Origin: a virus
DNA length: 64,000 bases
UHGV virus genome: UHGV-0116877
Reading direction: 5' to 3' (one strand)
Numbering within the stretch: the first letter of the stretch is position 1; every line of letters begins with the position of its first letter. The position numbers were made by a program, and so were the translations under genes. The notes beneath the pieces were generated by a model that saw nothing but the letters and a program-made list of their open reading frames with translations, ran no database searches and was not told where the DNA came from. Shown in pieces: positions 1 through 64,000 of the stretch.

Positions 1-213
1 CGGTTTCTTTTCTACTTTACTACTTTAATGCTTTACTACAATAAAGTGCCGGCACCGCCAGCGATTTGCACAAAAAGTTAATAGTATGTTTGTGCAATTT
101 ACCAGTAGACAATTCCTTTTATATATGGTATTATATAGATGTTCCAAGAGGGAACACACCACGGACGGCAAAAAGAAACTCTCGAAATTTCAAAAGAAAT
201 TTCAAAAAAGGGG

Positions 214-242
214 TTGACAAATCGAACCGACTGTGGTATAAT
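214..242 (+). promoter_or_regulatory. sigmaA-type promoter with extended -10
   Basis: TTGACA(214-219)-17 nt-TATAAT(237-242) with TG at 234-235; a similar promoter lies at 767-795. Confidence 0.9.
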
Positions 243-314
243 AAAGATGTTCCAAAGGGAACGAAAAAAATCTTAAAGAGCCGACTGCGTTAGTGTCGGA
301 GAAAGAGGTTTACT

Positions 315-647
315 ATGGCTAACATGACTGCTGCTCAGAAGAACACCGCTATCAAGGAAAACGCTGTTGCTATGACCGTTCTGCCCGAGGGCACTATTCA
401 GGTGGGTGACTACGCCTACGCCATCCCCACCGAAGTGGACGGCGAACTGCGGTACGCTGTCGTGACCTACACGGCGAAGAACAACAAGGCGACCAAGACC
501 GCCGACGCTTTCGACCCCGAACAGGCTCGCGCTGACTGGCTTGCTGAAAAGGAACTGAAAGCGCAGGTTGCGGCGGAGAAAGCCGCCGAGAAAGAACGCA
601 AAGCCGCGACTCGCGCGGCGAAGAAGTCCAAGACTGCCGAGGAATAA
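315..647 (+). CDS. early hypothetical protein with Ala/Lys/Glu-rich C-terminal helix
   Basis: ORF with GAGG RBS behind a strong promoter, followed by a GC hairpin + T-tract. Confidence 0.85.
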   Translation: MANMTAAQKNTAIKENAVAMTVLPEGTIQVGDYAYAIPTEVDGELRYAVVTYTAKNNKATKTADAFDPEQARADWLAEKELKAQVAAEKAAEKERKAATRAAKKSKTAEE

Positions 648-651
648 TCGG

Positions 652-682
652 CGGGCGGGAGAAATCCCGCCCCTTTTCTTTT
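652..682 (+). terminator. intrinsic terminator
   Basis: GGGCGGGA-GAAA-TCCCGCCC followed by TTTTCTTTT. Confidence 0.85.
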
Positions 683-848
683 GCTTTCTCACTTTATCAC
701 TTTAAAGCGTTAAAGTGCCGGCACACGATTGTTAAAAAATTAACAAAGAAAATTTTTAAAAAAGGGTTGACAATCAATAGTAAATATGGTATTATATATA
801 TGTCGCAAGGGAAGAGGTTCCCGCGAACACAAAGAAAGAGGTATCATT

Positions 849-1229
849 ATGAAAGAAGTTCTCAGCCGTTGCGGATTTAAGTGTTTCGCGGAGCGCGAGT
901 TGCCCGAAAAGTCTACCAGAGGTGAATATAACTATCTTCTGGTGATTCACTACAAGAACGGCAAGAAAACAATCAAAATTGGAACCACAAACAATATGGC
1001 CCGTCGTATGTATGAACATCTGGGCGCATATAGGGCGAATATTACCGTCTGCTGGATTTCTCCCTACTTCTCAAAATATACTACTTTGAGAGTTGAGGAT
1101 AATTTCAAAGATAAGATGATAAATGAGGGCTATCATTGGATTATGAATGATAGATTTGAAGTTCCGCCTACTATGAAGAAAGTGACGGTTAAAGTCAGAA
1201 AAGAATATACTATCAATATTGACTATTGA
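849..1229 (+). CDS. GIY-YIG/T5orf172-like nuclease domain protein
   Basis: YNYLL...IKIGTTNNMARRMYEH...E motif; start moved to the ATG after GAGG. Confidence 0.6.
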   Translation: MKEVLSRCGFKCFAERELPEKSTRGEYNYLLVIHYKNGKKTIKIGTTNNMARRMYEHLGAYRANITVCWISPYFSKYTTLRVEDNFKDKMINEGYHWIMNDRFEVPPTMKKVTVKVRKEYTINIDY

Positions 1230-1285
1230 CAAAAGGCGGAAAGTATGGTATAATTATAATAGAAAAGGAAAAGGAGTTGATTTTA

Positions 1286-1438
1286 ATGGAAAGAAAAATC
1301 CAGAACAAAGAGGAATTTCTCGCCGCTATCAAGAGAGAGAAAGAACGCCGCAAGAAAGTAGCCGAAGAGCAAGAAAAGAAACTTGCGGAGATTGAAAAGA
1401 AAAAGAAACTCCAAACACTGATTCAGAAAGGACGATAA
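1286..1438 (+). CDS. small charged hypothetical protein
   Basis: AAGGAG RBS, upstream promoter at about 1226-1254, terminator after. Confidence 0.7.
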   Translation: MERKIQNKEEFLAAIKREKERRKKVAEEQEKKLAEIEKKKKLQTLIQKGR

Positions 1439-1526
1439 AAGGAAGGGGAGAGCAATGCTCTCCCCTTAATGTAAAGTTATGCCGCCCTATATAATATTAC
1501 AGTATGCAAATACCGCATAAAGAATA

Positions 1527-1745
1527 TTATTGTTCGGCTTTTTCTATAATTATCTTGCCGCCGGCACAGATAATTTTTAACGAAGTATCTTCGTCGATAT
1601 CTAAATTACGACGAATAGCAATAGGCAAAGTAACACGCCCAAGATTATCGCATTTTCTTAGTGCGCCTTTCTCATTAGTAATAAAATTCTGATTGTCGAG
1701 CTTTTCTTCAATCCGGCGCAAAATCTTTAAAATTTCTTCATCCAT
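1527..1745 (-). CDS. AbrB/MazE/SpoVT-family DNA-binding protein
   Basis: RKCDNLGRVTLPIAIRRNLDI...LKI....KIIIEK matches the AbrB swapped-hairpin signature. Confidence 0.85.
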   Translation of the reverse strand: MDEEILKILRRIEEKLDNQNFITNEKGALRKCDNLGRVTLPIAIRRNLDIDEDTSLKIICAGGKIIIEKAEQ

Positions 1746-1929
1746 TCTTTACCACTTCCTTTTATATTTTAATTATAAATTAAAATTGGGAAAAAGTCAA
1801 GAATTTGTCGAATTAAATTATGCCGGCAAATTGTTTAAAATTTAACAAAGAAAAAATTTAAAATAGGGGTTGACAAACAGGAATAAAAATAGTATAATAG
1901 AATCAAAGATAAGAAAAGGAATTGATAAT

Positions 1930-2055
1930 ATGAAATGTAAAGATTGCTTTTATTGGTGGCAAGATGAGGATGATGATTTTCCACAGTGCCATTGCCCAGA
2001 GGATATTCCAGTTGCACCATGCGAATATAATGACATAACAGAAGAGGGCGGCTAA
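1930..2055 (+). CDS. small Cys-rich acidic protein
   Basis: MKCKDCFYW...CHC...PCE behind a promoter and RBS. Confidence 0.6.
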   Translation: MKCKDCFYWWQDEDDDFPQCHCPEDIPVAPCEYNDITEEGG

Positions 2056-2180
2056 ACCGCCCTTTCTTTTATTTTGCTTTGTTAAAAATTTCACATTCAT
2101 TTATGCCGGCACTTTAGCACATTAAAGCGTTAAAGTCAATACTTTTATCTTCTGCTTTGCCGGCACCCGACTATGTCCAC

Positions 2181-2320
2181 TTTGTCAATAGGGCCGCCTT
2201 TTGTCAATAGGAGCTGTGAGCTGTGAGCTGCGACTATATGAGCTGCATCTGTGAGCTGGGTAAGCCCGCTCGTGAGCTGCAAAAGCACTTTCTCTAGTTA
2301 AAGTCAAGTAAGTGAGCTGC
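2181..2320 (+). repeat. short direct-repeat cluster (TTTGTCAATAGG x2, GAGCTG x7)
   Basis: repeats read directly in a non-coding stretch. Confidence 0.8.
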
Positions 2321-2528
2321 AAAATTATTCCGAAGATAAATTTTTATATTACGAATTAGTTTATTTTCTTTTTAAATTCAATTAGAAATATCTTCTAGAG
2401 AAGAACTCTTCCAGAGAACTATTCTTGTAGAAAAATCGTTGCAAATTTCGCTGCGGCCGCAGTCAATAGTATTGACAAAAGTCAAATAGTATGCTATAAT
2501 ATAATTAGAAAGAAAAGGAGGATAGATA

Positions 2529-2717
2529 ATGGAGAAAGAGTATATTGATAACTCTATTGCAGAATCTATAAGAAATATTATTGAGCTGTGTTTCTCTCAT
2601 ACTGAGTGCGGCGGTTGCCCGCTCTATAATTCAGAGAGAAAAGTATGTCAGCTTCAATCAGTTCCTTCTGGCTGGAATAAGCCAGAAAGAGAAGGAGACC
2701 ATTACGTTTTTAAGTAA
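2529..2717 (+). CDS. hypothetical Cys-containing protein
   Basis: AAGGAGG RBS, promoter at about 2472-2500. Confidence 0.75.
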   Translation: MEKEYIDNSIAESIRNIIELCFSHTECGGCPLYNSERKVCQLQSVPSGWNKPEREGDHYVFK

Positions 2718-2729
2718 GGGGTAAGAATA

Positions 2730-2945
2730 ATGAAGGAATTCAATATTCTTATTGAAGAGTTGGATAGAATTAGTGATAAATGGCGGCAACGCCTCCAGCA
2801 TCAAAGTGAGAAAGGTAAAGATATCCACGATAGCTTCCTCTGTTCAACTGTTATGTATGAGATTGAGCGGGCGAAGCAAGCTGCAAATAGACGAATTGCA
2901 GAAGAGAGACAAAAAGAGTTTGAAGAGAAAAGAAAAAAAGATTAA
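2730..2945 (+). CDS. hypothetical protein
   Basis: operonic ORF. Confidence 0.7.
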   Translation: MKEFNILIEELDRISDKWRQRLQHQSEKGKDIHDSFLCSTVMYEIERAKQAANRRIAEERQKEFEEKRKKD

Positions 2946-2969
2946 CACTATTAAAGAGTAAAAGGAGTA

Positions 2970-3383
2970 ATGTGTATGGCATCTATTACAGCGCAGAGAG
3001 CGGCTTTGACCGCAGAGAAAGTAAAGTGGATTGAGGAGATTTTCAATAGTGCTGGAGTTGAGTTCTTCCGCACTGGTAGCAATCTGGCTACTCTTACCTT
3101 TGATTGCGGCGAAATCGAAGGAAAGCCTATCTATGGTTCAATTAAGTTTACTCTCCATAAGGCAGACTATAATCTCGATGATGAGATTGAAGAGTTTGAA
3201 ATGCTGTTGGAGGAAAAGGAAAAGAAAGCTGAGGAAAAACGGCGCCGGGACGCAAAAGCGTTGAAGGATAAGGCCGCAAAAGAGGCTAAGGCCGCAGAAA
3301 AGAAAGCTATTGAGGAAAGAGAAAAAGAAAAGCGTAGGGAATATCTTGCTTCTTTAGGAGAGAAAAACGAGAGCGGGCAGTAA
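2970..3383 (+). CDS. hypothetical protein, paralog-like to 315-647 and 14252-14584
   Basis: AAGGAG RBS; K/E/A-rich tail; terminator after. Confidence 0.8.
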   Translation: MCMASITAQRAALTAEKVKWIEEIFNSAGVEFFRTGSNLATLTFDCGEIEGKPIYGSIKFTLHKADYNLDDEIEEFEMLLEEKEKKAEEKRRRDAKALKDKAAKEAKAAEKKAIEEREKEKRREYLASLGEKNESGQ

Positions 3384-3480
3384 GCCCGCTCTTTCTTTTT
3401 TCCCGAAACTAAACTTGATTTTCTAAAAACTAAAAATAAAAATAGGGAGTAGGCAAATTAAACCTACCCCCTATTATTCT

Positions 3481-4131
3481 CTATATACCCCTCACTCTTC
3501 TCGCGTCTACCCCTATCCCCGAATAGTCAAAAATAAGGGGAACCCTATTACTTCTCTTATACCCATAGTTGCTCCCGTGCACGTCATTGATATACTCTTC
3601 TGAACAGAACTCAAGGAACTCTTCCACTTCCTCACTAGAGTATGCACGCAGAAGCTCGTCTATTACTCTCTCGCAGATATTAAGAGTTTCTGCGTTCTCA
3701 ACAGACTCATCGCTTAAGTCGCTCCAGTCTTCCTCTGCCTCATACCAATCATCATCATTCTCACTATCGTTACGAGCTATAACTCTCTCTTGGAGATAAG
3801 CTTTACATCTATCTCCTTCGTAGAAAGGGAAAGTTTCTGCGAAGAACCTCTCTACTCCATACTCTACGGCCCTCTGATAGGCAATAACTTCCGCTTCGCA
3901 CCAATCACAGTCAGCTTCTCTTATCAGAGGTATCTTTATTACGTATCTTGCCCCTTTATTCTTAGGAACAAGCACTAATTTAGTTACTCCATGATAAATT
4001 CGGAAGTTTTCGTTAGAATAGTCGTGAAAATTAAAGTTTCCTATCAATATTGCTTTATTTTTATTTATTTTAGAGAGAAAATTCTCTAAAATAGCCGTAT
4101 AAAACTGTTTTTCTTTCTCTTTTATCTCCAT
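3481..4131 (-). CDS. protein kinase-like (APH/ePK fold) protein
   Basis: G.TK.V, VIKIP (ATP Lys), helix-C Glu, DVHGSN catalytic loop, DYS Mg-binding motif. Confidence 0.65.
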   Translation of the reverse strand: MEIKEKEKQFYTAILENFLSKINKNKAILIGNFNFHDYSNENFRIYHGVTKLVLVPKNKGARYVIKIPLIREADCDWCEAEVIAYQRAVEYGVERFFAETFPFYEGDRCKAYLQERVIARNDSENDDDWYEAEEDWSDLSDESVENAETLNICERVIDELLRAYSSEEVEEFLEFCSEEYINDVHGSNYGYKRSNRVPLIFDYSGIGVDARRVRGI

Positions 4132-4157
4132 AATAGTAAGTTTTTACCTACTTTCTC

Positions 4158-4331
4158 TTAAATTTCGTCGTAAAAATCACTCGAAATAAAGGTGTTGCGG
4201 AGCTTCTGCTCGCGCTCAAGCTCGTCGCAGTAGTCCTCAAAACCCTCTCCGTAGAAATTCTCGAACGCCTCATAGGCATCATAGCCAGAGATTTCCTCCA
4301 CACTAATTCCCATATCAAAGTCATCAAACAT
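4158..4331 (-). CDS. 57-aa highly acidic protein (not in ORF track)
   Basis: AAGGAGG RBS; MFDDFDMGISVEEISGYDAYEAFENFYGEGFEDYCDELEREQKLRNTFISSDFYDEI. Confidence 0.75.
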   Translation of the reverse strand: MFDDFDMGISVEEISGYDAYEAFENFYGEGFEDYCDELEREQKLRNTFISSDFYDEI

Positions 4332-4580
4332 TATATTATCCTCCTTCGATTAAGTTTAGTAATTTTTATCTCCTTTTCTTACCTTCTATAATAATTATAC
4401 CACACTATGGGAGAAAAGTCAATAGTTACGGCGGGCGAAGCAGAGTTAAAAATAAAAATTAACAATTTAAAAGTATTGACTTAGACGAGATAGAGTGCGC
4501 AGTCACCAATTTCCAAACCCTATACTTCAGGGGCAAACCCAACAGCAAAATTTTCTGGTGGTTGTCCGTTTTCTACGACC

Positions 4581-4935
4581 GAGTACTAGTTAAGCTTCGC
4601 TTAACTAGTACTCTATCTAAAGGTATTATTAAGAAAATAGTAGTAGAAATACTACTACTACTACTACTATTACTATTTTTACTATTCTTCTTATTATTCC
4701 TACTACTACTCTTAGTAATATTCCTTATACTACTCCTTATACTATTTCTTAGTATTATCCTTATACTATTCCTACTATTACTCTTTATTATATTATTAGT
4801 ATTCCTTATACTATTTCCTTATACTACTCTTAATATTTTAAGTAATATCTTCTTATTATTTTCCTTATACTATTTTCTTATTATTTATTATACTATATAC
4901 TATTATAAAAAAATACTAACTATACTATTTAATTA
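4581..4935. repeat. 15-bp hairpin plus G-depleted tract with six CCTTATACTA repeats
   Basis: GAGTACTAGTTAAGC-TTC-GCTTAACTAGTACTC then about 290 nt almost without G on the + strand. Confidence 0.8.
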
Positions 4936-5047
4936 GTATAATTAGTATTTTAAGTAATATTTAAGTAGTATTTCTCTCTCAAATACGATTAGAAGTGATG
5001 AGCCTAACTAACTCGTAAAAAATTTTGGTGCGCCCAGGCCATAAAGT

Positions 5048-5281
5048 TTAATCTTTGCTATTTGAGCTAACTTTTGAACCAACAAAAAGAATATGACAAA
5101 GAATTGATAAGCCCCAGAACTGCCAATAGGAAAGTGCAGGTAAAGAGAAAATAGCCACGGCAATAGCGCCCCAAAGCAACCAACCAATCCAGTTCACAAA
5201 GAATAAAAGTCCAATAGCGATAAGAACAAGCGCAACAACAGCACCGCAACCATAGTCATTATTTTTATAAGGGATTTTCAT
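5048..5281 (-). CDS. small membrane protein
   Basis: hydrophobic helices; GGAGG RBS. Confidence 0.75.
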   Translation of the reverse strand: MKIPYKNNDYGCGAVVALVLIAIGLLFFVNWIGWLLWGAIAVAIFSLPALSYWQFWGLSILCHILFVGSKVSSNSKD

Positions 5282-5283
5282 AA

Positions 5284-5637
5284 TTAATTTTCCTCCGTCC
5301 AATAAAGTTTAATCAGTAAGTTATAAAGCTCCTCGGAGTTAGTAATAGGAAACTCAACTCCGTCAATAGTAACATCTCCCTTTTTATATCCTCTACCAAA
5401 ATCCTTTTCCCAGCAGAAGTACATAATCCAAGGAACATCATCAATAGGAGCATTTTCAACCAATTCGTCTTTCATAACAAGAGAAAGGGTATTAGTATAG
5501 CTATCCATAATATCCATTAGAACACCCTCAGAGAATACTACGCCAATAGCATCCTCAACCTTTCTCATATTATTCCAGTAATCTTCAATAGTGTCGATTG
5601 CAGTACAGAACTCTTCTTTTGTTAGTGGACAATTCAT
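5284..5637 (-). CDS. hypothetical phage protein
   Basis: AAGGAG RBS, operonic. Confidence 0.8.
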   Translation of the reverse strand: MNCPLTKEEFCTAIDTIEDYWNNMRKVEDAIGVVFSEGVLMDIMDSYTNTLSLVMKDELVENAPIDDVPWIMYFCWEKDFGRGYKKGDVTIDGVEFPITNSEELYNLLIKLYWTEEN

Positions 5638-5710
5638 AATCTTTCTCCTTTACAATTTAATTATCATCGGCTTGCTGCGGCCGAACCAACTTTTTATTTT
5701 AAAGATAATT

Positions 5711-6187
5711 CTAAATATCTTCTTCACTATCGTCACCCTCATTAAAATAAGCTTCTATGTTTTTATAATTTCTACTTACTTTTCCTGCACATTCATCACA
5801 ATAAGGAGAAATCCAACCAAGAGAAATCTTCGTTGCGGGCGCACCACAATTTATACAAATCCGTTCACTAAGCTTCTCATACTTACGAACTATCTTATCA
5901 ATAGCTTCAGTAGAATAATTAGTATACCAACGAAGAGAGCCATATTTCTCTTTTATCTGAAGAATACAATAATTAAATTCACCATGCTCAAGTTTTATTT
6001 TCTCAAGCTCATATTGAATTTCCTCGCACATTTTTTCTCCAAACGCTTTTCTCCATCCATCTGGCATAGCATCAAGCTCAGTATAGGAGTAATCATAATC
6101 TTCTACTACTTCTCCAGAAAATCTATTTCTCGGAATCAAAAACGGATATTTCTTACATAAGTCCTGATTCTTCTCTATCTCACTCAT
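5711..6187 (-). CDS. conserved phage protein with C-terminal Zn ribbon
   Basis: GW...QIKEKYGSLRWY...CINCG...CDEC pattern typical of a phage hypothetical family. Confidence 0.8.
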   Translation of the reverse strand: MSEIEKNQDLCKKYPFLIPRNRFSGEVVEDYDYSYTELDAMPDGWRKAFGEKMCEEIQYELEKIKLEHGEFNYCILQIKEKYGSLRWYTNYSTEAIDKIVRKYEKLSERICINCGAPATKISLGWISPYCDECAGKVSRNYKNIEAYFNEGDDSEEDI

Positions 6188-6198
6188 TGAGCTACCTC

Positions 6199-6549
6199 CT
6201 ATCCCACAAAACCATTAAAGAAATCTTGAGGATTAACCTGCGGCGGAAGCTCGGTATCCTCTATATCTTTCCACTCGTATTCAAGTGGTGGCGGGCTGAC
6301 CGAAGAAACCAATTCATCAAAAGTTTCTTCCTCATTTATTTTATCATTTAAAGGAACTACAAATAGTTGAAGTTCCTTTCTCCTCTGCGCGCAGAAGCAA
6401 ATAGCATACTTATCTTTTCTTATATAAACTCCGCAATCTTCAATTATAATAGTATGATTGTCAGCGAATTGAAGAATTTTCTGAATACTTGCGTCAAGAA
6501 AGGATTGTATATCTGTTATATTGAGTCCCGGTGCAATCCATAATCTCAA
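6199..6549 (-). CDS. hypothetical protein
   Basis: operonic ORF. Confidence 0.7.
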   Translation of the reverse strand: MRLWIAPGLNITDIQSFLDASIQKILQFADNHTIIIEDCGVYIRKDKYAICFCAQRRKELQLFVVPLNDKINEEETFDELVSSVSPPPLEYEWKDIEDTELPPQVNPQDFFNGFVG

Positions 6550-6553
6550 ACAA

Positions 6554-6772
6554 TCACCCCAAAAGTAAAACTTTCATATAGTTAAGTAAAGCAATAACAA
6601 GAGAAAATACACCAAAGATAATAGATAGATTAGAATGGTAAAAACCTTTTCTATCAAATCTATTCTGAGCCGCTTGCTTCATTTCCTCTTGTCTATATTG
6701 CTCAAGGCCATAAGCAATATATAAGACACCAATTATAGCTAATAGTATAGAGATAATAAAATTAAAAATCAT
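6554..6772 (-). CDS. two-TM membrane protein
   Basis: two hydrophobic segments; AGGAG RBS. Confidence 0.7.
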   Translation of the reverse strand: MIFNFIISILLAIIGVLYIAYGLEQYRQEEMKQAAQNRFDRKGFYHSNLSIIFGVFSLVIALLNYMKVLLLG

Positions 6773-6790
6773 TATTCTCTCTCCTTAAAA

Positions 6791-7249
6791 TTACCACATT
6801 TCTTCATACTTATTTCTACTCATGCTCAAACGAATTCTCTCACAGGTTTTTTCACTAACTTCTTCATCCGACTCTTCATATTCTGCTTTCGGCTGGCTAT
6901 CTCGATAATCTCCATATCCAAACTCCTTAGCACTCAACTGCCCATCAGCAATTAAATCTTTATAAGTTTGACGAAGCATATACTTTACGGTGCGGCCACG
7001 CACAGTTCCTTTAACGACCATTCCATTATTAATTAGCTTCTTTAACTCAGCCGCCATTTTCTGAGTTGTCACTCCATTGAGAGCCAAAGAATAGGGAGGA
7101 GTTTCTTTAATAGTATTGATGTCTACCCCATTAAAAGTAGCCAACTCTTGTAAAGCTGCAAGAATATTATAGCGAATCTCACTCTCTTTTTGTTTTGAAT
7201 ACTTGCCAGCAGTATATCTTGCTCCCATTTTTAGTTTCCCCTTTCTCAC
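6791..7249 (-). CDS. winged-helix DNA-binding protein (probable)
   Basis: TTQKMAAELKKLINNGMVVKG...KYML wHTH-like pattern; start probably MGARY at 7228. Confidence 0.55.
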   Translation of the reverse strand: MRKGKLKMGARYTAGKYSKQKESEIRYNILAALQELATFNGVDINTIKETPPYSLALNGVTTQKMAAELKKLINNGMVVKGTVRGRTVKYMLRQTYKDLIADGQLSAKEFGYGDYRDSQPKAEYEESDEEVSEKTCERIRLSMSRNKYEEMW

Positions 7250-7327
7250 TTTCTATAATAATTATACCATACTTTTCGATTTTTGTCAATAAAGAAAAGA
7301 GAGGCCGTAGCCTCTCTTTATACATAA

Positions 7328-8107
7328 TTAACTGCCGATTACTTCTGCTTTTGACATAACATAACAGCTTTGAGAATTTGCATTAAAAGCATTTACTTTA
7401 TCTATATTTGCGATTGATATTCCTCCGGTATTATATACTGCAACTACCCAAGGATTATCTGGGAACATAATTACATCTCCGTCTTGAAGAGTATAATCTC
7501 CAAAATTAAAGTTACCAGGCATAACTGTTGAAATTGAGTCTGGGTTAATAGAAAAAGCAACTGAATCTGGTTTCACTTGTCCTGGATGAACAGCATTAAC
7601 AGTAGGCTCAGGACAAGTATGAGTTCCAGTAATTTTAACTCCATTAACATAAGCAGTCTTTCCAGTAGTAATATCACCTGCTGCGGCCGTGGCGTCAGAA
7701 GTATCAATTCCTTCTTCAACAGTCCCTACTACTCCTAAAATAGTTTCTCCCTCTTTTATCTTATCTGCCGTTAAGCCCACTGTTGTGGCTAATTCATAAT
7801 CTGAAATCGTTACAAATAGATTTTGATTCTTTCCAACAAATACGCCAGTATCTTGAGCTTGAAGAGTAATTTTAACTTGGCTTAAACTATGTTGAAGCAA
7901 ATTAAAATACACTTCTTGTCCACTAATATTGACGATAGTACCAGTTAATTTTCCATCTTTGCCATATGCAGTTTTACCAGCAACAATGTCATCAGCAGTT
8001 GCGGTTGCATCGCTAGTATCCGCACCGTCATCCTTTGCCGCAATAGAAACGGCAACATTGGGGTTGATAGTAGGAATATTTTTGAGATATTTATATAAAT
8101 CGTTCAT
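7328..8107 (-). CDS. virion/tail-associated repeat protein
   Basis: repeated DTSDATA.A.DI..GKTAY..G.K.TGT motif seen in phage tail proteins. Confidence 0.65.
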   Translation of the reverse strand: MNDLYKYLKNIPTINPNVAVSIAAKDDGADTSDATATADDIVAGKTAYGKDGKLTGTIVNISGQEVYFNLLQHSLSQVKITLQAQDTGVFVGKNQNLFVTISDYELATTVGLTADKIKEGETILGVVGTVEEGIDTSDATAAAGDITTGKTAYVNGVKITGTHTCPEPTVNAVHPGQVKPDSVAFSINPDSISTVMPGNFNFGDYTLQDGDVIMFPDNPWVVAVYNTGGISIANIDKVNAFNANSQSCYVMSKAEVIGS

Positions 8108-8171
8108 TTCTAAACCTCCTTTATTTATTGGTCTAAAGATATGTAAATTTTTTACTATGTTTCTCTAATAA

Positions 8172-8208
8172 AAGGAAAGTCAAGAGAAATTGGAGAATTT
8201 CTCTTGAC
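8172..8208 (-). terminator. intrinsic terminator of the large ncRNA
   Basis: GTCAAGAGAAATT/AATTTCTCTTGAC stem then TTTCCTTTT. Confidence 0.7.
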
Positions 8209-8211
8209 TGA

Positions 8212-8887
8212 TGAATAGGGAAAGGAAAGAAACAAATCTCCACTCTGCGTTTATAGAGGCTTGTGACTCTCGCCTTACGGCGGCCGCATTAGAAACAGAG
8301 TAGACCTACCGCTGGCCATCTCGCTCCTCTCGGAGCTGACGAGGACTCGACCCTCTACTCTATCTTTACTAGACTAAAGTGCATCCATCTAGCAGCTTCT
8401 CCGAGACTTTCGGCCACGGAAGCCGGAACACTTTTCGTATGTTCAATATACGGGAAGTTTAAACGGCCCCTTCCAAGTAAATAATATTGAGAAGTAAGTT
8501 TCCGAGGCTTACTTCGTTACGCCGCTGGCACGGCGCCACCAGTAGTGCCAGCTACTGGAATTTTATGGCCCTGCCGTTATCTCCCTACCACCCTCCAGCC
8601 GTTTAAGATGTCGGCTTACATCAATTTACGATACTTTCTATCCCGCCTCTATGGGCGGTTTGCTGGACGAGATTCTTTCACTCTCGTACATAGAGTTGTG
8701 GGTTGCGAAAATCTAGACTTATTTTCGACTTATATTCCCCTTACCTCTCGCTATTGTCTTACTGCCTTTTGTTTGGCTACCAGCATAGGTTTTCTTTCCA
8801 ACCTTGACCAAGTTCACCGCCACTTGGAGGAGGGTCTAACGATGACTCACCCTCTAACTAGCACCGGTCTGGGAATTTACCTATTCA
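8212..8887 (-). ncRNA. large structured ncRNA (about 676 nt; GOLLD/ROOL-class candidate)
   Basis: GC-richer stretch without a credible ORF; terminal pairing TGAATAGG/CCTATTCA; GNRA hairpins on the - strand; terminator follows. Confidence 0.7.
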
Positions 8888-8921
8888 GGAGGGTTTTACC
8901 AGACTTTACTTACCCAAAACG

Positions 8922-9086
8922 CTACGCATACCATTTTTCATTGGAGAGAAAGATTTTTACACCTTCCTCATATCCAAGAGAGGAAAGAACCTCTATCATC
9001 AATTCATCTGCGTCAATATGAGGTAGCTCGCCGCCTCCATCCTTGAAGATTTCTTTCATCTTTTCAGCAAATTCTTTTGATGTCAT
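8922..9086 (-). CDS. 54-aa hypothetical protein (not in ORF track)
   Basis: GAGGGAG RBS; MTSKEFAEKMKEIF...HIDADELMIEVLSSLGYEEGVKIF...KWYA. Confidence 0.75.
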   Translation of the reverse strand: MTSKEFAEKMKEIFKDGGGELPHIDADELMIEVLSSLGYEEGVKIFLSNEKWYA

Positions 9087-9145
9087 TATGTCTCCCTCAC
9101 TTTCTATATTTATTATACCATACTAAGAGTAAAAAGTCAAGATTT

Positions 9146-9868
9146 TTAACTTGTTAATTCTTCAAGAGAAAGGAAACTATTGTACAGCATATAAACATTA
9201 TCAGTTATTTTTCTATCGTCGTGATAATGTCCAAAGAGCCAATAGTTGTAATTGAAAGTATCTTCAATCTTATTGAGCCATCTTTCCATAGATTTGTCTA
9301 CCAAAGATTGGTTAATAGTAGGGAGGAATTTATCATATGGCTCATACTTTAGAGGACAAGTATGAGAAAGAATAATATCCAAAGGCTCTTTGCTGTTGTG
9401 TAATTTATTCCAAATCTCTTCTCTTTCCTCTTCACTTAGCTGTTCATCAATAAACCAATTCCATCCATTTTCAAGACGAAACCATTTATCGACACTATAC
9501 GCACCGCCTAGAATCAAGAACTTGCGGCCGCCCAGCTCATATTGGAATCCATCTTTTAAGAAGTACAAATTAGAAAATTGCTCTTCCCAATATGCAATAC
9601 CATTAAAAGCCTCTACTTCTTTATAAGTAGAAATATGAGAAGGTCTCTTCTCGTGATTACCTCGAACACAAAGAATCGTGATTGGCAGGTCTTTGACTTT
9701 CTGCTTTACCTTTTCATCCTTTTTAAATCCCCACTTATGATTATGATAGTAATTAAATCCAGCATCGCCAAGAATAATTACAATATCATTATCCACTATC
9801 TTACCACTCTCATAGGCATTGATAATGCGAGAGGGGTCTCCATGTATGTCACCAGTAAAATATATCAT
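9146..9868 (-). CDS. calcineurin-like metallophosphoesterase
   Basis: GDIHG, GD, GNHE, SH, GHYH motifs. Confidence 0.93.
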   Translation of the reverse strand: MIYFTGDIHGDPSRIINAYESGKIVDNDIVIILGDAGFNYYHNHKWGFKKDEKVKQKVKDLPITILCVRGNHEKRPSHISTYKEVEAFNGIAYWEEQFSNLYFLKDGFQYELGGRKFLILGGAYSVDKWFRLENGWNWFIDEQLSEEEREEIWNKLHNSKEPLDIILSHTCPLKYEPYDKFLPTINQSLVDKSMERWLNKIEDTFNYNYWLFGHYHDDRKITDNVYMLYNSFLSLEELTS

Positions 9869-10228
9869 CTAATCATCCCCACAATACTCGTCGCAATCAA
9901 AGCACCAGCCCTCAGATTCTTTCTCACAAAGAGGAGCGCCGCAAGCAGGACAACGAGGAGTATCCTCAGTTATTTCAACCGTATAATAGCCTACCCAATC
10001 ATTGATTGATTCTTCATAAGCCTCTTCCGCGGCTGTCCTATCATTTTCATATTCTTCCAAAAAGTCATCAAGGTCATATATGCCGTTAGTTCCTTCATAG
10101 GAAGAATATAGTTCATTGGCTAATTCCCAAGCTAAATTATCAGCTTCTTCTTCAGTTGCATTCTCAAGGATTTCTTTTCTTATATCAAATTGCTCTCCCA
10201 TATCAGCAATAACAATAAAATCAGCCAT
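9869..10228 (-). CDS. acidic protein with C-terminal Zn ribbon
   Basis: D/E-rich; CPACG...CFDC. Confidence 0.75.
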   Translation of the reverse strand: MADFIVIADMGEQFDIRKEILENATEEEADNLAWELANELYSSYEGTNGIYDLDDFLEEYENDRTAAEEAYEESINDWVGYYTVEITEDTPRCPACGAPLCEKESEGWCFDCDEYCGDD

Positions 10229-10265
10229 ATCAATTCCCCTTTCCTAACTCTCTATAAATATTATA

Positions 10266-10826
10266 TCACACTTTATGAACTTTGTCAATAAAGTTAGTAA
10301 AGAACTTTCTTAAAGAGAGATAAAGTTTAATTATCTTAATAGCTTTTAATTCAGCTAAACTTTCTTTAAGAATTTTATTCTGCATTTCTAATTTAGAAAT
10401 GTAGTTTCGTTGATTAGAAATTTTCTTTTTCAAATCAACGACGCACTTAGACACCTCGTTGTCTTGAGAAATATTACCCTTTAATCTATTGCATATTTCG
10501 CAACAGGTCTGATAATTATTTAACTTGTTGCGGCCGCCCTTAGATTTAGGCTTCTTATGGTCTTTCGTAAAAAGTATAAGTTCTCCATTCTTTTCTGTGA
10601 AGAATTTAATCCCAATATTATTTTCTTGCTGTTTAACGACAAATGCTTTTGTTGCTTCTACTCCACAAAAACAACATTTAGGGTCTTTTGCAACAGTCTT
10701 TGCCGTATCAGATATAGAAATTTCATACATTACCCCATTATGGAGGTAAGAGAATTTTCTTGATTGTGAGAGATTTATTCTTTCTCTCGCAACTGATACT
10801 GGAATTTCAAAAAGAAGTTTGTCCAA
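10266..10826 (-). CDS. HNH endonuclease
   Basis: CCFCG...TKDHKKPKSKGGRN...N....CEICNRLKG. Confidence 0.9.
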   Translation of the reverse strand: MDKLLFEIPVSVARERINLSQSRKFSYLHNGVMYEISISDTAKTVAKDPKCCFCGVEATKAFVVKQQENNIGIKFFTEKNGELILFTKDHKKPKSKGGRNKLNNYQTCCEICNRLKGNISQDNEVSKCVVDLKKKISNQRNYISKLEMQNKILKESLAELKAIKIIKLYLSLRKFFTNFIDKVHKV

Positions 10827-10990
10827 AATTTTTACTCCTTTCTTATCTTTCTATAAATATTATACCACACTATTCCAAAATTGTCAATAAGGAAAAAGGA
10901 GTAACATAATTAAATGTTACTCCCTTCCCTTAATATATATTAAACAGATTCTTAATCGCCTGCATAGCAGGAAGAATCTGATTTAAACAA

Positions 10991-11195
10991 TGGTGCTGGC
11001 TCTTGGCGTCCCTCACCAGTCGAACCCATTGGGGTCGGTACCAACCCTAGACAAATCCACTTCGTAGTTGTCATAACTCCTTACGCCGGTTTCGCTACTT
11101 GATAGGTGTGCACCGGAAATCACCCGCGTCACCGTTACATTGCCTTTCGTGGGTATACAGACTTGTGCACAGTCAAGTATACGCCTACTTAGCAT
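10991..11195 (-). ncRNA. about 205-nt structured RNA ending in CCA
   Basis: 3' end ...GCCAGCACCA, contains TTCGACT and several hairpins, no cloverleaf. Confidence 0.5.
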
Positions 11196-11214
11196 AGTAA
11201 TCGTTTCTTCGCTA

Positions 11215-11291
11215 TGGTAGGAGCTAGGAGAGTCGAACTCCTATCTGCGCCTTGAGAGGGCACTATCACTAGCCATTTAGACGAAGCTCCC
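11215..11291 (-). tRNA. tRNA-Glu(CTC)
   Basis: cloverleaf, GTGCC-CTCTCAA-GGCGC, CCA end. Confidence 0.88.
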
Positions 11292-11348
11292 ATAAGTGTT
11301 CCGCCATTTAAGGTCTAACGGGCTGACTGTTAGGAAAGAATTTAATGG

Positions 11349-11428
11349 TGGTCACCCCAACCGGATTTGAACCGATGTTCCGAGGATGAAAACCTCGTGT
11401 CCTAAGACCAGACTAGACGATGGGGCGA
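11349..11428 (-). tRNA. tRNA-Glu(TTC)
   Basis: CGAGG-TTTTCAT-CCTCG, CCA end. Confidence 0.9.
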
Positions 11429-11495
11429 TAAGGAGAGGCCGGATTACGGCTCCGGACAGCCGTGTCGAAAAACTTTTTAACCACGGAGTGTGGTA

Positions 11496-11573
11496 TGGCT
11501 GGCTAGGTCCGGCTCGAACGGACGACCTTTGGTTTAACAGACCAACGCATACTACCAACTGAGCTACTAGCCA
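11496..11573 (-). tRNA. tRNA-Asn(GTT)
   Basis: TTGGT-CTGTTAA-ACCAA, CCA end. Confidence 0.92.
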
Positions 11574-11587
11574 ATATATAAATGAGA

Positions 11588-12142
11588 TTAAATTAAATCC
11601 CATTCATTATCTGAAATTGTTTTTATTAAAGATACCTTATCTGGTAAATTATAGCTCCTGCACCATTTTCTAATTGCATTATCAGAAACCTCAAACATAT
11701 TTCCAATATGTGTAAATGGAGTTGTTCTAATTAAAGATTTTAAAGTATCTCTATCGGGTTTTCTCAAATGAGCTTGTTGTTTTTCTTCATAAGAAGAATT
11801 TTTCTTTTGTTTATTTGCTAATTCTTCAAGAGTTGCATAATAAATACTCTCATCAAAATTGCAATTTAAAACAGAACCATCAAATTCACCGTTTTCTACC
11901 AGTCGATGACAGTTAGCGCACAACATACAACATTTTTTAGCTTCTTGAGCATAAGCAGTTTTTGCTCTTGTTGTTGAACAATTACTTAGGCCAAAACTTT
12001 TTTCTTCAGGATTTAGGTGATGGAAATCAAATACAACTGCTGGAAATTCTTTTTCACAATGCTGACATCTTCCACCAAATGCTTTCACTAAAGCAATCTT
12101 AATTCTTTTTCTAAAATTTATAACATCAATCGGTTTACTCAT
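11588..12142 (-). CDS. HNH homing endonuclease with C-terminal HTH
   Basis: CQHC...FDFHH...CANCHRLVE; FEVSDNAIRKW HTH; start at MSKPI after GGAGAG. Confidence 0.88.
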   Translation of the reverse strand: MSKPIDVINFRKRIKIALVKAFGGRCQHCEKEFPAVVFDFHHLNPEEKSFGLSNCSTTRAKTAYAQEAKKCCMLCANCHRLVENGEFDGSVLNCNFDESIYYATLEELANKQKKNSSYEEKQQAHLRKPDRDTLKSLIRTTPFTHIGNMFEVSDNAIRKWCRSYNLPDKVSLIKTISDNEWDLI

Positions 12143-12210
12143 ATTTATCACTCTCCTTACAATTATAAGTGAAAATCGAACCAATCGGTTATAAATTTTT
12201 GAAACCAAAT

Positions 12211-12267
12211 TCTACACTACTGGAATTGAACCAGTATTAAAAGTCTTACCATTAAACGAAGTGTAGA
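12211..12267 (-). ncRNA. tRNA-like RNA lacking the anticodon arm
   Basis: TCTACACT/AGTGTAGA stem, D-arm GTTTAATGGTAAGAC, T-arm ACTGG-TTCAATT-CCAGT, only TTTTAAT between the arms. Confidence 0.7.
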
Positions 12268-12497
12268 TGTATGCGGGAGAATCGCTAGCTAGACGACCAT
12301 TATTTTCGCACCCGCATTGCGTCTTCTAACCCTCAGAATGGGCTTACTATTCGACCTAGTAAGTAGCCAGATATTTTCTTTATACGACTTAATATTTTTT
12401 ATTAACTTTAATTTCTATATCTAATATATTAGTAATATTAAGTCGCGGCCAGCAAAGAAATATCCGAAGAACTGACACTTTATTTACTTCTAACTCT

Positions 12498-12572
12498 TAG
12501 AGGTTAATGGACTCGAACCATTGTTTACTGCTTTATAAAGGCAGCCGTCCTTACCCTTTAGACGAAACCCCT
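12498..12572 (-). tRNA. atypical tRNA, probable anticodon TAT (Ile); no encoded CCA
   Basis: cloverleaf with GCTGC-CTTTATAAA-GCAGT anticodon arm. Confidence 0.6.
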
Positions 12573-12574
12573 TA

Positions 12575-12648
12575 TGGTACAAGATGTTGGACTCGAACCA
12601 CTCCCCGACATCCCAAATGTCGGATGCTACCATTACACCACATCCTGT
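12575..12648 (-). tRNA. tRNA-Pro(TGG)
   Basis: CGACA-TTTGGGA-TGTCG, CCA end. Confidence 0.85.
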
Positions 12649-12864
12649 ATAAGAGACCCCTTTCTTCCACCGGAGCGGAGTCAAACTCTCTGACCTTATT
12701 GTAGTTTTATGTCAACACTAAATAAGCGTGGGCGAATCTTTCTTGACAGTTCTAGTTAGGTGGATTATCCTCCGAACCATTGGAATACGATTTACAAAAC
12801 ATTTGAAATCTCCTCCATTAACTAGATTTTATAGCAAGCCATCCTACAAGGAGGCAACGCCAAC

Positions 12865-13152
12865 TTAGGAAAAGAGATACTCAGAGTAACTTACACTATC
12901 CGAATCAAGAAGTCGAACAAAACCACACTCTTCTTTCTTAGTATACTCTGCGCCATCTTCGTTGAAGCCATTAGTCTCAACCATATTATTGCAGGTCAAG
13001 ACATTCGTTCCAGCATGGCGAGTCATTTGACTGCCGCATTTCGGACATTTGAGGAACTTTTCCTGTCGAGGAGCAGCCCATTCTTTCTGAGGAGTACGCT
13101 TACGAATTTTAAGGGCGGCGCCGAGAGCCTCAAAAGAATTTACGATAGTCAT
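12865..13152 (-). CDS. Zn-ribbon protein
   Basis: CPKCG...C...C; GAGG RBS. Confidence 0.8.
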   Translation of the reverse strand: MTIVNSFEALGAALKIRKRTPQKEWAAPRQEKFLKCPKCGSQMTRHAGTNVLTCNNMVETNGFNEDGAEYTKKEECGFVRLLDSDSVSYSEYLFS

Positions 13153-13241
13153 AGTTAGTACCTCTTTCTTTCTTTATTATAAGATAGCTTTAAGGTCAGC
13201 TAACCGCACATCTAAGTTATAGAGTTCATTTGCTTTCCTCT

Positions 13242-13318
13242 TGGTTGCGGTTATAGTTACTGCCACTATTGTTTTCCTCTTAATGAGAGAGGCGAGACAC
13301 TTTTTCTCCATGACCGCA
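13242..13318 (-). tRNA. atypical tRNA(CAT) with non-canonical T-loop
   Basis: TGCGGT/ACCGCA acceptor, CCTCT-CTCATTA-AGAGG, T-arm ATAGT-GGCAGTA-ACTAT, CCA end. Confidence 0.65.
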
Positions 13319-13329
13319 ATATAAAGGAG

Positions 13330-13995
13330 TTATTCAAACTCCCAAAGAAACTTATATGCTGTTTTTCTTTTTCCATTACATACATCTAGAATGTGACTTC
13401 TTACTCCACCTGTATAATTTTTCGCGTATCCATTAGAAACCAACCATTTGCCTGCCTCCGCAGCAGAATTAAAACTTCTTAAATAATTACGACTTAAATC
13501 AAACTGTTTAATTTTTTTTGAACTATTCTTCATTTCTATCTGTAGCTTAGTTTCTGGAACGAATACTTCTAAGTCCAATTTCTTGGCTATGTCGCGAATT
13601 AAATCTCTACAACAGCCAATTTTTTCCATAATTTCTTTAGCCGATTGCTTCTCTTTAATCATATCGGCTATTAAATCATAGTCATAAAGAACTTTTCCAT
13701 CTCCACCTAAAGTGGCATTATACCCATCTCCATAAGAGTGATAATATCCTATCCAGTAACACTCTTTTTCAGATAAAAAATCTAATGGGACAATCTCAAT
13801 CATTTCGATAGAAAAATTTTCTTTTCCATACTTCTGAATTGCTCGATAAAGTGGCCTATCTTTTGCCCTTTCCAAAGAACTTTCTTTCAGATGTTCTTTA
13901 AATCTTTCTTCTATCGTTTTTGTCGTTTTGCCTATATAACACTTTCCATTGATGTTATTTGTAATCTTGTAAATAAATCCATTCATTCTACTCAC
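13330..13995 (-). CDS. GIY-YIG homing endonuclease (NUMOD1-type C-terminus)
   Basis: GFIYKITN...YIGKT...R..EH...GYN.T.GG. Confidence 0.92.
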   Translation of the reverse strand: MSRMNGFIYKITNNINGKCYIGKTTKTIEERFKEHLKESSLERAKDRPLYRAIQKYGKENFSIEMIEIVPLDFLSEKECYWIGYYHSYGDGYNATLGGDGKVLYDYDLIADMIKEKQSAKEIMEKIGCCRDLIRDIAKKLDLEVFVPETKLQIEMKNSSKKIKQFDLSRNYLRSFNSAAEAGKWLVSNGYAKNYTGGVRSHILDVCNGKRKTAYKFLWEFE

Positions 13996-14041
13996 CTCTA
14001 ATTATAAGTAGAATTTTGGTTGCGAGAATACAAAATTTTGG

Positions 14042-14099
14042 GTGCGAATTTGTCAAAAGTCCAGAACTCGCCAACGTGGAGGCTTCGCACTTGAGTTCC
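14042..14099 (-). ncRNA. minimal HDV-like (theta) self-cleaving ribozyme
   Basis: P1 GGAACTC/GAGTTCT (G1-U), P2 GTGCGAA/TTCGCAC, P3 GCC/GGC, L3 TCCACGTT, P1.1 CC/GG, J4/2 CAAA; G1 directly follows the tRNA discriminator. Confidence 0.88.
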
Positions 14100-14182
14100 T
14101 TGCGGGTGGTGGATTCGAACCACCGCGTTTCTTATGTGGGAGATAATGACTCTCCTGACCTCGACCTCTAGTCCAACCCGCG
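14100..14182 (-). tRNA. tRNA-fMet-like (CAT), long variable loop, no encoded CCA
   Basis: C1xA72 mismatch, GGAGA-GTCATTA-TCTCC, canonical T-arm. Confidence 0.8.
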
Positions 14183-14251
14183 ATATAGAAGTGAGTACAA
14201 AGCCCTCACTTACGGCTTGCAGTAGTTTCAAATAAACGAAAGCAGACAATT

Positions 14252-14584
14252 TTACTCTGTTTTAGTAGCCTTAGCAGCCTTAGCCGCTTCACGCTCGGCG
14301 GCCTTGCGTTCCTTTTCGGCCGCGGCGTCAGCACGTTTCCTGGCCAACTCTGCCTGCTTAGCCAGCTTCTCCATGTAATCAGCGCGAGTAGCATCGAGGT
14401 CGAACTTGGTTGCATCGCATACAGAAATCTTCAGCTTCGCAAACTGACCATCACCAAGATGAATCAGAGCGCCATCAGCGATAACCTCAGTCTCCTTACC
14501 ATCCTGAACAATCGCGTTCAGAGCAACCTCGTACAAATGGGAACGAACGATAGCCTGGTCCTTAACACTCATTTTCTCAGCCAT
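14252..14584 (-). CDS. hypothetical protein, paralog-like to 315-647
   Basis: FDLDATRADY plus AAAEKERKAA tail; AGGTG RBS. Confidence 0.8.
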   Translation of the reverse strand: MAEKMSVKDQAIVRSHLYEVALNAIVQDGKETEVIADGALIHLGDGQFAKLKISVCDATKFDLDATRADYMEKLAKQAELARKRADAAAEKERKAAEREAAKAAKATKTE

Positions 14585-14781
14585 AATTAACACCTAATCC
14601 TTTCACTCATAAAATTTATTTTTTATTTTGAAAGAGGATTTTCCTCTCTTTCACTATATTTATTATACCATACTTTTCGCAGAAAGTCAAGATTAACGAC
14701 TTTTGAATTTTCCGAAGAAATTTTCTTCCTTTCTTAACTTTCTATAATAATTATATCACACTATTTTAAGAAAGTCAATAC

Positions 14782-15240
14782 TTACAACTCGCCGGAATAT
14801 GCTTTACTGCAACGATAATCTGCATAGTCAATACGAGAGCCAATTTCATCGAGAATATTCTGAAGAACAGTCTCTGCTTTCATCAAAGCAATCGCGCGAC
14901 TCCGATAATAATTCTCAAGCATACGATTACGAGCCAAAGTCATACCGTACTCTTCGTCCCATTCATCTTCAGGGGAGCACTTCGCTTTACCACGATAAGT
15001 GGGATTCATCATAAACTTATTCATATTGTACCCGTCATAAGAGATATTGCGGATGCCCATTTTCTGCAAAACATCAATGGCATCATACTCGCAATCATCC
15101 ATGACAGCTACAACAGTCTGCTTCTCTTCATCAATGTAGTATCGAATCTTGCTCTTTGGCTGAGAATCTTCCTCGAAGCAAGCAAACTCCTTGTCAATAA
15201 GCCGCAGAGAATATTCACTAGGGTTAAATTTCTTTGACAT
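14782..15240 (-). CDS. conserved phage protein
   Basis: GKAKCSPEDEWDEEYG..LA..R motif of a common phage hypothetical family. Confidence 0.8.
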   Translation of the reverse strand: MSKKFNPSEYSLRLIDKEFACFEEDSQPKSKIRYYIDEEKQTVVAVMDDCEYDAIDVLQKMGIRNISYDGYNMNKFMMNPTYRGKAKCSPEDEWDEEYGMTLARNRMLENYYRSRAIALMKAETVLQNILDEIGSRIDYADYRCSKAYSGEL

Positions 15241-15311
15241 AACAATCTCCTTTATTTCTTTTCTATATTTATTATATCATATTAGAGAAGAAAAGTCAAT
15301 ATTTATGACTT

Positions 15312-16511
15312 TTAATTCTCTTTCTTGCAGTTACAGTCGCAGGTTTCTTTCTTATGGAAGAAATTTCCTCCATTGGTAAACATCATCAGAGGAAGAATGT
15401 CCCCCATATCTCCCTTATTATCAAGCAACATCATCATAAGGTAAGGATTACTATTGAAATCCATCGCGCCGCCACCAAACATATTCATCAGCATAAAAGT
15501 TTTGGCGTCGAAGCCATCAGTGTTCTTATCTCCCATCATCAGGAAGAAAGGTAGCATATTTCCAAAAGGATTGCTCTCGTCGATTGTCCCGAAAGCCCCT
15601 TCTCCCATCAGAGATACAACCTTAGTATAGAAATCAAAACCGAAAATATTGCGAAGAGGCATAATGGTCTTAACTTCATTAGTGCAAGGCTCAATAACCT
15701 CAAGGAAGTTACCTCCTGCAATATCCTTTACAATGACATACGCACCGCCGTGCTTGATAATATCACCGACTTGGATATCCTTGATTGCAACAGGAAGCAG
15801 ATACAGTAAGCCCTCCATATCAAAAACAAAATCGGTAACATCGGTAAGAGTCAGCTTACTCTTATCATAAGCGACATACTTGCCATCTCCCGCAAGGTAA
15901 GCAAGACCACCTACAGACATCTTAATATCACGGCCAGTATATTTACCGAACTCAACATTACCAAAAATCTTATTCATAGTCTTTTTCTCCTTTTTATCTT
16001 CTTTAATTCCAAAGAATTCTTTTCCAAAATCAGTTATTTCAGAGTTACTTATTGTAAAAGTCACTTCATTGGGGTTAATCGTTAGCGTATTAAGATTAGT
16101 GAAATTATCAATGTTAATATCACCGATAGAAGAATAGCAACTCCTATTAAACATAATAGGATTCTCAATACTACGGCTACTGTTTGGCCCAATTCTTGGT
16201 TCAAGAATATCAGCCTTTTTATTTTTCCCGACATGATACAACTTTACTATCTTTTTGATAGCGATATAGTTGAAAGAAAAAACATCTTCATCAACTAATC
16301 TTGCGCCATTTACCATTTGTTTCTTATCTGTTGAATATTTACCTGTTATTTCTACATTAGAATTACGGTAATTGTATCCATCAGAATTCATTATCTTATA
16401 CCAATAGCCAATTTTTGCTTTATCATAATCTTCTTTGATTACAGAATAAACATATGGCTTTGGACTAAGATTTTCTTCTCGCAAAAACCTGCATACTAAA
16501 TAGTAATACAT
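15312..16511 (-). CDS. phage protein with Met/Gly/Asn-rich C-terminus
   Basis: 399-aa ORF, AGGAG RBS; possible internal start at MNKIFG. Confidence 0.8.
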   Translation of the reverse strand: MYYYLVCRFLREENLSPKPYVYSVIKEDYDKAKIGYWYKIMNSDGYNYRNSNVEITGKYSTDKKQMVNGARLVDEDVFSFNYIAIKKIVKLYHVGKNKKADILEPRIGPNSSRSIENPIMFNRSCYSSIGDINIDNFTNLNTLTINPNEVTFTISNSEITDFGKEFFGIKEDKKEKKTMNKIFGNVEFGKYTGRDIKMSVGGLAYLAGDGKYVAYDKSKLTLTDVTDFVFDMEGLLYLLPVAIKDIQVGDIIKHGGAYVIVKDIAGGNFLEVIEPCTNEVKTIMPLRNIFGFDFYTKVVSLMGEGAFGTIDESNPFGNMLPFFLMMGDKNTDGFDAKTFMLMNMFGGGAMDFNSNPYLMMMLLDNKGDMGDILPLMMFTNGGNFFHKKETCDCNCKKEN

Positions 16512-16595
16512 AAATACTCCTTTCTCTCTTTCTTTAATTATATTATACCATACTAAGAGAGAAAAGTCAAGTTATTTAAAACCTGACTTTATTTC

Positions 16596-17177
16596 TCACA
16601 TCCATTGTTTCTTCTTTTTTGTACAGTCTTTCCAAGATTTAGAATAATCTCTCCAAATATCGTCATAAAGATTAGGAAGATTATTGCTACGGCGGCGAGG
16701 CCGAATATACTCATAAACCTCTGGGTCACTATTTGCTCTTCGCTCTTGGGTGGTTCTCATATGCCGCAAACAGCAATAGCGATGATGACAATGACCAGTT
16801 CCTGGAACAGGGCCGCCTCTAAATTCGGGAAGAGGAGTTTTTTGATGTCTCCAAAGATAAAAATTTTTAAACTCTCTTTTAGGATAAGTAAAACGAGAAA
16901 TTTCTTCTTCAAATTGACGAATATCAATTACTCGATTTAACCCATCAAAGAATAAATATCTACGAGTAAAATATTCTATATTGCGTATTTTTTCATCTGA
17001 ATCATACGCAAAAATTGCATATTTGTCTTTGCCATTCATACTAATTTGATAGAATTTATTGTTGATATTGCGAAAACAATACTCAATCAATTTCGCTTTA
17101 TCTCCAATTTTCCAATATTTATTAGTATAAATATCAAGACAAAAATATTCGGTTGACTTATCAAAAGTTTTGTACAT
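16596..17177 (-). CDS. hypothetical protein
   Basis: AGGAGG RBS; C-terminal LPNLYDD...SWK...KKKQW. Confidence 0.8.
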   Translation of the reverse strand: MYKTFDKSTEYFCLDIYTNKYWKIGDKAKLIEYCFRNINNKFYQISMNGKDKYAIFAYDSDEKIRNIEYFTRRYLFFDGLNRVIDIRQFEEEISRFTYPKREFKNFYLWRHQKTPLPEFRGGPVPGTGHCHHRYCCLRHMRTTQERRANSDPEVYEYIRPRRRSNNLPNLYDDIWRDYSKSWKDCTKKKKQWM

Positions 17178-17249
17178 TATTAAATACCTCCTTTAAAAGT
17201 ATTTAATAATCAGTCCACTTCCTCATTAGCTTCACCGCCTTATTCTTAA

Positions 17250-17323
17250 TGGACCGGCATAACGGACTCAAACCGTCACCAAATGCTTGGAGGGCACTTA
17301 TGCTATCATTACACCAATGCCGG
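17250..17323 (-). tRNA. tRNA-Gly(TCC)
   Basis: AGTGC-CCTCCAA-GCATT, U discriminator, CCA end. Confidence 0.85.
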
Positions 17324-17490
17324 ATTTATATGAAGTAGGTATTGCTCTATAGCCAATTATACGCTAGTAACCTCGGACTTATCTGGGGTTTGCCTTGTTA
17401 GCAAGGGATAAAAAGACTATACACAGGATAAATGTTTACCACTATTTCAAAAAATAGTAACTTTATGTTTATGCAATACCTACTCATTCT

Positions 17491-17718
17491 TCAATTTTCT
17501 GCAAGAATTCCGTTTCTTCGCCTTATCATTGCATTTAAAAGATTAGTATGCTTTAACTCTTCAGCAATAATTTCTCTAAAATCATCAATTTCTCTATCTG
17601 ATAATAGATAATCATACTTAGAAAGAAGCCTGTAATAGCCCTCTCTAGCTTCAGATTCATCAGCAATATTCTTTTCTAATTCAACGAAAAGGCAAAATTC
17701 ATCAGGATTATTTCTCAT
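17491..17718 (-). CDS. half-ferritin-like protein
   Basis: E..A...Y...I..EELKH two-helix di-iron-type motif. Confidence 0.6.
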   Translation of the reverse strand: MRNNPDEFCLFVELEKNIADESEAREGYYRLLSKYDYLLSDREIDDFREIIAEELKHTNLLNAMIRRRNGILAEN

Positions 17719-17754
17719 TATCTCACCCTAAATAAAGTGAGAATTGGGAAAAAT

Positions 17755-17976
17755 TTATCTATCTTTTCCAGATTTCAAGGAGTTTTCATACAATTCAAAG
17801 TTATGGATTGCTTCTTCAATAGTATCTCCTGCGGGAATTGTTGTACTTGGTATACCACCTAAACAACTATCGCACCAAATCCCAATTTTCCCACTTTCAA
17901 GAGTATGAACGATAATATTAGATTCTCCGCATTTCGGACAAATAGTAGGTTGAGGTTCAAAAGAAAACTTATTCAT
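17755..17976 (-). CDS. Lar-like Zn-ribbon protein
   Basis: CPKCG...CDSC...EEAI..F. Confidence 0.55.
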   Translation of the reverse strand: MNKFSFEPQPTICPKCGESNIIVHTLESGKIGIWCDSCLGGIPSTTIPAGDTIEEAIHNFELYENSLKSGKDR

Positions 17977-18005
17977 AGTAAACTCCTTTCAAAATTACAG
18001 AAAGT

Positions 18006-18083
18006 TGGCGACTCCGGCGGGATTTGAACCCGCGGTCTTTGCCGTGACAGGGCAACGCATTAGGCCGTCTATGCTACGGAGCC
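18006..18083 (-). tRNA. tRNA-Asp(GTC)
   Basis: TTGCC-CTGTCAC-GGCAA, CCA end. Confidence 0.93.
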
Positions 18084-18173
18084 ATATAAAGGGCGGTTAT
18101 CATTGTATTTTTAATTCGGCGTCCGCCAACCCGAATGAAGGTTGAGTTATTGTCATTATACCTACAATATGAC

Positions 18174-18260
18174 TGGTGCGCCGTCTTGGAGTCGAACCAA
18201 GTGAGCCGTGAGGCAGGTGATTTACAGTCACCGCCGCTTCCACATACGGTATATCGACGC
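18174..18260 (-). tRNA. tRNA-Tyr(GTA)
   Basis: GGTGA-CTGTAAA-TCACC, long variable arm, CCA end. Confidence 0.9.
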
Positions 18261-18487
18261 GTATTACTCGATAACTTCCCATTCAATATCATTAACAATA
18301 TTCCTGTCAAGAGAAAGTTCAGCCATATCGTTATCGACAGCTTTTTCAATTTCTTCTATGGTAGAATTGTCAGAAACATAAATGGTTCTCAGAATTGTAA
18401 GACTGATTCCTATTTCCTTCATAGAAATTCTCCTCTCTTAACTTTCCATAAATATTATATCATACTTTCCATAGAAAGTCAAGATAT

Positions 18488-18838
18488 TCAATGACTAATA
18501 TTTTCCATTTTCTTCAAAGAGCATTCTCGACATCTCCATTGAGGCTCAGCATCACTTCTGTCGTATTTACCCCATTCGACAATTCGATAAACCAAATCTT
18601 CTTTACCGCAATCTATACAAGTTCCTTGCTGAATTTCCCATTTAGGAAGTTTAGCTTTCTTTCTAAAAATAAGTTTGTCAATCCAAAAAAAGATTAGTCC
18701 ACCTATTAAATTAGCAATAACAGTAGCCCAAAATTCTCCAAGGGAAGATAAATATATCAGAGCTATCGCCAAAATGGGCGTTGATAGTTGCCATCTTATT
18801 AAATAAAGCCCATACCTTTTAAAGAAATTCTTCTTCAT
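18488..18838 (-). CDS. membrane protein with C-terminal Zn finger
   Basis: two TM segments; CIDC...CREC. Confidence 0.8.
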   Translation of the reverse strand: MKKNFFKRYGLYLIRWQLSTPILAIALIYLSSLGEFWATVIANLIGGLIFFWIDKLIFRKKAKLPKWEIQQGTCIDCGKEDLVYRIVEWGKYDRSDAEPQWRCRECSLKKMENISH

Positions 18839-18857
18839 TTGCTCACCTTTAGATAAA

Positions 18858-19592
18858 TCAAATAGCTTGCCATTGTTCTTCTGTATACTTTTTAATATCA
18901 GAAGATTTAGAAGGAAGATTCATTGATTTACACCATTTCCTTATTGCATTATCTGAAACTCCGTACTTTTTACCAATAAATGTAAAAGTTGACTCTCTAA
19001 TCATTTTTTTTAATTCATTTCTTTCTGGTCTTTCTACCTTTTGTTGAGATAATCTAGCACATTCTTCACAACAATATTTTCTTTTACCAGTAAAATTTTT
19101 ACCGCAATTAGGACAAATATTTTCAGTTACTTTCTCTCTAATTGGATAAGCTAAATTAGGTAATCTACGAGATTTTCCAACATTGATATTTTGAATTGTA
19201 TTTTCATGAACATTAAATACTTTTGCTATTTCTTTTTGAGAAAGAGAAGTGTTTTTTAAAAGAGAGTAAATCCGATTTATGTCTTCATCAGAAAGCTTCA
19301 CAGGAAATGGAATACCTTTTACTCCACCTGGGATAGTGTTATATCCCTCTTCTATGGAGTTATAGAATCTAATCCAATAAGATTCTCTTTCATCTAATTC
19401 ATTAACAGGTACTTCCTCAACAATTTCAAAGAAAAAATTTTCTAGCCCATACTTTCTAATTGCTCTATAAAACTTATTATCAATATTTTCAAAATCTTTC
19501 TTATGACTTCTCCATCTTCTTTTAATATCAATAGATTGGCCAATATATACTTTTCCATTTATATTATTAGTGATTTTGTAAATTCCACACAT
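18858..19592 (-). CDS. GIY-YIG homing endonuclease with HTH/Zn domains
   Basis: CGIYKITN...YIGQS; C-terminal GVSDNAIRKWC shared with 11588-12142. Confidence 0.92.
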   Translation of the reverse strand: MCGIYKITNNINGKVYIGQSIDIKRRWRSHKKDFENIDNKFYRAIRKYGLENFFFEIVEEVPVNELDERESYWIRFYNSIEEGYNTIPGGVKGIPFPVKLSDEDINRIYSLLKNTSLSQKEIAKVFNVHENTIQNINVGKSRRLPNLAYPIREKVTENICPNCGKNFTGKRKYCCEECARLSQQKVERPERNELKKMIRESTFTFIGKKYGVSDNAIRKWCKSMNLPSKSSDIKKYTEEQWQAI

Positions 19593-19941
19593 TATCTCAC
19601 CTCTAACTATAAGTGAAAAAGAATATTAAAGGGTTCAAAATTTTGAACCCTTTAGTTTAAATAGGATTCACCGTGTGCGCCTAGGTCGCTTCAGTTCTTA
19701 TTGCGCAAATAAGAACTAAGGGGCACGGCTACTTTACTCCCTATTTTACTAATTGTAATTACTCTTGGACAATTAACAAACCGCACTAGGTCGAGGTTAA
19801 GGACACACCTAGAAATCCTTTCTCTATTTTAAAGAGAAGCTATCTCTTTCAGCATAGATACTGGGAAGTTTTGCGTAAGCTAGGAGCCAGAATATCTCTG
19901 GTTAGTATTTGCTAAATACCATCTTTACTTCCAAACCTGCT

Positions 19942-20036
19942 TGGCGGAGATATTCAGATTTGAACTGAAACGCCGCATTACTACGACTACTGGCGGTTTA
20001 GCAAACCGCTGCCTTACCAATTAGGCTTATATCTCC
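19942..20036 (-). tRNA. tRNA-Ser(GCT)
   Basis: GCGGT-TTGCTAA-ACCGC, long variable arm, CCA end. Confidence 0.92.
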
Positions 20037-20498
20037 GTATTATTCCCAACCACCATAATCAATCCAAGTTATTCCATTTTTATCTGCAAACTCTATTGCT
20101 TCATCCTCATTATTGAAAGTAAATGCGCCAAATAAAGTAAAAACTATACTCATAAAATACCTTCTTAAAAAGAAATGAATGAGTATTGCGAATGTGCCCT
20201 CACTCACGGCGCCCCTCGATTTTGTATTTTGATATGCACCCAACGGCGGCCACCCGGTGCAGAGGCTAGTTTAGGGTTAAAGTCGCGGATAACTAGCAAA
20301 TTCGACTTTGGCAGGCAGCTCTTATATCGCGCGACGAATCGCTTCGCCTATTTTCTCTTGCTTGTTTTCCAAAAGAAAATATACCCAGGCGCTATCAGAG
20401 TTTCACTGAATTTCATTTCTTGTTTGCAACCAATACTTTGAAATCTAATTAACAAGTACCCTGCTAAGGGGTTGGTAAAATAATTTATATAAATTTAA

Positions 20499-21143
20499 TT
20501 ATTTCCAAATAAAACCACAACAAGTTTTTCTTTCTCCTTTTTGAACTCTCCCTATATTAGTTCCTAAAGAAGAAGGCTTACTTTTTGAATACCCATTTTC
20601 TACGAGCCAACGTCCAGCTTCTATTTGAGAAGAAAATTCTTTGAGAACTTCTCCTGTGTTTTTATCACACATAAAAGTATCTTCTCCCAATCTTTCTGCG
20701 ATATTTTGATAAGCATCTATGTTGCTATTTTTTAAACATTTCGTAACTACTTTCTTATCACATTCAAAATATTCTGCAATTTCTTTAACTAGCATACCGT
20801 CTTGAAATTTTTCAAGTATCTTTTCATAATCGTATAGAACTTTTCCATCTCCGCCCAAAGTAGCATTATATCCATTATGATAAGAATTATAATATTCTAT
20901 CCAAAAAATTTCTCGTTCAGATAGAATCTTATAATCGCATTCTTCTATTTCTTCTACAAAGAAATTCTCTTCTCCATATTTTTTAATAGCATCATACAAA
21001 GGACGCTTTGAAGACCTTTCTTTCTGACTTTCTTTAAGATGCTCTTTCCATCTGTCTTCTATTGTCGAAAGTGTTTTCCCAATATAAATTTTCCCATTAA
21101 GTTTATTAGTTATCTTATAAATAAAACCAGTCATTATTCTCAC
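20499..21143 (-). CDS. GIY-YIG homing endonuclease
   Basis: close paralog of 13330-13995 (GYNATLGGDGKVLYDY shared). Confidence 0.92.
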   Translation of the reverse strand: MRIMTGFIYKITNKLNGKIYIGKTLSTIEDRWKEHLKESQKERSSKRPLYDAIKKYGEENFFVEEIEECDYKILSEREIFWIEYYNSYHNGYNATLGGDGKVLYDYEKILEKFQDGMLVKEIAEYFECDKKVVTKCLKNSNIDAYQNIAERLGEDTFMCDKNTGEVLKEFSSQIEAGRWLVENGYSKSKPSSLGTNIGRVQKGERKTCCGFIWK

Positions 21144-21200
21144 CTCTAATTATAAGTGAGAATTTTGGCGGAAGATTATAAAAAATTCCGCCAAAATTTA

Positions 21201-21293
21201 TGGCGGGAGATGTCAGACTCGAACTGACACACCAGTTGCCCGATTACTCCGAGTTTTCAAGACTCGTCCCTTACCAGTTAGGGTTAATCTCCC
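21201..21293 (-). tRNA. tRNA-Ser(TGA)
   Basis: CGAGT-CTTGAAA-ACTCG, long variable arm, CCA end. Confidence 0.92.
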
Positions 21294-21390
21294 ACATATA
21301 AACTGGGCCGTCATACCCAGTATATGCCTTATGACTTCTCTACCTGATGACGCAGGTGCATAAGTACCTCGGTTTTTCAAGGCCAAGGGT

Positions 21391-21463
21391 TGGTACCAGT
21401 AGATAGAATCGGACTATCTTGTAATCGCTTATGAAGCGACACCGCATACCAATGCTTACTGGT
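21391..21463 (-). tRNA. tRNA(CAT), Met or Ile2, shortened D-arm
   Basis: GTCGC-TTCATAA-GCGAT, CCA end. Confidence 0.7.
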
Positions 21464-21539
21464 ATATAGTAGAAGTAAGCCCACCCACTCTTGCTTCTAT
21501 AGAGAGACTCATTCCGGAAACTTCTCTCTTCCTCAAAAT

Positions 21540-21614
21540 TGGTAGGGCATCACGGAGACGAGCCGTGGTCGCCGGTTTATAAGACCGGTGCACTAACCGT
21601 TGTGCTAATGCCCA
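21540..21614 (-). tRNA. tRNA-Ile(TAT)
   Basis: CCGGT-CTTATAA-ACCGG, CCA end. Confidence 0.85.
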
Positions 21615-21852
21615 GTATCTACTACCAACCAAGAGAAGATACCCATTGCTCAAGACGAATATCGTTGCTCGACAATGTCCACACCTTCAGTCCACACCTT
21701 TCTTCTCCTGACGGTAGTATCTACCAAATAGTCCAGCCAATACAGATTTCTCTGCCGCCATAGGCTCCGTCTCCTCAGTAAGAAGGATTATCAACCAAAC
21801 TATCGTATCTATAATTTGCCTATGTCTACATAATAATATCCGCTTACTCGGA

Positions 21853-21929
21853 TGGAGCACGATACTAGATTTGAACTAGTGAATAGACGGGTTGCGGCCG
21901 CCCGCGTTGGGCCTCTTCGCCAATCGTGC
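21853..21929 (-). tRNA. tRNA-Cys(GCA)
   Basis: GGCGG-CCGCAAC-CCGTC, U discriminator, CCA end. Confidence 0.88.
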
Positions 21930-21974
21930 ATAGTGGTGAGCGTGGAGAGGCTCGAACTCTCGACCACTTGATTA

Positions 21975-22579
21975 CTTTACCACATCGTTTTCACATTGTG
22001 GTCTGGACTTTCTCTTAGCCATATCAAATATTTGACTTAGGCTCACCGTGTAAAGTCTCTACACATAGAGTTTTATCAAATGAATATTCTTCAATTAGAT
22101 TAACATTAGAAGCATTGTTTAGAGGTTTTGTCTTTCTGAAATTTATAACTTTTTTATTTCCAATCACAGAAATTGGAACTAATAATGAACAATCCCATTC
22201 TGCTAAATAAAAAGCTATATAATCAACATCGTTTTCATAAGTAGATAATCCTTTGTTAGTTGTATGATTTTTACTGCTGGCACACGGGCAAGGAATAGAT
22301 TCATTTTCTGTAATTTTTTGATTACAATATTTTACTTGAATCTTATTTAATCTTCCGTTAAATTCTGCAATTAAATCATATCTAGCATTATCTCCAAATG
22401 GAATTGATACCTGAATATTTCTTTTGACAAACTCACTTAAAACGATGGCTTCTCCAATATTTCCCTTATCTTTACTATTCATTAAACTCCTTGCTCGGGA
22501 TTAGCATATCAAAGACTTAGCTTTCCCCGAATTAGCGGTGTTTTCACTTATAGATTTCTCTATAAGGCTTCTAATTTTA
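21975..22579 (-). mobile_element. group I intron (605 nt) with homing endonuclease ORF
   Basis: U-G P1 at the 5' splice site, AATTCGGGGAAA and GCTAATCCCGAG (P/Q), GTAGAGACT and AAGAGAAAGTCC (R/S), terminal G. Confidence 0.9.
22024..22482 (-). CDS. group I intron-associated PD-(D/E)XK endonuclease
   Basis: KGNIGE...PFGDNARYDLI...KIQVK; 3' end runs through the intron core. Confidence 0.9.
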   Translation of the reverse strand: MNSKDKGNIGEAIVLSEFVKRNIQVSIPFGDNARYDLIAEFNGRLNKIQVKYCNQKITENESIPCPCASSKNHTTNKGLSTYENDVDYIAFYLAEWDCSLLVPISVIGNKKVINFRKTKPLNNASNVNLIEEYSFDKTLCVETLHGEPKSNI

Positions 22580-22624
22580 AAAGTCAAGTGCTCTACCAAC
22601 TGAGCTACACGCTCATATAGAAAA

Positions 22625-22846
22625 CTATTTAGAATAGTTTTCTCTTTCATACTGCTCATTCATAAGAATTCTATACTTTGTTTCTGAAAGTCGCTTCTTT
22701 CTTCGTCCACATTTAGGACAATAGATATAATATTCGCTCCGTCCTCCTATGTCATGGACTAATTCATCAAAAGAAGGATATAGCTTTTTCTCCAATGTTA
22801 GAACCCAATGATGATTACACTTCTTAAATAACAAACTCATCACCAT
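22625..22846 (-). CDS. small Zn-binding hypothetical protein
   Basis: CNHHW...CPKCG. Confidence 0.65.
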   Translation of the reverse strand: MVMSLLFKKCNHHWVLTLEKKLYPSFDELVHDIGGRSEYYIYCPKCGRRKKRLSETKYRILMNEQYERENYSK

Positions 22847-23186
22847 TCCATTGCTGACTGAACAAGAAACCGCTCAAGAACATTTCATAAGCGATTTTCC
22901 TTTCTTTTGGAGTAAAAAGACGACGATTTCTTTGCTCAATTTGAGCAATTTTATCATCAATTTTAGCGTTCAAATCTACAGATTCATTGATTTGATACAT
23001 CTTTTATCATCCTTTCTGTCTGTTCATCAGCTTTCTTACTGGATGTTAGTAACGCAAGAACAAAAGTTAATACTGGGGCGCCTATTAAAATTCCTACTAA
23101 AAATCCAAGCCAAAACATTCTCCTTTCCTCCTTAACTTTCTATATTTATTATAGCACACTAAAGGAGAAAAGTCAAGATAAATAAA

Positions 23187-23261
23187 TGGTGGGCAAGAGG
23201 GCGCTCGAATCCCTATCTGCGGATTTTCAGTCCGCCACTCTACCATTTAAGTTACCTGCCC
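23187..23261 (-). tRNA. tRNA-Phe(GAA)
   Basis: GCGGA-CTGAAAA-TCCGC, CCA end. Confidence 0.92.
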
Positions 23262-23391
23262 ATATAAATATGCCATATGAAACTCCTACCACTGACATGA
23301 GGCCCATATTCATTTATATACCGCACCTCGTCGTTTCTATCAGAGATAGACGGAACCGTCGTTCTGGGAGTATGGCCATCCGTGCGGTTAC

Positions 23392-23469
23392 TGGCACGCC
23401 AGACAGGACTCGAACCTGCAAACCTACTGCTTAGAAGGCAGTTGCTCTCTCCTATTGAGCTACTGGCGT
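23392..23469 (-). tRNA. tRNA-Arg(TCT)
   Basis: ACTGC-CTTCTAA-GCAGT, CCA end. Confidence 0.92.
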
Positions 23470-23487
23470 ATATAATAAAAGACAGAC

Positions 23488-23628
23488 CTATTTGCCTGCC
23501 CTTTTCTTAGCTTTTCTCGCTTCCTCAAGTGCAATGGCTTGAGCCTGTTTCGGAGGATAACCTGCCGCAATAAGCTCTTTAATATTTTCTTCGATTGTTT
23601 TTGGACTATATCCTTTCTTTAACGGCAT
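23488..23628 (-). CDS. small basic phage protein
   Basis: [19 protein letters not shown]...[12 protein letters not shown], a pattern common in phages. Confidence 0.8.
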
Positions 23629-23855
23629 TTTCTCAACTCCATAATTTATTAAACTGTGCTCGGTGCAAGGCTTTCCACCCTGCTTGCTGGTTTGGTAGCG
23701 GTACTTCACACTCACGAGAAATTTTACAGGCATCCATCAAGTAAGCTCAAATCTCTTACTCCGTGCCTAACCTTACGGAATTTGTTTCCACAGACGATAG
23801 AATATATGTCTTAACCATATAGGGATTCGGGCATATATTCCCTTTTCCGAGCTAA

Positions 23856-23931
23856 TGGTTGGGATAAACAGAATCGAACTGTTGACGCCGGCGTTATCAG
23901 CACCGTGCTCTACCTACTGAGCTATATCCCA
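23856..23931 (-). tRNA. tRNA-Ile(GAT)
   Basis: CGGTG-CTGATAA-CGCCG, CCA end. Confidence 0.92.
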
Positions 23932-24043
23932 ATATCTACGAGGGTGGTCAATCCTCGAAAATACCCGCATCGACCTCTCGATAGTTTTTTCTCATGCGGA
24001 ACTATCATAGCCTTTACCACAATTCTCTCGAAAGGCAAGAGCC

Positions 24044-24118
24044 TGGCTGGGATGGCTGGACTCGAACCAACTCTGCATGAGTCAAAGTCATGTGTCCTAC
24101 CGATTAGACGACATCCCA
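24044..24118 (-). tRNA. tRNA-Gln(TTG)
   Basis: CATGA-CTTTGAC-TCATG, CCA end. Confidence 0.92.
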
Positions 24119-24213
24119 ATATCTAAGCAGGTTTTAACCGTGGCTCAAAGAGTCGAACTTCTCGCCGCCAGAGTCGAACTGGGCTTACCTGCGGGATAAC
24201 CGTTATCCTCTAA

Positions 24214-24289
24214 TGGAGCACTCGACAGAAGTTGAATCTGCAACCTACGCATTACTAGTGCGTTGCTCTGCCTGTTGAGCTACGAGTGC
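24214..24289 (-). tRNA. tRNA-Thr(AGT)
   Basis: ACGCA-CTAGTAA-TGCGT, CCA end. Confidence 0.9.
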
Positions 24290-24292
24290 AAA

Positions 24293-24369
24293 TGGAGGTC
24301 AAGGTGAGACTCCAACTCACGGTCTATCGCTTACAAGGCGATTGCTTTAAGCAACTAAGCTACTTGACC
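24293..24369 (-). tRNA. tRNA-Thr(TGT)
   Basis: ATCGC-CTTGTAA-GCGAT, CCA end. Confidence 0.88.
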
Positions 24370-24415
24370 ATTTAGATATAGATAAGTATAAATAATACTT
24401 ATCTCTCTAAAAATT

Positions 24416-24490
24416 TGGCACCCCGACTTCGACTTTCACGAAGAACTCACGGTTTTGGAGACCGGTATTTTAATATTAAACTATCGGGAT
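24416..24490 (-). tRNA. tRNA-Trp(CCA), divergent D/T loops
   Basis: CGGT-CTCCAAA-ACCG; T-loop TGAAAGT; CCA end. Confidence 0.75.
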
Positions 24491-24567
24491 TGGTACGGGT
24501 GACAGGAGTTGAACCTGCAAAACCTTGAGCCTAAATCAAGTGCCTATGCCAATTCGGCTACACCCGC
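24491..24567 (-). tRNA. tRNA-Leu(TAG), short variable loop
   Basis: CTTGA-TTTAGGC-TCAAG, CCA end. Confidence 0.9.
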
Positions 24568-24570
24568 ATA

Positions 24571-24774
24571 TTAAAGAGGATTATTGAACCTATTAGGGAA
24601 CAAGCTAGAAATAATCATGTCTGCATAAATATTTGCACAAACTTCTCTTGAGAATTCATCTGGATTTCCAACTTCAAGCAATTTAGTATTCTCCTTTATT
24701 GCTTGAGTTAAGGCGGCGAGAGCAGATAATGTCTTTTCGCCAAATTCAATAGTATGTTTTATTTCATTATCCAA
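24571..24774 (-). CDS. hypothetical protein
   Basis: GGAGGGAG RBS, TTG start. Confidence 0.65.
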   Translation of the reverse strand: MDNEIKHTIEFGEKTLSALAALTQAIKENTKLLEVGNPDEFSREVCANIYADMIISSLFPNRFNNPL

Positions 24775-24796
24775 TTCTCTCCCTCCATAGTAGTGA

Positions 24797-24871
24797 TGGC
24801 ATCCCCTAGAAGACTTGAACTCCTATCTCAGCATCCGTAGTGCTATGTTCTTTCCATTAAACTAAGGGGAT
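24797..24871 (-). tRNA. tRNA-Arg(ACG)
   Basis: TAGCA-CTACGGA-TGCTG, CCA end. Confidence 0.9.
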
Positions 24872-24877
24872 AAATAA

Positions 24878-24955
24878 TGGTGGAGCTTATGAGAATCGAA
24901 CTCATCTGATTTTCTCCTTGCAAAAGAGATGACCACCCATGCAGTCCCAAGCCCC
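24878..24955 (-). tRNA. tRNA-Ala(TGC)
   Basis: G3-U70 pair; TCTCT-TTTGCAA-GGAGA, CCA end. Confidence 0.9.
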
Positions 24956-25084
24956 AGATATCTCCAACTAGGCAGTAGTTGGCACTGGCGTAACATACTC
25001 CACGTAACGTATACGCTATAAGTCTCACGGAACTCATCCCTCGCCTTGTCGTCGGCTAATCTTAAAACCCTCCGTGAAGGGGAC

Positions 25085-25161
25085 TGGTAGGGCGCGTGGG
25101 ATTCGAACCCACACCTGTCAGAATTTTAAGTTCTGTTTCTCTGCCGTTGGAATACCGCCCC
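25085..25161 (-). tRNA. tRNA-Leu(TAA), short variable loop
   Basis: CAGAA-CTTAAAA-TTCTG, CCA end. Confidence 0.9.
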
Positions 25162-25236
25162 ATAGAGAGTGGTTAAAAGATTTATCTCTTAACCACTATA
25201 AATATTATACCATACTAAGCCATAAAAGTCAATATT

Positions 25237-25971
25237 TTATTTGAAGTAAATAATCGATACTTCTCCAGTTTTCTTATCTCTCAGCATAATGCGATAAGTG
25301 CAATACTCCCTATTTGTAGGAAGAGAAATCTTTATTTCATGGTTAATTGCTCTTGCTGCACTTGAAAAGATTCCAGTATCTTCCATTTCCTCAAACATAC
25401 TACGATAGATAACACAGTAAGCCATAAACTGGTCTTTTACACTAAGCTCTTCAAGAGAATTTCCCTTAGATAAAAACAGATTAAGGACTTTCTCCTTATC
25501 ATAAGTGTCGTAATCTACAAAGTCAGCAAAAACATGGACTTTCTGATGATTCTTTTTAGACTCAACTACCCAAGGATGGTCATCAATTTCTTTAGTGTCT
25601 TCTGTAAAGAAAGCCTCTTCGCCGCTAACATACGCAGGAGGGAAAAGAGATTCAATATCGTGAAGAGAGTTCTTTACCGCAGGAATATCGTTGTTGAGAA
25701 TCTTCTCCAAAAGTCCCAAAACTTCCTGGATGTCTTCTTTTCCAACCTCGCCTTTATCGAACTTTTCTTCAAGAGTTTGCATACTATATGCTTCATCAAG
25801 CATTTGGTAGGCTTGGCTGCCAGGATTAGCTTTACCACAAAGCTTAAACTCTCCTGTCTCTCTGTTAAACTCAATTCTGTCACTCTCAGGACTTATGCCA
25901 AAACTAGCAAGAAAATTTTCGTTCATAAAATATCTCCTTTTCTCATTTTCTATAATTATTATATCATACAA
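25237..25971 (-). CDS. acidic hypothetical protein
   Basis: long ORF; likely start MNENF after AGGAG. Confidence 0.8.
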   Translation of the reverse strand: MYDIIIIENEKRRYFMNENFLASFGISPESDRIEFNRETGEFKLCGKANPGSQAYQMLDEAYSMQTLEEKFDKGEVGKEDIQEVLGLLEKILNNDIPAVKNSLHDIESLFPPAYVSGEEAFFTEDTKEIDDHPWVVESKKNHQKVHVFADFVDYDTYDKEKVLNLFLSKGNSLEELSVKDQFMAYCVIYRSMFEEMEDTGIFSSAARAINHEIKISLPTNREYCTYRIMLRDKKTGEVSIIYFK

Positions 25972-25982
25972 TTATAAAAAAG

Positions 25983-26549
25983 TCAATCATTTTTATCTCT
26001 GGTTAAATAACCAAAATAAGTACCATCTAATGAAGTGTAACCCACATAACCACTCCAATTAAAATGATAATCGGCTCTAAAAAACCGAACATATGGCGGC
26101 AAAACGCTTCCGTTTTTCACCACATAATCCACCGCTTCGTAGTTTTGTTCTGTCGGTGTTGTTCTATACAAAAGAGATGCAGGGGTAAATTGTCCTTTTG
26201 CATAAACAATATCTGATAAGGAAGTTCCTTCTCCTACGGCATCATACCTATTAAATATAACAGATACTACCATTTTCTGACACTCTAAACTCGCCGCTCC
26301 GGCTTCTCGGTATAATAGTCGTGCTATCATTTCTCTCTCAACGCTTGTGATATTGTAGTGGTTTTTTGGCTCCACTTCAATATAGACTTCTGATACGACT
26401 TCTTTCTCAACTTCTACTATAACTTCTTTTTCCGTAGTAATTTCCTTTATCTGCGGATATCGCTCTAATCTATCTACATAAATAAGAGCAATTAGGGTAA
26501 TTCCAATACAAAGAAATGCAATTATTTTTTTTAACTTCTTAACTTTCAT
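25983..26549 (-). CDS. SleB/CwlJ-like cell wall hydrolase (Hydrolase_2) with N-terminal TM
   Basis: IARLLYREAG...VVSVIFNR...IVYAKGQF. Confidence 0.88.
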   Translation of the reverse strand: MKVKKLKKIIAFLCIGITLIALIYVDRLERYPQIKEITTEKEVIVEVEKEVVSEVYIEVEPKNHYNITSVEREMIARLLYREAGAASLECQKMVVSVIFNRYDAVGEGTSLSDIVYAKGQFTPASLLYRTTPTEQNYEAVDYVVKNGSVLPPYVRFFRADYHFNWSGYVGYTSLDGTYFGYLTRDKND

Positions 26550-26578
26550 TAACTTCCATTAGAGAAGTTTTGAGAAAG

Positions 26579-26836
26579 TTAAGAGTAAAAATTTGTGGTT
26601 CGTCCATCATAAAAATACCTCCATTTTTCGCACGAGTTATCAGACCCTTTTCTTTCGCATCCGTAAAAATAAGAATTTTTATTTGTGCATTTTTGAGTCT
26701 TAACATTGAAATACTTACAGTATGTGCAATTTGTGGATTGCTGCGGCGACCGAGAGGTTCCAAAAAATAGTAGTGCTGCTATACAAATAAGAAGAATTGC
26801 TGCAATTATTTGTATTAGCATTACTAAAACCTCCAA
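26579..26836 (-). CDS. small membrane-anchored Cys-rich protein
   Basis: N-terminal TM; CTYC...C...C. Confidence 0.6.
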   Translation of the reverse strand: MEVLVMLIQIIAAILLICIAALLFFGTSRSPQQSTNCTYCKYFNVKTQKCTNKNSYFYGCERKGSDNSCEKWRYFYDGRTTNFYS

Positions 26837-26909
26837 AATAACAAAAGGGATAATAATATCCCTTTTAAAAAAATTATATCAAAATTTTCAAGAAAAGTCA
26901 AGATTTTAA

Positions 26910-27134
26910 TTATTCGTCTTTTACCCACTTTCTAATAGAGGTATAAATATCGCTATTTGAAATACAGTAAAGATTATCCCATTCTGTCGCAGCCAGAGTG
27001 CCAATAAAGCTCTTTGCACTTACCCTATATCCACGACCATCTTCGAGAATAACATCTCCGCTAATTTTCGAGACAGCTTCAACGAAATTAGTACAATCAC
27101 TCATAGTTACAAGTTCAATTTTATATCTTCCCAT
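26910..27134 (-). CDS. HPr-like protein
   Basis: FVEAVS...V...G.RVSAKSFIG HPr-fold motif, no His15. Confidence 0.7.
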   Translation of the reverse strand: MGRYKIELVTMSDCTNFVEAVSKISGDVILEDGRGYRVSAKSFIGTLAATEWDNLYCISNSDIYTSIRKWVKDE

Positions 27135-27379
27135 TATTCTTCCTCCATAACTAAACTAAAAATATTATCAACAGGGCCATGAACATGAAAGAATTCCGTG
27201 TGATTTCCTACATCAATTTTCATAACTCCAGGAGCGGACTTCCACATACGAGAGTAATAAGACTTATAGTTATGTTTATCAAGAAAATACTTTATAACTT
27301 CATTTACAGTATGGAAATCCGTGCAATTAGCCAAAAATTCATCTTCACCATTTGAACGACGAAAATATACATCAAACAT
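27134..27379 (-). CDS. conserved phage protein
   Basis: YYSRMW...IDVGNHTEFF. Confidence 0.8.
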   Translation of the reverse strand: MFDVYFRRSNGEDEFLANCTDFHTVNEVIKYFLDKHNYKSYYSRMWKSAPGVMKIDVGNHTEFFHVHGPVDNIFSLVMEEE

Positions 27380-27422
27380 ACAAATTCTCCTTTCACTTTA
27401 TAATACTATTATATCACACTAA

Positions 27423-27887
27423 TTAAATTTTGTAAAGAACTACATCATTGTCTTTAAAGATATTACAAATCATTGGATAAACAACTTTATCCCAGTCGCC
27501 GCCACCGCGCCCGCATCCTATTTTATAGGGCATTGCAATAGGCATACGACTCTTTCTTGCTAGTCCCATAAAACACATTTCAAGAGCATCATAGTCTGTA
27601 TATTGTTTATCTCTACCATATCCATCTTGAGCAAACATATTCACGATAATTTTCTTATCTTTCGGAACTGTAACATATTGATTACAACCAAGTAATTCAG
27701 AAGTGTTTTCTTTTACAGTATCACAAATTTTTCTATATTCTTCATAAACAATAGGAAATTTATTCCGAATTGCTCTTGCGGCGCCCGAACCCATAACCCC
27801 TTTGCAATTCACTTGATGCGCAATTATCTGTTCTTTTGCAGAAACAATATTGCCATTAACAATTTTAATCATTATTCTCACTCCCAT
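27423..27887 (-). CDS. macrodomain (Appr-1-p/DarG-like ADP-ribose processing) protein
   Basis: GNI...IAHQVNCKGVMGSGAA..I...IAMPYKIGCGRGGGDW. Confidence 0.92.
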   Translation of the reverse strand: MGVRIMIKIVNGNIVSAKEQIIAHQVNCKGVMGSGAARAIRNKFPIVYEEYRKICDTVKENTSELLGCNQYVTVPKDKKIIVNMFAQDGYGRDKQYTDYDALEMCFMGLARKSRMPIAMPYKIGCGRGGGDWDKVVYPMICNIFKDNDVVLYKI

Positions 27888-27969
27888 TTATTTTATTATA
27901 TCACACTATAAAATAAAAGTCAATAAAAAGAAGCGCCATTTCTGGCGCTTAATTTTTATAAATTTATCT

Positions 27970-28857
27970 TTAATATATTCCCAAAATTTCCTTTACTTTC
28001 TCGTTGCATAGACGATTCAATTCCTTGAAATTGATAGTTGGATTCTTAAAAGCCTTTACGAAATGATAAGACTCTTCTGTAATTAAAGTATGCCAAACAG
28101 TAGACAGAAGTCTCCCGATATGTTTAGACTCCCATACTCCAACTTCATTTTCAATTTTTGCCTTCTCTTTTTGTACGACAGCCTCAGTAATATACTTTTT
28201 AATAATTGCCTGCTCTACCTCATTCAGACCGACTATCTTCGGTTTTGAGGTGCCTTTCTGTTTATGAAATTCACTTCTAACAATTTTTGCCCAGGTCTGG
28301 CGGCCATAGCGATTACGGTATCCGTAATTTTTAATTACAATACCTTCCCCAATTTCGTCTCCCTGCATGAGATAATGATTGCTTTCAAGTAGCTTCATCA
28401 ACTGCTCAGTAGTTGGATTTTCAATCTTATCAAGAGGGTCAATTACAGTAATACCATAGCTCTTGAGAAGAGGAGCAAAAGTTTCATAGGGAAGATAGAC
28501 AAATCCTTCTCCATTTTCTACTGCGACATCGAAGACATACGGCTTTCTCCATGCGTCAACTTCATAATTCTTGATAGTATGAGGTACAAGCCACTCAAAG
28601 AAAATATGGTGTTCCACATGGTCAGCGAGATAGCCGCAAATATTCTCATTTTCAAGAATAGCTTTCGCACATCCAGCGTTGTCATCTTCTGGAGTAATAA
28701 ACCTCTTGCGGCTACCTACAAAGATAGTATTCCCATCTGACCATGCTTGACCGTTGGTTCCATCCAACTTAGGGTAGACATAAACTTCTCCATTCAAAAT
28801 ACCTTCAACCTCAGGAGTGCCAAGTCTTTCGATATGCTGATATCCTTTATACTCCAC
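27970..28857 (-). CDS. ATP-dependent RNA ligase (Rnl2-like)
   Basis: KLDGTN, FFEW, VFD, EGIVIK, AKIV nucleotidyltransferase motifs; GTG start. Confidence 0.85.
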   Translation of the reverse strand: MEYKGYQHIERLGTPEVEGILNGEVYVYPKLDGTNGQAWSDGNTIFVGSRKRFITPEDDNAGCAKAILENENICGYLADHVEHHIFFEWLVPHTIKNYEVDAWRKPYVFDVAVENGEGFVYLPYETFAPLLKSYGITVIDPLDKIENPTTEQLMKLLESNHYLMQGDEIGEGIVIKNYGYRNRYGRQTWAKIVRSEFHKQKGTSKPKIVGLNEVEQAIIKKYITEAVVQKEKAKIENEVGVWESKHIGRLLSTVWHTLITEESYHFVKAFKNPTINFKELNRLCNEKVKEILGIY

Positions 28858-28858
28858 T

Positions 28859-29038
28859 TTATTTTCTCCTTTCAAACAAAATAAGAACAGTTGTTAGAGA
28901 ACGAGAAACCGCCTGTCCGATAGAACAGGTAGACATTTGAACATCAATAAGATTTATTCCGCCCTGTTTAAGAAAATCATTCATTTCTGTCTGAACCATT
29001 TTTGGGTCGCCATGAAAAATCTTCGTCTCCATACTCAT
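28859..29038 (-). CDS. 59-aa hypothetical protein (not in ORF track)
   Basis: AAGGAG RBS and upstream promoter; MSMETKIFHGDPKMVQ... Confidence 0.65.
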   Translation of the reverse strand: MSMETKIFHGDPKMVQTEMNDFLKQGGINLIDVQMSTCSIGQAVSRSLTTVLILFERRK

Positions 29039-29105
29039 TCTCCTTTCCGAACTCTATAATAATTATATCACTATATTTGAAAAAAGTCAATAAAAAAAGA
29101 GCTGG

Positions 29106-29459
29106 TTAAACCAGCTCTTCTTTATTAGCATCTTTCTTTTCAATCTTATGAATTACGTCATAGATATAACCTGCTCCACCGCTTACCAAGATACCATTAA
29201 CAATATGATTTACTGCTGTTGGAACTTCATATCCAAGGGCGCCAAATAGAGAAATTGGCTGCGCAATAGCAAACATAAGACCGATGCCACAAGCGAGGGA
29301 AATAAATTGCATTGGTGAAATATCAAATTTTACACCTTTTACTGAGAAAGAATATGTACCACCAAGAACAGGAATAATAGTCTTTACTCTTTCAAGAACT
29401 ACTTGAAGAAGGAAAGCTAATCCAGCCAACACCATAAGTACGCTAATAACTTCTGTCAT
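29106..29459 (-). CDS. holin-like membrane protein
   Basis: three TM segments, ...GILVSGGAGYIYD; AGGAGG RBS. Confidence 0.65.
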   Translation of the reverse strand: MTEVISVLMVLAGLAFLLQVVLERVKTIIPVLGGTYSFSVKGVKFDISPMQFISLACGIGLMFAIAQPISLFGALGYEVPTAVNHIVNGILVSGGAGYIYDVIHKIEKKDANKEELV

Positions 29460-29472
29460 TCAAAAACCTCCT

Positions 29473-29952
29473 TTAATCACTAATTTTTCCATGATGAATT
29501 ATAATAGCTTCATTAACTTTATTGACTAATCTTTGTTGAGATTCGTCAATTTTTTCTAGCTTATCTTCTGCTCTTAAAACAGAATCATTTAAAGTTTCTA
29601 ATGCTTGATTTGTTAATTGCGCGTGAGTATTTTGATTTTTTATTACTTCGGTATTATTTTCTATTGCTCTTGTACTATTCTCTAATGCTTTATCATATAA
29701 AGATGACACTCTTTCATTCTGTGCCCGATAGTCATCCATAATTTTAAAGAAGCTCTCCTTCTCAGCAGCACTATCTTTTTTAGCTTGACGACTTTCCTCT
29801 AGGATAGTGTTAATTAAATTATTCTGACTTTGCACTGACTTAGGTCTTTCTTTAATAAACCAGTACAAAAACACTCCAAAGAATAATAAAATTATAACAA
29901 GCTGTAATGGTGCCCCAAGGAAGGTTTCTATAAATTTTGGTATCTCGGTCAT
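29473..29952 (-). CDS. TM + coiled-coil protein (BhlA/holin-accessory-like)
   Basis: N-terminal TM then long heptad region. Confidence 0.55.
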   Translation of the reverse strand: MTEIPKFIETFLGAPLQLVIILLFFGVFLYWFIKERPKSVQSQNNLINTILEESRQAKKDSAAEKESFFKIMDDYRAQNERVSSLYDKALENSTRAIENNTEVIKNQNTHAQLTNQALETLNDSVLRAEDKLEKIDESQQRLVNKVNEAIIIHHGKISD

Positions 29953-30025
29953 TTATATCCCCTCCATCAATTCAAAGTGGAAAATTGTATCTAAAAATAC
30001 AAAAAAATAAGAGGGATACTCCCTC

Positions 30026-30331
30026 TTATTTACTGTTCTTTATAAGATAAGAAAGTCTTTCGTCAAGAACTTTAGCTAATTTTTCCGCTTCTGCTCTACT
30101 GTTAAAGTAAGCAGTTGGATATTTATGTCCTTTTCCTCTAAGTCCTGCGCCATAAACATCTCTTGCCATACGAAGATAAGAAGCATAAGTTAGCCCCATA
30201 ATTCTTGCATGGTAAACATTATAAGAGCCATCTGTCCACTTAAAATAATTATAATAAGAGTCAGTTCCAGAAATAATATAATGTCCATTATCATAAGGAG
30301 CATCAATGACCTTAAAATATTTCATTGTCAT
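30026..30331 (-). CDS. hypothetical protein (paralog of 31784-32086)
   Basis: ARIMGLTYASYLRMARDVYGA. Confidence 0.8.
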   Translation of the reverse strand: MTMKYFKVIDAPYDNGHYIISGTDSYYNYFKWTDGSYNVYHARIMGLTYASYLRMARDVYGAGLRGKGHKYPTAYFNSRAEAEKLAKVLDERLSYLIKNSK

Positions 30332-30332
30332 A

Positions 30333-30614
30333 TTAAAGCTCCTTCCATAATTCTTTTATTTCCTCTAATTCTTCTTCTGTTAATTTTGCCATATTACTAA
30401 TTTCTTCCTCTGATGGCCATGCTAATTCTTCTATTGGAGGAAGAGTTCCACTAAAAGAAACTCTTACTGTTGGATCAGGAGTATATTCCTCTTGAGTATA
30501 CTTCTTAACACTAGCAGGGGAGCATCCGACGGCCTTGGCAGTAGCAGAATAGGTTCCAAGTTCATTATATACTCGTCTAATTTCTGCAATTTTTTCTTCG
30601 CTTAATTTTGCCAT
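30333..30614 (-). CDS. HTH DNA-binding protein
   Basis: TYSATAKAVGCSPASVKKY. Confidence 0.75.
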   Translation of the reverse strand: MAKLSEEKIAEIRRVYNELGTYSATAKAVGCSPASVKKYTQEEYTPDPTVRVSFSGTLPPIEELAWPSEEEISNMAKLTEEELEEIKELWKEL

Positions 30615-30671
30615 TTCTTTCCCTCACTTTCTATAATAATTATATCATAGAATAGTAGTTTTGTCAATATA

Positions 30672-30702
30672 ACGAAAGGAGGACTTCCGAAGAAGCCCTC
30701 CC
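30672..30702 (-). terminator. intrinsic terminator after ncRNA
   Basis: GGAGGGCTTC-TTCG-GAAGTCCTCC-TTTCGTT. Confidence 0.8.
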
Positions 30703-30709
30703 CTATAGG

Positions 30710-31093
30710 AATGGTATCCAGTCAGCCTTGAGGACAACCTATCGGCCACTAATTCAATCCGAGAAACCTTTAATCAAGGATTTTATCTTGTTTAATCTTT
30801 GGGCACCCCAATATTTTACAAGTATATACAAATGTATCTGTTAAATATTGTGCCCTTCTCTTTCCATCTTTACGCTTTATACACTTTAATAAACTTTAAA
30901 GTTTAACCTTTGAACTTTAACCTTTAATCTTTAAGAACATTTGTAATACTTATCTATTATAAGTAATCGGGAGACAATCCCAATCTTCTTTTAACCAGAT
31001 TAACGGTCTGGAGCCTCAAAGGTGAGGCGTAAATTCATTATTATCGTATAATGAGAACGGAACTAGGTTCTAGGTTTTCGACTGAATACCATT
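30710..31093 (-). ncRNA. 384-nt structured ncRNA with UAAAG repeat tract
   Basis: 14-bp closing stem AATGGTATTCAGTC/GACTGGATACCATT, several hairpins, about 10 NAAAG repeats, terminator after. Confidence 0.75.
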
Positions 31094-31106
31094 GTGGTTA
31101 AGTTAA

Positions 31107-31733
31107 TTACCCTTCGAGGTCAACCTCGATAAAGGTATTAGAGTTAGACTCAGATAGAACATAGTCTACCTCTGTATTGAACTGGTCATTCTCTTTGGTC
31201 ATTTCCTCAATGACCGCGCGCAGATTGCTGGGGTCAAGCAAAACAACCTCATTGAGGTTCTTATAAGACTCTGTTAAAGAGTCAATAAGGTCTTTGTTGT
31301 TAAGCTCTTTTGTGGTGTTCTTAATGTAGTTTTCGAGGTTGGTCTGAAGATTATCCTCGTACATACGAACCTCACGGTCAGCACGATTGAACTGCGCTTT
31401 CAGCGTATTCACAACAGACATACGCATATTCATAAAGTTTTTACGCTCAATAGCATCAAGAACAGTCATCTCAACGCCACCGATAGTCACAAAAGTTTCC
31501 TCATTAGACTTGGCGATAGCAGACTTCAACACCTGACGATTGCGCATAAGTGCGCGAAGAGACTGGAGATTAGACTTCATCTCTTCTTTATATTTCTCAA
31601 TGTCGATACCGTGAACTTTTGCGATTCTCTTTTTAGAGGCAAGAACAAAATCCTTGTCCAGCAGGTCAACAATTTTCTTATCATACAGCTTAATCTCTCC
31701 GAGTGCGCGATGAATAGACATTTTAGTGTTCAT
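31107..31733 (-). CDS. coiled-coil protein resembling the DIP1984/DUF6847 (septicolysin-annotated) family
   Basis: MSIHRAL.E.K...I, LKSAIAKSN..T.V.I.G..MTV.DAI, C-terminal D..LSESN..T.I; codon usage suggests high expression. Confidence 0.65.
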   Translation of the reverse strand: MNTKMSIHRALGEIKLYDKKIVDLLDKDFVLASKKRIAKVHGIDIEKYKEEMKSNLQSLRALMRNRQVLKSAIAKSNEETFVTIGGVEMTVLDAIERKNFMNMRMSVVNTLKAQFNRADREVRMYEDNLQTNLENYIKNTTKELNNKDLIDSLTESYKNLNEVVLLDPSNLRAVIEEMTKENDQFNTEVDYVLSESNSNTFIEVDLEG

Positions 31734-31783
31734 TTCACATTTCTCCTTTAATCGTTTTTCTTTAACATATTTATTATACCATT

Positions 31784-32086
31784 TTATTCAGCTTTTGTCA
31801 AAAATTTAAAAATTCTCTTATTCAATTCTGTCAAATGTATGTCTAATTGCTTTGAGTTTTCAAAATAATAAGTTATATAGATATTTGCTACAATATATAA
31901 CTTAGCACCTTTTTCATCTCGTAAATATCTAAGATACTGCGCCGGAGTCATTTCCATTAAGCGACTTTCAAATATTATCTGTTCTTGGTGATTAAGATTA
32001 AGATATTTCCGATAGTCAATAGAAATACCACTTAATCGGTATTTATGAGAAAGTATTGATTCACGGTTTATAAAAAATTTTATCAT
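31784..32086 (-). CDS. hypothetical protein (paralog of 30026-30331)
   Basis: SRLMEMTPAQYLRYLRDEKGA. Confidence 0.75.
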   Translation of the reverse strand: MIKFFINRESILSHKYRLSGISIDYRKYLNLNHQEQIIFESRLMEMTPAQYLRYLRDEKGAKLYIVANIYITYYFENSKQLDIHLTELNKRIFKFLTKAE

Positions 32087-32097
32087 AGAAACTCCTT

Positions 32098-32173
32098 TGG
32101 TACTCGTTGACAGACTTGAACTGCCGACCTATCGGATGTAAGCCGATTGCTCTACCAACTGAGCTAAACGAGC
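32098..32173 (-). tRNA. tRNA-Val(TAC)
   Basis: ATCGG-CTTACAT-CCGAT, CCA end. Confidence 0.93.
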
Positions 32174-32426
32174 ATTTATCGTATAAATCTATTATACTAC
32201 GCACAAGCAGGAAAGTCAAATTTTTCACGATGCTTCTGCTTGCGCGTATAGGAACCTTTACCTTTTTTAATTTTACTAACTCCATGCCTTTTCTTGAAGT
32301 GCATATACATCTGCAATTCTTCAGGAGTTTTCTTAAACATTCTTTTGTCCATTTCTATCACCCTTTCTTATTATATTATATCATTATTTTTGAAAAAAGT
32401 CAAGGGAGCTAAAAGCTCCCTATCCT

Positions 32427-32507
32427 TTACTTGCCGCCTTTACCCTTCTTTTTCTTTGGAGTGCTGCCGGATTTACTTCCGCCGCCTCCGCCTCCGCATT
32501 TGGCCAT
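32427..32507 (-). CDS. 26-aa Gly/Lys-rich micro-peptide
   Basis: GAGGTG RBS; MAKCGGGGGGSKSGSTPKKKKGKGGK; hairpin after. Confidence 0.55.
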   Translation of the reverse strand: MAKCGGGGGGSKSGSTPKKKKGKGGK

Positions 32508-32520
32508 TATTATCACCTCT

Positions 32521-32715
32521 TTAGACTTCTACTTTAATGTATAGTCCGCAATGGCACTCTCCAAGTTCTTGGCTATTTAAAAATTCTTTACAAGGACACT
32601 TTGTATCTTCATTTTTAAAAAGAGAACAGGGACAATAACCATCATTCTCTTTTACTTTTTCTCGTATCTCTTTTGCTTTCTGAGTATCTGGATTAACTTT
32701 TATTTGCATTTTCAT
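32521..32715 (-). CDS. ferredoxin:thioredoxin reductase catalytic-subunit-like protein
   Basis: GYCPC...CPC...CHCGLY motif. Confidence 0.85.
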   Translation of the reverse strand: MKMQIKVNPDTQKAKEIREKVKENDGYCPCSLFKNEDTKCPCKEFLNSQELGECHCGLYIKVEV

Positions 32716-33211
32716 CGAAGAACCTCCCGTAGTAACAAGCATATTGATTATCACTAGCAAGATGAATTCCCAATACTTCATCATATCTACCAGGATTATT
32801 ACATTTATACCTGCCGTATTTTACAATTATATTCCCATAAGGAATAAGACTTTCTACTTGCTCGCAAATTTCATTACTATCATAGCCAGTATAAATTACG
32901 AAGGGGTCTTTAGTATATATTCTAAACTCTTTTATTAAATTTGTCAATTCTTCAAATTGAGAGAAAGGTTCCATACCGCCAACTACAATCGCTTTTGAAA
33001 TCGGATTATTTATATATTTATCAATTAAAGTTTTTATTTCCGTTTCAATAATCGGCGCGCGAGCCAAAGAGGAATTTTGACAGAAAGTAGCTCCTGTCAA
33101 ATCCTCTTTCTCGCATTTAAAATCGCAAAAGCAAGTAGCTAAAAACATTGAAGGGAGGCGGTAATTGAGAAAATCCTCTTCAATCAATCCTTTCAGTCTA
33201 ATTTTACTCAT
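32693..33211 (-). CDS. nrdG: anaerobic ribonucleotide reductase activase (radical SAM)
   Basis: C...C-variant cluster motif, GGMEP, IYTGY, KYGRY, ASDNQ; adjacent to nrdD. Confidence 0.85.
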   Translation of the reverse strand: MSKIRLKGLIEEDFLNYRLPSMFLATCFCDFKCEKEDLTGATFCQNSSLARAPIIETEIKTLIDKYINNPISKAIVVGGMEPFSQFEELTNLIKEFRIYTKDPFVIYTGYDSNEICEQVESLIPYGNIIVKYGRYKCNNPGRYDEVLGIHLASDNQYACYYGRFFDENANKS

Positions 33212-35120
33212 TGACTTTCTCCCATTCTCTTAATTTATACTCTGCTTTTCTATTTTTAGACCAGGTTTTAATTGGAGTATAAAAACCTACAATTCTTGTG
33301 TACTCTGTTTCAACGGGTCCACCACACTCTGGACAAACACTTCCGAAGAAAGCGTGATTATGTTTGCAGGCTTGAATTTTTACATTGAAAGCAAAATAAG
33401 TAAGACCTTGGTCTGCAATCCATTCTGTGAGCTGCCATGCTTTTTCAAAAGTATCAAATGGAGATTCAATATTGATATGAGCGATTGAACCACCGTTGCA
33501 ATAAGAATCAAAAGTAGATGCAATTCTTACTCTCTCTTGAATAGAAGTTTTAATGCCGAGAGGAATAAACTGATTACCGTAAAGTGGTAAATCATCTACA
33601 ACTGTTTCTGGATAAAGAAGAGTGTCTGCTTGCTGCATTTTGTTTGCCGCGGTTTCGCCAGGTACTTGTTCAAGGTTAATTTTATAATCCTTATCAAGAG
33701 CAAATTGGTCTTTGGTTTGATGAATAACTTTGAAAATTCTTTCCCCAAAACTCATAGCTTCATCTGTATAATAAGTATTACCAAACTCATCTTGTTTTGT
33801 ATATCCAAAGGTTTTCATTGTTTCATAAACACCAATTACTCCAACAGTAGAATAAAGATGTTCAAAATCAATCAAGCCTTTTGAGAAATTAGGTAGTAAT
33901 CCTTTCTCTACATTTCTTTCAATAATATGACGGACAACATCAAGAACTTTACAATCAAGTTCAACAAGCTCTTTTAAAGCAATTAAGTAATCTTGTTCTG
34001 TATTGTTTTCAAGAGCCAATCTTGCAAGATTAACAGTAGAAACTTTTACTGAACCTACTTTAAGAGCTGTTCCACCGATACTATTAAAGTATCCTAAATC
34101 ATCAATATTTGATTTAAGGCGACAACAGTTAGAAAGAGAAGTAACACTCTTATCAATAAATAGATTTGAATCTGCCCATTTCATATTATGTTTAATTCCC
34201 CATTGAGCGAACTCTTCATCTGCAAATTTACCATTCTCTCTCAAAAGAGAAATAGTTAAAACTGGGAAAGTCATCATATTATGAGAACGAATTTCTGATG
34301 TTTCCTCCATAAAAAGTTTTTGAAACTCTTTAATTTCATCAAGCTCGTCAATCATATAGCTTCCGTCTGGGAACTTCGCGCCACCAAAAAGAGCTTCAAG
34401 GTAAGGGCCATCAAAGACAGAAACATTAGTGAAAGCACTTTGCATACCATCTCTTACATAGGGCTGGTTAATAGCATAAACAAAACGCTGAATCTGCTGT
34501 CGGGCATAGTAATCAGGGCTTTTTGTAGCATATCCCTCTTCACAATCTTTCTTCCAAAAATAATAGATATAAGGAATAAGATTAGGTAATCCGCAGGCAC
34601 CAGAAGTTCTATTAGAGTTAAAACTAATAAACTCTTTAACAAAATCAATAAAAGTAGATAAGTGTTTCGGCGGCTCCGCATTAAAATTATTAAGGAAGAA
34701 AAGTCCTTTTTCTGCTAAATCTTTTAAATCATATGCAAAGCAATAAGGGATAAAAGTAGAAGTGTCTGCGTCGTGCATATATAATGCCTTTGTCCATTCT
34801 TTTTCGAGCCACTCATTTGCTGTCTTAAAACCATATTTTTTATTTAATTCATAATATATTTTATTATACGCGAGGAGTTTTCTATGTGGTTTCGGCATTT
34901 CATTCATAAGAGTTCTCATGTCTTTATTGCCAACATTAGCATTTCCATCTACACTTGCGTCAGCAACAGTTTCAGAGTCAATAAAATTATCAATAAAATC
35001 AGTATAACTTAATTGCTCATCTGCAAAACCATTTAATTTAGAAAACTCTTCTCCATATTTCTCCTGCATCCGATTAAAGGCGGTCGTAAAATTTTTATTC
35101 AATCTGATATTTACTTGCAT
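33204..35120 (-). CDS. nrdD: class III anaerobic ribonucleoside-triphosphate reductase (no ATP cone)
   Basis: YCFA, FTN, TFPV.T, SNCCRL, EQVPGE, Zn motif, TRIVGFY glycyl-radical loop. Confidence 0.95.
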   Translation of the reverse strand: MQVNIRLNKNFTTAFNRMQEKYGEEFSKLNGFADEQLSYTDFIDNFIDSETVADASVDGNANVGNKDMRTLMNEMPKPHRKLLAYNKIYYELNKKYGFKTANEWLEKEWTKALYMHDADTSTFIPYCFAYDLKDLAEKGLFFLNNFNAEPPKHLSTFIDFVKEFISFNSNRTSGACGLPNLIPYIYYFWKKDCEEGYATKSPDYYARQQIQRFVYAINQPYVRDGMQSAFTNVSVFDGPYLEALFGGAKFPDGSYMIDELDEIKEFQKLFMEETSEIRSHNMMTFPVLTISLLRENGKFADEEFAQWGIKHNMKWADSNLFIDKSVTSLSNCCRLKSNIDDLGYFNSIGGTALKVGSVKVSTVNLARLALENNTEQDYLIALKELVELDCKVLDVVRHIIERNVEKGLLPNFSKGLIDFEHLYSTVGVIGVYETMKTFGYTKQDEFGNTYYTDEAMSFGERIFKVIHQTKDQFALDKDYKINLEQVPGETAANKMQQADTLLYPETVVDDLPLYGNQFIPLGIKTSIQERVRIASTFDSYCNGGSIAHINIESPFDTFEKAWQLTEWIADQGLTYFAFNVKIQACKHNHAFFGSVCPECGGPVETEYTRIVGFYTPIKTWSKNRKAEYKLREWEKVNE

Positions 35121-35133
35121 TAAATCGCTCCTA

Positions 35134-35331
35134 TTATTGTTGGTTAATATAAGTATTTGCGGCTTTAAAATCAAGGTATTCATCATTAACCTTTAAAACA
35201 GGAACTACTGTCATACCTAATTCTTTCATAATCTCAGTGTCATTACATTCAGTAAACTCTATATGTTTTGCGTATAGTTTCTCTTTTAAAACCATACACT
35301 TTGGACAGTTTGTGCTATACAAAGTAATCAT
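35134..35331 (-). CDS. glutaredoxin/NrdH-like redoxin
   Basis: ITLYSTNCPKC...VPVL. Confidence 0.88.
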   Translation of the reverse strand: MITLYSTNCPKCMVLKEKLYAKHIEFTECNDTEIMKELGMTVVPVLKVNDEYLDFKAANTYINQQ

Positions 35332-35495
35332 GTCGCGGCCTCCTACTAGATATTGTATTTTCTTTTGAAATTCTATACTAATTATACAATAGTTCTGGGA
35401 AAAAGTCAAGTTTCTCCAGTTTGATATTTGACTTTTTCCAAAAATTACGATATAATATTAGAGTAAAGTTATGGACGCCCGTAGGAGAGGTAACA

Positions 35496-35618
35496 ATGGC
35501 TATGGTTAAAGTTTGTATCGACTACGAGTTCGGCATTGATTTGGACACTAATTCTCCAGAAGAGTTTGATGAAGAATTTAATAAACTTCGTGTAATTATT
35601 AAGGAAGATACTGAGTAA
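35496..35618 (+). CDS. small acidic protein, possibly a truncated gene extending to 35684
   Basis: AGGAGAGG RBS; the frame stays open 21 codons past the TAA. Confidence 0.6.
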   Translation: MAMVKVCIDYEFGIDLDTNSPEEFDEEFNKLRVIIKEDTE

Positions 35619-35763
35619 TTTGTTCTTTCTAATATTGATAATGCAACTATGAAGAAAAGAATTCTATTTGAGCTAGAAGAATAAGTGTCGAAGAGGAAGA
35701 AAGTTTGACTTTCTTCCTCTTTTATTATATAATAATATTATAAATATGAAAAGGAGAATTATT

Positions 35764-36258
35764 ATGGGATTTTTTGATGGGCCTTTTGAAGAAAGTCAAT
35801 TTCCTGTTCAAGTATGGACAGACGGCGCGTGTAGCGGAAATCCAGGCAAAGGTGGTGCGGCCGCAGTAATTCGATATTCAGATAATACGATAAGAGAAAT
35901 CACCTTTCATGAAGAGAAAAGTACAAATCAGAGAATGGAAATTAAAGCAGTAATTATTGCTATTTCAGAAATTCTTGAAACTCCTCATAGTGAAAAGAAT
36001 GTTGAAATATATAGTGATTCCGCTTATGTATGCAACTGTATAAATCAACAGTGGTATAAAAAATGGTTTGAAAATGGATGGGTAAATTCTAAGAAAGAAC
36101 CTGTCGCCAATAAAGATTTATGGGAAAGTTTATTTGATAAACTCAATACGCTTGAGAAAAATCACCAAGTTACTTTTGTTAAAGTAAAAGGACATAGTGG
36201 TGAAAATGTTTGGAATGAAAGAGCAGACCGTCTTGCTGTAAAAGCATCAAAAGAATAA
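35764..36258 (+). CDS. rnhA: ribonuclease HI
   Basis: TDGACSGNPG, TNQRME, SDSAY, N.DLW, VKGH...NERAD. Confidence 0.95.
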   Translation: MGFFDGPFEESQFPVQVWTDGACSGNPGKGGAAAVIRYSDNTIREITFHEEKSTNQRMEIKAVIIAISEILETPHSEKNVEIYSDSAYVCNCINQQWYKKWFENGWVNSKKEPVANKDLWESLFDKLNTLEKNHQVTFVKVKGHSGENVWNERADRLAVKASKE

Positions 36259-36292
36259 AGTAAAGGGCCACAAATATTACTTATAATTAGAG

Positions 36293-37150
36293 GTGATAAT
36301 GGTGGCCTTTATTTATAAAGTTACAAATTTAAAAAATAATAAAATCTATATTGGAAAAACAAATTACTCAATTCAACATCGTTGGCAACAGCACATATAT
36401 TCTTCTTATAATAACAAAGATAGTAAAGAGTATAATTTTTTACTTCATAAAGCTATCCGAAAGTACGGAGAAGAAAATTTTTTAGTAGAAAAAATAGAAG
36501 AAATTTCAGATAACGATTCCTTTGAACGAGAAAAATATTGGATAAATTTTTATAAAAGTTGTATTTTATTCCCTGATGGATTTGGATATAATATGACCTT
36601 TGGAGGAGAAGGTTCTGCAAAAATAAATTATTCAGAAGTTTTTTCGATGTGGAAGTCTGGATTTGGAAGTGTAGAAATATCCGAAATACTAAAATGTAAT
36701 AAAAAAACAATAAAAGAAATTTTAGAAAACAATAGCAACTATACAAGAGAAGAAGATAGAATTAGAAATATTGGAAAAAAAGTTTATCAATATGATTCTA
36801 ATGGTATTCTTTTAAAAGAATACCCTTCTGTGACCGCAGCGGCAAAAGAGTTTAAAGTAAATCCAAGTACAATAAATAAATGTTGTAATAAAGTTAAACA
36901 AAGTTGTAGAGGATACTTTTGGAGCTTTTCTTCAACTGATACTTTTAAAAAATCAGTTTTATCAACTTGGCAAAAATATATGATTGTTCAAAAAGATAAG
37001 GATGGAAAAATTATTAAAATATTTCCATCTTTAGCCGCCGCAGGAAGGGCGATAAACAAAAAGCAAACAAAATATATAAAAGAATGTTGTGATGGTATTC
37101 GCAAAGAAATGTATGGATATATTTGGGAATATTATAAAGGAGAGGTTTAA
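36293..37150 (+). CDS. GIY-YIG homing endonuclease with two NUMOD1-like repeats
   Basis: FIYKVTN...YIGKT...GYNMTFGG. Confidence 0.9.
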   Translation: MIMVAFIYKVTNLKNNKIYIGKTNYSIQHRWQQHIYSSYNNKDSKEYNFLLHKAIRKYGEENFLVEKIEEISDNDSFEREKYWINFYKSCILFPDGFGYNMTFGGEGSAKINYSEVFSMWKSGFGSVEISEILKCNKKTIKEILENNSNYTREEDRIRNIGKKVYQYDSNGILLKEYPSVTAAAKEFKVNPSTINKCCNKVKQSCRGYFWSFSSTDTFKKSVLSTWQKYMIVQKDKDGKIIKIFPSLAAAGRAINKKQTKYIKECCDGIRKEMYGYIWEYYKGEV

Positions 37151-38112
37151 TGATAAATGTTATAATACCATGTTATAACTCAACAGAAACTTTACCTAAA
37201 ACTCTCGATTCTTTGGTGGCACAAACGCAATCAAGATTTCTGGTAACGGTAGTAGATGATTGTTCAGAAGAAAATATGTTGAAAATAGTTAATGATTACG
37301 AGGATAGATTGAATATTTCTTATTTAAGATTAACAGAAAATGGCGGTCCTGGTGTAGCAAGACAAGCGGGAATAGATAATAATTCTATGTGCGAATATTT
37401 AATGTTTCTTGATGCTGATGATATGCTTATGCCGCAAGCCATAGAAGTATTAAATAGAGAAGTCAATAGAAATAAACCAGATATTCTTATTAGTGCTTTT
37501 ATTCAACAAAATAAGTATGGGATTGATAGGATAGTTCATTCTACTGAAACAGCTACTTGGGTACATGGAAAAGTTTATAATTGTTCTTTTTTAAGAGAGA
37601 ATAATATTCGTTTTCCAGAGGGATTAAGAATTAACGAAGATGGAGCTTTTAATACAATGGCTCTTAATATGACAGAAAATATTTACAGAACATCAGTAAT
37701 TACTACTTTATGGGTAGATAATAAAAGTTCTTTAACAAGAAAAGATAAAAACTTTGCAGTAAATTGTATTCCAAGCTATGTTGAGGGACAAGTATACGCA
37801 TTTAATTTCTTACTTGAGAATAAAGGAATAGTTAAAAATCTTCCACTTGGACTAGTTTATATTTACAACTATTGTCAAGTAATAGATTATAATAAATTTC
37901 CTTTATCCGATAAAATAGAAAAAGAATTAAAAGATTTTCTTTTAAAGATAAAAGAACTAGGATGTTTTCAAAATCAAGATTTTATAAGAAGTATAATTGA
38001 AACTCTTTGTGATAAAAAAAATACTTTTAATTATAAATATTTTGAAAAAGTTACTTTTGAGCAATGGCTTAAAAAATATGGAGTTGACCTTAATGAAGAT
38101 AATTCTGATTAA
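37150..38112 (+). CDS. GT2-family glycosyltransferase
   Basis: VIIPCYN, VVDDCS, G.GVARQ, FLDADD, ED. Confidence 0.92.
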   Translation: MINVIIPCYNSTETLPKTLDSLVAQTQSRFLVTVVDDCSEENMLKIVNDYEDRLNISYLRLTENGGPGVARQAGIDNNSMCEYLMFLDADDMLMPQAIEVLNREVNRNKPDILISAFIQQNKYGIDRIVHSTETATWVHGKVYNCSFLRENNIRFPEGLRINEDGAFNTMALNMTENIYRTSVITTLWVDNKSSLTRKDKNFAVNCIPSYVEGQVYAFNFLLENKGIVKNLPLGLVYIYNYCQVIDYNKFPLSDKIEKELKDFLLKIKELGCFQNQDFIRSIIETLCDKKNTFNYKYFEKVTFEQWLKKYGVDLNEDNSD

Positions 38113-38596
38113 CGGCGCGGGCGGAGTAGGTAAAGATACTTTTGTTCAAATTTGTCAAAGAGAACATCTAAAAGGACATATTTGGAATATCTCTACTGTC
38201 GATTTAATAAAAGAAGCTGCACAAATTATGGGGTGGAATGGAGAGAAAGATGAAAGAGCAAGAAAGTTTCTTTCTGATTTAAAAGATTTAGCCACTCAAT
38301 ATTCTGATTTGTCCGCCAATTATATTAGACAAAAGAAATCAGAGGCTGAACAGGAAGGCAATGTAGATGCTATCTTCGTTCATTGTAGAGAACCAGAAGA
38401 GCTAGGAAGATTAGCAGAGGAGTTTAATGCAGTTACTTTACTAATCAAAAATAATAGAGTAAAACCAATCGAATCTAATCATGCAGATAGATGTGTTGAG
38501 TCATACTTCTATGATTTTACTATTGAAAATAATGGTGGCATTTTAGAGCTTACAAGAAAAGCAGTCGATTTCTTAAAAGACGCGGGAGTTTTGTAA
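38093..38596 (+). CDS. deoxynucleoside monophosphate kinase-like P-loop protein
   Basis: INGAGGVGKDT...HCRE. Confidence 0.75.
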   Translation: MKIILINGAGGVGKDTFVQICQREHLKGHIWNISTVDLIKEAAQIMGWNGEKDERARKFLSDLKDLATQYSDLSANYIRQKKSEAEQEGNVDAIFVHCREPEELGRLAEEFNAVTLLIKNNRVKPIESNHADRCVESYFYDFTIENNGGILELTRKAVDFLKDAGVL

Positions 38597-38652
38597 TTGA
38601 CAAAACTCCCTTTTTGTGGTATAATTATTATAGAAATGAAAGGAGAATAATT

Positions 38653-39765
38653 ATGGAAGTTATTATAAATGGATATGATTTTTGGAATATGCCTAGCGAG
38701 AAATATTGGGCGCCTACTAAAAATACCAATTTAAAAGAATTGGTAAATAACGCTATCTTTTCTGGTGAATATGTGGGTTCTCGTAAGGTAGATGGTCAGT
38801 GGGCGATGATGATTAAAGATGAAGAGGGAAATCTTTATATTCGTCCAAGAAGCGAATCTGTCAACGGCGGCTATCCCAATAAAATTGATTGGGTTCCTCA
38901 TTTAAAAGAGCAGTTTAATAGACTGCCTAAAGGAACTGTTTTGCTTGGAGAAATTTACTTTGATGGTAATGAGGGTTCAAGGAAAGTAACTACCATTATG
39001 GGATGTTTAAAAGAAAAAGCTATTCAAAGACAAGAGAAAGGAGATAAACTTTCTTTTTATATTTTTGACATATTGGCTTATAATAAAAATCTTGTAGGAT
39101 TTTGGACTCTTGAAAGCAGAATTATTGAACTTAAAGCTCTTTCTGAATGGTTTAAAAATCCTTATATCAAATATGCGACTTATTATGATGGAGAGGATTT
39201 GTTAGATTATATTGCTTACTGCCGCGAGCAAGGATGGGAAGGTGTAGTTCTACAAAGGAAAGATGGAAACTATGAACCTGGAAAGCGTCCTGCTCGTAAA
39301 TCTATTAAAGTTAAGAAAGAACTTGATAGAGAGGTTGATTGTTTCTTAACCGGAAACTATAAAGAGGCAACTTGGGAATATAAAGGCGTTGACGTTGAAA
39401 ATTGGAAGTTCTGGTTTGACTTGAAGAATAATCAGAAAAAAGAAGGTCTTTTCTATGAAGATTTTCAAAGTGGCGCGCCCATCGAACCTATCTCGAAGGG
39501 GGCTTTCTTTGGCTGGGCTGGTTCTGTTGAAATCGGAGTAGTCAAGGGAGAAGAGGTTATTCCGATTGGCTGGATTTCTAATGTTACTGAAGAAGTAAAA
39601 AGAGGAATTGTTGAAGATAATTCTAGCTGGGCGCGCAGAGTAGTAACTATTTCAGCGATGAGTCTTGAACCTGATACTAAAGCATTTAGGCACGCAAGAA
39701 TTATTAATTGGAGAGATGAAACTGATAAGTCTTGGAAAGACTGTACTTATGACCAAATATGCTAA
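38653..39765 (+). CDS. ATP-dependent DNA ligase
   Basis: KVDG, LLGEI, IFDIL, EGVVL, KVK and OB-like C-terminus. Confidence 0.88.
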   Translation: MEVIINGYDFWNMPSEKYWAPTKNTNLKELVNNAIFSGEYVGSRKVDGQWAMMIKDEEGNLYIRPRSESVNGGYPNKIDWVPHLKEQFNRLPKGTVLLGEIYFDGNEGSRKVTTIMGCLKEKAIQRQEKGDKLSFYIFDILAYNKNLVGFWTLESRIIELKALSEWFKNPYIKYATYYDGEDLLDYIAYCREQGWEGVVLQRKDGNYEPGKRPARKSIKVKKELDREVDCFLTGNYKEATWEYKGVDVENWKFWFDLKNNQKKEGLFYEDFQSGAPIEPISKGAFFGWAGSVEIGVVKGEEVIPIGWISNVTEEVKRGIVEDNSSWARRVVTISAMSLEPDTKAFRHARIINWRDETDKSWKDCTYDQIC

Positions 39766-39815
39766 AATTATGGAGTCCTTCTAAAAGAAAATCACTTATA
39801 TTTGGAGGGATTAAA

Positions 39816-40883
39816 ATGATAAGTACAGATTTAAGTGGACAGCGTTTTGGAAAATTAATCGTATTAGAAAGAGACTATGAAACTCAAAGAGTAAAAAAGA
39901 GCAAAGATTCAATATGGAAATGTCAATGCGATTGCGGAAACATAATATCAGTGAGAAGACCAAATTTAATACAAGGGGCAACAAAAAGTTGTGGGTGTCT
40001 TTATTCTAAAATCGCGAAAGAAAAACAAGACAATGCTTTTTTATTAGAAATTGGAAAGACTTATAATGATTTAACTATTTTAAAAGATACTGGAAAAAGA
40101 AATGATAGCAGGCAGAGAATTGTTGAATGTAAGTGTTCTTGCGGGCGCAAGGTAGAATATGATTTGCCTCACATCAAAAATGGGCATTATAAATCTTGTG
40201 GGCATCATAAACAAATTAAAGACATTATTGGTCTAAAATTTGATAAATTAACTGTTATTAAAATATTACATGAACAAATTCCGAGTGACCCAACATACGA
40301 ATGTATTTGTGATTGTGGGAAAATATGCAATAGAAGATATTCTTATTTAACATCTAATAAAATAAAGTCTTGTGGAGGATGTGTAAAAAGAGAAAGTCTT
40401 ATTGGAGAAAAATTCGGATTATTAACAATAATACAGGAAGCAGAAAATAATAAAGTTCTTTGTAAATGTGATTGTGGAAATGAAATTGTCGTTAATAAAA
40501 GTAATTTAAAAAATAATCATACAAAATCTTGTGGTTGTATTAAATCTTTTGGAGAATATCAAATTGAAAAATTTTTAAGAAATAATAAAATTAAATATGA
40601 GAAAGAATATACTTTTAAAGATTTAAAAGACAATGATTTTCTAAGATTTGATTTTGCTATTTTTAATGAAAATAACAATTTAATAAAATTAATAGAGTGT
40701 AATGGAGAACAGCATTATGATAAAAATAATTTGCTTTATAATGAAAAATTGGCTTTACACGATAAAATGAAAATTGAATATTGTTATAAAAATAATATAA
40801 AATTAATAATTATTGATTATGTTAATAAACAAGAATTTTCAGAAAAATTCTTATATGAAAAAATATTTGGAGAGGAGAAGTAA
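39816..40883 (+). CDS. homing endonuclease-like protein (CxC repeats + Vsr/DUF559-type nuclease)
   Basis: repeated FGKL.V...C.CDCG...SCGC; RFDFAI...IECNGEQHY. Confidence 0.82.
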   Translation: MISTDLSGQRFGKLIVLERDYETQRVKKSKDSIWKCQCDCGNIISVRRPNLIQGATKSCGCLYSKIAKEKQDNAFLLEIGKTYNDLTILKDTGKRNDSRQRIVECKCSCGRKVEYDLPHIKNGHYKSCGHHKQIKDIIGLKFDKLTVIKILHEQIPSDPTYECICDCGKICNRRYSYLTSNKIKSCGGCVKRESLIGEKFGLLTIIQEAENNKVLCKCDCGNEIVVNKSNLKNNHTKSCGCIKSFGEYQIEKFLRNNKIKYEKEYTFKDLKDNDFLRFDFAIFNENNNLIKLIECNGEQHYDKNNLLYNEKLALHDKMKIEYCYKNNIKLIIIDYVNKQEFSEKFLYEKIFGEEK

Positions 40884-40885
40884 TA

Positions 40886-41158
40886 ATGGAAGGTAAAGTA
40901 AGAATTAAACTTAAAGTAGAAGATTTAGATTACGGTACTTCAACAAAAATTGATAAAGTAATTCAACTTTATCCAGATTTGGGCTGGGAGTGCGAGTTTA
41001 TTGGTGAATTTTCTTCTGTTTTAAATAAATTTATGTCTTTGCTTGGTTATTGTTATGATAAAGATAGAATTTTCCTCAAGAGTATTACCGATGATGAGTA
41101 TGATTATCTTCTCGGAAAACTAGATGAATATAGAGAAAAGGAGAATAAGAATGAGTAA
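40886..41158 (+). CDS. hypothetical protein
   Basis: operonic ORF with RBS. Confidence 0.75.
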   Translation: MEGKVRIKLKVEDLDYGTSTKIDKVIQLYPDLGWECEFIGEFSSVLNKFMSLLGYCYDKDRIFLKSITDDEYDYLLGKLDEYREKENKNE

Positions 41159-41540
41159 AGGAGAAGAGAAAATCTCTTCTCTTTTAAAATCTGCTCATAT
41201 CCCTTATGAGAAAGAGTATACTTTTCCGGATTTAACTTTTAAAAAATCTCTTTTACGCTTTGATTTTGCAATACTATCCTGCGGCCGCCCTATCAAGCTA
41301 ATTGAATTTGACGGAGAACAGCATTTCAAACATATAGCAAAATTTGGCACTTATTCAGATTTTAAGCATATGCAAGAGAATGATAGAAGAAAAAATTCTT
41401 ATTGTATAAGAAACAATATTCCTTTAATAAGGGTTCCATATTGGGATTTAAACAAGCTAACTTATGAATCTTTATTTAACACAAAATCATATTATGTTAC
41501 TTCTAAATTTCATAATGACCTATTGCGGCCACCTACCTAA
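41151..41540 (+). CDS. Vsr/DUF559-like PD-(D/E)XK nuclease
   Basis: SKGE...RFDFAI...IEFDGEQHF...D..KN.YC. Confidence 0.8.
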   Translation: MSKGEEKISSLLKSAHIPYEKEYTFPDLTFKKSLLRFDFAILSCGRPIKLIEFDGEQHFKHIAKFGTYSDFKHMQENDRRKNSYCIRNNIPLIRVPYWDLNKLTYESLFNTKSYYVTSKFHNDLLRPPT

Positions 41541-41615
41541 AATTTTATATATTTAGCTATTGAAATACACATATCTTTTGAAGATATGTGTATTTTTTAA
41601 TTAGGAGGGGAGATA

Positions 41616-41966
41616 ATGTTAGATGTAAGAGGAAATAAAGACCTCTGGATAACTAGGGGAGACGACGCATATCTTGATTTAGAATTAAGACAACAGACTT
41701 TCCCTTATGATATATATGAATTTGAAGACGCAGATTCTGCTGTTTTGTCAGTTAGGAAATCAAGAGATGAAGATGTCGATAATGATAACCCAATTCTTCT
41801 CCAAATTCCTCTTGAAAACGGAAGATTTCATATCTGTTCAGAAGATACTAAAGATATGGATTTTGGAAATTACAGCTATGATGTGCAAGTAACATTCTCT
41901 GATGGTAGAATAAATACGGTAATAGGCCCAAATATATTTAGAATTTTGCCGGAGGTGACTTATTGA
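41616..41966 (+). CDS. BppU-like baseplate/tail adaptor
   Basis: ITRGD...DT......YSYDVQ...G...T; first gene of the tail cluster. Confidence 0.7.
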   Translation: MLDVRGNKDLWITRGDDAYLDLELRQQTFPYDIYEFEDADSAVLSVRKSRDEDVDNDNPILLQIPLENGRFHICSEDTKDMDFGNYSYDVQVTFSDGRINTVIGPNIFRILPEVTY

Positions 41967-42346
41967 TGGCAAACTGTCCGGGAATTTTAAATAGAGAACC
42001 TCGATTAGTAGGTATATTGAATAATAGTATAATCAATAAAGGTGGAGGAGAAGCTACTTCCTTTATTGTTGAAGATATTCTTCAAAAACAAAAATGGATA
42101 AAAGTTACTGAAGAAGATAAATTTGTTTATCAATACTCAAATGAGAAGCTAAACAGTAATTACTTTATTCAAGTAACTCCAGATGTATCAGACCAAGAAA
42201 GCGTTGAAATAGCTAAAGCAGGTATTATGCAGAATATTTATATGGATTCTGATGTATCAAAAACAGTTTATAATATTTATTGCAAGGAAAGACCTTCAGT
42301 AGATATTAAAATATCTATATTAGCAACTAAAATAGGAGAGGAGTGA
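41963..42346 (+). CDS. tail-associated protein
   Basis: similar to the C-terminal domain of 44209-46113. Confidence 0.65.
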   Translation: MMANCPGILNREPRLVGILNNSIINKGGGEATSFIVEDILQKQKWIKVTEEDKFVYQYSNEKLNSNYFIQVTPDVSDQESVEIAKAGIMQNIYMDSDVSKTVYNIYCKERPSVDIKISILATKIGEE

Positions 42347-42350
42347 TTAA

Positions 42351-44195
42351 ATGGCAACAAAAGTACTCGGTACATTTAGTCTTCCTGGCGGATTAAGTTC
42401 TACTCAATTAGCCACTATTATTGACTCAATCGCTAAAACTGGCGTCTATGATGAAGCCACAAAATCAATTATCTTTAAAAACGATAAGAGTGATGAGTTA
42501 TTTAGTGTAGACCTTTCCGCCGCAGGGAAAGAATATACTGGTGGAACCACTAATACTGGTACTGTTAGTATTGACCCCGATACTGATGTTATTACTATTA
42601 CTGTTAATTCAGCTAATGTAATTGCGACAGAGAAAGGCAAAGCTAGCGGTATTGCTTCCCTAGACGCAAATAGTCTAGTTGAGCAAACAGCAAAGAAAGC
42701 TCAAGATTATGATACTACTGGTACTATTAAAAGTAAATTTGATAGTATTGATGGAAGTATCGGAAATATCCAAAATAAATTAGATGGACTTACTGGTGCA
42801 ACTATTTATTTAGGAAAAATTGATGAAGTAAATCCTTCGCAAGAACAATTAACTACAAAAGCTCAAGAACTACTTGGAGAAGAAAAAACTTTAATTGCTG
42901 GCCATACGATTATTGATGGAGACGGCAATGAATGGAATTATAACGGAACTCAATGGGTTGACTTAGGGACAAGCTATATTGGAACAGCAACTAATACTGA
43001 ATTTGGTATTGTAAAAGGCGGAGAAGATGTTTCTATTTCCGGCGGCGAAATGACTGTTCTCCACGCTACTGATGCAGATACTTTAGGTGGAACCGCAGCC
43101 AGTGAGTTCGCAAAGAAAAGTGAAATTGCAGGAGCAAATACAGTATGGGAAGTTGAGGTTACTGGTGATGCAACTGATTCTTCTAAACTTATTACCTTAA
43201 CAACTGCCAAGAAAGGAGATATTGCAGTTCTTGTTAGAACAGATATTGGAAATCCTGTTATTTCTTATATCTTAAAAGAAGAACCTGCTACTACCGCAGC
43301 AAACTGGGTAGCTCTTTGTGGTAGAGTTACTGCTGAAAATGTTGTTCTTGGTTATGAGCTAAAGACAATGGGAAATGGAGCTATTGGAGGTATTCCTGAG
43401 AATACAACTTTTACTCCTGAAACCACTATGAAGCAAATTCTTAATAAAATGTTTGTTAAGATTATTCAACCAACTGTTACTCAACCGAGTATTTCAATTT
43501 CCGCTTCTGGAACAAAAAGCGTTGAAGTTGGTACTAAAATATCTACTACTGTAACAGCTACTTTTAATAAAGGTAAATATTCTTATGGTCCAGCGGATAC
43601 TGGAGTAGCTCTTCAAACTTATACCCTAGTCCAAAATTTGAAAGGAACTAAAACTACTGTTGTTGATGCAGTAACTTCATTAACTCCATATACCGCAAGC
43701 GAAATTACAGTAGAAGACGGAACTACTTTACAATTTGACGCTACTGTTACTTATGGAGCTGGTGTTACTCCTTTAGACAATAGTGGTTCTCCTGCTACTG
43801 TTGCCGGAATTGCGGCTGGAAGCAAAAGTGTTTCTAATCAGCAGGCTTTTAGTGGATTTAGAAAATATTTCTATGGCGCTAAAACAACTATTGCAGATAC
43901 AGTAGATAGCGCATATATTAGAGGATTAACTAATAGCACAGGTGCTTATAATAATAACACTTGGAGTATCAATGTTCCAGAAGGAGCAAAAGAAGTTACT
44001 ATTGCTCTTCCTCAAGGAAAAACTCTAAGAAATATTCTCTATGTCGAAGGTATGAATACTGATGTTCTTTCTACTTTCACAATGACTACTGTCCCTGTTG
44101 AGGGAGCAAATAGTTTTACAGCTCAAAATTATAATGTATATAGAGTAGAAGTACCTGGTGGTATGACTGCTAGAACCTATAAGGTAAACGGTTAA
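42351..44195 (+). CDS. tail fibre/structural protein
   Basis: G/T-rich, WNYNGTQW, FGIVKGG motifs. Confidence 0.75.
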   Translation: MATKVLGTFSLPGGLSSTQLATIIDSIAKTGVYDEATKSIIFKNDKSDELFSVDLSAAGKEYTGGTTNTGTVSIDPDTDVITITVNSANVIATEKGKASGIASLDANSLVEQTAKKAQDYDTTGTIKSKFDSIDGSIGNIQNKLDGLTGATIYLGKIDEVNPSQEQLTTKAQELLGEEKTLIAGHTIIDGDGNEWNYNGTQWVDLGTSYIGTATNTEFGIVKGGEDVSISGGEMTVLHATDADTLGGTAASEFAKKSEIAGANTVWEVEVTGDATDSSKLITLTTAKKGDIAVLVRTDIGNPVISYILKEEPATTAANWVALCGRVTAENVVLGYELKTMGNGAIGGIPENTTFTPETTMKQILNKMFVKIIQPTVTQPSISISASGTKSVEVGTKISTTVTATFNKGKYSYGPADTGVALQTYTLVQNLKGTKTTVVDAVTSLTPYTASEITVEDGTTLQFDATVTYGAGVTPLDNSGSPATVAGIAAGSKSVSNQQAFSGFRKYFYGAKTTIADTVDSAYIRGLTNSTGAYNNNTWSINVPEGAKEVTIALPQGKTLRNILYVEGMNTDVLSTFTMTTVPVEGANSFTAQNYNVYRVEVPGGMTARTYKVNG

Positions 44196-44208
44196 GGAGG
44201 GAAGAATA

Positions 44209-46113
44209 ATGGCAAATTATACTGATTCTAATTTTAATTTCTTAGGCTTCCCTATGGGATTCCAGAGAGACCTTGGATTCGCACTTGACCGTTCAGAAGT
44301 TTTTGATAGCTATGAAGATGCTGTTAAGTACGCTACTGGAACTCTTGTGGATGCCGAGAAAGATAAAAGAAAACTCGCGCCTACTTCATATGTAGGTCAA
44401 AAGATTTCTGTTGTTACGACTGATTCTGTTGCAGTATATGTTATTGATACTGATAGAACTCTGAGAAGATTAGATGTTCAAGCAGTTGAAGTTGACGGCG
44501 CAGTTATTGTAACAAATCAGGAGGGTAAATTAACTCTTAATGGCGCCGAAGGTGCTTTAACAAAACAAGTCTTTGGTAAACTAGATAACGGGACTTTCGG
44601 ATTTATGGACATGACCGGCGGTGGCGGCGGTAGCGGAGATAGCTCAATTATTTCTGTTGGCGTTGGCTCTGGTCAATGGGAAGGAGACACTCCTCCCTAT
44701 ACATTTACAATTCCTTATTCTGAACATATGATTGATAGAGATAATCTCTTAATCAATATCTATCAACAAGACGGAAATGTTACTAAACCAGCTGAGGGAG
44801 TTACCTATGCTATCAATGAGAATGGAGATATTATTCTTTCTTCTCAAACAAAGCAGAACTTAGTAGTAAAAATTGCTGGTGGTGTTGCTGAGTCTAATGA
44901 CCCTGAAGCAAGACAACAGTTAATTACTGCTGTTACTTTAGAAGGAAATATTCTTACTTTAAAGAAAGCAAATAATGAAACACTTACTTGCGATTTGAGT
45001 TCCTTAACTCCAAATATTACTTCTACTGGTAATACTCTTACTATTACAAAAGCAAGTGGTTCAATCAATATTGAACTTGCAAATGCAGACCAATATTTAA
45101 AGAAAACTGATATTGGTTCCACCGCAGGAAAAGTAGTTGCTCTTGGTGATGATGCAAAAATTCCTTCTGAGTATATTGGGGACTTATTTATTACTGATGT
45201 ATTTACTGTTGTAAATAAATCTGATTTAATTACTCTATCAAATGCAAAGAAGGGAGATTTCGCTCTCGTTCAAGCTACAAGCAGTGAAACTACTGATATT
45301 TATGTTCTTAAAGATGAACCATATAGCACTATTGATAACTGGGTGAGAATGGTAATTCCTTGCGATGTTCTTTCTGTTAATGGAAAGACAGGAGTTGTCG
45401 TTATTGGGATTGACGATATCGCAGGATTAAGGACAGAATTAAATAAGATTGGTGCAACACTTACTGCTGACAAAATTGTAATTACTGATGCAGATGGGAA
45501 GTTAGTATCTTCTACTGTGGCCGCGAGTGAGCTTACTAAACTTGCGAAAATTCCAGTTGATTTTAATGTTGCTAATTATGAAGTTATCTCAAATAGAACA
45601 GATACTATTGAAGATAATACTACTGGAACTAAATATGCAAGCGTAGCAGCAATTAAAGCTTATGTGACTAGTAGAATTCAAGGACATACTCATAATGGTA
45701 CTGATTCTCCTAAAATTGCTTTTGGTAATCTAACTGGCACAGAAAATATTGCTACTAAAACAGAGATAAGTGATGCAATTACCGCTCATAATAATGACCC
45801 AGCGGCTCACGCAACTTTATTTGGAGCAAAACAAAATAAAGTTATTCTTCTCCAAGCTCAAACTCTCGCCTCTGTAAGCTGGGGAGAAGATAAAGGAACT
45901 TCTGGTTATTATGAGTATACTTTTGGTAATGCGGCTATAAAGACAAACACTAAAGTTGATATTGTCCCTGCTACTTCATCTATCGAGACTATTCTAGCTG
46001 CTGGTATTCTTCCCACAGTTCAGTCTGATGTTGGTACTGTAACAATATACGCCCAATCAATCCCAACTGATGATATTATGGTTGATATGTATTTAACTGA
46101 AATAAATGAATAA
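44209..46113 (+). CDS. tail fibre/structural protein
   Basis: VLSVNGKTG, H.H and HNN...AH metal-knot motifs. Confidence 0.75.
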   Translation: MANYTDSNFNFLGFPMGFQRDLGFALDRSEVFDSYEDAVKYATGTLVDAEKDKRKLAPTSYVGQKISVVTTDSVAVYVIDTDRTLRRLDVQAVEVDGAVIVTNQEGKLTLNGAEGALTKQVFGKLDNGTFGFMDMTGGGGGSGDSSIISVGVGSGQWEGDTPPYTFTIPYSEHMIDRDNLLINIYQQDGNVTKPAEGVTYAINENGDIILSSQTKQNLVVKIAGGVAESNDPEARQQLITAVTLEGNILTLKKANNETLTCDLSSLTPNITSTGNTLTITKASGSINIELANADQYLKKTDIGSTAGKVVALGDDAKIPSEYIGDLFITDVFTVVNKSDLITLSNAKKGDFALVQATSSETTDIYVLKDEPYSTIDNWVRMVIPCDVLSVNGKTGVVVIGIDDIAGLRTELNKIGATLTADKIVITDADGKLVSSTVAASELTKLAKIPVDFNVANYEVISNRTDTIEDNTTGTKYASVAAIKAYVTSRIQGHTHNGTDSPKIAFGNLTGTENIATKTEISDAITAHNNDPAAHATLFGAKQNKVILLQAQTLASVSWGEDKGTSGYYEYTFGNAAIKTNTKVDIVPATSSIETILAAGILPTVQSDVGTVTIYAQSIPTDDIMVDMYLTEINE

Positions 46114-46128
46114 TGGGGGGGGGGTTAA

Positions 46129-46344
46129 ATGGCTTTAGGCTCATTCGACTTACCCACTGGTGCGGTTATTATTCGTAAAAGTAGTTATCTTGAGTTCCCA
46201 ACTATTGGGAACTCAAGTAACCTATATATTGACACTACTAACCAAGTAATTTACCGCTGGGATAGTACTGATTTGAAATATTACAAAGATAGTCAAGACT
46301 ATAATGATATTAGTCTTATAAATGGAGGGAACGCAAATGGCTGA
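46129..46344 (+). CDS. small tail-fibre-associated protein
   Basis: FPTIG...LYIDT...YRWD motif. Confidence 0.7.
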   Translation: MALGSFDLPTGAVIIRKSSYLEFPTIGNSSNLYIDTTNQVIYRWDSTDLKYYKDSQDYNDISLINGGNANG

Positions 46345-48154
46345 AATTACACTTAATACAAGATTAGTATTAAGAAATGACACTTCTGCCAACTGGGGAA
46401 CTAATGGTACTAAAGTTCTTTTAAAAGGCGAACCAATTATTGTTTGGGATGGGACTACTCCTAAAATAAAAATTGGTGACGGCACTCAAACAGTTGCAGA
46501 TTTACCTTGGGCATTTATCAATAGTTCTGATGCGCAAAGTTTAATTACAACAGAAATTGGGAAGCTTGGTTGGGTTAAAAATGTTACTATCACTGGTGAT
46601 GGTAATGGATTAGCAACTGCAACTTACTCTGGTGGAATATTAACTATAACTAAAGGGAATTTCTTAACTGCTCACCAAGATATTAGTGGTAAAGTTGATA
46701 AAATTAACACAACTGCTAAAGGAAGCGGCTTTTATAAATTTGCTTATAATGCTCAAGGGCAAGTTACTTCTAGTACACCTGTAACAAAATCAGATATTAC
46801 TAGCTTAGGAATTCCCGCACAGGATACTAACACTACCTATATTTTCTCTGGAGCGTCTGTTTCTGGTGGAGCAAATCTTACTTTAACTCCAAGCACTGGT
46901 GATGCTAATAATATTGGTATCCTTGGTTCTGAAGCAACAACAGTATCTTTTGCAGAAGGAAAAATAACAATTTCTTCAACTGATACTAATACAACTTATA
47001 CCTTTGGAGAAGGAAGCACTAATGGAGCTTTTACTGTAACTCCATCAGGCAGTTCATCTCAATCAGTAAAAATTCATGGCTTAAAATCTGCTGCCTATAC
47101 GGAATCATCGGCTTATGCTACGGCGGCTCAAGGTACTCTTGCTACTAACGCAATGCCAAAAGCAGGCGGCACTTTCACCGGCGCGCCAATTTGGGCAACA
47201 GCTCCTACTGCTGATGGCCATTTAGCTAATAAGAAATATGTTGATGATATTATTGCTTCAAAAGTAGCCAGTGTCTTCAAATTTAAAGGAACTAAACCCA
47301 CTTTTGAAGACTTACCTAAAACCGGAAATGTTGAAGGAGATGTATGGCATGTTGAAGTAGACCATACCGAATATGTATGGGCAACTGTTGACGGAGCTTT
47401 AAATCCTTCTTGGGAAGCTCTAGGCGGAACCATTGATTTAACTGGTTATGCTTTAAAAACTGATTTAAAATCACTTACTTTTAAATCAGGAGATGCTACT
47501 GCTGTTTATAGTCCTTTGACTGAGAAAGAGTTTACTTTTACTGCTGGCAATAATATTACTCTTGCTCTTGCTTCTACTGGATTAACTATTTCAGCAACAG
47601 ATACTAAATTAACAAATGTTGCCAATAGTACCGGTAAAGTATTTACTGGAGTATCCAATGGAACTACTATTACTACTACTAATGTAGGTGCTTTAGTATT
47701 AACTGGATTTGCTGCTTCAACTGCTGATACCGGCGCTCTAGCCGCAACAGATACTATTACTAAAGCGTTAAATAAACTTTATAACTTAGCTAATAGTAAG
47801 ACTTCCAATACTGGTACTGTTACTTCTGTTAGTGCTGGTGGAGGATTAACTGGCGGCCCAATTACTACTTCTGGTACAATTAGCCACGCAACTAAACCTT
47901 CTAGTGGTACGGCTCTTGAGGCTGGCACAGGTTCTGGATTAACTTTCTTAACAGAAATTGCTCTTGATGCTTATGGTCACGTAGCTACTGCTAAAAAAGC
48001 GACAGTAACTCTGCCAACTGCTGCTTCTCTCGGAGCATTAACTAGTATTACTGCTGGTGCTGGTATTACTGTAAGTGCAAAGTCTGGCACCACACAAACA
48101 GTTTCGATAAGCACTACTGACACATTTATTCTCGACGGCGGCACCGCTGCTTAA
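46337..48154 (+). CDS. tail fibre protein with Mtd_N/hyaluronidase-N-like anchor
   Basis: LRNDTSANW...LLKGE...KIKIGDG...LP. Confidence 0.8.
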   Translation: MAEITLNTRLVLRNDTSANWGTNGTKVLLKGEPIIVWDGTTPKIKIGDGTQTVADLPWAFINSSDAQSLITTEIGKLGWVKNVTITGDGNGLATATYSGGILTITKGNFLTAHQDISGKVDKINTTAKGSGFYKFAYNAQGQVTSSTPVTKSDITSLGIPAQDTNTTYIFSGASVSGGANLTLTPSTGDANNIGILGSEATTVSFAEGKITISSTDTNTTYTFGEGSTNGAFTVTPSGSSSQSVKIHGLKSAAYTESSAYATAAQGTLATNAMPKAGGTFTGAPIWATAPTADGHLANKKYVDDIIASKVASVFKFKGTKPTFEDLPKTGNVEGDVWHVEVDHTEYVWATVDGALNPSWEALGGTIDLTGYALKTDLKSLTFKSGDATAVYSPLTEKEFTFTAGNNITLALASTGLTISATDTKLTNVANSTGKVFTGVSNGTTITTTNVGALVLTGFAASTADTGALAATDTITKALNKLYNLANSKTSNTGTVTSVSAGGGLTGGPITTSGTISHATKPSSGTALEAGTGSGLTFLTEIALDAYGHVATAKKATVTLPTAASLGALTSITAGAGITVSAKSGTTQTVSISTTDTFILDGGTAA

Positions 48155-48275
48155 TTGAAAATAACAAGAAGTAAGGCTTACCTTAATAGGTAAGTCTTAT
48201 TTACTAAAAAAATAAAGAATAATCTCTCTAATATCACTTATTTTATAGAGTAATAGCGTAAAAGGAGGTTAGTTA

Positions 48276-50288
48276 ATGGCAGAGATTTCTCTCAACACGA
48301 CTATTCTTCTCCGCCGAGATAGCGCGGCTGATTGGAGTACCCATAATCCCGTGCTCAAGGATGGAGAAATTGTATACGATTCAACTAATAAAAGAGTTAA
48401 GATAGGGGATGGAACAAATGCTTGGAGTAATTTAGGCTATGCTTTCCCTAATATAGATTTATATAAAGACAGCGGAATAGAAGGAACATCTAATTTTTAT
48501 ATTAAAAGTGATTCTTCTAAAGTGTATTTTAATGGTTCTTATTTATATCCAGATAAAAATACCTATCATTTGGGTTCACCTGATTATAAATGGGGTAAAG
48601 TTTATTCAGAAGAAGTCAATACTGGAAATATTCAGACAACTGGGAAACTTTTTACTAACGAATCTTCTTTTTCTATTGAAGTAAGCAGCAGTGGTGCTGG
48701 TTTAACTATTGATAATGATAATATATTGCCTAATAGAAATGGAACTAGTTCTATACAAGGTATCTCTCTTGGCTCATTGGATAAGAGATTTAATACAGGA
48801 TATTTTAATGAACTCAATTTAAAAGCAGTATCAGAAAACTATTATGTTACTATTTCTCAAATGTACAATAGTCCTTCTGACCACGGATTACAAGTTAAAG
48901 GAAGTTATAGTTCTTCTAATGCTTTGCAAATTTGCCCTGATTCTGGTTGGATTGGTAAAAACTATGGTTCTTCTGGTTCTATTTATTTTAAAACCACTGG
49001 TATTGGCTTAGGTTCTAATTATTCAGGTTGTCAAATAGAGCTTAAATTAGATACTTCTGCTAAAGGAGAAATGTTCCCAAAAGCTAATGGTGGTTATCCA
49101 AATCAATTTGCTATTGGAAAAAGAGAGTATCCATTTTCTTCAGGCCATATTAGTAATCTTATATTAAATCCAAATGGAATAAGCGAAGAATCTGAAATTT
49201 CTTATAATGTTTCTAATATAATAAATGTAGATTCTCTTATTTATTTAAAAAGGTTAAAATCCTTTAAAATTACCGGAATAGATACTACTAATAAAACTTT
49301 CACTTTAGATAGCGTAACAGGCTTAGAAGTTGGTGATGTATATTCTACTGCAGATACAGGAACTTTATATAATAATTATGGGACAATAACAGCAATAAAT
49401 GGGAATGTTGTCACTGTAAGCGCAATTCCATCCATATCTTATTATGCAGCAGAGCCTGCTATAGATCATATGAGCTTTAGAATTAGGTCAAAACCAGATG
49501 TTGGAAGTAAATATTTAACCGGATTTACTGAAGTTGCAAATAATAACTTGCTCATGATAGAAGATGTTAAATTATCTAATTTTAATTCTTCAGAAGGTCA
49601 AAATATTCTTAACAGAAATAACGCTTTTGCTTTTGGAAAAGGTTTAACTATTCCTGTTACTTATTCAAGTACCTCTAGCCCCTTCTTTAAAATAGGGAAA
49701 TATGATAATGATAACTATGGAAGCTATCCTTTTTTAATAGGATGGGGCACTAGCGATACAGATAGAAAAAATATATTTTATATAACTTCTTCTGGTGGTG
49801 TTTATGCAGGAAGTATATATCCAAATAGCTCAGCAAGCTCTATAAATAATCTTGGTACAAGTGGAAGTCAATGGGATAATGGATATATCAATACCGTTTA
49901 TCTAAACAACAGTTGGGCAACTTTACCAACTTCAACAGACCAGCACGCTCTAGGATATAAAAATTATGGAACTACTTCTGTTGGTGATATTGATGCTATT
50001 ACTACGCCTGGTCTATACACTTTAAGGACAGGAATAACAGGCGGCCCTTATTGTAGTAATACTGGTTCCGGCGGTTCTGTCGCATCTAGTTTTTTTACCG
50101 TCCTTTGTATGGCTACAGATAATGGTTCTGGTTTTAGGCCAATGATTGGAATAAAAGAAAGCGACAATAATCTTTATGTAAAAGGTTCTACGGCTGGTTC
50201 TTGGAAGCGTATTGGTTGGGGTTATGGCACATCCGCACCATCTGGAACCGCAAATACTGGAGATATCTATATCCAGTATGAAGCCTAA
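48276..50288 (+). CDS. tail fibre/spike protein with Mtd_N-like anchor
   Basis: LRRDSAADW..NPVLKDGE...KIGDG..W..L. Confidence 0.8.
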   Translation: MAEISLNTTILLRRDSAADWSTHNPVLKDGEIVYDSTNKRVKIGDGTNAWSNLGYAFPNIDLYKDSGIEGTSNFYIKSDSSKVYFNGSYLYPDKNTYHLGSPDYKWGKVYSEEVNTGNIQTTGKLFTNESSFSIEVSSSGAGLTIDNDNILPNRNGTSSIQGISLGSLDKRFNTGYFNELNLKAVSENYYVTISQMYNSPSDHGLQVKGSYSSSNALQICPDSGWIGKNYGSSGSIYFKTTGIGLGSNYSGCQIELKLDTSAKGEMFPKANGGYPNQFAIGKREYPFSSGHISNLILNPNGISEESEISYNVSNIINVDSLIYLKRLKSFKITGIDTTNKTFTLDSVTGLEVGDVYSTADTGTLYNNYGTITAINGNVVTVSAIPSISYYAAEPAIDHMSFRIRSKPDVGSKYLTGFTEVANNNLLMIEDVKLSNFNSSEGQNILNRNNAFAFGKGLTIPVTYSSTSSPFFKIGKYDNDNYGSYPFLIGWGTSDTDRKNIFYITSSGGVYAGSIYPNSSASSINNLGTSGSQWDNGYINTVYLNNSWATLPTSTDQHALGYKNYGTTSVGDIDAITTPGLYTLRTGITGGPYCSNTGSGGSVASSFFTVLCMATDNGSGFRPMIGIKESDNNLYVKGSTAGSWKRIGWGYGTSAPSGTANTGDIYIQYEA

Positions 50289-50302
50289 GGTGGTGATAAG
50301 TA

Positions 50303-51502
50303 ATGGCTAATGTTAATTTAACATTAGGAGGCTCTGGTACTTATACAATAAGCGGTAATAGCGTCCAAGCTGGTAGTGCTCAGAAAATAGATTTTGTTTG
50401 TTCTTATTCTACTTCTGGTGTTTTAACTATAAAAATGCAAATTAGACCAGGAAGTTATAACTTTTCTACCAGTGATGCTGTCGCGGCAGTAAACTATGGC
50501 GGTAGTAAAACTTATTTTAAAAACCATGCGTCCTTCTCTGCTGGTAAAAATGTAACTGCTGTTGTTGGAAGTACAACTAGAACAATGACTTCTGCTGGTA
50601 CTTATACTGTCTATTACGATTTAGATATGTATTCTGGTGGTTGGGGACCTACTCCTAATGGTGGTTGGTATAATAAAAGTTTTACTGTTTATATTCCTGG
50701 TTCTTATACTGTTCCCGGAGCTGGGACTACTAGTTGTAGTATGAGTAGCGGTACTTTTACAATTACTTGGTCAGGATTTACTAATGGTACTAATAATGCT
50801 ATTACTACTTATGAACTTTGGTATCAAGAAAGTACAAATAATTCAACCTGGAGTGATAGGGTAAGAGTACCTGGATATACAAATAGATTAAGCCCAAGGT
50901 CTTTTACTACAACTTTTGGAACGGTTGGTCGATATTACCGATTTTGCGCTGTTGCTTTAGGCACAGTAAGTGGAACTTATTCTAGCACTAGTGCTTGGGG
51001 AAATAGTGTTCAGAAAACCGCAGGAAAGTTAGCAACACCAACTTGGAAAGCAGGTATGGATGGAAGTGTGGTATTTGGAAGATATTCTGGTTCAGATAAT
51101 TGGAGCCATACTTTAAGTTGGAATTCAGTTTCCAGTGCAACAAGTAATACTTTATCATCATATAACGTACAAGCAAAATATCCAGATGGAACTTGGTATG
51201 ATAAGTATAACGGAGAAGCTACTTCTGCTACCTTTGCTTGGGATGGATATGCTGACGAATTATGCCCAGTAAAACTAAGAATACAAGCGAGAGGAAGTGC
51301 GGGGAGTTCTTATTATTCTAATTACAGTTCAGAAATAACTGTTTATGTTATGAATAGAGATGTTAGTATTTTTACTGGTTCAAAATGGAGGACTGGAAAA
51401 ATATGGATATATACTTCTTCTGGATGGAAATTATCTAAAACAACTTATTTATATAATGGAAGTGTCTGGAAGAAAGGCAAAGCTTTAACTTATAACACTT
51501 AA
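50303..51502 (+). CDS. Fn3/Ig-like repeat virion protein
   Basis: TITWS...YELWY...YRF pattern; paralog of the N-terminus of the next gene. Confidence 0.7.
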   Translation: MANVNLTLGGSGTYTISGNSVQAGSAQKIDFVCSYSTSGVLTIKMQIRPGSYNFSTSDAVAAVNYGGSKTYFKNHASFSAGKNVTAVVGSTTRTMTSAGTYTVYYDLDMYSGGWGPTPNGGWYNKSFTVYIPGSYTVPGAGTTSCSMSSGTFTITWSGFTNGTNNAITTYELWYQESTNNSTWSDRVRVPGYTNRLSPRSFTTTFGTVGRYYRFCAVALGTVSGTYSSTSAWGNSVQKTAGKLATPTWKAGMDGSVVFGRYSGSDNWSHTLSWNSVSSATSNTLSSYNVQAKYPDGTWYDKYNGEATSATFAWDGYADELCPVKLRIQARGSAGSSYYSNYSSEITVYVMNRDVSIFTGSKWRTGKIWIYTSSGWKLSKTTYLYNGSVWKKGKALTYNT

Positions 51503-51597
51503 ACTACTTTATTCTAAAACTTAGATAGTAAACACTTAAAAAACACTTATTCATTAGGATAGGTGTTTTTATTTTAGAGAAAAAGGAGGTCGATAGG

Positions 51598-54500
51598 ATG
51601 GCTGACGTGAATCTGTCTGTTGGCAGTAGTAATGTTGATAAAAGTTATAGTGGAGTTCATACAAATCAAGTTATTCACTTTTATTGTTCATATAATTCCT
51701 CTGGTACTGTTACTATTAGATGTAATGTTTCTGTAACAGGTTACGACTTTAGTACTAGTCAAGGAGCAGGATATATAACAATAGATGGTAGTACAACTAC
51801 CAGAAGTTCTAGTGCTTACAATGTTAATAAAAATAGTAATAAAGATTTTCTTACTGCTACAAAATCAATAACAACAGCTAAAACATTTACAGTAACAGCA
51901 AAAGTAGATGCTTACGCTGGAGGCTTTGGGCCTGTTCCATCTGGAGGTAGAACTTTCTCCTTTACTGTCTCTGTTCCTGGTGTAACTTATGCTTGTAAAG
52001 CACCAACCGACTTATGGGTTAGTTCCTATTATGTCAATCCAGGAGGGAATGTTACTGTATCTTGGAGTGGCGCGAGTGGGGGACAGAATAATGCAATCTC
52101 AAGATATTGGCTAGAATGGGGTTACAGCGATGGAGGATGGGATTACGGAACTAACTCTTATACAAGTTCTGGCTCAAGTAGCGTATCTATAACCGTACCA
52201 TCTGGAGAAGGTAAATACCTAGATTTCCAAGTTAGAACAGAAGGTGCTGCTGGGTCTAACTATTATTCTGGATATTATAGAGAAGATGATTTAGTTAGAA
52301 TTAGGTCAAGACCAACTATGAGTGCCTGTTCAGCATCTCAAAGTTTGGGAACATATACAATAACATGGTCTGCTGCTACTGATGGTGTAGATAATGCTGT
52401 TAGTAAATATGAAATTTGGTATTCATATAAAACTAGCAGTTCTGGTTCTTGGAGTGGTCGTACTCGTATCGCTAATGTTAGTTCTTCTACTAGAAGCTAT
52501 ACTTGGTCTGGCGGCACAGTAGGATATTATTATAGATTTTCAGTTGTTGCTCTTGGAACTAATTATATGTACTCTGCAACTACTGATACTTGGAGTGCAG
52601 GCTATAAAAAAGATTATTCTTATACTGCTTGCGGCGCACCGAGTAACTTAAAATCAAATAATACAAATCCAACTATTGGACAAACTATTACTTTGACCTG
52701 GACAGCCGGTACTGCCGGAACTAACAACTCAGTAACTGGATATGAGCTTTATTATTCTACAAATCAAGGCTCTACTTATAATTTAATAAATTCATCAATA
52801 ACAGGAACTTCTTATAGTTATACAGTACCTAGAACACCAGGAGATATTAGATTTAGAATAAGAACCAAAGGTTTCGCGGGAACAAGTTATTATTCTTCAT
52901 ATAACTATTCTTCTAGTTATCAAACTATTACTATTAAGCAAGCTAATCCTCCAACTGCTGGAACAGTAACAGCAACACTAATAGATTCTGGAAATAGTGG
53001 TGGTAAAGCATTTAGTATTAGTTGGGCTGGATTTGCTGAAAATACTTATAATCCAATTAGTGGATATGCTTTATATTATAAATCGTCAAAAACTATTGAT
53101 GATAGCGATTTCAGTTCTAGTATGACTGCTATAAGTTCTAATTTAAGTTCTTCCACTACTAGTTATACTTGGTCTGGTGGTAACTGGAATTATTACTATA
53201 AATTCTATGTAAAAGCTAAAGGGCAGTATTATGGTGAATCTCCATATGCTGAAAGCACCGCAATTTTAAAAGAAACTGATGAATCTACTCCTCCAACTGA
53301 TATACTCTATAAAGGTAGTGGATATATTGAATATAGAGGAGAAAATTATGCAATACCAGGATTAAGAATTGAAGCTATGCCTATTGGTGCTTCTAATGCA
53401 AACTATTACACTGTTGAATATAGAGAAGTAAAAGAAAATGGCACAGCAACAAGTTGGAAAGTAATAGCAAATGACTTATCTTTAAATAAATATACTTATC
53501 CTGTTACAGTTTCAAAGAGTTTGGTAAATGGAGATTATGTTGAATTTAGAGCCAAATCAAAAAATATAGCCGGAGAATATAGTGAATACTTCCCTTCTGA
53601 TGATAAGCTTTATGATTATAGAATACCAATTAAAAGATTCAAAAGAGAAAATGAACTTCATCCCAGAGTTCAAATAAAAAGAGCGCATACGGATGTTTGG
53701 ACAAGAGAAAGCACTGACTCAGAGGGTATTAGAATTTTTGATGGCGAGCTTGCTTATGATACGGAAAAAAGAGTTTTGAAGATAGGAAATTATACAGATA
53801 ATACTCCTAGAAAGTTTACCGAACTTTCTAATATGTTTGGATTATTAGAAGTTGGAACAGATAACCGAGTAACAGCAATGAATTCTGCCGCAGTTGGTAT
53901 TGGTAATATTTGTGAGGAAAGAAAAGGTTACGCTATTCTTGGAGTAACTAATGGTACAACAGTTACTTTATCAACTGTTGAAGGATTAAGTGTTGGTATG
54001 GCACTTAAATATTCTTATACGAATTCTACTTATAATGTCACAATAACAGGAATAAATAGTACCAATTCAACAATAACAACAAACGCGAGTGTAAGTTATT
54101 ACGATTATGGAATTCACAATTCTTCTCATGGTGCGATGTGGGTAGAATCTGACCCATCAAGAGGAGATACGATTATTGATACTTTTTCTGGATTATTAGT
54201 TGGTTCAAATAACTCTAATATGGGAATGAGAAATTTTATATCAGGTAATTCAAATAGTATTGCAAAACCTTATTCTAGTCAATCGTATGACAACATTATT
54301 GTTGGTGGAAATAATACAGTAAGTAATTATATGTATGGTAGCGCGGTTTTTGGATATAATAACAAGATAACTTATTGTTCTTATTCTTTAATTAGCGGTT
54401 CTAATAATACTATTACTAGCGGGTCTTATAATTTAATATCTGGTTCTAATAATACTAGCGGTGGTAGTTATAATTTAATTGGATACTATCTAACTGGCGG

Positions 54501-55767
54501 CGGCGCTGGCCACGGTTTAACTATTGGTAAATATAATACCACTGTATCTGATTCCTTATTCGTAGTTGGAAACGGAACTAGTACATCTGCAAAAAAGAAT
54601 GCTTTTTATATTACTACTTCTACTTTAGAATCAAATGTAACTTCTAATTTTAGAACTACGACTAATTTCTATTCAACTGTTTATCATAGAGAAGGTAATT
54701 ATACTTATTATTATAATTCTAGTAATAGTAGTTGTGGAAGCATTTCTGGAAGGACAGTTGATTCTAAGTCAACAATGTATTTTAGTAGCACTAATTTTTA
54801 TTTTGATGATGATACTAGAATTGCAAATTCTTTAATGGTATCTTCTTCATCTCAAGAAAACACCATTGGAACAAATACTTGTTTCATCTCAGGATTTAAC
54901 AATACTATGTCAGGAGATTGTCAAACGAATGCAATTATAGGAAGAGATAATACGACTAACAATCACTGGCAATGGATTTTTGGATATAATAATAATGCAA
55001 AAGCACAACTTCAAAATTTAATAGGAACAGATTTAACTGGACATAGTACTTTTCAAAGACAAGTTGTAGTGGGTCAAAGCAACAGAGCTGCTGAAGGTTA
55101 CTTTGTTGTTGGTGGCGGTTCTACTAGAAATGCGTTTAGAGTTCAAGGTACAACTTGCTATTCTTATTCTGGAGTTAATTCTTCTGGAGCAGACTACGCA
55201 GAATATTTTGAATGGGAAGATGGAAATCCAAATAATGAAGATAGAGTCGGTTATTTTGTTACTCATGTTGGTGAGAAAATAGCAATAGCTAATGAAAATG
55301 ACTTTATTATTGGAGTAGTTTCAGCTACACCAGCGGTTATAGGTAATAACCCAGAAGAATGGAATAATAGATTTTTAAAAGATATTTATGGAAGAATTAA
55401 ATATGAGAAAAAATTAATTCCTGCTAAATATGTTGACAATTTAGAAAAAACAGATAAAGTAGACGAAAATGGAAAATCTATAATGGAAAATAAAATGATT
55501 TTACTAGAAGAAGAACATTATGAGGATGTTCCAGTATTAAATCCAGATTTCGATGAAGAACAAAACTATATTGAACGAGATAAAAGAAAAGAATGGGAAT
55601 GTGTAGGACTTATGGGTAAACTAATAGTAAACGATGATGGAACTTGTATCCCTAGTGGTTTCTGTAAATGCAATAATGAAGGAAAGGCGACTTCTTCTTT
55701 AAATCCTACTAGATATAGAGTATTAAAAAGATTAGACGAATCTCATATTAAAATTCTTATTCTTTAA
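51598..55767 (+). CDS. large tail fibre/spike: Fn3 repeats, beta-helix-like repeats, C-terminal peptidase G2/IMC chaperone
   Basis: GADYAEYFEW.DGN...R..R.EW..VGLMGKL.V.DDG; SG.NN repeats. Confidence 0.85.
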   Translation: MADVNLSVGSSNVDKSYSGVHTNQVIHFYCSYNSSGTVTIRCNVSVTGYDFSTSQGAGYITIDGSTTTRSSSAYNVNKNSNKDFLTATKSITTAKTFTVTAKVDAYAGGFGPVPSGGRTFSFTVSVPGVTYACKAPTDLWVSSYYVNPGGNVTVSWSGASGGQNNAISRYWLEWGYSDGGWDYGTNSYTSSGSSSVSITVPSGEGKYLDFQVRTEGAAGSNYYSGYYREDDLVRIRSRPTMSACSASQSLGTYTITWSAATDGVDNAVSKYEIWYSYKTSSSGSWSGRTRIANVSSSTRSYTWSGGTVGYYYRFSVVALGTNYMYSATTDTWSAGYKKDYSYTACGAPSNLKSNNTNPTIGQTITLTWTAGTAGTNNSVTGYELYYSTNQGSTYNLINSSITGTSYSYTVPRTPGDIRFRIRTKGFAGTSYYSSYNYSSSYQTITIKQANPPTAGTVTATLIDSGNSGGKAFSISWAGFAENTYNPISGYALYYKSSKTIDDSDFSSSMTAISSNLSSSTTSYTWSGGNWNYYYKFYVKAKGQYYGESPYAESTAILKETDESTPPTDILYKGSGYIEYRGENYAIPGLRIEAMPIGASNANYYTVEYREVKENGTATSWKVIANDLSLNKYTYPVTVSKSLVNGDYVEFRAKSKNIAGEYSEYFPSDDKLYDYRIPIKRFKRENELHPRVQIKRAHTDVWTRESTDSEGIRIFDGELAYDTEKRVLKIGNYTDNTPRKFTELSNMFGLLEVGTDNRVTAMNSAAVGIGNICEERKGYAILGVTNGTTVTLSTVEGLSVGMALKYSYTNSTYNVTITGINSTNSTITTNASVSYYDYGIHNSSHGAMWVESDPSRGDTIIDTFSGLLVGSNNSNMGMRNFISGNSNSIAKPYSSQSYDNIIVGGNNTVSNYMYGSAVFGYNNKITYCSYSLISGSNNTITSGSYNLISGSNNTSGGSYNLIGYYLTGGGAGHGLTIGKYNTTVSDSLFVVGNGTSTSAKKNAFYITTSTLESNVTSNFRTTTNFYSTVYHREGNYTYYYNSSNSSCGSISGRTVDSKSTMYFSSTNFYFDDDTRIANSLMVSSSSQENTIGTNTCFISGFNNTMSGDCQTNAIIGRDNTTNNHWQWIFGYNNNAKAQLQNLIGTDLTGHSTFQRQVVVGQSNRAAEGYFVVGGGSTRNAFRVQGTTCYSYSGVNSSGADYAEYFEWEDGNPNNEDRVGYFVTHVGEKIAIANENDFIIGVVSATPAVIGNNPEEWNNRFLKDIYGRIKYEKKLIPAKYVDNLEKTDKVDENGKSIMENKMILLEEEHYEDVPVLNPDFDEEQNYIERDKRKEWECVGLMGKLIVNDDGTCIPSGFCKCNNEGKATSSLNPTRYRVLKRLDESHIKILIL

Positions 55768-55855
55768 TTCTTATTTTATTATATCATAACTTTAAAAAAT
55801 TCACAAGTAATTGGAGAATAAAATCCAATTACTTGTGATTAAAGGAGGAAATATT

Positions 55856-55951
55856 ATGTGCGAAGAAATTGACATCATCAATAGTGAAGATGGTTTCATT
55901 GACGAGCCAGACCAAATGGGTGAATTAAGCGAAGAAGATAAGGAGGAATAA
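55856..55951 (+). CDS. 31-aa acidic peptide upstream of endolysin
   Basis: AAGGAGG RBS; MCEEIDIINSEDGFIDEPDQMGELSEEDKEE. Confidence 0.55.
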   Translation: MCEEIDIINSEDGFIDEPDQMGELSEEDKEE

Positions 55952-55953
55952 TT

Positions 55954-57546
55954 ATGGCAAATGGTTCATTAAGAATTTGTTTAGACCCAGGCCATTCTAT
56001 TAACTATAATCGAGGAATAATACCTGGTTATTTTGAAAGTAATATGAACTGGAATCTTGCAAATTATTTAAAAGAAGAATTATTAAAATATAAAAATACA
56101 GAAGTATTTATCACTAAGAGTAGACTTGATAGTAATCCCGACCTAGAAAGTAGAGGTCGTTATGCTATCCAAAATAATTGTGAAGTATTTTATTCTATTC
56201 ATAGTAATGCCGCTTCTGCCGCAGCCTGCGGAGTAAGTGTATTCCGCTCAGTAAAAAGACCAGATAGTGTAAAATTAGGCCAACTACTTGGTCAAAAAGA
56301 TGTAGATATTATGAAGAAAGATACTGGAATTACTTATCTAAGACAAAATGGTAATAGCACTCGTCTTTATCCTAATACTACAAATACTGATTACTATGGA
56401 GTTATTCGTGCTTCAGTAAGAAGCGATGTTGTTAAATATAGCTATATCATTGAACACGGTTTTCATACTAATCCTACTGAATGTACTTGGCTAATGGATG
56501 ATAGTCATATTAGAGAATTAGCTAAAGGAGAAGCAGATGTCTTAGCTAGTTATTTTGGGTTACAATTAAAAGACGGCTCAATCCCTACTCCAGAACCAAC
56601 TCCTTCTGGAGAAATTAAAGTTGGAGATATTATTGATTTCGCTGGTGGCGGAGTTTATAGTAGTGCTAATGCAAGCACTCCAGCATATAATATTGATGCC
56701 GGAAAATATCTTGTAACTCAAATATATCAGCTTGGCAAATCAAAACATCCATATTCTTTAAATTCTGCCGATGGAAAAAGAGTCTATGGTTGGGTTGATG
56801 CTGATAAAGTAAGCAAAGAGGGTGCTCCAGCTCCAAACCCTGATACTCCTATTGAAATTGGAGATATTGTTCAATTTGCGGGCGGACCACACTATTCAAA
56901 TGCAAATGCTAGTGAGGCCGCAGGAACTCCGAAAGCTGGTCCTGCAAAAGTAAGTGCAAAAAGTGAAGGTGCAAAACATCCTTACCACATTATTCATACT
57001 GACTCTCAATCTAGCGTATATGGCTGGGTAGACAGCAATAAAATTAGTAAAAATGGCTCTAGTCCTACTCCTGGGCCTGCTCCTGTTGGATGTCCATATC
57101 CTGAGCCAACTCGTCAACTCCACAAAGGCGATAGTGGAGAAGATGTTAAATGGGTACAATGGTATCTCTGTGAAGATGGTTATAATGTAGCCATTGACGG
57201 AAAATTTGGTTCAGATAGTGATAAAAAAGTACGTCAGTTCCAAGGCGACCAAGGCATCAAAGTAGACGGTTGGGTAGGAAATGACACTAAAGCAAGACTT
57301 AAAAATCCTCAAGCTAAGAAAACTAATCCTTATAAAGAACCAACTTCCGATATTCGCAAAGGCGGAAAGGGAGAAGGAGTAAAATGGATTCAATGGGAAT
57401 TGGTTGAAGCTGGATATAATATTGCAGTTGACGGAAGTTTCGGGCCTGCTACTGATAATGCAGTAAGAGATTTCCAAAAGAAAAGTGGTTTAAAAGTTGA
57501 TGGTTGGGTAGGTAAAGATACTAGAGCGAAATTAAAGGCTAATTAG
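55954..57546 (+). CDS. endolysin: N-acetylmuramoyl-L-alanine amidase (Amidase_3) + SH3-like + two PG_binding_1 domains
   Basis: LDPGH, E, SIHSNA, IIEHGFH; G..VKW.Q..L...G...DG.FG repeats. Confidence 0.92.
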   Translation: MANGSLRICLDPGHSINYNRGIIPGYFESNMNWNLANYLKEELLKYKNTEVFITKSRLDSNPDLESRGRYAIQNNCEVFYSIHSNAASAAACGVSVFRSVKRPDSVKLGQLLGQKDVDIMKKDTGITYLRQNGNSTRLYPNTTNTDYYGVIRASVRSDVVKYSYIIEHGFHTNPTECTWLMDDSHIRELAKGEADVLASYFGLQLKDGSIPTPEPTPSGEIKVGDIIDFAGGGVYSSANASTPAYNIDAGKYLVTQIYQLGKSKHPYSLNSADGKRVYGWVDADKVSKEGAPAPNPDTPIEIGDIVQFAGGPHYSNANASEAAGTPKAGPAKVSAKSEGAKHPYHIIHTDSQSSVYGWVDSNKISKNGSSPTPGPAPVGCPYPEPTRQLHKGDSGEDVKWVQWYLCEDGYNVAIDGKFGSDSDKKVRQFQGDQGIKVDGWVGNDTKARLKNPQAKKTNPYKEPTSDIRKGGKGEGVKWIQWELVEAGYNIAVDGSFGPATDNAVRDFQKKSGLKVDGWVGKDTRAKLKAN

Positions 57547-58358
57547 TGAAGAAATTTATTCCTATTTTAATTAGTATTTTAATTTTATTAAGCGGATGCG
57601 GCCAGAGAAATAATTTAGTCGAATCCTCTGACTCAGCTAGCTCTTCTAGTTCAGAAACCACATCAACCACGGTAGAATCAACTACTTCCACCGAAAGTCA
57701 ACAAACCACTTCAACAAGCATAATATCAATAGAAACAAAACCCCAAAAAGAAGTTGGAATAAAATGGAAAGTTCCACTAGTTATGCAAAATCCAGAATTA
57801 CCTACTGGATGTGAAATAACAAGCGTAGCAATGGTTGTTAATTTCTATGGATATGATTATGATAAAATTACTATGACTGACAAATATTTAGATAAGTCTA
57901 ATAATTTTTATCATAAAGATGGCCAATTATTTGGCCCTAATCCACAAAAGTTTTTCTTAGGAAATCCTAGAAGCACTAGTGGATATGGATTACAATGTTT
58001 CTCAGGGACTTGGCTAAATACATTAAATAAAATCTTTGAGGAAAATAAAAGTGAGCATTATGCGGAAGATATAAGCGGCAGAAGTTTAAAAGATTTGGAG
58101 GGTGAACTTCAATCCGCGCCGATTCTAATTAGTGCTTCAATAGACATGAATCCAGCATCACCAAGAGTTCTCTTCAAAGATTCAGAAACAAAAGAAGACG
58201 TAACAACTTACAGGAACTTCCATTGTGTTGTACTTGTTGGTTATGATGAAGATTACTATTATGTGAATGACCCCCTCGGAACTTTCTCGAAACTTGAGAA
58301 GGCACGACTTGAAAGAGCGTACACTTCGACGGGACGACAGGCAGTAATTGTTCGATAA
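57546..58358 (+). CDS. lipoprotein with C39-like peptidase domain
   Basis: lipobox LLSGC, S/T linker, Q.PELPTGCE, HCVVLVGYD, NDP. Confidence 0.85.
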   Translation: MKKFIPILISILILLSGCGQRNNLVESSDSASSSSSETTSTTVESTTSTESQQTTSTSIISIETKPQKEVGIKWKVPLVMQNPELPTGCEITSVAMVVNFYGYDYDKITMTDKYLDKSNNFYHKDGQLFGPNPQKFFLGNPRSTSGYGLQCFSGTWLNTLNKIFEENKSEHYAEDISGRSLKDLEGELQSAPILISASIDMNPASPRVLFKDSETKEDVTTYRNFHCVVLVGYDEDYYYVNDPLGTFSKLEKARLERAYTSTGRQAVIVR

Positions 58359-58490
58359 TTTGGCGTGAAAAGAGAGTATAGTCCTTCGGACTATACTCTC
58401 TTTTACTATTTAAAACTTGACTTAATAAGAAAATAATACTATAATATTTATAGAGAGAGAATAAGAAATATTAAGAAAGGAGAATTATAA

Positions 58491-58802
58491 ATGGTATATC
58501 AAATAAAAAAAGAATGCGATAGAATTAAAAGAATATATAAATATAATTTACCAGAAACAGGTGGAGTTTTAACTCTAAATATTCCTCCTATTTATCAAAT
58601 TTTAAAAGTTGATTTACAAAATAATAATCCTGTGTTTTGGGCAATAATATATCCAGAAGAAGAAAATAAAAAGTATCAAATTACTGGGCTATGGACTGGA
58701 ATGGAATATGAAGAAAAAGATGGAACTTATATAGGAACTTTAACGATAGATGAACTTGTTTATCATTATTTTATAAGGGAGATATACGATGGAACTAGAT
58801 AA
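58491..58802 (+). CDS. conserved phage protein
   Basis: IYKY...IL....Q.....WA....TG....YIGT....VYH. Confidence 0.75.
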   Translation: MVYQIKKECDRIKRIYKYNLPETGGVLTLNIPPIYQILKVDLQNNNPVFWAIIYPEEENKKYQITGLWTGMEYEEKDGTYIGTLTIDELVYHYFIREIYDGTR

Positions 58803-59838
58803 AGAACAAAAATTAGCAGTAGAAACTAAAAAAAGAAATGTTCTTGTCGCTGCGGCCGCAGGCTCAGGAAAAACTAGAGTCATAACTGAGAGATTAAAAT
58901 TCCTTCTTGATAATGGAGCTGACCCTTCTAAAGTCTTTGCTATTACTTATACCAATGCTGCTGCACAAGAAATGAGAGAAAGAATAGGTAATTCGGAAGT
59001 ATTCATTGGAACTATTCATAGTTTAGCAAATCGTATTCTTCTTCTTAATGGAATAGACACAACTCCTTATCTTAACGAAGATGAGTTTGATAAGCTTTTT
59101 GAGGTAATAAAAGATAGCAATATCGAGCTTCCAGAAGTAGACCATTTGCTTATAGATGAATTTCAGGATATTTGTGAGAACGAATATGAGTTTACTATGG
59201 AGACTCTTAAACCGAGGAATTTCTTTGTAGTGGGAGATAGCCGTCAAGCAATTTATTCTTTTAAAGGAGCAAATTATAAATATTTTATGGATTTAATTAA
59301 CAATCCTTTTGTTCAAGTATATGAGCTTAATAATAATTATCGTTGCGGAGAGGAGATAATTGATTTTGCTGATGTATTTCTGGACAATATGTATGATATT
59401 TATGATACTTCTGTTTACTGTAAAAGTGGAATAGTTGGTGAAGTAGAGAGGTCTCCTTTTAGTGTGAATGCTATTTTAGAATATTTAAAAGAAGGAGAGT
59501 ATAAAGATTGGTTTATCCTTTGTCGTAAAAATTCTGAAATAGAAGAAATTGGATATTTTTTAGATAAGAACAAAATTCCTTATACCAGCTTTAAAAAATC
59601 AGAAATGTCTCTTGAAGAATTAAATGAGAAAGTTAATGCTAATATGGTTAAACTTCTTACTGTCCATAGCGCGAAAGGATTGGAAAGTAAGAATGTTATC
59701 GTTATAGGAGCAAAAACTTATAAGCAAGAAGAAAAACGTATCTGTTATGTTGCTGCGACAAGAGCAAAAGAAAGACTAGTATGGATGACTGAAATGCCAA
59801 AGAAAAAGCCAAACTATAAAATGACGAATTGGGGTTAA
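58789..59838 (+). CDS. compact UvrD/Rep-like SF1 helicase
   Basis: AAAGSGKT, DEFQD, VGD..QAIY.F.G, NYR, TVHSAKGLE, YVAATRA. Confidence 0.93.
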   Translation: MELDKEQKLAVETKKRNVLVAAAAGSGKTRVITERLKFLLDNGADPSKVFAITYTNAAAQEMRERIGNSEVFIGTIHSLANRILLLNGIDTTPYLNEDEFDKLFEVIKDSNIELPEVDHLLIDEFQDICENEYEFTMETLKPRNFFVVGDSRQAIYSFKGANYKYFMDLINNPFVQVYELNNNYRCGEEIIDFADVFLDNMYDIYDTSVYCKSGIVGEVERSPFSVNAILEYLKEGEYKDWFILCRKNSEIEEIGYFLDKNKIPYTSFKKSEMSLEELNEKVNANMVKLLTVHSAKGLESKNVIVIGAKTYKQEEKRICYVAATRAKERLVWMTEMPKKKPNYKMTNWG

Positions 59839-59840
59839 AA

Positions 59841-60149
59841 ATGAATAAATTTTATATGGTAGAACCAATAAGAGAGAATGTTACAAAAAAAGAGTTTGAT
59901 GACTTCATTAAAAAATATCCTAGAAAATTAAATTATAATTATTGTGATATTTCAATTCCTCCATCAATATCTTATAACGATTTTGAATTAGCAAATCGTT
60001 GGCCATATAGTGTAATAGCAAATACTTTTGCTTATTCTGATGATATGGAAGATTATTATTATACTCCAGAAGAAAAAAGAATTTATTCAATTATGAAAAA
60101 TTATGAGCAAGTTTTTAAAAGTAAAACGGGGTACAAGGAGATGGACTAA
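59841..60149 (+). CDS. hypothetical protein
   Basis: operonic ORF. Confidence 0.7.
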   Translation: MNKFYMVEPIRENVTKKEFDDFIKKYPRKLNYNYCDISIPPSISYNDFELANRWPYSVIANTFAYSDDMEDYYYTPEEKRIYSIMKNYEQVFKSKTGYKEMD

Positions 60150-60671
60150 ATGAATATTATGGAGTATGATACGGAAAGTTTAGATTATACAGAAGTAGAA
60201 AAATTATTCTCTATTTTTAAAGAAGCAAGTGGAAAAGAGGGGCATACTGCTATCGCCATGCCAAAAGATATTATTATTCTTCAAGATGTAGATGAAAAGA
60301 CTCTTTATAAAGTAAAAGAAATGATTGATGAAGAATTAAAGAGAAAAGTAAAAGAATCTGAAGAAGAATATAGAAAATCAAAAACAGTATATCTATTTAA
60401 ATGCTATGAAACAGATGGTCAACTTATTAAAATAATTGATTTTGACTTCTCAAATATATATTCTATGGTATGTATTTGTCTTGATTGGACTGAAGGAGAT
60501 AGGCATTTCGCCCTTACTTTTGATAGTATTGGATTATTTTGTAACGATTTTAATAATCCAGGCCATAAAATTATTGAACGATATAAAGAAATATCAGAAG
60601 AAGAATTTAGAGCAAAATTTAACACAAGAATTGATGAAATTTGTTTTGGAGAATTTAAGTGTCAAGGATAA
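60150..60671 (+). CDS. hypothetical protein
   Basis: operonic ORF with RBS. Confidence 0.7.
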   Translation: MNIMEYDTESLDYTEVEKLFSIFKEASGKEGHTAIAMPKDIIILQDVDEKTLYKVKEMIDEELKRKVKESEEEYRKSKTVYLFKCYETDGQLIKIIDFDFSNIYSMVCICLDWTEGDRHFALTFDSIGLFCNDFNNPGHKIIERYKEISEEEFRAKFNTRIDEICFGEFKCQG

Positions 60672-60775
60672 CTTGACACTTTTCCTTTTTTATGATATAA
60701 TATAAATATAAAATACCGGACTAAAATATTAAAGTCATTTAGTCCATTACTCACTTATAATCAGAGGTGAAATAA

Positions 60776-61513
60776 ATGGCTAAATTGATAAATGAGACTG
60801 GAAACACTTATGGGTATTTAACAGTAATTAAAAGAGCCGATAATGATTCTAGCGGAAGAGCTAGATGGTTATGTCGATGTAAATGCGGAAATGAAGTAAT
60901 TGTATTGGGGAAGCATCTTAGAAGTGGAAATACAAAATCTTGTGGGTGTTATCAAAAAGAACAAGCTATTAAATCTAATATGAATAGAGCAAACAATTTA
61001 GTTGGACAAAAATTTGGAAAATTGCTTGTGCTTTCTGAATGTGGATTTATAGAACATTCTTCTGGTAAAAGAAGTCGTATTTATAATTGCTTATGCGATT
61101 GTGGAAATTATTGCCAAATACAACATCAATATTTAGAATATGGAGATACAACTTCTTGCGGATGTATCCGTTCAAAAGGAGAATTTCAAATAGAGCAAAT
61201 CTTGAAAGAAAAAAATATTGAATATAAGAGAGAGTTTCATTTTGAAGACTTAAAAGATAAAGACTATCTTCGTTTCGATTTTGCAATATTTGAAAACGAT
61301 AAATTAAAATGTTTAATTGAATATCAAGGAGAACAACATTATAATAAAAATAATGGATACTATAATGAAGATATTATTAGACATGATAAGCAAAAATATG
61401 AGTACTGTATATCTAAGAAAATTCCTTTAATAATAATTCAGTACAAAAGAAATTATAATTTAAAGTATGAAGATTTGCAACTGGAGGAGTATATTGATGA
61501 ATTATGGAGCTAA
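60776..61513 (+). CDS. homing endonuclease-like protein (paralog of 39816-40883)
   Basis: WLCRCKCG...SCGC repeats; RFDFAI...IEYQGEQHY. Confidence 0.82.
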   Translation: MAKLINETGNTYGYLTVIKRADNDSSGRARWLCRCKCGNEVIVLGKHLRSGNTKSCGCYQKEQAIKSNMNRANNLVGQKFGKLLVLSECGFIEHSSGKRSRIYNCLCDCGNYCQIQHQYLEYGDTTSCGCIRSKGEFQIEQILKEKNIEYKREFHFEDLKDKDYLRFDFAIFENDKLKCLIEYQGEQHYNKNNGYYNEDIIRHDKQKYEYCISKKIPLIIIQYKRNYNLKYEDLQLEEYIDELWS

Positions 61514-63353
61514 TGATATTGTTTCTTTATCCGCTGGGCGCGCGTTTAGAGAAAAAATAGGTATGTATCTCTCTGCTGACAGACAAGAAGCAATAAATCT
61601 TGGGCTTAGAGAATTGATTGTAAATGTTCAAGACGAATATGAAGTTTTTAAACCGAAAAATCCATTGCTAAAAATTGTTTTAGACTCAAATAAAAGAGAA
61701 ATAGAAGTATGTGATAATATGAGAGGAATTCCTGTTGGTAAGAGAGATGATGGAATCAACTCTCTTACTGCCGCATTTTTAATTCCTCATTCCGGAGGCA
61801 AGCATACTGAAGGAGCATATTCAAGCGCCGTAGGTATCAATGGAGAAGGAAATAAAGTTGTTTGTCATACTGCGAAGTGGCTTGAAGTTACTGTTAGGAG
61901 AGATGGACATATTTGGTTTCAAAGATTTGAATCAACTGACGAAGGTGCTGCGCCAGTAACAGAAGTAAAAGATATGGGCGAGATTCCTAAAAATTGGGAG
62001 ACTGGCACTATTATAAAATACTCTCCTGACGAAAAAGTTTATGGAAAAATATTTATTGATATTCTAAAGTTAAAGAAGATGCTTACTGAATTATCCTATT
62101 TCACAAAAGGACTGAAAATTCAACTTATCATAGACGGGAAAGAAGAAACTTTTTACTCTGAAAATGGGCTAATAGATGGGCTAAAGAATGAGAAAGCATT
62201 GAGCGAACCTTTTTCTTACTTTTATGAGACAGAAGATTGTAAAGTAGAACTTGCTCTACAATGGGTTTCTTCTAATGGAAATATAAAAGGATATGCCAAT
62301 GGTCTTTATATGCCTGATGGTGGCGCTTTTATAACTGGTTTTAAATCTTCTTTAACCAGAACTTTTAATAACTTAGCAAATAAGAACTTTTCTGGAGAAC
62401 AAATTAGAGGAGTCCTTGACGGATTTGTTTCTGTAAAAGTAAAAATGGGACAATTTTCCAATCAAGCAAAAACCGCTTTAGCAAATCCAGAAGCGAGAAC
62501 AGCAACTTCAACAGCAATTAGCATCGCTCTTAAAGAATTTTTTCAAAGAAATAACCAAAGTTTTAATAAAGTTATTGAGCTTTTGACTAAAGTTGAGAAA
62601 GCCGAAGCTGCCGCGGCCAGAGCAAGAACTGCTGTCATGGATGCTCAGAAAACAGTAGAAAAAGAATTGAAAAAGAAATCCGTTCTTGCTGGCAAACTCG
62701 TTGATTGCGAAAAGCATAATGAAGAATCTCAGCTTTTAATTGTGGAGGGTAAATCTGCATTAGGTTCTATCGTCAATGCAAGAGACGGTGTTACTACTGC
62801 TTGTTTCCCATTGAGAGGTAAAATTATCAATGTCTTGAAAAATAATGAAGAAGATATTTTTAACAACCAAGAAGTAAAAGAACTTCAAATTGCTCTTGGC
62901 TGTGGTATTGGCGATAAATTTAATATGAAGAAACTTCGTTATGGTAGAGTCTGTATCGCCGCAGATATGGATATGGATGGATATTCTATTGTTTGTCTTG
63001 TCCTTACTTTCTTCTATAAATATTATCCAGAGCTAATTAGACAAGGAAAAATTTATTGGGCAAGAACTCCATTATTTTCTGTTACTTCTGGCGGGAAGAC
63101 TTTCTATGCTTATTCAGAAGAAGAACTAGCAAAACTTCCAAAAGGAAAAGTCAGTAGAAATAAAGGTCTTGGTGAATTATCTGCTATTGAAATGAAAGCA
63201 ACTTTATTTAGTTGTGAAGATAGTTATGTACAATTTACTATGGAAGATGCTGCGGCTGCGGCGTACTATTTTAATCTTCTTTTAGGTGAGAATGTTAAAG
63301 GAAGAAGAGAATATATTTTTGAAAATATTGATTTTGAGGCAGTTGAAGAATAA
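61497..63353 (+). CDS. type IIA topoisomerase subunit B (GyrB/ParE-like)
   Basis: GHKL (E...N, DN.RGIP, HSGGK), EGKSA, PLRGK, D.D.DG, KGLGE. Confidence 0.95.
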   Translation: MNYGANDIVSLSAGRAFREKIGMYLSADRQEAINLGLRELIVNVQDEYEVFKPKNPLLKIVLDSNKREIEVCDNMRGIPVGKRDDGINSLTAAFLIPHSGGKHTEGAYSSAVGINGEGNKVVCHTAKWLEVTVRRDGHIWFQRFESTDEGAAPVTEVKDMGEIPKNWETGTIIKYSPDEKVYGKIFIDILKLKKMLTELSYFTKGLKIQLIIDGKEETFYSENGLIDGLKNEKALSEPFSYFYETEDCKVELALQWVSSNGNIKGYANGLYMPDGGAFITGFKSSLTRTFNNLANKNFSGEQIRGVLDGFVSVKVKMGQFSNQAKTALANPEARTATSTAISIALKEFFQRNNQSFNKVIELLTKVEKAEAAAARARTAVMDAQKTVEKELKKKSVLAGKLVDCEKHNEESQLLIVEGKSALGSIVNARDGVTTACFPLRGKIINVLKNNEEDIFNNQEVKELQIALGCGIGDKFNMKKLRYGRVCIAADMDMDGYSIVCLVLTFFYKYYPELIRQGKIYWARTPLFSVTSGGKTFYAYSEEELAKLPKGKVSRNKGLGELSAIEMKATLFSCEDSYVQFTMEDAAAAAYYFNLLLGENVKGRREYIFENIDFEAVEE

Positions 63354-63416
63354 CTGCCTTGACTTTTTCTGAATATTATAGTATAATATTAGTATAAAAT
63401 GAAAAGGAGAGTTTGA

Positions 63417-64000
63417 ATGGAATTAAAGCTTGATGTATCGGAAGCTCTTCCTAACTTTTACCTCCCATATGCAGGTTATGTACTTCAAACTCGTGCAATA
63501 CCAGATTCAAGGGATGGTTTAAAGCAGGGTGCAAGATTTATTATTTTTGCACAAATGAAGCATAAATTAGTTTATAACAAAGATAGGAGAAAAGCTGTTG
63601 CTACTGTAAACGCAGGAATGGAGTTTAGTCCTCACGGTGATTCTAGTGTTTATGGTACTGCGGTTCGTTTATCACAACCTTTTTCACTTCGTTATCCTAT
63701 TATTGAAGTAAAAGGTAATAATGGCTCTCTATTTGCAGGAGATGACTTCTCTGCGGCTCGTTATATTGAAATGAGAAGTAATAAAATTGCAGATGAAATG
63801 ACTAATCTTCTTGCGAAAGAAACTATTGATAAGTGGCGGCTGAACTATACTCAAGAACAAGAATATCCAACGGTATTACCAACAAGATTTCCTTTTAGCC
63901 TTGTTAATGGTAATACTGGTATTGGTGTTGGATGTTCAAGTTCTATTCCTCAATTTAATCTATGTGAAGTATCAGATGCTTTAATAAAACTTCTTTATAA
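63417..64000 (+). CDS. type IIA topoisomerase subunit A (GyrA/ParC-like), truncated by window end
   Basis: RAIPDSRDGLK, PHGDSS, AARYIE catalytic Tyr, LVNG..GIGVG. Confidence 0.95.
   Translation, partial: MELKLDVSEALPNFYLPYAGYVLQTRAIPDSRDGLKQGARFIIFAQMKHKLVYNKDRRKAVATVNAGMEFSPHGDSSVYGTAVRLSQPFSLRYPIIEVKGNNGSLFAGDDFSAARYIEMRSNKIADEMTNLLAKETIDKWRLNYTQEQEYPTVLPTRFPFSLVNGNTGIGVGCSSSIPQFNLCEVSDALIKLLY

Follow-up and report, generated by a model that had tools for sequence, protein, structure and literature searches.

A minimal HDV-like ribozyme behind a CCA-less phage tRNA lies in a swappable block with a GIY-YIG nuclease gene, probably spread by SegB-like homing

Organisation of the locus

The window, meaning the whole 64 kb stretch of phage DNA analysed, contains tail, endolysin and topoisomerase genes, and partial matches to it among metagenome runs include pig gut and feces (X8, X9). 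Within its tRNA cluster, a tRNA with a CAU anticodon and no encoded CCA (tRNA-A') is followed by a minimal HDV-like ribozyme, a leader, a free-standing GIY-YIG endonuclease gene and a second CAU tRNA (tRNA-B), all on the minus strand (Table 1). The promoters at 14778 and 14690 are the likely source of the precursor transcript, as judged by their match to the sigma-70 consensus; the promoter region contains 9 such matches against 4.7 expected by chance.

The phage reads code 11, in agreement with the first-pass annotation of this DNA. Twelve long frames end in TAG or TGA and the in-frame continuation does not exceed 34 codons in any of them; the endolysin gene itself stops at TAG, and no suppressor is present among the 26 tRNAs. 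CCA is encoded by 24 of the 26 tRNAs detected by ARAGORN, so the earlier observation that most tRNAs carry it and tRNA(CAT) does not was correct. The other exception is tRNA-Ile(TAT) at 12572-12498.

Table 1. Coordinates of the features at the locus and of neighbouring RNA elements
Feature	Coordinates	Strand	Basis or description
Two sigma-70-like promoter matches (11/12), upstream of a 113-aa ORF	14662..14778	minus	consensus match only
tRNA-A', CCA-less CAU tRNA, anticodon 14148-14146	14100..14182	minus	ARAGORN; below the Rfam gathering score
Minimal HDV-like (theta-like) ribozyme, 58 nt	14042..14099	minus	descriptor parse; identical sequence in Supplementary Data 4 of PMC10879173
Ribozyme P1	14099-14093/14069-14063	minus	G1.U wobble and 6 Watson-Crick pairs
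Ribozyme P2	14090-14084/14048-14042	minus	7 Watson-Crick pairs
Ribozyme P3	14083-14081/14072-14070	minus	3 bp
Ribozyme L3	14080-14073	minus	8 nt; its CC pairs with GG 14062-14061 to form P1.1
Nuclease leader	13987..14041	minus	sequence reading; comparison with paralogues
Free-standing GIY-YIG endonuclease gene; likely start ATG 13986, ORF open from GTG 13995	13330..13986	minus	PF01541, E 4e-9; TIGR01453
tRNA-B, second CAU tRNA, with encoded CCA and U37; borders the swappable block on its right-hand side	13242..13318	minus	cloverleaf, z -2.4
RNA module directly behind tRNA-B	13241-13185	minus	
Non-coding stretch behind tRNA-Ile(TAT), about 230 nt	12497-12270	minus	
tRNA-like unit	12266-12209	minus	
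HNH gene	12208-11588		

Fold and register of the ribozyme

The descriptor parse resolves a nested double pseudoknot of P1, P1.1, P2 and P3 with a G1.U wobble, and every HDV element claimed in the first-pass annotation could be located on the minus strand between 14099 and 14042. J1/2 is AA. L4 comprises only 8 nt without a real P4, which corresponds to the reduced P4 of the minimal HDV-like class and to the earlier description of P4 as almost absent. J4/2 reads CAAA, and its first position, C14052, is the putative catalytic C expected for the class. The G1 at 14099 directly abuts the discriminator A at 14100, one base after which the ribozyme had been said to begin; this register places the predicted cleavage site within 5 nt of the tRNA 3' end, as is characteristic of theta ribozymes.

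A descriptor search for HDV-like motifs, proposed as a check in the first-pass annotation, returned this site as the single match across both strands of the 64 kb, unchanged with relaxed settings, and gave 0 matches in 40 block-shuffled windows. Requiring U or G at the catalytic position gave 0 matches in the window; requiring A gave one, probably the same site in another register. No family in an Rfam 15 scan matched the ribozyme. Among five virus records, four carry one ribozyme per genome and the fifth carries none (two of the records, G001 and G003, are apparently the same). An INPHARED phage search yielded no record carrying the ribozyme. In RNA-labelled runs, which were available as contigs, at most 0.21 of the words matched.

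Relationship to published theta ribozymes

The theta and minimal HDV-like ribozymes of gut Caudoviricetes were described by Kienbeck et al. 2024 (PMC10879173). In the accessible text of that study, tRNA-Met, Sup and Leu account for more than 70% of tRNA-linked theta matches, 4.5% of the partner tRNAs encode CCA and 95.5% do not, and the tRNA-theta genomes are recoded in 53% + 6% of cases and not recoded in about 41%. On these figures the combination of a CCA-less Met tRNA with code 11 is the usual case. The phage of the window differs from the recoded theta carriers, and the first-pass annotation had regarded a theta-type ribozyme in such a phage as unexpected; with about 41% of carriers unrecoded, it is not. 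Further likenesses to the published theta ribozymes are the fold and a G1 positioned directly after the discriminator. Cleavage that depended on Mg and was lost with a C-to-U change was reported there for 4/4 related tRNA/ribozyme pairs. Cleavage by the present ribozyme is judged very probable.

The exact 58-mer is contained in Supplementary Data 4 of the same study (row 359), the first-motif list of minimal HDV-like ribozymes, where its L4 string occurs in 9 rows; no tRNA link is recorded for it in the accessible parts of the study. The variant ribozyme of a related locus (L044) is listed there as well, with its L4 string in 4 rows. The 58-mer is in neither of the refined-motif tables (Data 1 and Data 2), and a further difference is that its L3 is one base longer. 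As judged by this absence from both tables, it lies outside the formal theta definition, which is the authors' refined motif, and it was therefore filed as theta-like. It is a catalogued minimal HDV-like ribozyme, predicted to work as theta ribozymes do, that apparently does not fit the strict motif.

Absence from the refined-motif tables would also fit a ribozyme that has decayed or misfolds, with host RNases trimming the tRNA, and so would the 5-nt L3 tail of the element, which occurs 0 times in Data 1 and Data 2. When the precursor is folded without pseudoknots, the tRNA 5' strand pairs with the P2 3' strand of the ribozyme, a competing fold that could slow cleavage according to this model. 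Against decay, every helix is intact and the catalytic C is kept, the J4/2 sequence CAAA occurs 401 times in Data 1, the published tRNA-theta table (PMC10879173), and a P2 pair that is G-C in the window is A-U in L044 and L207, a single compensatory change. Decay is accordingly considered highly improbable.

The CAU tRNAs on either side of the nuclease gene

The initiator tRNA-fMet of bacteria is recognised by its CAU anticodon, C1:A72 mismatch, A11-U24 pair, discriminator A73 and three consecutive G-C pairs in the anticodon stem. The first four features are shared by tRNA-A'. Unlike the initiator, its anticodon stem ends in A-U, G-C and A-U with no run of three G-C pairs, its anticodon loop is G32-U33-CAU-U37-A38, and its variable region is 14 nt long and unpaired. 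The description of this tRNA as "initiator-type" thus stands for C1:A72 and A11-U24 and falls short at the anticodon stem and the G32/U37 loop. The accessible part of an eLife paper on anticodon mutations contained no case resembling the U37 loop. The same anticodon stem-loop, with G32/U37, is found in a published tRNA-Met/theta pair (PMC10879173).

The second CAU tRNA was missed by both ARAGORN and Rfam, and was also overlooked in the first-pass annotation. The CAU-U37-A38 loop is constant in tRNA-B and in the tRNA upstream of the nuclease site across all five allele types described below, and the bodies of these tandem tRNAs differ widely. Such a combination of variable bodies and a constant loop may have arisen as these tRNAs evaded anticodon nucleases or homing nucleases.

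The GIY-YIG nuclease gene and its leader

The nuclease scores 83 bits against TIGR01453 (cut-off 56). The gene is uninterrupted, the motif residues align with those of its paralogues, and Rfam scans found no intron family around it. An intact GIY-YIG domain encoded within a tRNA cluster and outside any intron is also typical of SegB.

The leader of the gene opens with a CCA (14041-14039) directly after the ribozyme, and contains 8 nt that repeat the tRNA tail plus CCA (14024-14017), a TATAAT-like box (14006-14001) and an RBS (13998-13995). A leader with the TATAAT-like box and RBS is common to two ribozyme-less GIY-YIG paralogues in the window, so the nuclease need not depend on the ribozyme cut. 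The earlier suggestion that cleavage generates the 5' end of the nuclease transcript is therefore possible as a description of one route and unnecessary as a requirement. Both ribozyme-less paralogues have a strong hairpin upstream of the leader motif (21200-21144 and about 19650-19600, minus strand), the one before the paralogue behind tRNA-Ser having a z of -5.7.

A copy of 6-8 nt of the upstream tRNA tail plus CCA was found in the leader in 4/5 cases, L165 having none; the frequency in shuffles was 0.0004-0.006, in a test made post hoc after the pattern had been noticed. A duplication of the tRNA tail or target site was sought behind the nuclease gene and none was found.

These features bear on the possibility that tRNA-A' is a non-decoding punctuation mark or decoy, and that the ribozyme is kept to free the nuclease message and set its 5' end. 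The tRNA is below the Rfam threshold and has the unpaired variable region, U37 and lack of three G-C pairs already described; a CCA-bearing CAU tRNA lies just downstream; no CCA-adding enzyme (PF01743) was found in any of five relatives, four of which are complete; and an armless tRNA-like unit precedes the HNH gene in a similar way. On the other side, the L044 allele has a tRNA of normal length with the same loop, the published tRNA-Met/theta pair has the same anticodon stem-loop, and the nuclease leader is shared with paralogues that have no ribozyme. A decoy role is judged improbable.

Occupied and empty alleles among relatives

The CCA-less tRNA, the ribozyme and the GIY-YIG gene form a block that is present or absent between shared flanks, a pattern which the first-pass annotation had not recognised. 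The occupied allele of the window, comprising tRNA-A', ribozyme, leader and GIY-YIG gene, is also found in L001, L002, L137 and L152. A second occupied type, in L044, contains a normal-length CCA-less tRNA with another body and the same loop, the variant ribozyme, and a nuclease 69% identical to that of the window. In the third, L165, the tRNA and ribozyme of the window are unchanged and are followed by a different nuclease of 245 aa, which has about 42% identity to that of the window over the N-terminal part.

The empty alleles of L048 and L045 contain a CCA-encoding tRNA (tRNA-A) and, immediately after it, tRNA-B, with neither ribozyme nor nuclease between the two; in L045 a different GIY-YIG gene lies upstream of the empty site. 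Ribozyme and nuclease are thus jointly present in 3/3 occupied types and jointly absent in 2/2 readable empty types, and the loss of CCA goes together with both in all five. Additional alleles are known as lengths. In contigs of runs X3 and X10, 860 letters stand in place of the 74-75 nt that make up tRNA-A in L048, and run X1 contains an occupied allele together with a short one. The existence of occupied and empty alleles among relatives is a further point in common with SegB; it sets no direction, gain or loss, for the block. The ribozyme itself was known, and the swappable tRNA-ribozyme-nuclease block is what this analysis adds.

Association of ribozymes and nucleases beyond the site

The window and loci L007-L048 and L132-L208 contain 30 distinct tRNA-linked ribozyme contexts, and 12 of them are followed by a GIY-YIG start within 120 nt, a count that rests on about four lineages; for other HDV-like matches the figure is 0/14. 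Four of the 12 are alleles of the present site, and 8/26 contexts, from roughly three lineages, remain without them. For ribozyme-less tRNAs a GIY-YIG start was found within 180 nt of 5/194, a background set from which ARAGORN misses odd tRNAs. One ribozyme-linked nuclease gene outside the site has four in-frame TAG codons, which indicates that the pairing also occurs in apparently recoded phages.

Viewed from the nuclease, an upstream ribozyme is present in only 5/79 loci of its relatives, and 3 of these 5 are the present site. Ribozyme linkage required 4 changes on the nuclease tree (26 rows, with the long branches L045 and L093 left out and L055 counted as ribozyme-linked), and a single clade was rejected (p-AU 0.0009), and with it the descent of ribozyme and nuclease as one joint lineage. 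Of the outside relatives, L052 is placed nearest in the tree, with weak support (90/74), and its nuclease lies behind a CCA-bearing CAU tRNA with no ribozyme. The ribozyme is not a fixed partner of one nuclease, since by sequence the same ribozyme occurs with two different ones.

A rival explanation sees the ribozyme as an ordinary device for trimming tRNA 3' ends, inherited along with the tRNA allele, and holds that GIY-YIG genes land behind tRNA ends in any case. The identical tRNA and ribozyme with two distant nucleases in the window and L165 would fit this account, as would the lack of monophyly of the ribozyme-linked nucleases, the 18/30 tRNA-linked ribozyme contexts without a GIY-YIG gene, and the ribozyme-less nuclease relatives behind tRNA-Ser (21293-21201) and in L052. 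It has also been reported that co-location of segB and tRNA genes is general (PMC13096335, section 10, in the text available). What it leaves poorly explained is the joint presence or absence of ribozyme and nuclease in every allele type of the site, and the excess of nearby GIY-YIG genes at ribozyme contexts elsewhere over ribozyme-less tRNAs. Simple inheritance of a trimming device is regarded as unlikely, to a lesser degree than either a decoy or decay.

The pairing was not found in the literature searched on phage ribozymes with homing endonucleases or in later theta papers. GIY, HNH and homing are each mentioned 0 times in the main text of PMC10879173, and GIY and homing are absent from its readable supplements (those other than the ORF annotations of Data 5 and one scanned PDF).

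Neighbouring and related RNA elements

The RNA module directly behind tRNA-B consists of an ARCAA-loop hairpin, a variable insert and a compact pseudoknot-like core, and has no Rfam match. Its core was found as an exact 20-mer in 41 metagenome stretches and as a 17-mer in 36 viral stretches, some of these being chance matches in coding DNA. A near-identical pattern is present in 7 genome contigs. Most of these occurrences lie just behind phage tRNA genes or between them. One long-range pair covaries, with 37 G-C, 5 A-U and 4 other combinations (n=46).

The non-coding stretch behind the CCA-less tRNA-Ile(TAT) is conserved in four relatives and contains long segments of complementary sequence; it has neither an HDV-like fold nor an Rfam match at E <= 1. 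The tRNA-like unit before the HNH gene has acceptor, D and T arms and no anticodon arm, and in L044 and L048 a tRNA-Asn stands directly in its place.

In L032, L036, L037 and L039, the ribozyme is preceded by just the 3' half of a tRNA-Leu(UAA). At the anticodon this half adjoins a conserved sequence whose last base is G, an arrangement that resembles a group I intron within a phage tRNA. In L184 (about 1840-2600), HDV-like ribozymes stand on both sides of a ROOL RNA, and L176 contains four of them within 2.1 kb, one directly behind a module of the type found behind tRNA-B. These arrangements suggest that HDV-like ribozymes may also trim RNAs other than tRNA.

Proposed maturation and spread

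The reading preferred here is that a 3'-trimming minimal HDV-like ribozyme belongs to a block which replaces a CCA-encoding tRNA and was spread by SegB-like homing, and it is considered probable as a whole. The precursor transcribed from the two promoters would fold its tRNA first. A Mg-dependent cut at 14100/14099, using C14052, would then yield a tRNA with a 2',3'-cyclic phosphate and a product with a 5'-OH, leaving the upstream CAU tRNA ending at its discriminator. Host enzymes would heal the cyclic phosphate and add CCA, the latter because the search for a phage CCA-adding enzyme found none. In PMC10879173 the cyclic phosphate comes up once in supplementary file 3, in a passage on RNA sequencing.

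Two phage genes were considered as healers of the phosphate. The metallophosphoesterase at 9868-9146, a candidate by analogy to CthPnkp (PMC1920235, in the text available), occurs in only 1/5 relatives and is missing from two ribozyme carriers, so it is not required; the PHROG "phosphatase" at 27887-27423 is a macrodomain. An RNA ligase (PF09414, 28875-27970) adjoins this DarG-like macrodomain gene near the tRNA cluster (27423-28875, minus strand), and repair or counter-defence functions are possible for the pair.

For the spread of the block, the nuclease would cut the tRNA genes of phages that have no block, and repair would copy the nuclease together with the flanking tRNA allele and the ribozyme. 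The ribozyme would be a passenger, able to change partners, through which a tRNA could mature despite its altered 3' end. Spread driven by the nuclease appears rather likely, and is less certain than cleavage. In phage T4, SegB promotes its own spread and that of the tRNA genes around it (PMC2330249, in the text available). The present locus resembles that of SegB in T4/T6 in its intron-less GIY-YIG gene among tRNA genes, its presence or absence in relatives and the differing alleles of the neighbouring tRNAs (PMC2330249, PMC13096335). It differs in that SegB has no upstream self-cleaving RNA, the word "ribozyme" occurring 0 times in the accessible text of PMC13096335.

Implications for phage tRNA genes

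A more speculative possibility, held only tentatively, is that theta-type ribozymes act together with tRNA-targeting GIY-YIG nucleases in a form of collaborative homing that involves no intron. The nuclease would target the CCA-encoding 3' end of tRNA genes, and the tail-like copies in the leaders might be its operator or the scar of an insertion. A ribozyme in place of the encoded CCA would make the resident tRNA gene immune while allowing it to mature, and the nuclease would carry the ribozyme to new tRNA isotypes and phages. This would account for the occurrence of the same ribozymes behind many tRNA types, whether or not the phage is recoded.

The ribozyme is ordinary for its class and already listed, and the published refined motif misses tRNA-linked members such as this. 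What the locus offers is a single site at which occupied and empty alleles both occur in nature. With them it can be tested how theta-type ribozymes move between tRNA genes, and whether replacement of CCA allows a tRNA gene to escape or tolerate a homing nuclease. The locus may provide a reason for such ribozymes in phages that is independent of stop-codon recoding.

Follow-up and report, generated by a model that had tools for sequence, protein, structure and literature searches.

The 64,000-nucleotide stretch of viral DNA analysed here (the window) contains a tRNA-Lys(UUU) gene interrupted between U35 and U36 by a 605-nt group I intron. We consider it highly probable that the intron, which is predicted to self-splice from the pre-tRNA, was spread among related phages by its I-Ssp6803I-like nuclease, and that the element is selfish, a passenger with no regulatory part in lysine decoding. 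All coordinates of the split gene and its intron are on the minus strand. The 35-nt 5′ exon (22580..22614, G1 to U35) was identical at 35/35 positions to the unsplit gene in two sister phage records, L469 and L470, and the 41-nt 3′ exon (21934..21974, U36 to CCA) matched L469 at 41/41 and L470 at 40/41 positions. Between them, the IC3-like intron (21975..22579), delimited by Rfam, a junction test, alignment and the unsplit alleles, ends with the ωG at G21975, and its removal restores the host gene exactly as in the sister alleles. When 144 pairs of junctions were tried, several rebuilt a Lys(ttt) tRNA, and 22580|21974 alone gave a full 5-bp stem with a 7-nt loop while placing U just ahead of the 5′ splice site and G at the end of the intron; other junctions, such as 36/37, were ruled out for want of a terminal G. 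The unsplit genes, with 0/76 (L469) and 1/76 (L470) mismatches to the joined exons, lie in the same gene neighbourhood as the split gene, and the L470 record, the nearest viral record, has neither intron nor nuclease. Contigs from three independent sequencing runs (X1, X2 and X3) carried the intron, and one contig from X3 skipped exactly 605 bases at the locus. No spliced junction was found in four RNA-type runs (X15, X16, X17 and X19), which were available as contigs only, barely covered the locus and probably include two DNA runs. The first-pass annotation had placed a mobile intron at 35/36; the position was borne out by the junction test and the unsplit alleles of L469 and L470, and the mobility by near-identical exons with and without the intron.

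The window derives from a large tailed phage with genes for tail proteins, an endolysin, a topoisomerase, NrdD and an RNA ligase. Records of related phages measured 125-132 kb, and the sequencing runs that shared most with the window were labelled faeces, bioreactor and gut. Among the 26 tRNA genes called in the window, Lys and His were absent; ARAGORN called zero tRNA-Lys, leaving the split gene as the sole tRNA-Lys of the window, in which AAA is the most frequent codon (786/12865). L469, L470 and L475 each have one tRNA-His nearby, and none was seen in the window. Two free-standing GIY-YIG genes with Pfam matches (18858-19592 and 20499-21143) sit within the tRNA cluster in a SegB-like placement, together with a third, called by eye only (~13330-13985), all on the minus strand. 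Adjoining the cluster are genes for an RNA ligase and a macro-domain protein (27970-28875 and 27423-27887, minus strand), a possible tRNA-repair module. A match to the type-P1 twister ribozyme was seen at 8237-8295 (minus strand), with 58.5 bits against a gathering score of 67.2, an E-value of 1e-10 and all pairs standard. Upstream of small ORFs and the split tRNA, a σ70-type promoter match (23148..23176, minus strand) agrees with 11/12 consensus positions and likely transcribes the split-tRNA precursor; 7 such sites were found against 6.3 expected by chance.

The group I assignment was borne out by covariation across the core of 27 introns, by the ωG and by the U.G pair at the splice site. 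Rfam agreed in part: the group I model (RF00028, Intron_gpI) matched 22392-22590 at an E-value of 1.8e-7, with a score of 36.1 bits that falls under the gathering score of 50. The core is split by the nuclease ORF, and among ORF-less relatives L196 and L201 scored only 34-37, while 8/10 tested had no match at an E-value of 0.001. We aligned the window intron with 26 same-site introns, hand-picked from 48 candidates, and scored them on the structure drawn from the window itself; 90.9% of cells paired, whereas shuffles reached 73.9% and controls slid along the alignment 29-45%, and 30/50 pairs covaried. P1 (22568..22583; 22583-22578 with 22573-22568) joins exon C32-U35 to intron GAAG and contains, at the 5′ splice site, the pair U22580.G22571, which is kept in 27/27 introns; it was recovered in the minimum free energy fold, with 95% of cells paired and compensatory changes in 3/6 pairs, and its 3′ strand could, in addition, pair with the initial 4 bases of the 3′ exon as P10. 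P2, capped by a GAAA tetraloop (22547..22566), was also found in the fold, and 8/8 of its pairs covaried. The alignment placed the P3 5′ strand (22540-22536), P4 (22530-22525 with 22500-22495), P5 and the P6 5′ strand (22494-22493) at 22493..22540, and the P6 3′ strand, J6/7, P7 (22059-22053 with 22010-22005), the P3 3′ strand (22048-22044) and P8 (22042-22018) at 22005..22064. P3 covaried at 5/5 pairs and was 99% paired, as was P4, while P7, with the guanosine-binding pair G22057-C22006, was invariant and paired in 27/27 introns, and P6 was likewise invariant. P6a aligned poorly over the ORF-less rows, and its helix was 67% paired. Fold and alignment together placed the P9 region, with a GAAA loop and then the ωG, at 21975..22002. 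The core is compact and P5 is short; P2 and P9 each end in a GAAA loop, P8 has a receptor-like motif and P5 one that looks similar to the 11-nt receptor, a layout that presumably resembles that of the Azoarcus IC3 intron. A second P7-like motif at 14877 was rejected, as it lies inside a reading frame and has no Rfam support.

The loop of P6 carries an ORF of 152 aa (22024..22482) whose product, by sequence and by model, is an I-Ssp6803I-type PD-(D/E)XK nuclease. It matched PDDEXK_5 (PF11645) with 101 bits against a cut-off of 26.1 (E-value 6e-29). I-Ssp6803I (2OST) was its only solved relative by sequence (phmmer, E-value 8e-5), and 2OST chains filled ranks 1-4 when an AlphaFold model (mean pLDDT 82) was submitted to Foldseek (E-value 2e-8). 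Residues D36, Q49 and K51, presumably those of the catalytic D...QxK motif, align with 2OST and were invariant in 40 homologues, among which E11 was nearly invariant; at residue 8, N replaces the D of 2OST and was itself nearly invariant in the same 40. The ORF overlaps P7, as noted in the first-pass annotation, its last 14 codons running through P6, P7, P3 and P8 with the V-E-T codons forming J6/7 and the P7 5′ strand. Compared with L001, identity was 100% in the exons and 83% in the ORF body, with 38 synonymous against 20 non-synonymous codon changes; identical exons beside a diverged, synonymous-rich ORF fit a functional, mobile element. The P6a 5′ strand (22477..22492), which includes the Shine-Dalgarno sequence and start codon, is predicted to pair with the 3′ end of the ORF (~22086-22067; duplex -10.2 kcal/mol). 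Equivalent duplexes ranged from -8.7 to -18.6 kcal/mol in 8/8 intron ORFs and from -1.0 to -6.9 in 35 free-standing ones (3 further free-standing ORFs had no anchor); the same pairing also closes P6a, and a regulatory role for it may be proposed from these predicted structures. We found 515 homologues of the nuclease, and the P7-derived tail was present in 58 of the best 120. In-frame TAG codons occurred in 19/47 distinct nuclease genes (L003, L005, L007, L011, L013, L267, L268, L277, L280-L282, L284, L289-L292 and L342-L344), mostly at conserved Gln positions and with none in the window ORF, pointing to the reading of TAG as Gln in the phages concerned.

By analogy with members of the same families, as described in the available text of PMC3984707 and PMC1995217, a scheme of self-splicing and homing can be put forward. 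The pre-tRNA would fold, free guanosine would attack after U35, and the ωG step would join U35 to U36 to give a normal tRNA-Lys. Because the start codon and ribosome-binding site are predicted to be paired, in P6a, to the 3′ end of the ORF, the nuclease would be translated only from unfolded RNA. In a mixed infection, the nuclease would cut the near-symmetric DNA of the unsplit anticodon arm in a co-infecting phage and repair would copy the intron in, while the presence of the intron, by destroying the target site, would protect the phage's own genome. We infer this target from the nuclease's association with tRNA-Lys, from the junction at 35/36 that is shared, and from the symmetry of the unsplit gene about U35, which holds at 9/12 positions. 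In the same clade there is probably a second route, by which a cassette without a ribozyme interrupts the tRNA gene close to or at 35/36 while bringing a tRNA-Lys of altered arm to replace it.

We evaluated where introns occur at the same site using one pattern of the 3′ core and exon, a search that was not exhaustive, its viral scan having missed L001. Of 34 viral loci, 13 were in tRNA-Lys(UUU) (2 with an ORF), 15 in tRNA-Asn(GUU) and 6 had no mapped 5′ exon; the 63 bacterial and archaeal loci comprised 20 Lys(UUU), 17 Lys(CUU), 2 Asn and 24 without a mapped 5′ exon. Every mapped intron was at 35/36. ORF-less forms made up 11/13 of the viral tRNA-Lys(UUU) loci, and an ORF of at least 70 aa was present in only 2/37 genomic Lys loci. 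Introns at 35/36 have reportedly also been seen in tRNA-Asn and tRNA-Asp of Patescibacteria. Among cultured bacteria, same-site Lys introns were found in Acetobacteraceae (Acetobacter, Gluconobacter) and Sphingomonas, and among bins in those of Methylococcales and Clostridia. The setting thus extends beyond phages, and the first-pass annotation overstated how exceptional tRNA-Lys is as an intron host. The window ribozyme was 81% identical both to Lys(CUU) introns of Clostridia bins and to the ORF-less phage intron L046, which hints weakly at a Bacillota host. Two ORF-less introns, L046 and L219, nested among ORF-bearing ribozymes, and related PD-(D/E)XK ORFs were found in the corresponding loop of Asn introns (37-45% identity) and of Lys(CUU) introns of Methylococcales (27-28%). 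A check for classic collaborative homing found no nuclease gene accompanying the ORF-less intron in the records of L046 (29% complete) or L173 (74% complete). Of two other sequence patterns, one matched mostly by chance, with 9/120 loci resembling tRNA introns, and the other gave 3 introns in 17 loci. The whole element was found in none of 50,697 records of cultured phages; three partial core matches there were checked, two apparently in protein genes (terminase and the nrd region) and zero in tRNA. In a cultured phage, the gene for the terminase large subunit seems to be interrupted by a group I intron that had not been annotated (L465:1170-1420, Aeromonas phage OP718284, and L467). At five genome loci (L200, L210, L218, L236 and L239), the intron-split copy is preceded, 110-170 bases upstream, by the 5′ half of a tRNA-Lys, in a layout resembling that of integration-site remnants.

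Relatives of the nuclease also occur outside introns. We identified 46 distinct full or near-full nucleases with at least 49% identity, 7 intron-borne and 39 free-standing, leaving out the fragment L303. Window-type G30-A31/U39-C40 exons were present at 6/7 intron loci, the 5′ exon of the seventh (L291) being unmapped. An intact tRNA-Lys(UUU), mostly with an altered anticodon arm, adjoined 29/39 free-standing genes, and in 17/39 an orphan tRNA 3′ half supplied, with its U36-A37-A38, the stop codon of the nuclease; the matching 5′ half was often visible upstream, ending between positions 31 and 36, and at L014 and L295 was followed by a near-perfect promoter. The window-type arm was found in 3/27 distinct carried tRNAs (L263, L268 and L278) against 64/114 background viral genes, and A30-U40 in 16/27 against 2/114; A39 was seen in 4/27 carried tRNAs. 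The background was selected by a consensus pattern, which favours canonical tRNAs, and the loci are mutually related, so a Fisher p-value for this contrast overstates the case. The carried tRNA differed from the dead copy in the loop or at positions 39-40 in 15/16 loci with both, and other tRNA-Lys genes in these loci had the window-type arm in only 2/6. At the orthologous locus of the sister phage L472 (19861-19936), a tRNA-Lys with A30-U40 and C33, possibly an immune allele, has no nuclease nearby, and none was found in its 57%-complete contig; altered arms are thus not exclusive to neighbours of the nuclease. An apparently intact tRNA-Lys(UUU) in L003 (2833-2987), and also in L004, contains a 78-nt tRNA-like element with a CCA end in its anticodon, and a free-standing nuclease lies just downstream; by analogy with a nested tRNA intron of Lak phages, tRNA-processing enzymes might excise this element before religation. 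More distant homologues (~30-45% identity) adjoined tRNA-Ser(UGA) or tRNA-Pro, with PF11645-like genes beside tRNA-Ser(UGA) or tRNA-Pro(UGG) at L308-L318 and L016-L024, suggesting subfamilies with tRNA targets of their own.

In a tree of 8 intron-borne and 32 free proteins, built after removing the intron-derived tail and leaving out six near-duplicates and two fragments, the two forms interleaved, with 7 changes between them, at least 3 of which were forced by strong branches, and with bootstrap support that was unsettled. An AU test against a single intron clade gave p = 0.039, and the interleaving persisted when outgroups were added. The same pattern could also result from recombination inside the ORF at the locus that both forms share. 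Tentatively, and at somewhat less than even odds, we propose that one clade switches repeatedly between a self-splicing intron and a gene-killing cassette with an immune replacement. On this view, related phages show every stage in the life cycle of a mobile intron at a single site: empty, with an ORF-less intron, with an ORF-bearing intron and with a free nuclease. Successive cassettes would overwrite immune alleles and diversify tRNA-Lys arms, and could thereby generate or spread variants that escape PARIS or PrrC.

Three other explanations bear on parts of this picture. The intron may be real and splice while its nuclease is dead or cuts elsewhere, the element persisting by descent or reverse splicing; the majority of ORF-less forms, the nesting of L046 and L219 among ORF-bearing ribozymes, and the N at residue 8 where 2OST has D would all suit this. 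Against it, the ORF is intact with an excess of synonymous changes, N8 is shared by nearly all of the 40 homologues, and close homologues track tRNA-Lys in both their intron-borne and free forms while distant ones sit by tRNA-Ser(UGA) or tRNA-Pro, and we regard this reading as improbable. Still less credible is that the intron has been retained as a switch that times or gates production of phage tRNA-Lys. In its favour, the split gene is the sole tRNA-Lys of the window, where AAA is the most frequent codon, and no second similar copy was found in the closest intron-bearing record, G002, although this phage may carry another tRNA-Lys outside the window. Against it, sister phages have an identical tRNA without the intron, bacterial chromosomes have the same intron, and regulatory elements were not seen. 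The suggestion in the first-pass annotation that Lys-tRNA supply depends on splicing was not supported in any functional sense: splicing matters for the phage's own copy alone, the host also encodes tRNA-Lys, and sister phages lack the intron.

The third explanation concerns the cassettes only: their altered arms may have been selected for escape from AriB or PrrC, not from their own nuclease, which would then spread an anti-defence tRNA. In the available text of PMC12409363, AriB of the E. coli PARIS system cuts at U36AAUCA41, and a change of U39 to A abolishes cleavage of E. coli tRNA-Lys; among carried tRNAs, A39 and U40 both recur at the frequencies given above. Anti-defence tRNA loci are amplified by SegB in T6 (PMC13096335), and L472 has an altered arm where the nuclease is absent. 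Set against this, the carried tRNA differs from the destroyed copy even where the latter is itself a variant, the broken allele at L260 being A30-U40 and the carried tRNA U31-A39, with the reverse at L013, L014 and L289, as fits self-avoidance. We therefore think escape from host nucleases an unlikely sole cause of the altered arms, if a less remote one than either alternative above; the two pressures are compatible and not exclusive, and some cassette tRNAs might offer a benefit in defence. The spliced tRNA of the intron-bearing gene retains U36AAUCA41, and the intron itself thus gives no evident escape from AriB.

By testable criteria of sequence and modelled structure, the window element belongs with the tRNA-fMet intron of Synechocystis PCC 6803 and its nuclease I-Ssp6803I (PDB 2OST; PMC1995217). 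According to the available text of that source, both are group I introns, each lying in a tRNA gene, with nucleases of the same Pfam family and fold, and they are similar in size (655 nt with a 150-aa ORF in Synechocystis, 605 nt with 152 aa here). They differ in residing in a cyanobacterial chromosome and a phage, respectively, and in interrupting fMet at 33/34 and tRNA-Lys(UUU) at 35/36; structural identity between the nucleases is ~21-27%, and the window clade also includes cassette relatives that stand free at the same site. What sets the window element apart is its phage host, its position at Lys 35/36 and the existence of a cassette alternative. A survey of bacterial and archaeal assemblies, not of phage collections, raised the known settings of subgroup IC3 introns in bacterial tRNA genes from 4 to 21, namely Leu.3Ug, Arg.5Ug, fMet.2Ug, Ile2.5Ug and 17 further (Williams 2020, 10.1101/2020.01.27.920355); in its numbering the window intron is Lys.4Ug, and it shares with those introns a U before the 5′ splice site, an ωG and a compact core. 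With the T4 td intron and I-TevI, as far as described in the available parts of PMC3073962, it shares a phage setting, a P6-loop ORF that runs into P6a and P7, and a ribosome-binding site sequestered by RNA structure. The td intron, however, is in a protein gene, encodes a GIY-YIG enzyme and uses a local hairpin, whereas sequestration here is predicted to involve the ORF's own 3′ end in P6a. Collaborative or intronless homing by SegB of T4 and T6 (available text of PMC3984707 and PMC13096335) likewise has a free nuclease and an ORF-less intron converging on one conserved site, and nucleases within phage tRNA clusters. Unlike in those cases, the free form here lies within its own target, takes its stop codon from U36-A38, carries a replacement gene and is interleaved with intron-borne forms in one clade. 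Introns in tRNA genes of Lak megaphages, one with a nested tRNA-like element comparable to that of L003 and L004, were termed enigmatic and not classed as group I, with no nuclease ORF mentioned in the available text (PMC6784885). Our literature search, with most subscription papers beyond its reach, found no publication that describes a group I intron in a tRNA gene of a phage; PMC7162821 does not mention introns, and PMC11878797 mentions tRNA in a reference only.

tRNA genes that are hidden from standard finders by such introns mean that counts of phage tRNAs, including anti-defence tRNAs, are too low. [quoted passage not shown] Self-avoidance from a DNA nuclease provides a second explanation for odd arms in phage tRNA-Lys, which are usually ascribed to escape from host anticodon nucleases.
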